The notes beneath the pieces were generated by a model. It was not told the DNA's origin. It was given only the letters and a program-made list of their open reading frames with translations, and did no database searches. Below, one piece after another: positions 1 to 44,155 of a stretch of DNA of 44,155 bases. The position numbers and the translations under genes were made by a program. Every line of letters begins with the position of its first letter. The stretch's first letter is position 1. Source of the stretch: a virus (Duplodnaviria; Caudoviricetes); the IMG/VR virus record IMGVR_UViG_3300020043_000309, positions 1 to 44,155 of that record. One strand, given 5' to 3'.

Positions 1-18
1 GATGAGAGCCGTAAAGAC

Positions 19-289
19 TGCCGACACGGCAAGCGCGGGTGTGGATAGCGCCGGATGTTGATGAATCCGCCAGAACGGATCCAGGCCGAAGAGGTTGGGG
101 TTATCCGGGGCAACGGCAACATCCGGGTCGAGCTAGGTCAGTGCGCTAAGGAGGGGCCTCACAATGGACCCAAATGTCTGACCAGCTACGGCGGAACATT
201 GAGAGATGTCCGTAGCCGAAGGAAGCGAAGGAACGACCGACGCGCCTGGAACTGCAGCCATCCCTGGCTTACATGCTGGGCTAGGGGTG
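19..289 (+). ncRNA. Candidate structured non-coding RNA or regulatory leader (possibly truncated at window start)
   Basis: Dense inverted repeats: 51-60/117-126 (perfect 10 bp), 131-141/178-187, 185-191/210-216, 259-268/280-289 (with G-U pairs), small hairpins at 19-31 and 65-80. The overlapping 55..342 ORF has no recognisable motif. Confidence 0.4.
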
Positions 290-344
290 TGCTTTGCTCA
301 GTCGCTCAGTCACTCTCTCCGAGCCTGTCATTTGGAGGTTAGAT

Positions 345-572
345 ATGTATCTGTACAGGCCAACAAGTAAGAAGGGTGCGGCGCATCTGTGGAATGGTCA
401 TGACACGCTTTGTACGATGTACAGCACTGGTGGTATGAGTAAGAGGCGTAACAAAGTCATGCCTACTGCTGACGGTAGGCGGATATGCGCCATGTGTCAG
501 GTTAACAATAGGAAGAGCAACTATGTGTCCGTGTGGTGGAGTCCTGAGCAGGTCGGACCTGACGGGAAATAG
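345..572 (+). CDS. Small putative zinc-binding protein (H...C...CxxC)
   Basis: GGAGG at 334-338 precedes ATG 345, a better start than 294. Motifs AHLW..DTLC and ICAMC. Confidence 0.6.
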   Translation: MYLYRPTSKKGAAHLWNGHDTLCTMYSTGGMSKRRNKVMPTADGRRICAMCQVNNRKSNYVSVWWSPEQVGPDGK

Positions 573-636
573 GTACAGGTGGTGGTGTCAGTCTTGTGGC
601 CGATACGAAGTCTTCAGCTACCTGACAAAGTGACTG

Positions 637-873
637 ATGAGCATAGTTACTCCGCTGTGTGTGTTCTTTGCGGTCAACCCTGAAGAAGAACTGACAAACC
701 ATGACATAGGGCTGAAGTGGGGTATTGACCCGAACAGTGTCAGGAGGACTTTGGAGCATGCTGAGATCAAAGGTTGGGTGATCAGAACCCGCAAGAGGGA
801 TCCTGTAACCAAGTCTTGGCGGTTCCATTACACGGCTGGGCCGCGTTTGCTTAAAGAGATTGGCAGGGGTTAA
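637..873 (+). CDS. Small winged helix-turn-helix DNA-binding protein
   Basis: ELTNHDIGLKWGIDPNSVRRTLEHAEIKGWV followed by a beta-hairpin ending YTAGP fits a wHTH pattern. Confidence 0.6.
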   Translation: MSIVTPLCVFFAVNPEEELTNHDIGLKWGIDPNSVRRTLEHAEIKGWVIRTRKRDPVTKSWRFHYTAGPRLLKEIGRG

Positions 874-899
874 GATTCAGCCGCACGTTAGGAGCAGGC

Positions 900-3800
900 A
901 TGGAATTACCCGAGCAGGACAGGCAAGCGCTTATTGAGGCTGCCCGCAGGCGTGGTGTTACTGGTAAGGGTGGTGCCGCATTTGGCGTGATGCCTTCATC
1001 TGGTAAGCGGCCGAAGGAGCCAGAGTTTCCGCCTGGGTCGTCTGTGCTGGATGTTCCTATTGGTGGGAAGGAGCGCCTGACTGATACGGTGCTGCGTAGG
1101 CGTCCTGAGCCTGAAGCCTCGATGACGGCGCTGCCTGCGCCTTCAATGGCTCAGAGGCACGCTCGAAGCCTTGAGGGGTATCTCACCCCCAAGATTGGTG
1201 GTCCCCGTGCAAGGACGGTATCTCAGAGCTTGCTGGGTGGGCAAGAGAGCGTATTGCCGTTTGGCATTGGCCTGCAAGAGTTTGTTCCGTTCTCTCCTTA
1301 TGTTGGCGAGGAAGCGGGCGCAATGGTCCGCGAAGGGCAAGAGACTGATAGCGGGCTGACAACGGGTCTTGGGTTGGGCTTGGGGGCGCTACAGGCGTTT
1401 CCTGCAGCTAAGCCTTTAGCTAGGGGCGCCAAGGCTGCAGGAAAGGCGCTGGGGCCGAAGGCTGCCGAGATGGCAGAGGGCTACCTGCTGAAGAGCGGAC
1501 TAGCCCCGTCTGTGATCAAGCCCAAGGGTGGTAACTGGTTGAGTGGGAGGGTTGAGGGGGCGACTAAGCCGCTGAAGCCGAATCGGCCTACCACGCGAGA
1601 TGAGGCTTTGGCTTTGGGTGGTCGTTGGGCGCAAGATGCAGACCGCCCCGAAGTTGTGCAGATGATGAATGAGGAAGGCGCAGTCAATAATTGGATCGAC
1701 ACCAAGCTCAACAAATACATCCGCAATGAGATGGGCACACCGGAAGATCCGGTGAGGGGCTTGGCTGAACGTGGCATTACCCACTTACAAGATCCTCCTC
1801 CAGAGACAGTAGGAGGATGGACAAAGCTATACCGCAAAGAGGCGGGGTTTCCGGAAGAGGGGTTGGGTCAAAGTCCGCAGGCGCGGGATTGGGAGAACAT
1901 CACTGACCGCCTGATTGCCTCGCAGTCTGCTGGCAAGTTGCGTGGCGCCCTGAAAGAGTACGAGGGCGCTAAGACAACCTCTGACATTCATGAGGGGGTG
2001 GACAGGATTCTTATCAGAGAGAGAGTCGAACAACTTAAAGACACATTCAAAAACACTTCCAACAAGCAACTGGAAGATGAGTTCAATGTTGACTACAAGA
2101 TTACCGACAAGAATCGAGACAAGGCCATAGAAGACTGGGCGCGGATGGAAGTTGAGGGTTACTTCCGAGGCAATCCAGAAGATATTTTGGGTCCACAGGC
2201 TAATTTTCGGTTGGGTTTGACTGCCAGAGATGAAGCAGATATTAGTGGCAAAGACTTAAGCTGGCTTGAGAAAGTCCCAAGCGAACAGCGAGTCTATGGA
2301 CTCATTTCAGATGATGTCAGTGACTACACGCCGGGTTTTGAGCACCTCATAGACGAACTGCGCAACGCAACCCGTGCTGACTCTGATCTACCGGCTAATC
2401 TTCGCTGGAAGCCTGAAGACCTGAAGAAGGTCACAGTCCCCCAGGCTGTAGAGCGTGTTGCCAAGATCAACGAGTACCGCGCTGCTCAAATGGCTGCGGC
2501 TCAGAAGGCCGCCCGAGAGGGCATTCCGCTTCACAAAGAGTATGAGGGTGGCTTCCAATGGATGGCTGCACCTGATACCGCAATTGATCCCAAATCTCTT
2601 CAATACATCAAAGACGTTGGTTGTGAGGGGGGTTGGTGTACGCAAGGCGAAGGTCTTGCCAAGCAATACGGCGGAGATGAGGGCAGGCTTTATGTGCTGC
2701 ACGATCCTGCTGGCAAGCCGGTTGTTCAAATTTCAGTCAAGACTACAAAGCGGGAATTGCCTGAACGAGAGATTCCTTGGGAAATTACAACTGAACTCAA
2801 AGAAAGCGCTCAACAGAGAGCAAGGGCGATTGGTGAGCAAAAAGGGTTTGGCCCTTACAGTGATGAAGTATCACTGCTTCAGTCTGAGCTATATCACGAA
2901 GACTTGTTTCAGTGGAGATCCAAAAATCCACAAGTCTCAACTGAAATCTTGGAGATCAAAGGCAAGCAGAACCGCGCACCAAAGGAAGAATACTTGCCGA
3001 TGGTGCAAGACTTTGTCCGCAGTGGTAACTGGAGCAGAGTTGGGGATTTGCACAACACTCAACTGATTGCTGTTGATCCGGGGTCAGAGCTTGCGAATGC
3101 CTTGCAGACTGCAGGCAAAAAAGTACCGCAGTATGTAACTCAAGATGAGCTTACAAAACTGCTTGCTTGGAAGCGGGGAGAGGGCGATGTTCCTCAAGGC
3201 TACGCCCGCGGTGGTCTAGTCAAAGACACAGACGCTATTGCTGCAAAGCTCAAAGCTACAGGCATGGATGATCAGAAGGCATTCATGCAAGCCTTGCGTA
3301 TGGCAGATGCTAGGCAAGAAGCTCACATGGCAGGCGGTGGTCTTGCCAAGCTCCTGAAGGGGGCCAAGACGATTGGCAACTACCAAGCCCTGCCTCTGAA
3401 CCTGCCGCGGGCGCCTAACCTGCCTCCACAAGAGCTAACCAAGATTGCAGAGCGTGTTGCCCGTCAGCAGATGGGGCAGCATGTGCGCCAGTCCGACAAG
3501 ATCGCCGCAAACCTTGCTGGTCGGTCGGTAAAGGAGGCTGACAAGCTCCAGAAGATGCAGGTGGATATCCAGCCAACCAAGGAAGTCATGCAGTCGGTTG
3601 TGGTCCCTGAAGAAGTTGGGCAAGTGCGGATTGCCCTGCCTGGGGATATCTCGGTGGCCGACCAGATGCTGATGGAGGTTGAGGGTCTGCCTATTGGATC
3701 TGTGCAGGAGGGCGGGGCCAAGTATGGCCTTGGCAAGCAAGACTTAGATGATCCGAGGTTCTGGGCTTCTAACGAGGGGCCTGCTCAGATATTCCAGAAC

Positions 3801-4562
3801 AAGGTGACCGACCTTGCCAATATGTATGAGACGCCAGAGATTCTGGCGCAGCACTTGGCAATGGGCCCTGACGCCATGAACTTTGCCCAGCACTTTGCAG
3901 ACGCAAACCTGCTGGCAATTCAGGCATCTAACGTCCACCCTAAAGCCGCGGAGATGTTCAATAAGATGATCCGCGAGGGGTACGAGAAGATCAACCCCAA
4001 GACCAAAGAGAAGGTACGGATCACGTTTCCTGACTTCCCTGGGATTGAAGACTATCAGCAGGCTTACAAGGCAACGCAAGAAAACCCTGAGCTTCGCAAG
4101 TGGTTTAATGATCGCATGAAGAAGGAGTCGATTACTGCGCCGCTGGGTATCCCTAGTGGTAAAGAGATCGAGTACGCAATCATGGAGCCTTCCCTGCGTA
4201 ACATGGAGCACAGCATGACTGGACTCTCTGTTGGCCGCATGAAGCCTGGAGCCAGTCTAATTCCTGGCTCTTCTCACAAGACCTACTCTCACGACATTGC
4301 TGGACAAGCGCTGGGGCACACTAAGGAACTGACTCCTATTGAGTTGGCCTTCCCTGATGCCTCGGCATATATCAAGTCAACCAAGCGCCCACAGGATTTC
4401 ACCCCAACCATCCAAAAGTTGTTCCCTCATCAGGTTGTTGACGACCAGTACATCAACCAATTGGGCGAGTATTACAACCGCCTAAAGCAAATCAGAGGTT
4501 ACAAAAAGGGTGGTGAAGTTAAAAAGTCTGGATTGAGTGTGCTTAACGAGGCGATAATCTAA
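900..4562 (+). CDS. Large multi-module (polyvalent-type) protein with a PcfJ-like domain; probable internal virion protein
   Basis: 1220-aa ORF, RBS AGGAG. Motifs GWCT...LYVLHD..GKPVVQI...EIKGKQN (~2600-2990) resemble PcfJ-GK. Three xxxGG motifs. Directly upstream of portal. Confidence 0.7.
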   Translation: MELPEQDRQALIEAARRRGVTGKGGAAFGVMPSSGKRPKEPEFPPGSSVLDVPIGGKERLTDTVLRRRPEPEASMTALPAPSMAQRHARSLEGYLTPKIGGPRARTVSQSLLGGQESVLPFGIGLQEFVPFSPYVGEEAGAMVREGQETDSGLTTGLGLGLGALQAFPAAKPLARGAKAAGKALGPKAAEMAEGYLLKSGLAPSVIKPKGGNWLSGRVEGATKPLKPNRPTTRDEALALGGRWAQDADRPEVVQMMNEEGAVNNWIDTKLNKYIRNEMGTPEDPVRGLAERGITHLQDPPPETVGGWTKLYRKEAGFPEEGLGQSPQARDWENITDRLIASQSAGKLRGALKEYEGAKTTSDIHEGVDRILIRERVEQLKDTFKNTSNKQLEDEFNVDYKITDKNRDKAIEDWARMEVEGYFRGNPEDILGPQANFRLGLTARDEADISGKDLSWLEKVPSEQRVYGLISDDVSDYTPGFEHLIDELRNATRADSDLPANLRWKPEDLKKVTVPQAVERVAKINEYRAAQMAAAQKAAREGIPLHKEYEGGFQWMAAPDTAIDPKSLQYIKDVGCEGGWCTQGEGLAKQYGGDEGRLYVLHDPAGKPVVQISVKTTKRELPEREIPWEITTELKESAQQRARAIGEQKGFGPYSDEVSLLQSELYHEDLFQWRSKNPQVSTEILEIKGKQNRAPKEEYLPMVQDFVRSGNWSRVGDLHNTQLIAVDPGSELANALQTAGKKVPQYVTQDELTKLLAWKRGEGDVPQGYARGGLVKDTDAIAAKLKATGMDDQKAFMQALRMADARQEAHMAGGGLAKLLKGAKTIGNYQALPLNLPRAPNLPPQELTKIAERVARQQMGQHVRQSDKIAANLAGRSVKEADKLQKMQVDIQPTKEVMQSVVVPEEVGQVRIALPGDISVADQMLMEVEGLPIGSVQEGGAKYGLGKQDLDDPRFWASNEGPAQIFQNKVTDLANMYETPEILAQHLAMGPDAMNFAQHFADANLLAIQASNVHPKAAEMFNKMIREGYEKINPKTKEKVRITFPDFPGIEDYQQAYKATQENPELRKWFNDRMKKESITAPLGIPSGKEIEYAIMEPSLRNMEHSMTGLSVGRMKPGASLIPGSSHKTYSHDIAGQALGHTKELTPIELAFPDASAYIKSTKRPQDFTPTIQKLFPHQVVDDQYINQLGEYYNRLKQIRGYKKGGEVKKSGLSVLNEAII

Positions 4563-4564
4563 TC

Positions 4565-7111
4565 ATGGCAACCGAATTCCCGATTGATCCCGAGTTCAAC
4601 CGCTTTGTGGGGGGCGAACAAGGGGAGCCAGTACCTGATGAGCCTGTTGAGGTTGAACTAGACCTTGATGAATCCGAGATTGAGGAGCTTCCTGATGGTT
4701 CTGCAATCGTCCGGATGGAAGGCAAAGGTCCGCTGGAAGATGAAGACTTTTATCAGAACCTAGCTGACAGCGATGTAATTGACCATCTTGACCTGAATAC
4801 GATGGCCTTGCGGTACATCCAACTGGTTGAGAAGGACAAAGAGGCTCGTAAAGAGCGGGATAAGCAGTACGAGGAGGGACTCCGCCGTACTGGAATGGGT
4901 AATGACGCCCCTGGTGGTGCGCAATTCAATGGGGCTTCTAAGGTTGTCCACCCGGTTATGGCGGAATCCTGCGTGGATTTCGCTGCAAGGGCGTTCAAAG
5001 AGCTGTTTCCGCCTGATGGCCCGACCCGTACTCAGATTCTGGGTGATGTGGACGAGGAGAAAGTTGCGATTGCCGAGCGCAAACGTGACTTTATGAACTG
5101 GCAGTTGACCGATCAGATTGAGGAATTCGCTGATGAGCAAGAGCAGATGCTCACTCAGTTGCCTCTTGGTGGTTCGCAGTACATCAAACTCTGGTACGAC
5201 GACAAGAAGAAGCGTCCTTGTGCCCAGTTCTTGCCGATTGACAACGTACTTGTGCCGTTTGCTGCAGGTAGTTTCCACACTGCCCAGCGTGTGACGGAAG
5301 TTGACGACATCTCCGAATACGAATTCAAGCGTCGGATTGACTCTGGTCTGTACCGAGACATCAGTTTCATTCGGGCGACGATGGATCCTGAGCCTACTGG
5401 CGCTCAGAAGGCCACAAACAAGATTGAAGGCAAGTCAGAGAACGACAACGAAGATGGTGTCCGCCGCGTGTATCACATCTACACATGGCTGGAACTGGAA
5501 GACGACCCGATTACGAAGGGTGAGTCGGCTCCGTACATCCTGATGATTGATGACTTGGGCTCAGAGGTCATTGGTCTGTACCGGAATTGGGAAGAGGGCG
5601 ACGACACGATGACGAAGCTCGACTGGATTGTCGAGTTCAAGTTCATCCCGTGGCGTGGAGCATACGGTGTTGGTATCCATCACCTCATTGGAAGCCTATC
5701 TGCGGCCGCTACAGGCTCTTTACGGGCCTTGCTGGACTCTGCCCACATCAACAACGCTGCAACGCTCCTGAAGCTCAAGGGCGCGAAGGTATCGGGTCAG
5801 TCTCAGCAGGTCGAAGTGACGCAAGTTGCCGAGATTGAGGCGGCTCCAGGCGTGGATGATGTGCGCAAACTGGCAATGCCGATGCCCTTCAACCCGCCAA
5901 GCCCGGTACTTTTCGAGCTTTTGGGCTGGTTGACGAGTGCTGCTAAGGGTGTGGTGACGACATCGGAAGAAAAGATCGCCGATGTCAACGCCAATGCGCC
6001 TGTTGGGACGACTCAAGCCCTGATTGAGCAGGGTGCAGCGGTTTTCTCGAGCATTCACGCCCGTTTGCACAAGTCTCAGGGCCGAGTTCTCAAGATTTTG
6101 CAGCGTATCAACCGCTGGTATCTGGAGGACATGCGCCGCGGCGAGGTTGTAGAGGATTTGGACATCAAGCGGGACGACTTTGCTCGTTCTACTGACGTCA
6201 TTCCTGTTTCTGACCCGCATATCTTCTCTGAAACCCAGCGGATGGCTCAGACCCAAGCGGTCATGACCATCATGGAGAAGAATCCTGACCTGTTTAACCG
6301 CAAAGCAGTGGTCATGCGGTTCTTGAAGCAGATCAAGGTGCCTCAGATCAATGAGTTGATGCCTGATACGCCTTCTCCTGAGAAGCAAGACGCGGCAAAT
6401 GAGAACGTCATGATGACTATTGGTCAAACGGCGTTCGCATACCCAGAACAGGATCACTTGGGCCATATCCAGGCGCACTTGGACTACGCCAAAGACCCGG
6501 TGTTTGGTGGAAGCCCGTTGATCGCTCCGGGCTTCTTACCGAAGGCGATGGAGCACATCAAGCAGCACTTGGCTTTGTGGTACTTGAACCGTATGAACGG
6601 ATATGTGCAGAAGTCTCTGGGCGAGAAGCCTGAAGAGTACGCACTGCTGGCCGATCCGAAGCCGATTGACAAGATTATTGGGGTGTCGTCGCAGCATGTG
6701 GTGATGGATACGGAGCAGACGCTGGCGGGCATCATGCCGGTGATCCAGAAGATGGTTCAGACGATGCAGCAGTTCAAGCCGAAGCCTGAATTGACGCCGG
6801 ATGGACAGGTGTTGTTGCAGACCTCTATGGCTGAGACTGAGCGCCGTAAGGCTCGAGATCAGGCAGAGATGCAACTGAAGGGACAAGAGTTGGAGTCTGA
6901 CATTCAGATGCAGATGAAGAAGCTGCAGGATGAGCAGGCTCTGGCTATGGAGGAACTCCAACTGAAACTGGCCATCGCTCAAGGTGATCAGGAGATGAAG
7001 GAGCGCATCGAGACGGCCCGTTTGACGCGGGATGCGGCTAGGTTGAGACACGACCAAGACAAGACCGTCATGGACTTTTCAACGAAAGGAAACCAGTATG
7101 GCTACCAGTGA
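4565..7111 (+). CDS. Portal protein (podovirus/P22-like)
   Basis: 848 aa with acidic N-terminus, HPVMAESCVDFAARAFKELFPPDGP, FIPWRGAYGVG, APVGTTQALIEQG and a Q/E-rich C-terminal coiled coil. Sits at the head of the capsid module. Confidence 0.85.
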   Translation: MATEFPIDPEFNRFVGGEQGEPVPDEPVEVELDLDESEIEELPDGSAIVRMEGKGPLEDEDFYQNLADSDVIDHLDLNTMALRYIQLVEKDKEARKERDKQYEEGLRRTGMGNDAPGGAQFNGASKVVHPVMAESCVDFAARAFKELFPPDGPTRTQILGDVDEEKVAIAERKRDFMNWQLTDQIEEFADEQEQMLTQLPLGGSQYIKLWYDDKKKRPCAQFLPIDNVLVPFAAGSFHTAQRVTEVDDISEYEFKRRIDSGLYRDISFIRATMDPEPTGAQKATNKIEGKSENDNEDGVRRVYHIYTWLELEDDPITKGESAPYILMIDDLGSEVIGLYRNWEEGDDTMTKLDWIVEFKFIPWRGAYGVGIHHLIGSLSAAATGSLRALLDSAHINNAATLLKLKGAKVSGQSQQVEVTQVAEIEAAPGVDDVRKLAMPMPFNPPSPVLFELLGWLTSAAKGVVTTSEEKIADVNANAPVGTTQALIEQGAAVFSSIHARLHKSQGRVLKILQRINRWYLEDMRRGEVVEDLDIKRDDFARSTDVIPVSDPHIFSETQRMAQTQAVMTIMEKNPDLFNRKAVVMRFLKQIKVPQINELMPDTPSPEKQDAANENVMMTIGQTAFAYPEQDHLGHIQAHLDYAKDPVFGGSPLIAPGFLPKAMEHIKQHLALWYLNRMNGYVQKSLGEKPEEYALLADPKPIDKIIGVSSQHVVMDTEQTLAGIMPVIQKMVQTMQQFKPKPELTPDGQVLLQTSMAETERRKARDQAEMQLKGQELESDIQMQMKKLQDEQALAMEELQLKLAIAQGDQEMKERIETARLTRDAARLRHDQDKTVMDFSTKGNQYGYQ

Positions 7112-7244
7112 TACCGAGCAGAAGAGCATTCTTGTGCCCCAGCACAAGCGCATGGCGATGGGTGCCCCGGTTACCGGGCAATCCATGCAAGGCAACGACA
7201 AGCCCAAACAAGGAGCACTGACGCAAGCAGCAAAAAAGAAGTAA
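7098..7244 (+). CDS. Small basic hypothetical protein (48 aa, MATSDTEQKS...AAKKK)
   Basis: Read by hand, below the ORF-track cutoff. AAGGA RBS; overlaps the portal stop. Confidence 0.6.
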   Translation: MATSDTEQKSILVPQHKRMAMGAPVTGQSMQGNDKPKQGALTQAAKKK

Positions 7245-7424
7245 GTGGCAACGATATCGGACCTGATCGGCGGGATAAAGGCGCGGCAATCTGAGATTGC
7301 TGGATCTCTTGCAGTGGGAAACGCTACTAATTGGGAGTCTTATCAACGCATGGTCGGGCACTACTCGGGGCTCAAAGAAGCCCTGGACATATTAGAAAAC
7401 TTGATGAAGGAAGACGATGAGTAA
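7245..7424 (+). CDS. Small helical hypothetical protein (59 aa)
   Basis: GTG directly after the previous TAA; MATISDLIGGIKARQ...WESYQRMVGHYSGLKEALDILENLMKEDDE; fills the gap to the GroES-like gene. Confidence 0.7.
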   Translation: MATISDLIGGIKARQSEIAGSLAVGNATNWESYQRMVGHYSGLKEALDILENLMKEDDE

Positions 7425-7851
7425 TCAACCGGAAGCTGCTAACGCGGCTGAGATGGCTTGGGCATTTCCGAGCGTGGACCCCGGTGCAAAACCTCTAGGT
7501 GGGCGTATTCTTGTGCAGTTACGCCGTACCAAAAAGAAGGCAACAAGTGCCGGGATTATCTTGGTGGAAGAAACCAAGGAAACCGAAAAGTGGCAGAACA
7601 TGGTGGCAAAGGTGATCGAGATCGGTCCCTTGGCATTCAAGCACCGCGACACGATGGTTGCGTGGCCTGAAGGCTCTTGGTGTGTCCCTGGAGACTACAT
7701 CCGAGTGCCGAAGTGGGGTGGTGATCGCTGGGAAGTCAAAGTTCCCGGTGACGATGATCTTGAAGATCCCGCCCTGTTCATGGTGCTGAATGACCATGAA
7801 ATCATCGCCAAACTCACTGGTAACCCCCTGGCAATGAAGGCTTTCCTATGA
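7417..7851 (+). CDS. groES: GroES/Cpn10-like co-chaperonin
   Basis: KPLGGRILVQ...TSAGIILV...AKVIEIGP...PGDYI..PKWGG...VLNDHEIIAKL follows the Cpn10 signature. Confidence 0.85.
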   Translation: MSNQPEAANAAEMAWAFPSVDPGAKPLGGRILVQLRRTKKKATSAGIILVEETKETEKWQNMVAKVIEIGPLAFKHRDTMVAWPEGSWCVPGDYIRVPKWGGDRWEVKVPGDDDLEDPALFMVLNDHEIIAKLTGNPLAMKAFL

Positions 7852-8774
7852 CACAAGAAAAAGTTGAAGACATCCCCGTTACTGAAGAAAAAGACGGTTC
7901 TGCAACGGTAGAACTGCCTGATGAGCTTGTCACTGAAGACTCTGCTGACGAGCCCGAAGTTCAGGTATCTCAGGATGATGGGGATGCTGACCAGCCCGGT
8001 GATACTGATGCGGTGCGAGAAGCCCGCAGGAATCGCCGTAAGGCTAAGAAGGAATACATCAAGCGCACCAACGAAGAGAAAGACCAGCGATTGGTCTTGC
8101 TTCAGCGTGAGAACGAAGAGTTCCGCAGACGTCTAGCCGAAGTCGAGAAGAAGAGCCAAGGGTTTGAATTGGCTCGACTGGACAAGGCGATTGAAGACGA
8201 AGAGTTGCGCCTGAAGTATTTTGATGCCAAGCGCCGCGAAGCCATCAATAACTCAAATGGTGATGCTTACACACAGGCCAGCAACAGTTATGAGGAGGCT
8301 CGGCGTAAGTACGAGGCAATGAGGGCTCTGAAAGAGCGTGCATCAAAAGCCGAATCGGAGCCTCAAGCAGATCCCAAGATGTTGCGGCATGCAAAGAGTT
8401 GGATGGAGTCCAATTCTTGGTATGACCCAAATGGCAGCGACGAAGACAGCGAGATCGCCAAGGTTATTGATGCCAAGCTCGCAAAAGAGGGCTACGACCC
8501 TGCTTCTGCAGAGTATTGGGACGAACTTGACGCTCGCTTGCAGAAACGTCTGCCGCATCGTTATACTCAATCACAAGACGAACCCAAAAGGAGGCCAAGG
8601 AGTTTTGTAACTGGATCTGGACGCGAGTCAACTAGTGGCCGACAAGGCAACACTTTCGTACTTGAGCCTGAACAGGTAAGAGCAATGAAAGAGGCTGGAT
8701 TCTGGGATGACCCAGCAATGAGGGCCAAGATGATCAAGCGTTACGCCCAAGAAGCACGAAACAACCGAGGTTAA
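7848..8774 (+). CDS. Putative capsid scaffolding protein
   Basis: Acidic N-terminus, long charged coiled coil, short C-terminal helical domain; lies between portal and capsid. Confidence 0.6.
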   Translation: MTQEKVEDIPVTEEKDGSATVELPDELVTEDSADEPEVQVSQDDGDADQPGDTDAVREARRNRRKAKKEYIKRTNEEKDQRLVLLQRENEEFRRRLAEVEKKSQGFELARLDKAIEDEELRLKYFDAKRREAINNSNGDAYTQASNSYEEARRKYEAMRALKERASKAESEPQADPKMLRHAKSWMESNSWYDPNGSDEDSEIAKVIDAKLAKEGYDPASAEYWDELDARLQKRLPHRYTQSQDEPKRRPRSFVTGSGRESTSGRQGNTFVLEPEQVRAMKEAGFWDDPAMRAKMIKRYAQEARNNRG

Positions 8775-8778
8775 TCAA

Positions 8779-9321
8779 ATGGATCAACGTCTTAAAAAGT
8801 CTCTGTCAGCAGGTGGCCGCGAAACTCGTGCTAGTGAGGACGCATCCCGCCGAGCCCCAGAGGAGAAGTTCATGTCAGCGCAGGAACGTCGGAAGATGTG
8901 GAGCGATGAGTGGACACAAAGTGCGCTGCCAAAGGTTCCGGAAATGCCCGGATGGCACCTTTGCTGGCTCTCAACCACCAATGCTTACGACAGTATTGAT
9001 AAGCGGATGCGACTTGGGTACGTTCCCGTGAGAGCGGATGAGTTCCCTGGGTTTGAAAATTACCGCGTCAAGGCTGGTGAGGATATTGGTTTTATCGCAT
9101 GCAACGAGATGCGTCTGTACAAGATCCCTATGGATGTGTATCAGGACATCATGCTGCAGATGCACCACGAGATGCCCAACGAGGAAGCGGACAAGATCCG
9201 TGTCCAAGTTGAGAGCATTCAAGGTGCCCGCGACAGTTCAGGCAAGAGCCTGGGCAGGGTTGAAGGCGAAGGCTTTGGCGATCTCGACCGAAACGTGCAA
9301 ACCCCAATCTTTCATGGGTGA
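8779..9321 (+). CDS. Hypothetical head-module protein
   Basis: 180-aa ORF, GAGG RBS, in operon. Confidence 0.7.
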   Translation: MDQRLKKSLSAGGRETRASEDASRRAPEEKFMSAQERRKMWSDEWTQSALPKVPEMPGWHLCWLSTTNAYDSIDKRMRLGYVPVRADEFPGFENYRVKAGEDIGFIACNEMRLYKIPMDVYQDIMLQMHHEMPNEEADKIRVQVESIQGARDSSGKSLGRVEGEGFGDLDRNVQTPIFHG

Positions 9322-9339
9322 TGGACACAAGGTCAACGC

Positions 9340-9978
9340 ATGGACTACGCTTTAACATATAACCGACTCATCGCAAAAGCGCGGCAGCGCTCTGCGGTAG
9401 ATGGCTATGTTGAGCGTCATCATGTATTGCCCAAAGCACTTGGCGGAACTGATGATAGTAGCAACATCGTTGCCTTAACAGCGAGAGAGCATTTCATCGC
9501 TCATTTGCTGTTAGCTCGCATGCATGGTGGATCAATGTGGTTTGCATTAGCCATCATGAGGAAAGACGGCAGGGGATCGTCAAGATCATTTGCTGTAGCA
9601 AGGGCAAAGTTGTCTAGTTTGATGATTGGTAACTCTAAAACACTTGGTCGTAAAGCCTCTGATGAGGAGCGAGAGAAGATGTCTGCGGCCCGCAAGGGCA
9701 AACTAGGAAGGAAATTGACTAGCGAGCAGAAACTTCACTTAAGTGCGATCAACCAAGGCAAGTCATTCTCAAAAGAACATCGTCAAAAGTTGTCGGAAGT
9801 TCAAAAAGGATTGGCAAAGCCGGAAGGTTTTGGTGCCAAAATATCATCCGCTTTGCGTGGCAAGCCTCGCTCTGAGGAAACAAAGAGAAAGCTATCCATG
9901 CATTACGCTGCTCTTCGTGAAGCCAAAAAAGTTTTGGACAATGTATCCATTTATTCTCAATCTAAGGAGTTGACATGA
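9340..9978 (+). CDS. HNH homing endonuclease with NUMOD3-type repeats
   Basis: ERHHVLPKALGGTDDSSNIVALTAREHFIAH plus repeats SDEEREKMS, TSEQKLHLS, SKEHRQKLS, SEETKRKLS. More AT-rich than its neighbours. Confidence 0.9.
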   Translation: MDYALTYNRLIAKARQRSAVDGYVERHHVLPKALGGTDDSSNIVALTAREHFIAHLLLARMHGGSMWFALAIMRKDGRGSSRSFAVARAKLSSLMIGNSKTLGRKASDEEREKMSAARKGKLGRKLTSEQKLHLSAINQGKSFSKEHRQKLSEVQKGLAKPEGFGAKISSALRGKPRSEETKRKLSMHYAALREAKKVLDNVSIYSQSKELT

Positions 9979-10577
9979 GTGCTACTAATGCACCTTTTGG
10001 CCTCCGCCCCGCTTTCCATCCCTCTGGTCTGGATCGCGCACAGGCGCTGGCTAACGGTATTCAAGCTGTCTCTACGAGCGGCAACGTCTCTGCTGGCTAT
10101 GCCACGAACATCCTGAAGGGTCAGCCCGTCAAGATGGACACTGGCGGCTACATCGTGGTTGCCGGTGCTGGCGATGCGTTCCTTGGCGCCTTTGCGGGTG
10201 TTGAGTGGACTGACTCGACTGGCCGTCGGCGTGTGTCTAACTATTGGCCTGCCAACGAGTCGTTCCAAGTCGGCTCTGTCGTCGCCTATTTCTACAACGA
10301 TCCCAACATCGTTTATGAGATCCAGGCTGACGGCACGCTGCTGCAAACCTCGATTGGCGCTGAAGCTGACCTGAGCAACACGACCGCTGGTTCTACGACC
10401 ACTGGCCTGTCTCAGTGCACGCTGTCCACTACCCTTGTGGCGTCGCCTAATACGGCGCAAATGCGTATCGTGGATATCGCCCCGTACCCCGACAATGCTT
10501 GGGGAGATGACTATGTAATCGTCCGTGCAACCATCGCCGAATCTCAATTCGCTGGTGTTGCTGGTACGGCTGTTTAA
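9975..10577 (+). CDS. Probable capsid decoration / minor head protein
   Basis: 200-aa beta-rich ORF starting NAPFGLRP, directly upstream of the major capsid gene; strong TAAGGAG RBS and biased codon use. Confidence 0.6.
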   Translation: MSATNAPFGLRPAFHPSGLDRAQALANGIQAVSTSGNVSAGYATNILKGQPVKMDTGGYIVVAGAGDAFLGAFAGVEWTDSTGRRRVSNYWPANESFQVGSVVAYFYNDPNIVYEIQADGTLLQTSIGAEADLSNTTAGSTTTGLSQCTLSTTLVASPNTAQMRIVDIAPYPDNAWGDDYVIVRATIAESQFAGVAGTAV

Positions 10578-10592
10578 TAAGGAGGGCAGATC

Positions 10593-11507
10593 ATGGCAGC
10601 CCCGATGCGCAGTACCGACTTTCGTTCAATCGTTGAGCCTATCCTCAACGAATGCTTCGATGGTGTGTATGACCAACGTACCGATGAGTGGTCGCGTGTT
10701 TTCCGCGAGCAACAAGGTATCCCCCGTAACTACCACGAAGAGCCGGTTCTGTACGGCTTTGGCGCGGCTCCGCAGTTGCCTGACGGCACTCCGGTTTCGT
10801 ACCAGCAGGGTGGTGTTCTGTTCCTGAAGCGCTATGTGTACAACGTGTATGGTCTGGCCTTTGCGCTGACCAAGGTGCTCGTTGAAGACGGCGATCACAT
10901 CCGTATTGGTCAGGTGTACGCCCGTCACCTTGCCCAGTCGCTGATCGAGACGAAGGAAACGCTGTCGGCCAACGTGCTGAACCGCGCTTTCAATAGCTCG
11001 TATCCTGGCGGCGACGGTGTGCAGTTGAACAGCGCTTCTCACCCCATCGTGAATGGCACGTTCTCCAACCTGCTGACGACTGCAGCCAACCTGTCCCAGA
11101 CCTCTCTGGAGCAGATGCTGATCCAGATCCGTCAAGCGGTGGACAACAACGGCAAGAAGATCCGTCTGGTTCCTCGCCAACTGGTGGTGGCTCCTGGCAA
11201 CGTCTTCCAAGCTGAAGTGCTGCTGAAGAGCGTTCTGCGTGCCGGTAACGCGAACAACGACATCAACCCGATCAAGTCTATTGGCTTGCTTGATGAGGGT
11301 GCTGCTGTTCTGTCGCGTCTGACCAATGCTTCGGCATGGTGGGTTCAGACCGATGCTCCGGAAGGCATGAAGCTGATGATGCGCCGCAAGCTGGAGAAGA
11401 CGATGGAAGGTGACTTCGAAACTGACTCGATGCGCTACAAGGCCACCGAGCGTTTCGACGTCGGCTTCACCGATCCTCGGGCCATGTACGGCACTCCTGG
11501 CGTCTAA
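10593..11507 (+). CDS. Major capsid protein (HK97 fold, Mu gpT-like)
   Basis: 304 aa; YGLAFALTK, GGDGVQLNSASHP, PRQLVVAPG, GDFETDSMRYKATERFDVGFTDPRAMYGTPG. Strong RBS, biased codons, downstream hairpin. Confidence 0.9.
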   Translation: MAAPMRSTDFRSIVEPILNECFDGVYDQRTDEWSRVFREQQGIPRNYHEEPVLYGFGAAPQLPDGTPVSYQQGGVLFLKRYVYNVYGLAFALTKVLVEDGDHIRIGQVYARHLAQSLIETKETLSANVLNRAFNSSYPGGDGVQLNSASHPIVNGTFSNLLTTAANLSQTSLEQMLIQIRQAVDNNGKKIRLVPRQLVVAPGNVFQAEVLLKSVLRAGNANNDINPIKSIGLLDEGAAVLSRLTNASAWWVQTDAPEGMKLMMRRKLEKTMEGDFETDSMRYKATERFDVGFTDPRAMYGTPGV

Positions 11508-11512
11508 GTAAA

Positions 11513-11534
11513 AGTGGGGGCCTCGGCTCCCACT
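11513..11534 (+). terminator. Stem-loop after the major capsid gene (weak terminator or mRNA 3' stabiliser)
   Basis: AGTGGGGGCC-TC-GGCTCCCACT; no U-tract. Confidence 0.55.
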
Positions 11535-11553
11535 CCTCTAAGGAGTAAAGACA

Positions 11554-12003
11554 ATGGCACAGACCTATATTGGGTCCACGCTGCGCACTGGCTCTGGTAC
11601 GTTGACTGACACCACCGACGGCGGATTTGTTGTCGTAAGTCAGACCACGACGGTTACCACGGTTGCTGCGGGTACGGCGTCTAGCGCCACTATCACTCTG
11701 CCTGCGAGTTCACAGATCATCAGCTTCTTTGTTGATACTGTGCAAGATGAGGTGGTTGGTGGTGGAACTGCAACTGCGATTGCGATGACTATTGGTACGG
11801 CTGCTGCGGGGACGCAATATGTGTCCTCGACTGACGTTATCGGTGGTGGTCGGATTGCTCTTACGTTCACTGCTGCTCAATTGGCCGCGATGGCTAACGT
11901 CGGTACGTCTACCAGCGTTGTCATCACTGTCGATCCAAACGGCACCATTTCCACCACGCAGGGCATCTACCGCTTGACGGTGGTCTACGCCCAGAAGGTT
12001 TAA
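11554..12003 (+). CDS. Putative virion structural protein (T/V/A-rich, beta fold)
   Basis: 149-aa ORF after the capsid gene with TAAGGAG RBS. Confidence 0.7.
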   Translation: MAQTYIGSTLRTGSGTLTDTTDGGFVVVSQTTTVTTVAAGTASSATITLPASSQIISFFVDTVQDEVVGGGTATAIAMTIGTAAAGTQYVSSTDVIGGGRIALTFTAAQLAAMANVGTSTSVVITVDPNGTISTTQGIYRLTVVYAQKV

Positions 12004-12014
12004 GGAGGTTCGAT

Positions 12015-13025
12015 ATGGGCCAATTTAAGCCGATGGTGAAGATGTCCACGACGGAGCCTTCAGTCGAACTGAAGCTCAAGAGTGGTGGCGCGGTGAAGAT
12101 GCAGACTGGTGGTGCGCTTGCCGCTACGCCTGCTGCTGGTCCTGCTATGCGTGGTCCGGCTCGCGGCGGAATGATGCCTGCTGCTGCCCCTGGGAAGCCT
12201 TCTATGGCTGCTCGGCGCCGTGCGATGATGGCTGGGCCTACTGGTGCTGCTCCTGCGGCGCCTGTGGGCATGGCTGGTCGCATGATGAAGGAAGGTGGCG
12301 AAACCAAGTCCGAGCACAAAGCCGAGATGAAGAAGTTCAGCAAGCTGGAAGGCGAGTTGAAGTCTCATGAAGGCAAGCCTGCGTCCAAGGCCCACAAGGG
12401 CTTGAAGACGGGTGGCGTTGTGAATGGTCAGGCTGGCTTCAAGTCTGGCGGCATCATCAAGTCCACTTCTGGCAAAACCAAGGTGGATACCGCAAAGCCT
12501 GATAACTCACCTGCCAAAACTGGTGATGTGAAGATGGGCAACGCTGGTGGTTATGCTACTGGTGGCGTGGCGAAGGCAAATGCTGGCGGCTACAAGAAAG
12601 GTGGCGCAGCAAAAAAAGCCTACGCCACGGGGGGTCTTGTTGACACCGGACGTCCCGTGGCGATGCCTCAAGGCGCGAAGAAGCCTTCGAAACCTGTAAG
12701 CATCAATCAACTGTCTGGCACCTTCAAAAAGGGTGGGGCAGTGATGATGAAAGAAGGAGGTAAGGCTGATGTGCCTCCCAAGGGTGTTGAGGATACGATT
12801 CAGACTGCACGAAACGAACGGGACTACAAGGCCTGGGAGAAGAGTCAGGCTGAAGAGAACAAGGCCATGTCGCAAGGCGTTGGTAGCATGTTCTCAGCGA
12901 TTCCTCGCAAGTTGAAGGAAATCTTCTCGCCAGCCAAGGCCGCTAGTGCGCCAGGGTCAGTGACAAAGACTGAAAAGTCTGTAACAGTCACTCCAAAGAA
13001 GCGCGGCGGGGCCGTTACCTGCTGA
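12015..13025 (+). CDS. K/G/A/M-rich low-complexity protein with 11 xxxGG motifs; probable internal head protein
   Basis: LKSGG, MQTGG, MKEGG, LKTGG, FKSGG, YATGG, YKKGG, YATGG, FKKGG, MKEGG, KKRGG; TAAGGAGG RBS. Confidence 0.75.
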   Translation: MGQFKPMVKMSTTEPSVELKLKSGGAVKMQTGGALAATPAAGPAMRGPARGGMMPAAAPGKPSMAARRRAMMAGPTGAAPAAPVGMAGRMMKEGGETKSEHKAEMKKFSKLEGELKSHEGKPASKAHKGLKTGGVVNGQAGFKSGGIIKSTSGKTKVDTAKPDNSPAKTGDVKMGNAGGYATGGVAKANAGGYKKGGAAKKAYATGGLVDTGRPVAMPQGAKKPSKPVSINQLSGTFKKGGAVMMKEGGKADVPPKGVEDTIQTARNERDYKAWEKSQAEENKAMSQGVGSMFSAIPRKLKEIFSPAKAASAPGSVTKTEKSVTVTPKKRGGAVTC

Positions 13026-13028
13026 ACC

Positions 13029-13052
13029 AAGTGGGGGCTTCGGCCCCCGCTT
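13029..13052 (+). terminator. Stem-loop with cUUCGg tetraloop
   Basis: AAGTGGGGGC-TTCG-GCCCCCGCTT followed by CTCCTTT. Confidence 0.65.
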
Positions 13053-13068
13053 CTCCTTTGAGGCTGCT

Positions 13069-13371
13069 ATGAAGCTGCAAACTGTTTCCAAGACTGGCGT
13101 TGGCTCCAGTTCCGCATTGGTCATGAACACCAACATTTCCCCGTTCAATGTGGGGTTTGGGGTGATTGTGACTGGCACGGTCAACTACACCGTGCAACAC
13201 ACGTTTGATGATCCTGCATCATCTTTCTCAACGTGGTTCTCTCATCCGACGATTGCCTCACAGGCAGCGAATGCTGATGGCAACTATGCCTTCCCGGTGA
13301 CTGGCATCAAGGTGCTGGTGAATTCTGGGTCTGGTACGGCCACCCTGAAGTTGATTCAAGCCGGTATCTGA
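13069..13371 (+). CDS. Small beta-sandwich virion protein
   Basis: 100-aa ORF, GAGG RBS, alternating beta pattern. Confidence 0.7.
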   Translation: MKLQTVSKTGVGSSSALVMNTNISPFNVGFGVIVTGTVNYTVQHTFDDPASSFSTWFSHPTIASQAANADGNYAFPVTGIKVLVNSGSGTATLKLIQAGI

Positions 13372-13373
13372 TC

Positions 13374-13610
13374 ATGGCTTACGTTGGTTACACCGACGTT
13401 GCTAATCAGGCGAATACGTCTGACGGATTTGCTGCTAACGTCAATGCTGTCAACGTAGTTGGCGGTAGTGTTGGAGCAGATGTTGGCGATGATGGGGTTG
13501 TTGATCTCTACGGGGTGACACCCGTAGTGACCTTCTACATTGCTGATGAGACATCTCCTGGGTATGTACTGCAGGAAGATGACTCAAAGATCATTAGAGA
13601 GGCATCGTAA
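13374..13610 (+). CDS. Small hypothetical virion protein
   Basis: 78 aa ending YVLQEDDSKIIREAS; TAATG-coupled to the next gene. Confidence 0.65.
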   Translation: MAYVGYTDVANQANTSDGFAANVNAVNVVGGSVGADVGDDGVVDLYGVTPVVTFYIADETSPGYVLQEDDSKIIREAS

Positions 13611-14191
13611 TGTCAGACCAGAAGATTTCAGCGATGCCCTCTGCGGCAACGCTAACGGGCGCAGAACTCATTCCATTGGTTCAGTCTGGCGCAAACGTCC
13701 AGGCGACACTCAATACGGTCACTGACTTTGTGCGTGACTCGTATGCGGCGTTTTCTGACTTCACTGACCAGCCTGCAACGCTTGCCAATACGGCATACGC
13801 GATGACGTTCAACACCACTGACTATTCAAGTGGTATCACGTTGGTGTTGAACTCTCGGATCACGGCATCTCAGACTGGGGTATACAACTTCCAGTGGAGT
13901 GGTCAGTTTGAGAACACGCAGTCGCAAGAGCATGATGTGCGTGTTTGGATCAAGATCAACGGCAACAACGTAACTGGTTCCACCGGATACATCTCTGTGC
14001 CGTCATCTCACGGCGGGGTGAATGGTCACATCGTGGTGGGGTGGAACTACTACATCACGCTGAACGCTGGAGACTACGTTCAACTGTTCTGGGAGGCAGA
14101 CAACACGAATGTCTCCCTTCAGACGTATGCCTCTGGAGCGAATTACCCCTCAACGGCTTCTGTAATTGCAACCATCAACAGGGTGCATTGA
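13610..14191 (+). CDS. Fibre-tip / decoration protein with C1q/TNF-like C-terminal domain
   Basis: N-terminal KISAMPSAATLTGAELIPLVQ; C-terminal ITASQTGVYNFQWS...ITLNAGDYVQLFW is typical of BclA/C1q-like jelly rolls. Confidence 0.65.
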   Translation: MSDQKISAMPSAATLTGAELIPLVQSGANVQATLNTVTDFVRDSYAAFSDFTDQPATLANTAYAMTFNTTDYSSGITLVLNSRITASQTGVYNFQWSGQFENTQSQEHDVRVWIKINGNNVTGSTGYISVPSSHGGVNGHIVVGWNYYITLNAGDYVQLFWEADNTNVSLQTYASGANYPSTASVIATINRVH

Positions 14192-14373
14192 TGCCGGCAA
14201 GAAGCAAAGCACAGTTCCGCTTCATGAAGGCGGCCGAAAACAACCCTGCATTTGCCAAGAAGATGGGCATCAGCCCTATGGCGGCGGGTGAGTTTACTGA
14301 AGGCAACGTCAAGGGCAAGAAGTACTCTAAGTTGCCTGAGAAAAAACTCAAGCGAGGCGGCTGTTGCTGGTGA
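14191..14373 (+). CDS. Small basic protein (MPARSKAQFRFM...KLKRGGCCW)
   Basis: TGATG coupling places the start at 14191, not 13945. Confidence 0.7.
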   Translation: MPARSKAQFRFMKAAENNPAFAKKMGISPMAAGEFTEGNVKGKKYSKLPEKKLKRGGCCW

Positions 14374-14376
14374 AAC

Positions 14377-14625
14377 ATGGCAAAAAATGTCAGTTTGGCT
14401 GTTGGAAGAGGCGAAAAACTGTCAGTTGCCCGCGGTGCTGGCCTGACTCAGAAGGGTCGAGAGAAGTACAACCGCGAGACTGGTAGTAACCTGAAGGCTC
14501 CACAGCCTCAAGGGGGTTCCCGTAGAGACTCGTTCTGCGCGAGAATGGGCTCTATCGCTGAAAAGAGCGAGAAGGGAAGCCGATCAAGGGCATCAATGAA
14601 GCGCTGGAACTGTCCGGGGTGGTGA
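14377..14625 (+). CDS. Small basic protein (SFCARM...RWNC motif)
   Basis: 82-aa K/R-rich ORF in operon. Confidence 0.7.
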   Translation: MAKNVSLAVGRGEKLSVARGAGLTQKGREKYNRETGSNLKAPQPQGGSRRDSFCARMGSIAEKSEKGSRSRASMKRWNCPGW

Positions 14626-14801
14626 TGAAGCAAGAACTGTCAGATTCCACTAAGCATGTAGTCGATGCGTTGTCTATCGCTACTGTTTTGGGGACGCTTG
14701 TGGAGTTTCTTCCATCAATTGCTGCGTTGTTTACGATTATTTGGACTGGGATCCGTATTTGGGAGACAGATACGGTCAAGAGTCTCTTCGGAAGAGAGTA
14801 A
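14625..14801 (+). CDS. Small membrane protein (holin-like)
   Basis: Hydrophobic stretch ALSIATVLGTLVEFLPSIAALFTIIWTGIRIW; TGATG-coupled. Confidence 0.55.
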   Translation: MKQELSDSTKHVVDALSIATVLGTLVEFLPSIAALFTIIWTGIRIWETDTVKSLFGRE

Positions 14802-14804
14802 ACA

Positions 14805-15878
14805 ATGGCTTACTCGGGAACTGTTGGTCAGACGGTCATCTCTGTCCAGACTCTGATTGATCACGGTGCCCGTAGATGCGGGAAGCTGGCAGAAGAATTG
14901 ACTTCTGAGCAGGTTCTGTCGGCCAAAGAGTCTCTCTTCTACCTGCTGTCTAGCCTGATCAACATCGGCATTCAGTATTGGGCGATTGGCAAGACCGTCA
15001 TTGGTCTGCAAGCAAACAAGTACATCTACGACCTTCCTTTGGGGTCTAACGATGCTTTGAATGTTCTGTATCGCAGAATGAACAGGCCCACGCCTAACAA
15101 CACGGGTGGGTATAGCACCAGTGCTGGCGGTACTGTTGCGAATGCGTTTGACAGCAACATAGATACGGTATTCACGCAGAGTTCTACAAACGGTACGGTG
15201 ACGGTTGACTATGGGACCAGCAACACGGTCTACATCGGGTCAATTGGCATTCTTCCTGCCACGACTGCGACGGTGAATGTCATCTTTGAATACTCGGCAG
15301 ATGGCATAACTTGGTCTACCTTGTACGACCCAGGTGCTACTGCATGGGTAGATGGCGAGTGGATTTGGTACGACATTGATCCTGGGCAGAACGTCCAGTA
15401 TTACCGTATGCGTGCCACTGGTGGCAGCACGATCAGTGTGCGTGAGTTGTACTACGGGAACAACTCAACAGAAATCACGATGGCTCGTCTGAATCGTGAT
15501 GACTACACCAACCTGCCAAACAAGAACTTCACGGCCAATCAGCCGTTCCAGTTCTGGATGGATCGCACGATTCCTTTGCCGAAGCTGTATCTGTGGCCGG
15601 TGCCGTCAGACCCCTTCGTTCAGATGACTGTCTGGTACTCCCGACAGATTATGGATGTGGGCGATCTGTCAGGAGAACTGGAAATCCCTCAAAGATGGTT
15701 CCTCGCTATCCAGAGCATGCTGGCTCACCAGATGAGCCTGGAGTTGCCCGGGGTTGATGTGGCGCGGATTCAGTACCTTGAGGGTCAGGCCGAGAAGTAT
15801 CTGCAGCAAGCCGAGCAGGAAGAGCGCGATCGTTCGCCCATTTACATGGCGCCGAATATTCTGCCCTATACACGCTGA
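14805..15878 (+). CDS. Putative head-tail adaptor with an inserted galactose-binding-like (F5/8-type) domain
   Basis: Helical N-terminus (SLFYLLSSLINIGIQYW), LYLWPVP motif near the C-terminus, central NAFDSNIDT...EYSADGITWS...YYRMR...RELYY block. Confidence 0.6.
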   Translation: MAYSGTVGQTVISVQTLIDHGARRCGKLAEELTSEQVLSAKESLFYLLSSLINIGIQYWAIGKTVIGLQANKYIYDLPLGSNDALNVLYRRMNRPTPNNTGGYSTSAGGTVANAFDSNIDTVFTQSSTNGTVTVDYGTSNTVYIGSIGILPATTATVNVIFEYSADGITWSTLYDPGATAWVDGEWIWYDIDPGQNVQYYRMRATGGSTISVRELYYGNNSTEITMARLNRDDYTNLPNKNFTANQPFQFWMDRTIPLPKLYLWPVPSDPFVQMTVWYSRQIMDVGDLSGELEIPQRWFLAIQSMLAHQMSLELPGVDVARIQYLEGQAEKYLQQAEQEERDRSPIYMAPNILPYTR

Positions 15879-15899
15879 TGATTGAAGCATAATAGGGGA

Positions 15900-16499
15900 A
15901 TGAACTTGCTTGAAGGCTTTCACAATCATCACATCATTCCTAGATACAAGGGAGGCTCAGACTCGCCTGAGAATCTCGTGTTGCTGCATCCCATAGACCA
16001 TGCAATCGCGCATCTGGTGCGGTTCAAAATCTATGGCAACCCTGCTGATGGATGGGCATACAACCGCATTCTCAATGGCCTGAAAGATGAACTGATCCCA
16101 AACCGCAAAGGCATTCCTAAGCCCTACATGAGAAAGCCCAAGTCTGAGGAGACTAAGGCAAAGATGTCTGCTGCGTCCAAGGGAAAGAAAAAGTCGCCTG
16201 AGGCCGTAGAGAAAATGCGTCAAGCGTTAAAGGGCCGCGCCCCGACCGAAAAGCAACTAGAGTGTCTTTCTTTGGGAAGAGCCCGCCCAGATGGATATGT
16301 CAGTCCGCTTAAAGGCAAATCTCGCTCTACTCCGTGGTTGATTGGCAGGGAGCCTGTCAACAAAGGAAAGGCAGCATCGGAAGAAACCCGCGCCAAACTG
16401 TCTGCTGCCAAAAAAGGTCGCAAGCAGACGCCGGAGCAGGTTGCCAAGCGAGTCGCTTCTCGTCGCGCTACTTTGGCGGCTCAAGGAAGGACTGTGTGA
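15900..16499 (+). CDS. HNH homing endonuclease with NUMOD3-type repeats
   Basis: HHIIPRYKGGSDSPENLVLLHPIDHAIAH plus KSEETKAKMS, KSPEAVEKM, ASEETRAKLS, QTPEQVAKR. ATG 15900 preferred over TTG 15882. Confidence 0.9.
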   Translation: MNLLEGFHNHHIIPRYKGGSDSPENLVLLHPIDHAIAHLVRFKIYGNPADGWAYNRILNGLKDELIPNRKGIPKPYMRKPKSEETKAKMSAASKGKKKSPEAVEKMRQALKGRAPTEKQLECLSLGRARPDGYVSPLKGKSRSTPWLIGREPVNKGKAASEETRAKLSAAKKGRKQTPEQVAKRVASRRATLAAQGRTV

Positions 16500-16840
16500 T
16501 GCCGCGCTTTCTTGACACCCTCGGTAACTCAGACATAGCGATTGCAGTGTGTGACCGCTGCAAGATGAAGCGTGCTCATTCGGTGATGAGGTCTGACCCG
16601 AACTTTCCAGGCTTGCAGGTCTGTAATGAGGGATGTGCGGACGAGTTTGACCCTTATCGTTTGCCTGCTAGGAAGACAGAAAAAATCACGATCAGGTTCC
16701 CAAGACCTGATGTCAGCGTGGCTGTGACGGACGATAATCTGGTTACGACCGGATATGGCGGCTATGTGATCTCAACACAGCAGAACGACGACACGCCAGA
16801 GAACAACGGCAATCTGGATGGAATTGAGGTTCAACCTTAA
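16499..16840 (+). CDS. Hypothetical protein with CxxC...C motif
   Basis: Start by TGATG coupling; MPRFLDTLG...AVCDRCKMK...GLQVCNEGC. Confidence 0.7.
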   Translation: MPRFLDTLGNSDIAIAVCDRCKMKRAHSVMRSDPNFPGLQVCNEGCADEFDPYRLPARKTEKITIRFPRPDVSVAVTDDNLVTTGYGGYVISTQQNDDTPENNGNLDGIEVQP

Positions 16841-17823
16841 TGGCTAACGTAACCATTACCTCATTGCCGACTGCTGGGCCGATTACTGGAACTGAGTCAG
16901 TTCCTATTGTCCAGAACGGTCAGACGGTTCAAACGACGACTGCGGCTATTGCTGCTTCGCCTAGTCAGAACCAGACCTTTCTGACGATCAACAGCGAAGC
17001 CACTCTTCCGAATAGTAGATATTTGTCTACCAACACTGGCTTGGGGCTTACAGATGGGGGAGCACTGTCCTTCTATCGTATCTCCCTTAACAGGGCCGCT
17101 GGAAGCCTAGAAACGGCTCTGACGGGCATTGTTGCGAAAGACACGGCCTCTACTGTTGTTGCAAGAACTCTGCAGGCCAGCGGGGCTGGCTTGTCTGTGG
17201 CTAATGGCAATGGCGTTTCTGGAAACCCCACGTTCTCCCTGACGGGGACTGTTGGCTCGCTGTCCAACGTAGCGAGCCCCGGAGTTTTGGCTACCGATGG
17301 AAGTTCGGTGAGCCCGCGGTTGATCCTTGGAACTTCTGACGAGATTGCCGTCACTGACGGTAACGGGGCTACAGGCAATCCGACGATAGGACTGGCCAGC
17401 AATCCTATTGTCCCTGGAACTGGCGGCATGCGGCTACCAACGGGGACGACGGCGCAAAGAAACCCCAACATCAATGGTTATTTGCGGTACAACTCCGAGC
17501 TTGGCATTTTTGAGGGATACGCTAATGGATCGTGGCAAACAGCCATGGTTGGTGGCAATGTCACCTCTGTGAATGTTAGTGGTGGTGCGACGGGGTTGAC
17601 GACCTCTGGAGGTCCGATAACGACGGCTGGGACTATCACCCTTGGCGGGACATTGAATGCGGCTAACGGCGGTACAGGGCTATCCAGCTACACAATCGGC
17701 GACATCGTGTACGCCAGTGGCGCGACGACTATTACTAGGCTTGCTTTGGGCGCTCAAGGTCTGGTATTGAAGGCGGGCGCATCGGCTCCCGAATGGGGTG
17801 CTGTGACTGGCGGGACGTTCTAA
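16840..17823 (+). CDS. Tail/head fibre protein
   Basis: G/T/S-rich; LPTGTTAQR...LRYNS...FEGY..GSW motif, NGGTGL repeat, C-terminal GGTF. Confidence 0.75.
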   Translation: MANVTITSLPTAGPITGTESVPIVQNGQTVQTTTAAIAASPSQNQTFLTINSEATLPNSRYLSTNTGLGLTDGGALSFYRISLNRAAGSLETALTGIVAKDTASTVVARTLQASGAGLSVANGNGVSGNPTFSLTGTVGSLSNVASPGVLATDGSSVSPRLILGTSDEIAVTDGNGATGNPTIGLASNPIVPGTGGMRLPTGTTAQRNPNINGYLRYNSELGIFEGYANGSWQTAMVGGNVTSVNVSGGATGLTTSGGPITTAGTITLGGTLNAANGGTGLSSYTIGDIVYASGATTITRLALGAQGLVLKAGASAPEWGAVTGGTF

Positions 17824-17832
17824 GGAATCCAA

Positions 17833-19053
17833 ATGGCACAGGTTGGCTTTACCCCTCTTCTGATCTACGGCAGTGGAACCAATGGCAACACGCCATCCGC
17901 AGGGAACCTGACCACGAGCGCATCTGGCGTAGAGCTGGCTATCAACTACTTCGACGGGAAGTTGTTCTACAAGGATAACGCTGGTGTAGTTCAAGTCCTG
18001 GCCACAAAGGCTACAGGGTCAATTGGCGGCAGCAACACTCAGGTTCAGTACAACAGCAGCGGGGCCTTAGCGGGCTCCGCAAACCTGACGTTTGATGGGA
18101 CTACGCTGACGGCCAATGCGCTGACGCTGACGAGTGCCTTGACCACGGCCAATGGGGGCACCGGGCTTTCCTCATTTACTGCTGGCGACATCACATACTA
18201 CGCCACAGGAACGGCGCTCACGAAGCTCGCTATCGGGGCTACAGGGCGTTATCTGTCAAGCAGTGGGACAGCACCTCAATGGACCGCCCCTGCTGCGCTC
18301 ACAAAAACGGATGACACCAACGTCACGTTGACACTTGGTGGGAGTGCGGCCACGGCTCTGTTGAATGCCGCGTCAATCACCGCTGGATGGACTGGCCAAC
18401 TTTCTATTGCCAGAGGCGGTACGAATGCTACGGATATCCCCACTGCCGGGGCTGTTGCATATGGAACCGGAACCGCATACGCCTTTACGAGTGCTGGATC
18501 TTCTGGCCAACCGCTGTTGAGCGGTGGTGTTGGTGTTCCTACTTTTGGGACGCTGGCCACAGGTGCAGGCGGGACTGGGTTGACTTCCTATACGGCAGGA
18601 GACTTGATCTATTACGCTGCTGGCACGGCATTTACCAAGCTAGGTATTGGGGCGTCAACGACCATCCTGACCAGCACTGGTAGCGCTCCTCAATGGAGCA
18701 CGGCTTCTGGGATCACGGTAGGGACAGCCACAAACCTTGCAGGAGGCACGGGCGGATCTGTCCCGTACCAGTCGAGTGCAGGGGCGACGACCTTCCTGGG
18801 GATTGGGTCGAGTACCTTCCTTTTGACTTCAACAGGGTCTGCGCCTCAGTGGTCAAACCCTACAGGCGTGACAGTTGGGACGGCCACAAATGCCGTGAAC
18901 ATTGGGGTTACGGCCAACGCTACGAATGCAACCAATTATTTGACGTTTGTATCAAACACAACAGGTAATTTACCGCAACTTGTTAACTCATCAATCTCGT
19001 GCAATCCGAGTACCGGGAGTATCACTGGCGGTATTTCTGCTGGTACTTTCTAA
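17833..19053 (+). CDS. Fibre protein with Mtd-N-like N-terminal domain and GGTG repeats
   Basis: ELAINYFDGKLFYKD; repeated GGTGL..YTAGD..Y / LTSTGSAPQW units; ends AGTF. Confidence 0.75.
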   Translation: MAQVGFTPLLIYGSGTNGNTPSAGNLTTSASGVELAINYFDGKLFYKDNAGVVQVLATKATGSIGGSNTQVQYNSSGALAGSANLTFDGTTLTANALTLTSALTTANGGTGLSSFTAGDITYYATGTALTKLAIGATGRYLSSSGTAPQWTAPAALTKTDDTNVTLTLGGSAATALLNAASITAGWTGQLSIARGGTNATDIPTAGAVAYGTGTAYAFTSAGSSGQPLLSGGVGVPTFGTLATGAGGTGLTSYTAGDLIYYAAGTAFTKLGIGASTTILTSTGSAPQWSTASGITVGTATNLAGGTGGSVPYQSSAGATTFLGIGSSTFLLTSTGSAPQWSNPTGVTVGTATNAVNIGVTANATNATNYLTFVSNTTGNLPQLVNSSISCNPSTGSITGGISAGTF

Positions 19054-19062
19054 GGAACTGAA

Positions 19063-20430
19063 ATGCCTCAGACCAATTACACTCCGATCCTGATTTACGC
19101 CAGTGGCACGACTGGTAACACGCCTTCTGCAAGTAACCTGACGAACAGTTCCGGTGGATCGGAAATCGCCATCAACTACTTTGATGGCAAGCTGTTCTAC
19201 AAGGACAACGCTAATGTGGTGCAGGTTTTGGCCTCAAAGGCTACTGCAACGATAGGCGGCAGCAACACCCAGGTTCAATTCAATAGCTCAGGTTCGCTAG
19301 CTGGTTCCGCGAATTTGACGTTCAATGGCACCACGCTGAGCGCGACGGCTGTTCAGGTCGACAACCTGAACCTCGATGCCAACACCATCAGCAGCACGAA
19401 CACCAACGGCAGCATTCTCATCACGCCGAACGGTACCGGCCGCACGACAGTCACGAACCTGACTACCACCTCACCGCGCATCGTCACCGGCATCAACGAC
19501 ACCAACGGGAACGAGTTGTTCTTGTTCACTGCCACGGCCTCGGCGGTCAATGAGGTGACGTTGGCGAATGCTGCAGCGGGAAGTGCCCCTACGTTCACTG
19601 CGTCGGGCGGCGATACCAACATCGACTTGGTTGTTGCTGCAAAGGGTACGGGACAGGTCAAGGAAACAGTAGCCAGCGCGAACTGGGCTCTTGCTAGTCA
19701 GTACGACGTAGGCACCGAGCCAAACGACATCCCGGTCAACGGCTACCTTGGCTCAATGGCGTATCAGGACGCTTCGTATGTGTCCGTTGTGCAGCTTAAC
19801 GCCGGGACGGTGAATGCGACGACCCTTCAAGAGCAAGGAAGACCTGCAGTCACCAGCGCGGACGTTGGCACCGGGGCAAACCAAATCCCGCTGAACCAGT
19901 ACCTTGGCGCTCTGGCGTATCAGGACAGTATCTCAACGCTTCTGGCCCCGAGCGGCGGCATTACGCTGGGCACGGGAACCATCTGCAAGGGCACGTTTGA
20001 AAACAATGACGGCGTCAAAAGCGCAACGATCATTCTTGATCTGACGGGCTTGACTGACGGGGGTACGGCTGGGGACATCATTGGCAGCACAAGCACCTCG
20101 ATTGACGCTACAAAACAGCCCGCGTTCATTGCGCGGTTGCCGGTGGCGTTCACCGTGTTGGGCGGGCGTATGACCTGCTTGGAGGCTCCGGCAGGGGGTG
20201 GCACTGACATCGACCTCTATAGCGCCACAGAGGGCACCGGGGTTCAAGACAGCGCCATTACCGCGTTGACAGAGACGCAGATAGTCAACGGTGGCGTGCA
20301 AGCACTGGGGACTGTTTCATACTTCATTGCCGACCCAGCGGCTCAGTCTTACCTGTACATGGTGAGCCAAGGCACGGGAGCAGCCACGTATACGGCAGGG
20401 CGCTTCTTGATCGAAATCTTTGGAGTTTAA
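19063..20430 (+). CDS. Fibre protein with an N-terminus paralogous to 17833..19053
   Basis: First ~92 aa highly similar to the preceding gene; internal duplicated DVGT..N.IP.N.YLG..AYQD. Confidence 0.75.
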   Translation: MPQTNYTPILIYASGTTGNTPSASNLTNSSGGSEIAINYFDGKLFYKDNANVVQVLASKATATIGGSNTQVQFNSSGSLAGSANLTFNGTTLSATAVQVDNLNLDANTISSTNTNGSILITPNGTGRTTVTNLTTTSPRIVTGINDTNGNELFLFTATASAVNEVTLANAAAGSAPTFTASGGDTNIDLVVAAKGTGQVKETVASANWALASQYDVGTEPNDIPVNGYLGSMAYQDASYVSVVQLNAGTVNATTLQEQGRPAVTSADVGTGANQIPLNQYLGALAYQDSISTLLAPSGGITLGTGTICKGTFENNDGVKSATIILDLTGLTDGGTAGDIIGSTSTSIDATKQPAFIARLPVAFTVLGGRMTCLEAPAGGGTDIDLYSATEGTGVQDSAITALTETQIVNGGVQALGTVSYFIADPAAQSYLYMVSQGTGAATYTAGRFLIEIFGV

Positions 20431-20432
20431 TC

Positions 20433-21647
20433 ATGAGCGTGTTGAATCTGTACCCAACCGTTAGACCCACACTGTCGTTTGATTTTGTAAACGCTGGGGT
20501 GCTTGATCCTTCGGTCACGTTCACTCGTCCGACCAGCGCGACGTATTTTGACGAGACGGGCATCCTGCGGGTTGCTAATCCAAACACGCCACGCTTCGAC
20601 TACAACCCATCGACGCTTGCTGCACAGGGCTTTTTGATTGAGGAGTCCCGCACCAATTTAGCGCTGCAAAGCGAAGATTTTGCAACGACTTGGACCGTCA
20701 CTGGCGCTACTGTTTCAGCAAATGCTACCAGCGCACCGTCTGGCACTACTACGGCTGACAAACTTCAAGAAGATACGTCAACAGGTTCTCATTTAGTCAC
20801 TCAAAACATTACGTTTACTGCCGCTTCTCACACAGCGTCAATTTTTGCAAAAAAAGCAGAACGTGACTGGATACGAGTGTTGTTTTTTGACGGGACAAAT
20901 ACTTTTAGCGCATTTTTTAATCTGAACACTGGCACCGTTGGAACAGTAACAGGAACTGGTGCAACAGCTTCAATTCAGAACGTCGGTAATGGCTGGTACA
21001 GGTGCGCTGTTACGGCTACCGCTTCGGCTGGATCGGGGTCTTTTGCTCCGCGTGTAGCGCTGGCAGACAACAACAGTTCATACGCAGGCTCAACTGGCTC
21101 TGGCATCTTCATCTGGGGCGCTCAACTCGAAGCCGGCGCTTTCCCAACTTCGTACATCCCCACCACGACCACAGCCCTCACGCGCTCTGCTGATGTGGCG
21201 TCGGTGAATACGCTGAGCCCTTGGTTTAATAGTGTGGCTGGGACGTTGTATTCTGAGTCTCAACTGACCCGGCAAAACGCAACAGCCGGTTTGAATACAT
21301 TTTACATTTGGGACACCGGCACTTCTGAAATTAAAACTTTTTACAGGGCTTCTGGGGCCACTGGAGCGGCGGTAATTTCTTCTAGTTCACTTCAAGCTGA
21401 CTTGACGCCGACGGCGGTAATACCGGCCAATACTATTACTAAGTTGGCGCTTGCTTATGCAGCAAATGATTTTGCTGCTTCAGGCAATGGAGGTGCCGCA
21501 GTAACTGATACAGCAGGAACGGTCCCGTCTGGGTTATCTCAGGTACTTCTTGGTGGCCCATCTGGCATTCTCAACGGCTACCTCCGCCGCATCACCTACT
21601 ACCCCGTGCGTCTGACCAACGCTCAGTTGCAAAACCTCACCGCCTAA
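20433..21647 (+). CDS. Spike/fibre protein with carbohydrate-binding and LamG-like domains
   Basis: TFTRPTSATY..PRFDY..GFLIEESRTN, GNGWYRC, WGAQLEAGAFPTSYIPT, C-terminal RRITYYPVRLTNAQLQNLT. Confidence 0.75.
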   Translation: MSVLNLYPTVRPTLSFDFVNAGVLDPSVTFTRPTSATYFDETGILRVANPNTPRFDYNPSTLAAQGFLIEESRTNLALQSEDFATTWTVTGATVSANATSAPSGTTTADKLQEDTSTGSHLVTQNITFTAASHTASIFAKKAERDWIRVLFFDGTNTFSAFFNLNTGTVGTVTGTGATASIQNVGNGWYRCAVTATASAGSGSFAPRVALADNNSSYAGSTGSGIFIWGAQLEAGAFPTSYIPTTTTALTRSADVASVNTLSPWFNSVAGTLYSESQLTRQNATAGLNTFYIWDTGTSEIKTFYRASGATGAAVISSSSLQADLTPTAVIPANTITKLALAYAANDFAASGNGGAAVTDTAGTVPSGLSQVLLGGPSGILNGYLRRITYYPVRLTNAQLQNLTA

Positions 21648-21659
21648 CGGGAGCAAACG

Positions 21660-23135
21660 ATGTCTCTTTCTGCAAACTTCCCAACCACGCGCCCGTCGCT
21701 GCTGTTGGATTTCGTCAACTCCGGGCAGATGGACCCGAGGATCACGTTCTCTCGTGCAAGTGGGGCAACGTGGTTCAACTCAGCGGGCACGCTGATTGGC
21801 GTGGATGCCAGCAGCACCAGCCTGACGGTGGGCACGGGCCAGCAGACGTTGACTTTGACGGCGACGGCGGGAGTGGATCGAGGCTGGATTGTGGGCACCT
21901 CGGTGCTGCTTTCTGCCAGCACGGTTACTAACACGATGACGGGCGTTGTGGTGAGCTACACCGCGTCTACACAGGTGTTGGTGGTGAACGTGGCTTCCGT
22001 GGTTGGGTCGGGCACTTACTCAACGTGGCAGGTGAGCAACCTGATGCCTCGTCTGGACTACAACCCCAGCACGCTGGCGGCTCAGGGGCTGCTGATTGAG
22101 GAGTCTCGCACCAACAGCATCCGCAACAACACGATGCAGGGTGCGGCTGCGGGGACGCCGGGGACGTTGCCGACGAATTGGCTTACTTTCACCACGTTGA
22201 CCGGGTTGACGCGACAAATTGTTGGAACCGGTACTGAAAACGGCATTACTTACATCGATATTCGATTGAGTGGCACGCCAAGCGCGGCAGGAAGTTTTTC
22301 AATAGGTCCGGATTTACCTAATGTAATTGCTGCTGCATCTGGGCAAACTTGGGTTTCTTCGTACTATTTGAAATTAGCGGCAGGAAGTTTGACGGGCGTT
22401 TCTTCAACAACAGTTAGTGTTGATGAATACAACTCTGGCGGCAGTTATTTAACTGGTACGTTTACAGCAACGGCAACGTTAACTGGGGCTGCGTTGTCCA
22501 CACAAAGATATTCTGCAACCAGAACTCTTAACCAAGCAACAACAGCGTTTGTTACGACTACAACTATTGTTAATTTAACCGGCGCAGCCATCGACATCAC
22601 CCTGCGCATCGGCCTGCCCCAGCTAGAGCAGGGCGCGTTTGCCACCTCCGTCATCCCCACCACCACCACCGCGCTGACCCGTGCAGCCGATGTGGCTTCA
22701 GTGAATACGCTGAGTCCTTGGTTTAATGCGAGTGCTGGCACTTTCTTCATAGAGGCGGCGCTTGCAACCGTTTCAAGTTACCGGCCTATTGCTCAAGTTG
22801 ACGATGGAGCAACAAACAATCGTATTTATTACGATTGCAACTCTGGCCCTATTCGGGTTGTTTCGACGGTTAGCGGTGTAAATCAATGCTTGATAAATCT
22901 AGCCTCCGTATCTGCCAACACGGTGTTTAAGGTTGCTGGTGGATATTCGTTGAACGATTACGCAGGCTCATTGAACGGTGCGGCTGTAGTAACTGACACC
23001 TCTGCGACTGTCCCAACAGTTGATAGGCTCCGAATGATGTCTGACGGTGTGAATCAAGGCGTGGGCTACCTTCGCCGCATCACCTACTACCCCCGCCGCC
23101 TGAGCAATGCCGAGTTGCAGGCCCTGACGGTATGA
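21660..23135 (+). CDS. Spike/fibre protein, paralog of 20433..21647
   Basis: Same anchor motifs (GLLIEESRTN, QLEQGAFATSVIPT, RRITYYPRRLSNAELQALT) with different intervening domains. Confidence 0.75.
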   Translation: MSLSANFPTTRPSLLLDFVNSGQMDPRITFSRASGATWFNSAGTLIGVDASSTSLTVGTGQQTLTLTATAGVDRGWIVGTSVLLSASTVTNTMTGVVVSYTASTQVLVVNVASVVGSGTYSTWQVSNLMPRLDYNPSTLAAQGLLIEESRTNSIRNNTMQGAAAGTPGTLPTNWLTFTTLTGLTRQIVGTGTENGITYIDIRLSGTPSAAGSFSIGPDLPNVIAAASGQTWVSSYYLKLAAGSLTGVSSTTVSVDEYNSGGSYLTGTFTATATLTGAALSTQRYSATRTLNQATTAFVTTTTIVNLTGAAIDITLRIGLPQLEQGAFATSVIPTTTTALTRAADVASVNTLSPWFNASAGTFFIEAALATVSSYRPIAQVDDGATNNRIYYDCNSGPIRVVSTVSGVNQCLINLASVSANTVFKVAGGYSLNDYAGSLNGAAVVTDTSATVPTVDRLRMMSDGVNQGVGYLRRITYYPRRLSNAELQALTV

Positions 23136-23482
23136 CCTACGACCCCTTCGACCCATTCAACGAGGTGCCCATGTACTTTGACATCTTCCTGAAATTCACC
23201 GACGAAGCCGAGGCCAACGCGGCGCTGTTCACCGAGCAGACCAACGTGCAAGACGATGTGGTCGAGACGGTCTTGGTGCCCAAGTACGCGGCCATTGACG
23301 TCATCGGCACGATCTACAAGCCCACGGGCAACGTGCTGCCTGCCGAGGACGAAAGCGGCGAAGCGGTGGACGAGATGGCCCCGATTGACGGCTGGCATGT
23401 CAACGTGCGCCACACCGCCGAGGCTCCGGAGTTGGACGCCTACAAGGTCGCCCCGAAGGCTCCGGTGCGTGGGTGGGCGTAA
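23132..23482 (+). CDS. Acidic fibre-associated protein (possible assembly chaperone)
   Basis: ATGA overlap with the spike gene; IDVIGTIYKPTG and DGWHVNVR motifs. Confidence 0.6.
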   Translation: MTYDPFDPFNEVPMYFDIFLKFTDEAEANAALFTEQTNVQDDVVETVLVPKYAAIDVIGTIYKPTGNVLPAEDESGEAVDEMAPIDGWHVNVRHTAEAPELDAYKVAPKAPVRGWA

Positions 23483-23485
23483 ATC

Positions 23486-23758
23486 ATGGCTTGGTCAGAC
23501 GTACTGAAAGCGATCATCCCCATCGTGGTGGCCTGTATCGCATGGCTGCTGGGGCAGGTGAACTCTTTCTCTGAGCGGCTGACCAAGATCGAGGGCAATA
23601 TGCCTGCCCTCATCACCTCTACCGGCGTGCCCACTGATAGTCCCATCTCTTCTGAAAAAAGAGCCATCCTCAAAGAGCAGTTGATGAACCACATCAACGA
23701 ACTGCAGGTTAAAGTCAGGCTCCTTGAAGAGCGCGAACGTATCAAAGGAGCCAAGTGA
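23486..23758 (+). CDS. Membrane-anchored coiled-coil protein (lysis module)
   Basis: N-terminal TM segment AIIPIVVACIAWLLG followed by heptads. Confidence 0.6.
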   Translation: MAWSDVLKAIIPIVVACIAWLLGQVNSFSERLTKIEGNMPALITSTGVPTDSPISSEKRAILKEQLMNHINELQVKVRLLEERERIKGAK

Positions 23759-24225
23759 TGCTTGAAGCCCTGTTCTCTTTTCTCGGCGGCTCTGTGTTCC
23801 GCATGGTGTGGGGTGAAGTTAGCGCTTGGTACAACAAGCGCCAGGACCATGTCTTTGAAATTGAGCGCCTTCGCCTTCAAGGCGATCTGGACGCCGCGCA
23901 ACACACCCGCACGCAGGAGATGCTGCGCCTGCAAAACGAGCTTGGCATTCAGATGGTGGAGGCCAAGGCCGAAGCCGACATCGGTGTAGAAGAGGCAGAA
24001 GCCTTCACCAAGGCGATGCAGAATGCGTTCAAGCCCACGGGCTGGGCTTTCGTTGACATTTGGAACGGCATCATCCGCCCTGCTGCTGCTACCATCGCGC
24101 TAGCGCTTTGGATTCTGAAGCTCAACTCTCAGAACTGGCTGATGCAAGAGTGGGACATCACGCTGGCGGGGACGGTGCTGGGTTTTTTCTTTGCGGATCG
24201 GAGCCTTGGCAAGCGTGGAAAGTAA
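23755..24225 (+). CDS. Holin-like membrane protein
   Basis: Hydrophobic N-terminus, coiled coil, IRP motif, two C-terminal TM segments ending FFFADRSLGKRGK; directly upstream of the lysozyme. Confidence 0.6.
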   Translation: MMLEALFSFLGGSVFRMVWGEVSAWYNKRQDHVFEIERLRLQGDLDAAQHTRTQEMLRLQNELGIQMVEAKAEADIGVEEAEAFTKAMQNAFKPTGWAFVDIWNGIIRPAAATIALALWILKLNSQNWLMQEWDITLAGTVLGFFFADRSLGKRGK

Positions 24226-24667
24226 GGCTGTACAGGTGGCACGAGATCTATGTCTCGTCTTTGAGGGGTGCTACCTCAGGCCCTACCTTTGCCCTGCCAA
24301 CGTCCCGACGATTGGTGTTGGAAGCACGTTCTACGAAAATGGCACGCGTGTATCGCTTGCTGATCCTGCGATCTCTCGTGAAAGAGCGATGGCGTTACTA
24401 GAGTGGGAACTGAACCATTGCCTGCCCAAGGTGTGCAGACTGTGCCCAACACTTAAAGATTGGGGTGAACAAGCCACGGGTGCCATTCTCGACTTCGCTT
24501 TTAATTGCGGAACAGGCGCACTGCAAAGCAGCACACTTCGTAAGTGCATCAACGCTGATGACCCGGACGGCGCTAAGACAGAACTGATGAAGTGGGTGCG
24601 CGGTGGCGGCAAGGTACTGCCCGGTCTGGTCAAGCGTAGAGCCGCAGAGATTGCTTTGCTGGGGTAA
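24215..24667 (+). CDS. Endolysin, GH24 lysozyme
   Basis: FEGCYLRPYLCPANVPTIGVGST (E-x8-C-x5-T), DFAFNCG, SSTLRK, KWVRGGGKVLPGLVKRRAAE. Start GTG 24215 is inferred. Confidence 0.92.
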   Translation: MESKAVQVARDLCLVFEGCYLRPYLCPANVPTIGVGSTFYENGTRVSLADPAISRERAMALLEWELNHCLPKVCRLCPTLKDWGEQATGAILDFAFNCGTGALQSSTLRKCINADDPDGAKTELMKWVRGGGKVLPGLVKRRAAEIALLG

Positions 24668-24681
24668 CCAAGGGGTTAATA

Positions 24682-24858
24682 ATGAAGCGCGAAAAACCTG
24701 TTTGGGACAAACCCCGGCCTAGTCGTCTGGAAGAGTCTAAGCCCCTAACTTCAAAGCAGAAGACGTCTGCCAAGCAAAGAGCCAGAGCCTCTGGTCGGCC
24801 CTACCCAAACTTGATAGACAACATGGCCGCGGCTAAGAAAAGGCAAGGAGGTTGGTGA
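24682..24858 (+). CDS. Small basic protein (MKREKPVWDKPRP...GRPYPNLIDNMAAAKKRQGGW)
   Basis: 58 aa read by hand; TGATG-coupled to the next gene. Confidence 0.7.
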   Translation: MKREKPVWDKPRPSRLEESKPLTSKQKTSAKQRARASGRPYPNLIDNMAAAKKRQGGW

Positions 24859-25493
24859 TGACTACCGCTGCCGTAATGACGTATTCCAGCTTGGCTGCTG
24901 ACATTGAGTCATATCTGGAGCGCACTGATACCGCGACCATTCAGAAGATTCCAACCTTCATCATGCTGGCCGAGCAAGTCTTGGCGGCTGATCTGAAGTT
25001 TCTCGGGAACCTTACTGTGGCCACCTCAAACATGGTTCAGGGTCAAGCCACTATTGATAAGCCGGCTCGGTGGCGCAAGACTGTCTCAATGAACGTCACT
25101 GTCAATGGGCAGAGACAACCTGTGCTACTTCGCAAGTACGAATACCTGCGGGAGTATTGGCCTGATCCCACACAGGAAGACGCTCCTAAGTATTACTGCG
25201 ACTACGACTACACGCACTGGTTAGTTGCGCCGACCCCGGATGACGACTATTCCTACGAGGTTCTGTACTACGAGCGTTTGGCGCCTCTAGACACCTCAAA
25301 TCAGTCAAACTGGTTCACGCAGTACGCTCCCCAGGCCCTTCTGTATGGCTCTCTTTTGCAGGCGATGCCGTTCCTAAAGAACGACGAAAGAATGGGCATG
25401 TGGCAGGCGCAATATGATCAAATCGTCAATGTCCTGAAGACGGAAGACACGCTCAGGATTGGCGATAGGCAAGCTGTTGCGAAGGATTCCTGA
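24858..25493 (+). CDS. Putative head-tail connector / tail tubular protein A-like
   Basis: TYSSLAADIESYLER...IPTFIMLAEQ, APTPD..Y, NWFTQYAPQALLYGSLLQAMPFLKNDER. Confidence 0.65.
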   Translation: MTTAAVMTYSSLAADIESYLERTDTATIQKIPTFIMLAEQVLAADLKFLGNLTVATSNMVQGQATIDKPARWRKTVSMNVTVNGQRQPVLLRKYEYLREYWPDPTQEDAPKYYCDYDYTHWLVAPTPDDDYSYEVLYYERLAPLDTSNQSNWFTQYAPQALLYGSLLQAMPFLKNDERMGMWQAQYDQIVNVLKTEDTLRIGDRQAVAKDS

Positions 25494-26734
25494 TGAGCTT
25501 CAATAGCCCCTTCGATGGAAACGTGATCCAGCCGGTTGACGTTTCTTATCGCAGCATCACCCTGTCGGCCAATACGACTCTTTCGTGGCCTATCAACGGT
25601 AACGCGACAGATAACTACGCTGCGCGGATCATGGACGTTACGGCGACTGCTGGGTCGCTGCAACTGGCCATGCCGCCCGCTAATCAGGCTTCTGTTGGTC
25701 AAGATGCCCTGATTCGCAACATTGGCGCAAACACCTTTGTTGTTACGGACTACGCTGGTAATACGATTGTTTCGATTGCTGCCAGCGAAGCAAAGTACAT
25801 CTACATCAAGACCAATGCTACTACCGCGGGAACGTGGGGGATCATTGCGTTTGGTGTAGGAACGTCTAACGCTGATGCCTCGACGCTTGCGGGGTATGGC
25901 CTCAAAGCAATCAGCAACACGCTGAATTCTGCTTTCCCTGTAAATACGTTCTCTTCCAACTACACCGCAGCAGCTGCAGATCGAGCCAGCACTTATGTGT
26001 GGACTGCTGGCGCAGGAACGCTGACGCTGCCGGTAGCCACTACGGTTGGCGACGATTGGTACTTTTTGGTTCGCAATGGCGGGACAGGGACGCTGGCGGT
26101 TACCCCCCCTGGGGGAACGCTGATCAATGAATCTGCGAGCCTTGATATGCAGCCTGCAGACTCATGCTTGATTGCATGCTCAGGAACTGCGTACTACACA
26201 GTTGGCCTTGGGAAGAGCACGCAGTTCAATTTCACGCAGTTGACGAAGGCCGTTACAAGCGGCGCTTACTCGTTGACTGCGGCAGAGGCTTCAAACCCAA
26301 TCCAGAAGTACACCGGGACTCTTACGGGCAATGTGACAGTCACTTTGCCTCAGACGATTCAGGTCTACTACGTTACTAACCAGACTGATGGAACTGGTTC
26401 CGGATATACCATTACCTTTACTACCGGCGTTTCTGGTGGAGGTACAGCCATTATTCCTGCGGGCCAGCAGGTGATCTTGCTATGCGACTCAGTTAATCTT
26501 CTGAATGCGTCAACGATTGCTGCCGGTGCGTCTGTTCTGTCACTTGACAACGGTAGCGCAGGAGCCCCGTCGCTGTACTTCGCAAGCGAAACATCTACTG
26601 GCATGTATCGGCCCGGGTCTGGTGAGATCGGAATGACTGTTTTGGGGGCCAAGAGATTTGGCCTAACGGCTACTGGATTGACTATCACAGGAACGGGTGT
26701 CTTCGCAAGCGGCGTTCAAGGCGGTGCCTTCTGA
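25493..26734 (+). CDS. Tail/fibre-base protein
   Basis: T/A/G-rich beta protein; GSAGAPSLYFASETSTGMYRPG; ends GGAF. Confidence 0.65.
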   Translation: MSFNSPFDGNVIQPVDVSYRSITLSANTTLSWPINGNATDNYAARIMDVTATAGSLQLAMPPANQASVGQDALIRNIGANTFVVTDYAGNTIVSIAASEAKYIYIKTNATTAGTWGIIAFGVGTSNADASTLAGYGLKAISNTLNSAFPVNTFSSNYTAAAADRASTYVWTAGAGTLTLPVATTVGDDWYFLVRNGGTGTLAVTPPGGTLINESASLDMQPADSCLIACSGTAYYTVGLGKSTQFNFTQLTKAVTSGAYSLTAAEASNPIQKYTGTLTGNVTVTLPQTIQVYYVTNQTDGTGSGYTITFTTGVSGGGTAIIPAGQQVILLCDSVNLLNASTIAAGASVLSLDNGSAGAPSLYFASETSTGMYRPGSGEIGMTVLGAKRFGLTATGLTITGTGVFASGVQGGAF

Positions 26735-28941
26735 TGACTGCAAAAGTCTTTGCCCTTGACACGAAATCTGGCATCCAGCGGGATGGAACTGTTTTTGACA
26801 AGCAGTTCTATAACGATGGGCGCTGGGTTCGTTTCCAGCGTGGAAGACCTCGGAAGATAGCGGGATATAGAGTTATCTCTAATCAACTGAGTGGGCCGTC
26901 CAGGGGCATTTGGGTCAATGCTCAGGACAGATTCAACTACATTTTTAGCGGCTACAGTGACGGATTGCAACAGCTTGTGATTGACGACAACGGCGTTGGC
27001 GCAGGCGTGTCTGACTTCACGCTGAGTAACTTCACTGCAAGTGCGCTTAACCTTTGGCAGTTTGATGGCTTTTACGATGTAGACGGATCTGGGAATGCTT
27101 CGTTGGTGGCGCATCCTGGGAGGAACTTGGGCGCAACAGATGCGACGGTAAATACACCAGTTCTGATTGGCGACATCAATGGGACTACGATGTCTCAGAT
27201 TGGTGTGTTTACTGACACAGCAACTACATCAAGTGGTTTGCCTACAGTGACTCTGGCGGCAACCAATCTGTTGATCGGTGCAGGGCAGACTGTTACTGGA
27301 ACTGGTATTCCTGCAAACACAACTGTTGTTTCTGTCTCCACGACGACGGTTACGCTATCCAACAATGCCACTGCCTCTGGTTCAGTGACCTTGACGTTCA
27401 ACAACAATGTTGAGGTTTCTGGCGGTGTTGTGACACTGCATCCGTATGTGTTTGTCTACGGGAACAATGGCCTGATCAGGAACTGCTCTGCTGGGAATGC
27501 GCAGGACTGGGTTTCCGCCGACGCCAATGAAGTTAACGTGGCTACAGGGAAGTTCGTTCAGGGGCTTCCAGTTCGTGGTGGTTCTAACTCTCCGAGTGGT
27601 TTGTTTTGGAGCTTAGACAGTCTTGTCAAAGTGAGTTACATCGGTGGTCAGGGGACACCGACTCAGTATTGGCGATACGACATCGTTTCAAGTCAGTCGT
27701 CCATTCTGTCTAGTCAGTCTGCGATTGAGTACGACGGGGTGTACTACTGGTGTGGTGTGGATAGATTCCTTCTGTACAACGGCGTTGTGAAGGAAATCCC
27801 CAACGACATGAACCAGAACTACTTCTTTGACAACCTAAATTATGCGCAGCGTCAAAAAGTATGGGCTACGAAGGTTCCTCGTTTTGGTGAGATTTGGTGG
27901 TTCTATCCGCGGGGCGACTCCGTTGAGTGCAACGATGTGATCATCTACAACATCCGAGAGAACACTTGGTATGACGCTGGACAGGCATTAGGTGCCAGAA
28001 GGTCTGCGGGATACTTCTCTCAGGTATTCGCCTTTCCTGTTGCTGCTGGATGTGATGTGTCCGAAGAAGTTGAAGTCACAACTGCAATAGTAAACGCGAC
28101 TTCTGGGAGCGATCTTCTGCTTCTAGACACCTACAACGTAGACGTTACTCTCGGTCTGATTATTTCAGGCATCAACATAGCCAGCGGCGCTACTGTCCAA
28201 GCCATTACCTCAAGCAACATAAAGACTCTTGGTGCGATTGTTGGGGGCTCTGGTTATCCAAACGCGATTTACACCAATGTTCCGCTTACAGGTGGTTCGG
28301 GTGCTGGAGCGCTGGCGACCATCACGGTTAGTGGCGGCTCTGTTACTACTGTGTCGGTAACTAATCCAGGCGCAGGTTATGAGAGTGGTGACTCACTGAG
28401 CGCAAGCAATACAAATCTCGGTGGCTCTGGAGCAGGTTTTGCTGTTCCTGTCTCTGCTATTTATGCACAAGGCATTGAGATGTCTTTGGTTGCAACAGGA
28501 ACAGGATCAAGCACTGCTACGTTCAAAACAGAACCAGATCTCATCAACATCTACCAGCATGAATTCGGCGTCAATTCTATTGACGGCACGAACGTGACGG
28601 CCATTGAGAGCTATTTTGAGACGAATGATATTGGATGGGTTTCTGGTGGGCCTTCTCAGCCGACAATGGAAGGTGCAAATCGTTGGCTGAGGCTTGAGCG
28701 CGTTGAGCCAGACTTCATCCAAGAGGGTGATATGTCTCTGATCGTGACTGGAAGGCCTTATGCTCAATCAGAAGATGTTGAGTCAAATCCCTATACGTTT
28801 GCCCCAAATACGAACAAAATTGACATGAAGGAACAGCGCCGTGAATTGCGTCTCAAGTTCGTGTCAAATGTGGCTGATGGTGACTATCAGCTAGGTCGCG
28901 TGATCCTGAGCGCGGACATTGGTGATGTCCGAGGTTATTGA
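26734..28941 (+). CDS. Putative tail body/nozzle protein (beta-propeller type) with inserted domains
   Basis: 735 aa; WVRFQRGRPRKI, YWCGVDRFLLYNG, EIWWFYP, IYNIRENTWY, RVEPDF. Low-complexity beta inserts (VTGTGIPANTTV; VTNPGAGY). Confidence 0.65.
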   Translation: MTAKVFALDTKSGIQRDGTVFDKQFYNDGRWVRFQRGRPRKIAGYRVISNQLSGPSRGIWVNAQDRFNYIFSGYSDGLQQLVIDDNGVGAGVSDFTLSNFTASALNLWQFDGFYDVDGSGNASLVAHPGRNLGATDATVNTPVLIGDINGTTMSQIGVFTDTATTSSGLPTVTLAATNLLIGAGQTVTGTGIPANTTVVSVSTTTVTLSNNATASGSVTLTFNNNVEVSGGVVTLHPYVFVYGNNGLIRNCSAGNAQDWVSADANEVNVATGKFVQGLPVRGGSNSPSGLFWSLDSLVKVSYIGGQGTPTQYWRYDIVSSQSSILSSQSAIEYDGVYYWCGVDRFLLYNGVVKEIPNDMNQNYFFDNLNYAQRQKVWATKVPRFGEIWWFYPRGDSVECNDVIIYNIRENTWYDAGQALGARRSAGYFSQVFAFPVAAGCDVSEEVEVTTAIVNATSGSDLLLLDTYNVDVTLGLIISGINIASGATVQAITSSNIKTLGAIVGGSGYPNAIYTNVPLTGGSGAGALATITVSGGSVTTVSVTNPGAGYESGDSLSASNTNLGGSGAGFAVPVSAIYAQGIEMSLVATGTGSSTATFKTEPDLINIYQHEFGVNSIDGTNVTAIESYFETNDIGWVSGGPSQPTMEGANRWLRLERVEPDFIQEGDMSLIVTGRPYAQSEDVESNPYTFAPNTNKIDMKEQRRELRLKFVSNVADGDYQLGRVILSADIGDVRGY

Positions 28942-28960
28942 TTCCCTGAAGGAGTAAATC

Positions 28961-29365
28961 ATGGCGAACGCCATTTATCCGAAGTACAAGGAAGTTATCC
29001 TTGGCGCAGCAACCAACACGGACTTACTGAGTGGGACGGTCAAGGTTGCGCTGGTTGATACGGGAACGTACACCTACAGCGCATCTGACCAATACCTGAC
29101 ATCTCTGACGGGTGTTGTGGGTACTGCTCAGACGATTGGCGGGCCTAAGACGGTGACGAATGGTGTCTTTGATGGCGCAGATGTAACCTACACATCGGTG
29201 ACAGGCTCCAGTGTTGAAGCATTGGTGATCTATGTAGACACAGGCACGGCCGCTACTTCACCGCTAGTAGCGTACATTGATACTGGTGTGACGGGCTTGC
29301 CGGTCACGCCCAATGGCGGCAACATAACAATTACTTGGTCAGTTTCGGGAATATTCTCGCTCTAA
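28961..29365 (+). CDS. Virion structural protein (first gene of the accessory module)
   Basis: 134 aa with AAGGAG RBS; GLPVTPNGGNITITW; its 3' end is duplicated at 30035-30061. Confidence 0.75.
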   Translation: MANAIYPKYKEVILGAATNTDLLSGTVKVALVDTGTYTYSASDQYLTSLTGVVGTAQTIGGPKTVTNGVFDGADVTYTSVTGSSVEALVIYVDTGTAATSPLVAYIDTGVTGLPVTPNGGNITITWSVSGIFSL

Positions 29366-29382
29366 GCCCTATAATCTAGGGC
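29366..29382 (+). promoter_or_regulatory. Hairpin overlapping a TATAAT box, directly upstream of the HNH start codon
   Basis: GCCCTA-TAATC-TAGGGC; TATAAT at 29370-29375, 7 nt before ATG 29383. Confidence 0.5.
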
Positions 29383-30036
29383 ATGAAAAGTACCCTGACC
29401 CGTAGTGAACAAGATGAACATGGTACATGGTGGTACATCCAGCGCGGAGGCACTCGACAGAGGGCCAAAGTCAAGGTTTGCCTATCCTGTGGCGACAGCT
29501 TTTTGGGCTATCCAACAGGCAGTTCGGATTACTGCTCCCCTGAGTGCTACCGCAAGAAATGTGGTCGATGCGGTGTTTTGTTTCATGCAAAAACCGTTCG
29601 CCACACGTATTGCTCAAACGAGTGCAAACTTGGATCGTTTAAGTGTGAAAATTGCGCCAAAACATTTGTCCCCAGTAAGAATGCTGCGGGTCGTTTCTGT
29701 AGCATTCAGTGTCATTACCAGTTCAGTTGCCCTGTTGGCACAATTCGTGATGCAGGCGCTGGGTACAAAATCATCAAAGTTCCTCCTGGCACCAAGGGGA
29801 CCAAGAAGAAATACGGCCCAGGCGGAAATCAATGGATGCTTGAGCATCGCTGGGTCATGCAGCAAAAACTTGGCAGGGAGCTTGGGCCAAAGGAAAGCGT
29901 CCATCACATCAACGGAAAGCGCGATGACAACAGGCCTGAAAACCTTGAACTTTGGAAGCGATCTCAGCCTGCTGGGGTTCGTGCTTCCGACTATCACTGT
30001 GCTGGATGTAAGTGCTTCACGCTTCCGCGTGAATAA
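29383..30036 (+). CDS. HNH homing endonuclease with N-terminal CxxC...CSxxC zinc-finger repeats
   Basis: Three CxxC/[YF]CSxxC units; EHRWVMQQKLGRELGPKESVHHINGKRDDNRPENLELW. Confidence 0.9.
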   Translation: MKSTLTRSEQDEHGTWWYIQRGGTRQRAKVKVCLSCGDSFLGYPTGSSDYCSPECYRKKCGRCGVLFHAKTVRHTYCSNECKLGSFKCENCAKTFVPSKNAAGRFCSIQCHYQFSCPVGTIRDAGAGYKIIKVPPGTKGTKKKYGPGGNQWMLEHRWVMQQKLGRELGPKESVHHINGKRDDNRPENLELWKRSQPAGVRASDYHCAGCKCFTLPRE

Positions 30037-30064
30037 TGCATCAGGCATCTTTGCACTCTAAGCC
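30035..30064 (+). repeat. Displaced copy of the 3' end of gene 28961..29365 (NASGIFAL-stop)
   Basis: AATGCATCAGGCATCTTTGCACTCTAAGCC versus TCAGTTTCGGGAATATTCTCGCTCTAAGCC at 29339-29368. Confidence 0.85.
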
Positions 30065-30099
30065 GTTTGAAAACTATTGCTGACCATAGGATGTAGACG

Positions 30100-30525
30100 A
30101 TGGCTGACAACGTAGGGTATACCCCAGGCTCTGGCGCGGTAATTGCGGCCGACGACATTGGTGGCGTGCTGCATCAGCGCGTAAAAATTGGCGTTGGCGC
30201 GGACAACACGGCGGTTGATGTCTCTGATGAAAACCCGATGCCTGTCAGCACGCAGGGGTTGGACATCTTGCGTCGCATCGCGGCGCTGCTCAAACCGCTA
30301 CAGCAAATCACAGGCGGGGGCTCTAATCGACTTTCTATTGACGTCAATAGCGGCACCGTCACTACGGTTGGCACAGTCACTACCGTCACCACCGTTACTA
30401 CGGTCAGCACGGTGAGCAACGTGGCTGCATCCACGCTGACCAACATTGCAAACGTCTGGGGTTTTGACACCGCCAAAGCGATATCTCGGCAGGCCTACAA
30501 TTCTGGCATTCGCGCAAGGATCTAA
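30100..30525 (+). CDS. Short fibre-like protein with (VTT)n repeats
   Basis: DVSDENPMPV and GTVTTVGTVTTVTTVTTVSTV. Confidence 0.7.
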   Translation: MADNVGYTPGSGAVIAADDIGGVLHQRVKIGVGADNTAVDVSDENPMPVSTQGLDILRRIAALLKPLQQITGGGSNRLSIDVNSGTVTTVGTVTTVTTVTTVSTVSNVAASTLTNIANVWGFDTAKAISRQAYNSGIRARI

Positions 30526-30528
30526 ATC

Positions 30529-33366
30529 ATGCCTAGCACTATTGTCCCAGTACTGGATCTTCCGTTTTTTGAGCTTTGCAACCAAGCCCCTGCTGCATCA
30601 GGCGCTACGGCAGCATTTGCGACTGCGGAAGATGGTGCTGACAGGTTTCTCTACTACCTTAGTGGCTCGGCGTTCTACCGCTATGACACGGAGATGGATA
30701 CATGGCAGCAGTTGGCAAACCCCGGCGTTGCCCCTGCCACGCTTGTGTCGATGCGGCATACACGACGGCGCGGGTATCATGGGCGCGTTATTTCCGCTAC
30801 AGCGTCTTCTGTTACGTTGCCTAACCTGCGTCAAAGTGAATTGACGGGGCAGACGATCCGAATTGAGTACGGCACCGGAGCGGGACAAGAGCGCACGATT
30901 ACCTACACTGGCGAGACAACGCATGATTTTGGCGTTGTAACGGCAGCAACAGCGCTGGTCTTCACCGACTCGACCAAGAAGTGGCGCGTTAATCAGTGGG
31001 CGAGTTACACAATCGCCATCACTTTTGGTACTGGCGTTACGCTTTACCGCAAAATCCTGTACAACGATGCTACGGCAATCACAATTTCTGACGTCAACTT
31101 GATGCCGCACGACCCGTGGAATAACACGGATGTTTTGGCTACGTCTCCGTATGCCGTTCCTGCGGCGACTGCGGGCGCACAGACGATGTACCGCATCATT
31201 TCAGCGGACTTTTCGCTGAATTCAAACTGGACAGTTACACCGGATTCGACTTCGTACTTCACTACCTTGTCTGGCGGCATCTATTTGGTGTCGTCCGCTG
31301 CCGCAGCGCCGTTCTTCACGTTGCAGTACTACGATATTCTTGCGGATTACTGGTACAGCAAAACCTGCCCTCAAGGCATGCTCCTTGCGGCACTTGGTAC
31401 GGACGTATCAATTGAACGTCTTGCCAAAGTCAGTACACCCCTGCTGGCATCCACTGCGGTAACTTCTGCGACTTCTCGTACTGTTACTGCTTCCTCTCTG
31501 ACGCTTGCAAATGACCGCTGGGCTAACTGCCGACTTTTGATTGTTGGTGGTACTGGGGCTGGTCAAAACAGACGTATTGTGGGGAATAACACCACGACAT
31601 TCTGGCTTTCTCGTCAGTGGGCAACGACTCCTGACGCTACCTCCACGTTTGAAATTTGGCCTGACTGGGATCGTTTGTACATGGCGGGCAACGCGGCCTC
31701 GGCGCTGTATGCATACTCGCCAGAGAACGATTACTGGATGCAGGGGCAGGCGTTTGACGACGGCGTAACGACAAACATCTCTGCTTCTCTGGGCAACGTC
31801 TGGATGCCTGTGGGTGTCTCAACAGGCGTTCGCATTGCTGCGGGCGTTACAGGTGTAGCCTCTGCTCCGACGGCAGGCGGCACCGGCTATGTCATCGGTG
31901 ATGTACTGACCTGCTCGGTGGGCGGTACGGGCGCACAGGTAATTGTTACCAGCATCAACCCTGGTGGAATCGTGACGGGCATTGCGCTCGTGAACAGCGG
32001 TACTGCGACGGGCTTTACGGTCGGCACCGGGCGTGCGACAACGGGCGGTACGGGTACTGGCTGTACGATTGAGATTACGTCTGTTGGTCCGACCGCGACA
32101 ATCACCACGGCATCCGCGCACTTCTTCCGGACTGGGGACAGCGTAACTTTTGCTGGTTGCTCTGAAGCGGCATGGAATACTGCGCATACCTTGCTGGGCG
32201 CTCCGTCCACCACGACATTCTGCGTAGCCGTGACGGCGACCGCAAACATGGCGGCTAGCAACTCGCAGAGCACCACCGTCATCGTGGATCCCTCGAAAAA
32301 CTGGACGACGAACGAGCACGTTGGCCGAGTGGTTGCACTGAGCGTAGCAGGTCGTGCGCCTACGACCCAATACCGCTGGATTACAGCGAACACCGCAACA
32401 ACCATTACCGTAGCAACAATTACCGCAGCGGTAAACGGCACCAGCAAATACGTCATCTATGACGCCAAAGCGTTTGGGGTTGATGATCAACGTGCTACCA
32501 GCGGACAGCAGGCTTACGGCTGGGCCACGAGCGGCAGCACCACTACCCTGGTGGACAACACAAAGTCTTGGGTTCCGAACCAGTGGGCGGGCTACCTGTT
32601 CAAGATCGAGACAGGCACGGGTTACGGCTCGGGGCGAATCAGCATCATCAGCAACACCGCGACCACGCTGACCTACGCCACCCAGGCGTTCACGCCGGAC
32701 TCCACGACCAAGTACGAGATCGCTGATACCTGGGGCTTGGCAAGCGCATCGACCACAACGTCGATCACTGAGGCCACCAGCAAAAACTGGACGGTCAACC
32801 AGTGGGCAGGTAAGCGTGTTCGTATCATCGCTGGCACGGGCGCAGGTCAAGAGTCTACGGTTGCATCCAACACGGCGACGGCGCTGACAACCGGCACCAT
32901 CACGGCGGGTGATGCAACTTCGGTCTATGCCATATACGGTATACCGGCGCGTGGAGCCGGTATTGAACTGCTGTATCCGTTTGATGCGACAGTGGATCGC
33001 GGTGAGTACATCGTTTCAATCCGTGGCGGCGGCACAAACGGTATTGACCTGTTCAATATCCAGACCGGGCGCTGGGATTACGGTATTCACTTCCACCCGC
33101 AGAACGAACTGTTTACGACTGGAAGCAGTTACACCTACGGCGGCGGCAACAAGATCCTGCTGACCAGAACTGCCAATACGTCGGTTGTTCGCGTGCTCGA
33201 GTTGGATCTGGAAACGCGGCAAATTGTGGGCCGTGGGACAACGACGTTCTTGTCTGGAACGGTGACGATTGGCAACATTGTAGAAGCCATCACTTCCGGT
33301 GGGTACACGTTTGTGTACGTTCTGCAGTCAGGTGGCACACTAATGTCCCGGGCGGTAATGATCTAA
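30529..33366 (+). CDS. Large beta-rich virion protein with repeated WxxNxW...GTGAGQ.R.I..NT domains and kelch-like segments
   Basis: 945 aa; about six copies of the domain; FYRYDTEMDTWQQLA-type blades. Confidence 0.7.
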   Translation: MPSTIVPVLDLPFFELCNQAPAASGATAAFATAEDGADRFLYYLSGSAFYRYDTEMDTWQQLANPGVAPATLVSMRHTRRRGYHGRVISATASSVTLPNLRQSELTGQTIRIEYGTGAGQERTITYTGETTHDFGVVTAATALVFTDSTKKWRVNQWASYTIAITFGTGVTLYRKILYNDATAITISDVNLMPHDPWNNTDVLATSPYAVPAATAGAQTMYRIISADFSLNSNWTVTPDSTSYFTTLSGGIYLVSSAAAAPFFTLQYYDILADYWYSKTCPQGMLLAALGTDVSIERLAKVSTPLLASTAVTSATSRTVTASSLTLANDRWANCRLLIVGGTGAGQNRRIVGNNTTTFWLSRQWATTPDATSTFEIWPDWDRLYMAGNAASALYAYSPENDYWMQGQAFDDGVTTNISASLGNVWMPVGVSTGVRIAAGVTGVASAPTAGGTGYVIGDVLTCSVGGTGAQVIVTSINPGGIVTGIALVNSGTATGFTVGTGRATTGGTGTGCTIEITSVGPTATITTASAHFFRTGDSVTFAGCSEAAWNTAHTLLGAPSTTTFCVAVTATANMAASNSQSTTVIVDPSKNWTTNEHVGRVVALSVAGRAPTTQYRWITANTATTITVATITAAVNGTSKYVIYDAKAFGVDDQRATSGQQAYGWATSGSTTTLVDNTKSWVPNQWAGYLFKIETGTGYGSGRISIISNTATTLTYATQAFTPDSTTKYEIADTWGLASASTTTSITEATSKNWTVNQWAGKRVRIIAGTGAGQESTVASNTATALTTGTITAGDATSVYAIYGIPARGAGIELLYPFDATVDRGEYIVSIRGGGTNGIDLFNIQTGRWDYGIHFHPQNELFTTGSSYTYGGGNKILLTRTANTSVVRVLELDLETRQIVGRGTTTFLSGTVTIGNIVEAITSGGYTFVYVLQSGGTLMSRAVMI

Positions 33367-33376
33367 GGAAGCAGCC

Positions 33377-33541
33377 ATGAATCTGGATGATCTGCTGAAC
33401 CTCGCAAAAGCCCGGGTCTTGCATCTGGAGCAACTGCGGCAAGTGGCGTCTCAGCAGGGTGATGTCACAACGATTGCCCGCCTAGAAGCAGAAATTGCCG
33501 CCACCCAGGCCACCATTGCCAAGCTGCAAACGCTGGGGTGA
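33377..33541 (+). CDS. Small coiled-coil protein (54 aa)
   Basis: Read by hand; TAAGGA RBS; MNLDDLLNLAKARV...LEAEIAATQATIAKLQTLG. Confidence 0.7.
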   Translation: MNLDDLLNLAKARVLHLEQLRQVASQQGDVTTIARLEAEIAATQATIAKLQTLG

Positions 33542-33604
33542 TCCATGCTATTTGGCAAAGATATGCCGAAGGACACGACGGCGAGGTTAAAGGCAGCATA
33601 ATCT

Positions 33605-34834
33605 ATGCTGCTCACCCTTCTAAGTAATCAATCCGGCACCGCGGTAACGCTATACCCGTCGCTGGTTGTTAATACCAATGCGTTTTACGCGCCGACGGTC
33701 ACGGGCGACTACACGCTCACGCCCGCGCTTTTTACCAATACAAACACTTTTTACCCAGCAAGTGTTGCGGCTAGCAACACGCTGACGCCAGCGCTCTATA
33801 CCAATACAAATAGCTTTTACACGCCGTCGGTTTCAACGAGTAATACGTTACTTCCGGCTAGGTTTGACAACGCCAACACGTTCTATGCGCCGGTTGTCTC
33901 TGCCAACAACAGTTTGGCGCCGGGGCTCTACACCAATACACAGAACTTCTATCCGGCTAATGTCAGCGCCAGCAATTCTCTGCTGCCGTCGCTTGTTACA
34001 AACGCTCAGACTTTCTACAGCGCTACGGTTAATGCAGCAAATGCCTTGCTGCCGAGCCTTGTAGTCAATTCTCAGACGTTCTATAGCGCGACAGTTAGCG
34101 CACAGAACACGCTGCTTCCTGGGTTGTACACGAACACCCAGACGTTCTATGCGGCTAGTATTTCAACGTCAAATACGCTGCAGCCCGCGTTGTTTACGAA
34201 CGTCAACACGTTCTACACGCCCACAGTTCTAGGTACTTATAGCCTCAACCCTGCAAGATATGACAACACCCAGACGTTCTATGCGGCGTCTGTCACGGCT
34301 GAGAACTTCCTGTATCCGGGGCTCTACACGAACCCCAATACGATCTATCCGCCTATTGTTGACACACGGCTGATCCCGCCGCTTCTGGTCAACACTAATA
34401 CCTTCTACTCGCCTACGGTCACGCCTGGGCCGATTGATCTTCAGCCCCCGCTGTACGTCAACACAAATCAGTTCTTCACTGCTGCGGTAGAGCTTGGAAC
34501 GTACACGATTACCAGAGCCCAGGCTAGGCTGTTGCAGCAGATCTACAAGCTCAATGGGCTGGACTCAATGCCTTTGACTGTAAGCACGAACTTCAGGGCG
34601 GTGGATGACATCGTTCAATCCATCTCTGAAGCCAGGAATGGCACGGTAACTGTTCAGACCACGGCTGGTCTGACCTATACAACGGATGATCCTGGGGTGA
34701 TGATTGAGGAACTGGCGGCTCTGTATGCCCTGACCGATACGTTACAGGTAACGAGAGCCGGAAGGTTTGTGGGCACGCTTTCGCAGTCGATTGAGACAAA
34801 TGGATTCACCACGGTGGTGACGAGGCTGACATGA
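33605..34834 (+). CDS. Protein with 13 tandem ~22-aa repeats (LxPxLxxNxxTFYxxxV)
   Basis: Repeats span ~33647-34490, followed by a different C-terminal region. Confidence 0.75.
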   Translation: MLLTLLSNQSGTAVTLYPSLVVNTNAFYAPTVTGDYTLTPALFTNTNTFYPASVAASNTLTPALYTNTNSFYTPSVSTSNTLLPARFDNANTFYAPVVSANNSLAPGLYTNTQNFYPANVSASNSLLPSLVTNAQTFYSATVNAANALLPSLVVNSQTFYSATVSAQNTLLPGLYTNTQTFYAASISTSNTLQPALFTNVNTFYTPTVLGTYSLNPARYDNTQTFYAASVTAENFLYPGLYTNPNTIYPPIVDTRLIPPLLVNTNTFYSPTVTPGPIDLQPPLYVNTNQFFTAAVELGTYTITRAQARLLQQIYKLNGLDSMPLTVSTNFRAVDDIVQSISEARNGTVTVQTTAGLTYTTDDPGVMIEELAALYALTDTLQVTRAGRFVGTLSQSIETNGFTTVVTRLT

Positions 34835-35172
34835 CTCCAAGGTCAGTAGCGTTATTTGGCATTGGGTTTTCTACGATGCTGGTGGCTACGTTTGGCCTCG
34901 CTCCGGAATCAAAAGCAGTAGCGGGAAGTGCTCCACTTGTCTATGATCCTAGATATCACACCTTTGAGTCTTGGGCAAGCCTGATGACTGAGCAGTACGC
35001 AGTCAATCATCTTGAGATTCCAAGCCAGAACACCGACTGGAAGCTATGGGGCAATGGCTTGAAGGCAATTGATGTCTTCACCAACGAAGCAGTCCCCGCA
35101 ACAGACACTTACGACGACTGGCAAGACTGGGCTCAGGCTCTGCTAGGCGCAATCAACCCTGCGGTAAATTAA
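34831..35172 (+). CDS. Hypothetical protein with a hydrophobic N-terminus and a Trp-rich C-terminal domain
   Basis: ATGA overlap; YDPRYHTFESW...DWKLWG...DDWQDWA. Confidence 0.7.
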   Translation: MTPRSVALFGIGFSTMLVATFGLAPESKAVAGSAPLVYDPRYHTFESWASLMTEQYAVNHLEIPSQNTDWKLWGNGLKAIDVFTNEAVPATDTYDDWQDWAQALLGAINPAVN

Positions 35173-35173
35173 T

Positions 35174-38100
35174 ATGCCACGCCTTGCTACCGAATCCGAG
35201 ATTGAGAATGCTTATGAGGATGCAGGCTCATCTTTATCGGGTATCCGCGATGTTGGGGCGATGCTTCCTCCTGATTGGTATTCTTGGACAGGTCCGGAAG
35301 GTACAAAAAAGAAACTTGACTGGTTTAACCAAAACCAAGTTACGCCACTTGAGCTAGCTGCTGCTGGTGAAAGCCAAGAGGCTATTGATTGGGTTGAAGC
35401 AAACCGATATACATATCCAGCCCCAACACCCGCGCCCACTCCTGCTCCAACACCGGCCCCGACTTCTGCTCCTACGGCTCAAGGTTATTGGACTCAACCT
35501 GTCTCTCCTGAGTACGAAGATTCAGTGTGGGTGCCCGCTCCGACACCGGCCCCAACACCATCTCCATATGAAGCAGCTGCTGGTCTTACAACTGTAGGCC
35601 AGAAAGCCACAGAGTACGAAAGGCTGCGCAATCTCGGCTTAACCGATGCTGAGGTAAGAGCAGCTGCTGAGCGTGTCTATGGTGCCCAGTCCCAAAGTGA
35701 CTGGGATTATTTAGTGGGTGCATCCTCATATGCCCCAACTCCTGCGCCTACGCCAGCCCCCATCCCTGCACCTACCCCAACTCCTGCGCCGACACCCGCT
35801 CCTACGCCTGCCCCTACCCCGGCTCCAACGCCTGCTCCAACTATGGCGCCAGCCACAGCAATTACAGAACCAGATCTGCGGTTGTCTGAAGCGGCACAAC
35901 TAGGCCTTACGCAACATGCCCTAGAAGGCGTCCGCCCAAGTTACACCAAGACAGAAATGATTGGTGATGACATCCAGACATTCGAAAAGATCGGAGAGTC
36001 TGGGTCAAACTGGTCAGGCAAGGAATATACATACCGAGTCTACGATGCGTATGGCAATGATACGGGACAGATAGTTACTGTTGGGGAGAGTGGTTTAGGA
36101 GAAGGCGTAAAGATTGCGGCACTGCAATTCGCGTCTATTGTGCTGCCAGTGGCTCCAGGCATTGGCGCGTCTATTGGCTCTACGATCACTCAATCTCTTG
36201 GTATTTCTGCATCTGCGGCTACTAACGCTTTCATCGGGAACACGGTAATCAATACTGTGTTGAATGGTGGAGATATTGAGTCCGCCGTCAAGTCCTCTGT
36301 TGCTTCTTGGGCTGGCGCTCAAGCTGGACAACTTGCAGGTGAAACCGCAAAGACCATGTTCAGCAATCCCGAGGGGATCAAGCTGATCAGTAATGTTGCC
36401 AATCAAGCTACAAGAGCAGTTGTTCTTGGACAAGACGTTGGAACCGCGGCCCTTAACACTCTGGTTGCTGGTGCTGTTGACTTTGCTACTTCCAAGATTC
36501 CTGACTTTGACAAGCTACCGGATGCTGTAAAGAGCACGATCAAGCAGTCAATCAATGCTGCCGTCCAGGGGCAGAACATTGATGCTGGGGCGATGCTGGC
36601 TAATGCGGCCAAAGAGGGACTGCTGTCGTATGGCCTGAACCAGATCCCGCAGTTCAAGGACGCAGATCCTAGAACGCAGTCCTTCATCAGCACAATGCTG
36701 AGAACTGGGATTGATGGCGGTGATCTGTCTGAGTCCGCGGTCAACTGGGCAATCGGACAGGCGCAGCAAGAGTTCCAGAAGGTCATGAAGGTCGGTCCTG
36801 CGCTGGATGAACTGAAGAAGGCAGGGATCATCGGTGAGGCTAGCTATTACTCATTGACTGATCAGCAGAAGGAACTTGTTGACAGACTTGCTCAGCAGAA
36901 AGACCCGAAGGCTGCGGCTGCTCAGTACATCAACGAACAGACGACTACTCCTGAAGAGATCAGGGCGTTCTACAAGCAGATCACTGGTAAAGATGCAACT
37001 GATGCTGAAGCTGATCTTCTGTCCACTTTTACGGGGATGGATGAGGCTACTGCAAAGGTTGGACTTGACAATCAAATCCGAGCCAACATTGCAGCGGATG
37101 AGTTGCGCTTCAATGAGTTGAATAAGGTCTTGACTAATCTGAAAACAACAGATCAAGACCTTATCAACGTCATGTCGGAGTACAAGATTACTCCAGCGTT
37201 TATTGAGAAGGTAACTGGCAGGAAGTACGACGATCTACTGCGTGAGATAGATGCCCGCTTCATGACTCAAGATGAAGTGGTTGATGCGTTCAAGAGCGCA
37301 CGGGAAGCTGCGGGTCTTGAGCCGAGAGATCCCACCCCTGATGAGATTCTGCGCTATGTGAACCTCAATGCAGGGGCGATTGCTCAGATCCAGGCGGATG
37401 CTGATCGTGAGGCTACGACCTTTGATGGCAGCGCGTTTGGCAGCATGAAATCTGCTATGGAGGCTGCTAAGGCTCAGGGCTACAACAACTTCATTGGTCC
37501 TGATGGCAAGACACACATGGTGTCTTCGCCTATTGTGGCGATTCAAGCCGGGGCTTTTGACGGGACTACGTTTGGTTCTATTAAGTCCGCAAGTGATGCC
37601 GCTCGAGAAGCAGGCAAAACCACCTTTGTGGGGCCTGACGAGCAGCACTACATGGTGTTGGATCCAGCACAAGAAGGTGCGATCAAGGACGAGATCAAGC
37701 AGACCAAGACATTCGGTCAGGCGTTTGCTGACGCACGGTCTAGACTTGGCCCAGGCAGGACGTTTGAGTGGACGAACCCTGCTACTGGTGAGACGAAGAC
37801 CTACAACACCTACGCCGCAACGGAACTGTACGACGGCTCCCGTGCTGGATCTAAGACGGATGCGGCCATCCTTGCCCAGCAGAACGGCAAGTCAATGTTC
37901 CAGTACGACGGGAAGATCTACAGCATTCCGCCTGGATCGCTAGACAACATTGGCAACCAGACAAGAGCAGAAGCTAGGCGTCTGGTTGAGGCCAACACAA
38001 CGGCCATCAGCAACGAGCAAGCTGCGGCTCTTGAGAAGAAGCTACAGACGCCGAAACTGGGGGATCTTGACACGATAGGTGGAAAACTTGCCAATGTTTT

Positions 38101-41100
38101 TGGCATGTCAATGCAGGGGCTTGGGCAACAAGTCCAAATGTTTGCGGATGCCTATTCCGCTATTACAGGCACTCCGTATGGAAACTCGTACTACAAGATT
38201 GGTCAAGCCATACAAAACATAGGCGACTCACTGACATCTCGTTCTTTGGATCAACAAACAGCCGCAGCAAATAAGATTCTTCAGCAAGGCGAGAAGGCTG
38301 ACTTTTTTGATCAGCCCAAAATTCTTGCACAAGCCATTAAAGAGAACCCTGGTTGGTTCGGGGCTCAAACTTTTCAGGAAGCAGTTCAAGAGGTCGCTCC
38401 ATGGGCCGCAACTTTGTTGGGCTATGGGGCCGCAACTGCTGCCGGTGTTGCTGCGGCTCCAGCCACGTTGATAGGTTTGGGATTGGGTGCGATTACTGAT
38501 GGATTGGAGGTTTTGGGTTCTGGCTCAAGAGAGGCATATGACCTGCTAATAAGGGCGGGGGTTCCTGAAGCAGAGGCGAGATCTGCATCTTTGCGAAACG
38601 GAATCATGCAAGCGCTGGTTACGATGCCTGCGGAATTTATTGCGGACAAAGCTCTATTCAAGTCATTCTTTGACAAGATGGCTGGAGGAGTTAAAGCCTG
38701 GGCAATGAAGGGGTTGTCGGCCACATCTCAACAGGCGTTAGCGGAATATATTGAGACTCAAGCGCAAGGTCTTTCCACAAAGATTAATACGCTTGATAGG
38801 GCGTTGACTGTTGATGATCTCAAACAGATCAACATGCAATCATTGTTTGCTATGTCTCTTGGCGGTTCTACGACGTCAAGCATTATTGCTAGTGGGGCCG
38901 TACAAAATTCTGCGGTAGTTGCGAAAGACAAGCTGGGTCAAGACGTCACTCTGCAAGAACTGTTGAGTGGTACGCGAGATGTTGATCTCAACACCCTGAA
39001 CCCGAATGCAGTGATCGGTCAGAACGCACAAGGACAGAACGTCACACTTGGATCCTTACCTGCTGTAGCGATTGATCAGGGCTTCACGCCTGCAACATTG
39101 AATGACTCGTTGCCAAGCTCATTTACTACGGAAAACAACATTGTTCTGAGCCGAGATGCTCTTGGGAACGACATCACTTTGGGAGATGTGTTCTCGGGGC
39201 AGACTCCTACGGAGCAAGCCAGAACAATCATTCAAGACTACGTTGATCTTGGGCTTAGCGCCAAAGTTGATCCAAGTGCTGCACCAGTTCAGACCGTAAC
39301 TGATACCAGCGCAGCGGATCAAGCTAAAGCCGAAGAAGCTGCCGCCGCTGCAAAAGCTGCAGCCGATGCCGCTGCCGTAGCAGAAGCCGCTAGGGCGGCA
39401 GAAGCCGCAGCGAAGGCTGAGGCAGAAGCCAAAGCTGCCGAAGAGGCAAAAGCTGCTGCTGATGCACAAGCGGCACAGGATGCCTCAGATGCAAAGGCGG
39501 CAGAAGATGCTAAGGCAGCAGAGGAGGCCCAAAACAACGTCACTGATGCCCTTGTTATAGACACTAATCCTGTAGATGGAACGGCTACTGTTGTCACGCA
39601 GGACGGAAATACGTCTGTTGTTGACACTGCTGGCACCGATGTCACCACTGGGTCAGTGGTCACTATCAACACCGACACCTCATCGGCTGTCTCGCCAAAA
39701 GTCGGCACTGATGTCAATGTTGACACCTCAGTAAATCCAAATACTGGTGTAGCTGTTGATGCGAACACTGGTGTGGCGACCAACTTGAACACTGGCGTTC
39801 AGGTTGACACAAACACTGGGATTGCAGTCAACGCCAACACAAACACTGCTGTTAACACGAATACGGGAACCGCTGTTAACGCCAACACTGGCACAACGGT
39901 CGATACCAACACCGGTGTTGCAACCAATCCCAATACAAACACGGCGGTAGATACGAACACTGGTACGGCGGTGAATTCCAACACCGGGGCCGCTGTTGAC
40001 ACGAACACGGGGGTGACGACAAACCCGAATACCAACACTGCAGTTGATACCAACACTGGGACAGCGGTCAATGCCAATACTGGGGTGGCGGTAGATACAA
40101 ATACTGGAGTTGCGACTAACACCAATACGAACACCGCTGTTGATACGAACACAGGAATAGCAACCAATGCGAATACCAACACAGCGGTAGACACCAACAC
40201 TGGCGTAGCCACGAATGCAAATACAAACACCGCTGTCAACACAAACACTGGTGTAACTACCAATGTTGAAGATCCTCGCATTCAGCAACTTCAGGATCGG
40301 ATTGATCAACTCATCCAGTCTGGTTTAGATCAGACAACAGCCACCAATGCTGCGATGTCTGAGTTGACGGGTCAGATTTCAACGCTGACGCAAGCTCAAG
40401 CTGCGGCGCAACAGTCACAGCAAAAGGCTGCAGAAGAAGCAGCTAGAAAGAAGAGTATTCAATCTGGTCTGCAGGCTTTGGCACCAGCGGCAGGGAAGCC
40501 TTCTGAGCCATTGCCAAATGTCTCTCCGTTACAGACATCAGGCCAATCCAAGTTCATTAGCCCACTTGCTGCGTTCCTTTCAACGGTTGAGCGCGGCAGT
40601 TACACCCAACCCAAAACACAGCAGCAACCTATGATGCCTCAACCACAGACGCCTGATCGTTACGCATACGGCAAAGAGCCCAGCATTGATGAGTTGCTTG
40701 ATCCGTATGGCGAAAAGAAGACCGATGAGTCAAGCCCTTACGGCTTCAAAGCCGGGGGGCTTGCGACTCCACTCTTTGCTGCTGGTGGCGGTACTCGATA
40801 TGGTCAGTATGCCGGTGGTGGGTTGAATGTTGTCCACCACTCCGGTAAGGCTCGAGTTGACTTCCGCCGCGGAGATGCTGTTACTGGGCCGGGAGATGGG
40901 CAGTCTGACGATATCCCTGCGATGCTTGCGGACGGTGAATTCGTGATGCCCGCGGACGTAGTTGCTGCGCTAGGGAATGGCTCAACCAAGGCAGGATCAG
41001 ATAAACTCTACGAGATGATGCACTCAATCCGTGCTCACGCTAGATCGTCTGGTCCGAAGGATTTACCACCGCCTGCCAAGTCTCCTCTTGAGTACCTCAA

Positions 41101-41128
41101 GAAGACCAGCAAGCAAAAGAGGGGTTAA
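35174..41128 (+). CDS. Giant repeat-rich protein (1984 aa); probable internal virion/ejection protein
   Basis: PAPT repeats, G/A-rich hydrophobic helices, AEAKAA linker, VDTNTG repeats, C-terminal xxxGG motifs followed by [26 protein letters not shown]. Confidence 0.75.
35732..35842 (+). repeat. Degenerate 12-bp coding tandem repeat (PAPT)n
   Basis: Encodes [25 protein letters not shown]...; shorter arrays at ~35417-35475 and ~35533-35565. Confidence 0.85.
39720..40265 (+). repeat. Coding tandem repeat of 8-aa units (AV[D/N]xNTGx / xxNxNTNT)
   Basis: About 22 units such as [24 protein letters not shown]. Confidence 0.85.
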
Positions 41129-41130
41129 AC

Positions 41131-42141
41131 ATGAGTATCACCCAAGGATCTCCGCTGCCGGATATCACCAAGACGACGACGACGACTCAGACGGCGCCGG
41201 ACTACTACACCAAATACCTGACGGATCTGTCCACTACGGGACAGAATGCGCTAAAGACAACTGCGGCACAAGGAATCGCAGCATACGACCCTATGCAGAC
41301 GCAAGGGTATTTGGGCGTCTCTGATGCTTCTGGGGCATACAAGCCTGGGCTAAAGAATGCTGCAGAGACTGCTGACGCGGCGGCGAAGGGAATTACGTCG
41401 GAGCGCATCAGTGAGTTGATGAATCCATACACCACTGATGTGGTCAATGAGATGGCTCGATTGAGCCAGCAGAACGTACAGCGCAATCTTCTCCCCTCTC
41501 TGAAGGCGGGGTTTGTTGGTTCTGGTGGTCTTGGTGGTCAACGCTACGCAGGGGCACTCGGGCAGTCTCTAGCGGACGTACAAGCCAATCTGACGGGTCA
41601 GCAGTACGGTGCTCTGTCTAAGGGATATGAGGGCGCTCTGAAGGCTGCTATTGACGAGATGACGGGCCAGACTGCGGCCGCTCGAGCCCAGGCTGAAATT
41701 GCAGGCAAGGAGCAAGAGCTTGGTCTAACCGGCGTACAGGCCTTAATCAAGGCTGGCGCAGAGAAGCAAAAGTACGAGCAAAGCAAACTTGACTACCCGC
41801 TACAGCAAGCTGCCAACGTGGCGGGTTTGATGCGCGGCTATCAAATCCCCCTTACCAGTGCGCAGAAGTTCGTTGGCCCGGAGGCTGGCGCGTATCAACA
41901 ATCTCCGCTTGCCACTGCAACTGGATTGTTGGGTGTTCTGGGGTCTGCTGCTGCTGGTACTGCTGGTGATCGTCTGCAGGCCTTGTGGTCAAAGATCACC
42001 AGTGGCAGCGCTACACCTGAAGAGACTGCGGAATTGATTACAAGAGCATATAGCGACCCAAGTCGAGGAAGTGATATTTATGTTCCGCCCGGAGGAAACA
42101 TTCCATCTGGAAGTGATGTAACTCCTCCTCCGGTTGACTGA
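41131..42141 (+). CDS. Probable internal virion / DNA ejection protein
   Basis: A/G/Q-rich helical; LMNPYTTDVV, GGLGGQRY and a hydrophobic G-rich segment near the C-terminus. Confidence 0.6.
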   Translation: MSITQGSPLPDITKTTTTTQTAPDYYTKYLTDLSTTGQNALKTTAAQGIAAYDPMQTQGYLGVSDASGAYKPGLKNAAETADAAAKGITSERISELMNPYTTDVVNEMARLSQQNVQRNLLPSLKAGFVGSGGLGGQRYAGALGQSLADVQANLTGQQYGALSKGYEGALKAAIDEMTGQTAAARAQAEIAGKEQELGLTGVQALIKAGAEKQKYEQSKLDYPLQQAANVAGLMRGYQIPLTSAQKFVGPEAGAYQQSPLATATGLLGVLGSAAAGTAGDRLQALWSKITSGSATPEETAELITRAYSDPSRGSDIYVPPGGNIPSGSDVTPPPVD

Positions 42142-42152
42142 TAGGAGCAAAC

Positions 42153-43766
42153 ATGGCTACAAGCGCAATCTACGCTCCTGATGAAGAGGCTCAACGGAAG
42201 TACCAAGAGGCTCTTGATAGGGTAACTCAGTCTCTGGATGCAAGAAAGAATAGGCTATTTGATCCTGTTCTTCTTGCGATGGCCGAAGGGTTCTTGTCTC
42301 CCACCCGTACTGGTGGATTCGGAGAGTCTTTAGGTATTGCTGCAGGCAAGATCCGAGGCGCTGAAGAAGCAGAGTTCAAGAGAGAGCAAGAACTTGCTCA
42401 GGCTCAGTTAGGTCTTGCCCAGCAAGGCATGCAGCTTGAGCAGCAACGGGCTCGTCAGCGCTTCCTGACAGGCATGATGGAGCCTGGGGCAGCGCCGTCA
42501 GGTGCGCCTGCGCAGCCTGGAGCACAACCTCCGGGGCAGCCTGCAGGACAGCCTGGGGCACCAGCCGGGTCACAGGCAGCAGTAGCTCAACAACCTCCTG
42601 GGACTGAAGGCATCAAGGGTGAGCCTTTCATGCCGCCCAACCCAAATGTTGCAAGTAGGGTGAACATCCTGCGTGCAGCAATCGCAGATGGTTCTAAGAG
42701 TGTTTTTGACATAACCAAAGAACTGCAGGATCTGGAGCGTAAGCGCTACCAAGAGAATCCTGAAGGCATCGTGGACTTGGTTACTGGCTTGCTGTATCGA
42801 ACCAAGAAGCCAGACATTGCGCCTGTTGCGGTTCAGTTGAGAACTATCCAAGGGCTTGAGGGGCAAACAATCAATGTTCCTGCGACTGTAGCGAGAGACC
42901 TAGCCGATGCCTTGAATGAAGCCATGAGTGGCAACCCGGCAAGGCTCAGGCAGCTTGAACAGTCTCTGGTTAGGTCTTACGCAGAACAGCCTGCGGCGCC
43001 TTCACAGGGAGCGCCAAGCGGCCCTGGTCGAGTAATGACTGATCAAGAACTTGAAACTTCTGCCGCAGAGGAAAAAGAGCTTGCATTAGGGCGTGCCAAG
43101 ACTGCTGTTGATAAAGAAAGGCAGGTGTCTGCAAATATGGCTGCTGCACGATCAATGCTGTTCAACGCCAATCGAGTTCAACAGCTTGTAAGTGAGAGCC
43201 CGCAGGGCTTTGGCATATTCTCTCGCCCCGGTATTGCCTCTGCGTTTGGAAACCTGATCAACGAAGGCATCAAGGCAGGCACGACCAGCGTAAATCTTGG
43301 TGGGTTTGAGAACAGTGTTCGGCAGCTTATGCCCAACATGAGCCAGAGAGACTTAGACAATGTGTCTAAGACTGCTGGCACGTTGGCAGAAATGGAGCTT
43401 GCCTACACTATCTTGTACATGCAGAAGCAAGGTGCGATTACTGAGGGCGAGAGAGCAATTGTTCGCAACATCGGCGGAAGCATAAGCCAAAGCCCAGGCG
43501 TATTGATGCAAAAGGCAAAGCTAATTGCGATGCGAGCGCAGCATGACATCAACATTGGTGAAGCATGGAGCCGATACCAAGAGCAGAACCCGAGAGCAAG
43601 CTACAACCAGTTTGAGCGTTCACCGTTGTACAAGAAGTTGATAACTGACTACGATCAAAATCTTGCTAATGCATTCGGGGTTAAGCCTCCTGCTCAACAG
43701 CCCTCAACTGGGGCCGCCCCATCGGGTAAGCCCAAATTCATTATTCGTCCAGTAGGGGGTCAATGA
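42153..43766 (+). CDS. Probable internal virion / DNA ejection protein
   Basis: LLAMAEGFLSPTRTGGFGESLG, Q-rich coiled coil, P/Q linker, QGAITEGER motif. Confidence 0.6.
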   Translation: MATSAIYAPDEEAQRKYQEALDRVTQSLDARKNRLFDPVLLAMAEGFLSPTRTGGFGESLGIAAGKIRGAEEAEFKREQELAQAQLGLAQQGMQLEQQRARQRFLTGMMEPGAAPSGAPAQPGAQPPGQPAGQPGAPAGSQAAVAQQPPGTEGIKGEPFMPPNPNVASRVNILRAAIADGSKSVFDITKELQDLERKRYQENPEGIVDLVTGLLYRTKKPDIAPVAVQLRTIQGLEGQTINVPATVARDLADALNEAMSGNPARLRQLEQSLVRSYAEQPAAPSQGAPSGPGRVMTDQELETSAAEEKELALGRAKTAVDKERQVSANMAAARSMLFNANRVQQLVSESPQGFGIFSRPGIASAFGNLINEGIKAGTTSVNLGGFENSVRQLMPNMSQRDLDNVSKTAGTLAEMELAYTILYMQKQGAITEGERAIVRNIGGSISQSPGVLMQKAKLIAMRAQHDINIGEAWSRYQEQNPRASYNQFERSPLYKKLITDYDQNLANAFGVKPPAQQPSTGAAPSGKPKFIIRPVGGQ

Positions 43767-44155
43767 TGGCAGAAACCCAACAGTACGAGGCGCAAGCCAC
43801 TGACGGCAGTGGGATGATTATCAGGTTCACCGCACCCAAGAACGCCACCCCAGAGCAACTAGATATAATTGCCGAGCGTCTCTTTGAGATGGAGCGTAAA
43901 GCCAAGCAGACAGGGACTCTACCTGGGCGAGAACCAGGGGAGCCACCAGTGACTACCCCTATGGAGCCTCCTGCGGCGGAGATGCCAGCACAACCACCGA
44001 TTGGTGGCCTGCCGGATTTGGAAGATCTAGAGCAAAGGATGAATCAAGCTCAAAAAGAGCAAGATGTCCGGATGGGTCAGATCATCGGTGGCGGTGCTGG
44101 TCTGGCCCTAGGAACTGGTAAGGCTGGCCTTGATGTAAGTCGCTCTGCCCTTCAA
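43766..44155 (+). CDS. Partial ORF (3' truncated), probable next internal virion protein
   Basis: TGATG-coupled; MAETQQYEAQATDGSGMIIRFTAPKNATPEQLD... open to the window end. Confidence 0.65.
   Translation, partial: MAETQQYEAQATDGSGMIIRFTAPKNATPEQLDIIAERLFEMERKAKQTGTLPGREPGEPPVTTPMEPPAAEMPAQPPIGGLPDLEDLEQRMNQAQKEQDVRMGQIIGGGAGLALGTGKAGLDVSRSALQ

Follow-up and report, generated by a model that had tools for sequence, protein, structure and literature searches.

How can a nuclease gene enter a virion gene without an intron or an intein and leave that gene whole? This question is raised by one locus of a freshwater phage (Duplodnaviria; Caudoviricetes). The window, i.e., the whole stretch of 44,155 nucleotides analysed here, is the IMG/VR record IMGVR_UViG_3300020043_000309 from position 1 to 44,155, and all the features considered below lie on its + strand. 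A gene of a 134-aa minor tail/tail-tip protein (28961..29365) was found to carry an HNH endonuclease gene inserted eight codons before its stop, and it is kept whole by a substitute 3' end, S-V-S-G-I-F-S-L-stop (29339..29365), four codons of which are unseen in 79 related alleles without HNH. The reading frame of this host gene closes as W-SVSGIFSL and is followed by GCC, which confirms what the first-pass annotation had read there. A 17-nt spacer (29366..29382) contains a TATAAT hexamer at 29370-29375, a possible -10 box, 7 nt before the start of the 217-aa free-standing HNH endonuclease (29383..30036). Next comes an orphan, the putative native gene end N-A-S-G-I-F-A-L-stop (30035-30061), which together with GCC occupies 30035..30064, and then the downstream gene (MADNVGY..., 30100..30525). 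The orphan had been placed directly after the HNH stop codon; it does lie right behind the nuclease gene, but it overlaps the stop (30034-30036) by two bases, i.e., the first two orphan bases complete it. The two 27-nt copies of the tail differ at 11 positions, and their codons for S, G, I and F differ in the way described earlier.

This arrangement is not an assembly error, because the junctions recur in contigs from other runs, and the possibility of an artefact was ruled out on these grounds. The contigs cover 29329-30105 with 1 difference in run X1, 29322-30035 in run X4, and 29133-29427 and 29886-30084 with 0 differences in run X5, where the best-matching run may be the window's own source sample. 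In run X2, a 9-nt insertion polymorphism was observed at position 30373, within a Thr/Val repeat of the downstream gene.

The status of the host as a structural gene is well supported by homology. Its protein matches PHROG_644 (E 1e-29) and is 50% identical to Corndog gp63, described as a virion protein confirmed by mass spectrometry (PMC4351075). The structural model (pLDDT 92) matches the Bxb1 tail-tip chain 9d93_Ra (TM 0.71, E 3e-5), and homologs, often under the name of minor tail protein, were found in 445 GenBank phage records. In L056 (2089-2487) and in many of L012-L072, the host gene is immediately preceded by another, distantly related member of its family, a second paralog, after which no HNH gene was seen.

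Which of the two gene ends is native was determined by comparison with the best 80 of 457 host relatives found in viral contigs. HNH is absent from 79 of these closest homologs, hereafter called empty alleles (L040 and L059 are counted among them despite a 156-aa open reading frame), and one, L056, is occupied. The tail W/F-N-[APG]-S-G-I-F-[AQ]-L was found in 79 of the 79, in agreement with the W-N-A-S-G-I-F-like end expected of HNH-free homologs, and an ending of the SVSGIFSL type, named beforehand as contrary evidence, occurs in 0 of the 79. The orphan is nearer than the in-gene tail to 78 of the 79 empty alleles (minimum of 1 vs 9 differences) and differs at 1 position from the tails of L012 and L013. 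In eight close empty alleles, the host gene is directly followed by the same downstream gene as in the window, and these alleles run into the same DNA as the orphan does; the intergenic DNA and the start of the downstream gene are common to the window and L001, L002 and L004-L008. The orphan with about 170 nt behind it aligns gap-free to the HNH-free alleles L001 and L008, and this alignment has its first base precisely at the N codon of these alleles and extends into the next gene. Of 141 regions behind HNH genes unlinked to the host, 0 reached the peptide score between tail and orphan. Since the eight empty alleles continue into the same downstream DNA, it may be concluded that the downstream orphan is the native end and the in-gene copy is a foreign-looking newcomer, as had been proposed.

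The inserted gene itself has the features of an intact nuclease gene. Its HNH_3 domain (PF13392, E 2e-10, above the cut-off) is C-terminal, with the catalytic motif H174-H175-N177...N187 intact, and its N-terminal part consists of Cys-rich zinc-finger-like repeats, from which we infer a DNA-binding module. Eleven cysteines and the HNH residues are invariant among 77 aligned relatives. Values of pS of 0.75-0.87 and pN of 0.24-0.33 were obtained with four close relatives, where synonymous sites are saturated and non-synonymous ones are not, and the gene is evidently under purifying selection. The fold of the C-terminal domain weakly resembles I-HmuI (Z 5.4, rmsd 3.9, 76 residues), and a Foldseek search of the HNH model against the PDB found nothing.

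In our opinion, the HNH cassette is quite probably a homing element with a replacement gene end, of the type represented by the yeast WHO elements and the fungal mORFs. In a mixed infection, the nuclease would nick or cut an empty allele near the W/N junction, the predicted site extending from this junction through the G-I-F codons. Repair would then copy the cassette, using the gene body as left homology and the 27-nt orphan with any common downstream DNA as right homology, and the recipient's own gene end would become the new orphan. The orphan is likely to be a right-hand homology arm, and it is attractive in this role because the gene after the host is highly variable, with about 28 different gene starts among the 79 empty alleles by a rough count of first starts. 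The upstream copy would escape cleavage mainly by a change from ATY to ATA, and the orphan by the loss of the left half of the site.

Evidence that the cassette moves came from three other studies (X6, X8 and X15), in whose contigs a cassette at least 99% identical to that of the window stands behind a host stretch of about 85% identity. In run X6, at least 22 differences fall in 29209-29350 and at most 4 in 29351-30048; in run X8, 13 listed differences fall in 29320-29350 and at most 2 in 29351-30045. Near-identical cassettes in diverged flanks are consistent with recent homing, where X6, X8 and X15 are contigs only, have one common left tract, may represent one lineage and do not give the direction of transfer. 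These three variants keep N-A-S-G in front and have sequence in common with the window only from 29351; the part present in all near-identical cassettes thus begins at the ATA codon (29351-29365), and 29339-29350 varies. The insert had been delimited on the left at 29339, which holds for the allele of the window; as a fixed edge of the element, this position was ruled out by the cassettes of X6, X8 and X15. Because these variants read N-A-S-G, the change to S-V is dispensable and the left edge variable, and the ATA codon is kept in X6 and X8 because the tally accounts for all A changes.

Up to 30048, the orphan in X6 is identical to that of the window; at 30049 and 30058, it has the bases of L001-type alleles instead, which would fit a crossover within the orphan (one lineage, contigs only). 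In X6 and X8, deeper short contigs match the empty allele of L006/L008 and likely belong to co-occurring empty phages. Another X6 contig joins the S-V tail of the window to an L056-like spacer and start. No contig joining 29338 directly to 30035 was found in 8 runs, a result without information since contigs break at such branch points. Three loose ends after 29338 in X4 were considered as empty alleles and rejected: they start with the N-A codons, but their mixed consensus (agreement 0.79) contains ATA.

Occupied alleles are patchy among close phages and dispersed over the host phylogeny. A quick tree of the host protein without its last 12 residues, in which the empties were sampled from two subfamilies only, contains 22 occupied alleles among 109 rows and requires 10 changes, at least 6 of them forced by well-supported branches. 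Two pairs of occupied and empty alleles have identical trimmed host proteins. From about codon -22 to the stop, L281 and empty L278 differ in most codons, against 2.8% in the gene body. A point against the homing reading is that among the nearest empty-empty pairs, too, an excess of tail differences above 0.1 was found in 23 of 100, in a set unfiltered for aberrant ends.

The replacement ends are also marked by their codons. Within the S-G-I-F group to which the window belongs, the isoleucine of G-I-F is encoded by ATA in 7 of 7 occupied alleles vs 0 of 79 empty ones, and in L081 ATA is the sole codon of the last nine unseen in the 79 empties. A larger set comprised distinct hosts ending in [GKR]-I-[FYL]-x-[LVW], 17 occupied and 102 empty, after 55 duplicates, 4 short-flank rows and all other endings, including 15 distinct occupied loci, had been dropped. 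The difference between GC3 of the body and GC3 of the last 8 codons is +0.35 in the 17 occupied vs -0.05 in the 102 empty alleles (Mann-Whitney P 8e-8, codon-shift P values ignoring ancestry). This isoleucine codon is ATA in 10/17 occupied vs 7/102 empty alleles (gene-body ATA, 2/98 vs 5/644) and, where body GC3 is at least 0.5, in 8/15 vs 1/78. ATA is not a family-wide rule because 7 of the 17 occupied alleles lack it. The rarity of ATA suggested by the first-pass annotation was borne out for the 31 other genes of the window (37 of 629 Ile codons, 5.9%), but not for the ATA at codon 122, which is present in 10 of the 79 empty alleles too and was therefore ruled out as a mark of the element. 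I131 of the host is at least 90% conserved, for which reason a synonymous change would be a cheap way of escape, and the third base of ATA at the isoleucine of G-I-F is a candidate immunity base.

The same shift could have another meaning. The A/T-rich tail might serve the promoter (as an UP-like or -35 element) or the translation of a homing HNH, with immunity provided otherwise, e.g., by the insertion itself, a reading that we consider unlikely. It draws on the TATAAT that precedes the HNH start by 7 nt both in the window and in L056, because of which upstream promoter elements would fall in the tail, on the presence of a -10-like hexamer after the host stop in 4/17 occupied vs 5/102 empty alleles, and on the general direction of the shift toward A/T, which extends up to about 20 codons in L281. 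However, no -35 match is contained in the tail of the window, and a sigma-70 promoter scan of the + strand found no pair. In seven S-G-I-F loci, the same codon became ATA at spacer lengths of 17-65 nt, unlike a fixed promoter geometry. The upstream copy, in addition, rebuilds the full-length target, so that an enzyme active at this site would have to be kept from cutting it by some difference.

About 80 near-full-length relatives of the HNH protein were found. Profile scans covering 3/64 parts of the metagenomes and 10/64 parts of the viral contigs gave 174 distinct HNH loci, of which 32 have a host homolog upstream (scored with an iterated profile of the host family), including the 8 best-scoring loci and 22 of the best 33. 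An additional pattern scan gave no new locus, and tblastn of the HNH protein against 50,697 GenBank phages gave only partial matches to the HNH domain, none beside the host gene among the 40 matches listed of 87. When the HNH domain was placed on a quickly built tree, one weakly supported group took in 21 of the 29 host-linked rows, and the link requires 13 changes; since at least 3 of these are forced, this host gene may have been reached by more than one HNH lineage.

The same three-part anatomy was found in L056, which comes from the host-homolog set, and L081, which comes from the HNH search, with HNH proteins 63-64% identical to that of the window. The window, L056 and L081 have three different downstream genes, and their orphans differ in step with these genes. 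A clear orphan tail at the HNH stop is present in 6 of the 32 host-linked loci (the window, L056, L081, L163, L165 and L167; each 0/141 in the null set), with breakpoints about 6-11 codons before the host stop. L170 contains an orphan with a 1-nt deletion (6/141 in the null set), and none was detected in the other 25 host-linked loci; L251, a close relative, has a shifted tail and no clear orphan. Since 26 of the 32 host-linked relatives are without a clear orphan, the duplicate is not obligatory for the family. In fact, in the subfamily comprising L177/L263, L277 and L281, the cassette stands in place of the native tail, of the spacer and of the codons with which the next gene begins; it supplies a shifted 3' end to the one gene and a new 5' start to the other, and there is no orphan.

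These counts are also what speaks for a second alternative, according to which the 27 nt were duplicated in a single illegitimate insertion long ago, since when the orphan has persisted as a neutral relic and the tail has drifted, and HNH cuts elsewhere or is an accessory nuclease: most host-linked relatives lost the orphan or never had it, and that of L170 carries a deletion. We regard this explanation as very improbable. It is the orphan, and not the coding copy, that matches the empty alleles, which is the reverse of drift; orphans vary between lineages together with their own downstream genes; and a cassette at least 99% identical is found in flanks of about 85% identity.

Homologs of the host gene do have true group I introns at this place. 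RF00028 gave five matches in four of nine loci scanned, all in the last 25 codons of the host gene homologs (L333:1582-1928, L174:~1023-1310, L098:528-1239 and L224:929-1314). These introns interrupt the genes between GGD and I and between TWD and N, with U/...G boundaries in L333 and L098, and the TWD-N position corresponds to the W/N junction of the window and to the start of the L170 orphan. The intron positions may be taken as an independent pointer to the putative target site of HNH. L098 (two Rfam matches) is apparently interrupted three times, which leaves micro-exons of about 8 and 6 codons, and L224 (one match) twice. L098, L174 and L224 have a related HNH gene downstream besides the introns, a combination that resembles collaborative homing as described in PMC10448857. 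Between the host stop and HNH in L098 (~1280-1302), there is a short copy of the intron-less T-W-D-N-G junction, possibly a relic or else a site bound in the manner of an operator.

That the 696-nt insert of the window is itself removed at the RNA level as a self-splicing intron, or bypassed in translation with restoration of the native end, is hardly credible: the introns of the homologs, the length of 696 nt as a multiple of three and a host frame open from 29405 to 30061 would allow it, but no Rfam match up to E 1 was found in 28900-30300, although RF00028 finds the introns in homologous loci, HNH fills all but about 45 nt of the insert, U/...G boundaries are absent, the host reading frame has its own stop, and an overlapping frame of this length is to be expected (P 0.71) given the codon content, and neither L081 nor L251 has it open. 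The 218-codon open frame at 29405-30061, which overlaps HNH in the frame of the host and ends in the orphan, is consistent with chance. The claim that HNH was inserted in a virion gene as an intron-free and intein-free gene stands, with a separate reading frame behind the host stop and no Rfam match.

Homing with a replacement gene end, the reading preferred here, can be extended to a much broader proposal, which we put forward tentatively and consider possible rather than likely. Phages would carry widespread and so far undescribed HNH homing elements that track the 3' end of one tail-tip gene across deep divergence; the target would be common with group I introns, immunity would come from one synonymous base (ATY to ATA), the 27-nt orphan would be a portable right arm, and cuts would drive the exchange of tail modules from phage to phage, because the site is a hinge between the conserved tail-tip gene and a highly variable downstream module.

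The principle is known from two groups of eukaryotic elements. In WHO elements at FBA1 of yeasts, an endonuclease gene is preceded by a replacement 3' end that is resistant and followed by the displaced 3' fragment, which was proposed as the second homology region, and allele-specific cleavage was shown (PMC7282813, Coughlan et al. 2020). According to a preprint, 8 of 24 synonymous changes gave resistance, and its authors treat homing with a replacement end as a third category, rare and found in no elements but the yeast WHO (Osborne et al. 2026, bioRxiv 10.64898/2026.08.13.744650). Like WHO, the window has a replacement end that keeps the host reading frame whole and a displaced native end downstream, nearer to the empties, without splicing. 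The WHO nucleases differ in being LAGLIDADG/intein-like (HO/VDE-related) with a zinc finger, whereas the window has HNH_3 with Cys-rich repeats; the displaced fragment is about 400 bp in WHO and 27 nt here; the host is a eukaryotic nuclear enzyme gene in the one case and a phage virion gene in the other. Tandem clusters are known for WHO and none was seen at the window, and cleavage, shown for WHO, is predicted here.

Fungal mitochondrial mORFs, found in atp6 of Allomyces macrogynus and in atp6, atp9, cox2 and nad3 of Glomus, consist likewise of a foreign C-terminus, an endonuclease ORF and the native C-terminus, and the native C-terminus matches relatives better than the inserted copy does (PMC3630166, Beaudet et al. 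2013); gene hybrids of this kind in fungal mitochondria are also reported in PMC6279837. In contrast to the window, mORFs belong to organelle genomes and have tails of 50-240 nt, and some of their ORFs are in phase with the host, while the window HNH has its own start (PMC3630166). The element of the window works like the WHO and mORF elements and is a member of neither family.

Among phage nucleases, T4 MobE, the Seg family and the Skunavirus HNHEs also have neither intron nor intein and cut a neighbouring conserved gene, and their own genome was proposed to be spared via nucleotide polymorphisms (PMC2790892, PMC2988022). Unlike the element considered here, free-standing phage nucleases are described as intergenic or as splitting a gene into two polypeptides (PMC2988022, PMC2790892, PMC12724721), and no mention of a duplication was found in the texts of PMC2988022 and PMC2790892. 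The HNH domain is N-terminal in MobE and C-terminal in the window. The window HNH is 34-36% identical over residues 88-193 to the HNH in mycobacteriophage methylase genes. The ShiLan-domain HNH of phage methylases is similarly a non-splicing HNH inside a coding gene, but the frame of the methylase gene continues across all of its insert, whereas the gene of the window is closed by the substitute end (Arsenault et al. 2025, PMC11855218). A phage description of homing with a replacement end was not found in the literature searched, which was largely without subscription papers. What is added to the known principle is the family-wide link to a tail-tip gene, the evidence of movement in populations, the coincidence with intron sites and one testable base.

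If a phage HNH family does the same with 27 nt, the strategy would have arisen independently in another nuclease family and another domain of life. The way of free-standing nucleases into virion operons, which are tightly packed, would then become clear, and this would explain both the alien codon usage in the last codons of a virion gene and the coincidence of intron sites with the targets of free-standing nucleases. The system is also very small and convenient for testing: a single enzyme of 217 aa can be tried on many alleles that occur naturally as targets, and one base has been nominated.

Two other types of loci were observed in the course of the comparison. A different ORF of 156 aa with a C-terminal Cys/His cluster stands right after the host stop in L040:2908-3378 and L059:2908-3378; it gave no Pfam match, is without an orphan tail, and contains the motif WAAGIMEGEG, which we take to be LAGLIDADG-like. 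In L245, HNH is reduced to a C-terminal remnant behind a host gene with an extended C-terminus, as in a decayed element.
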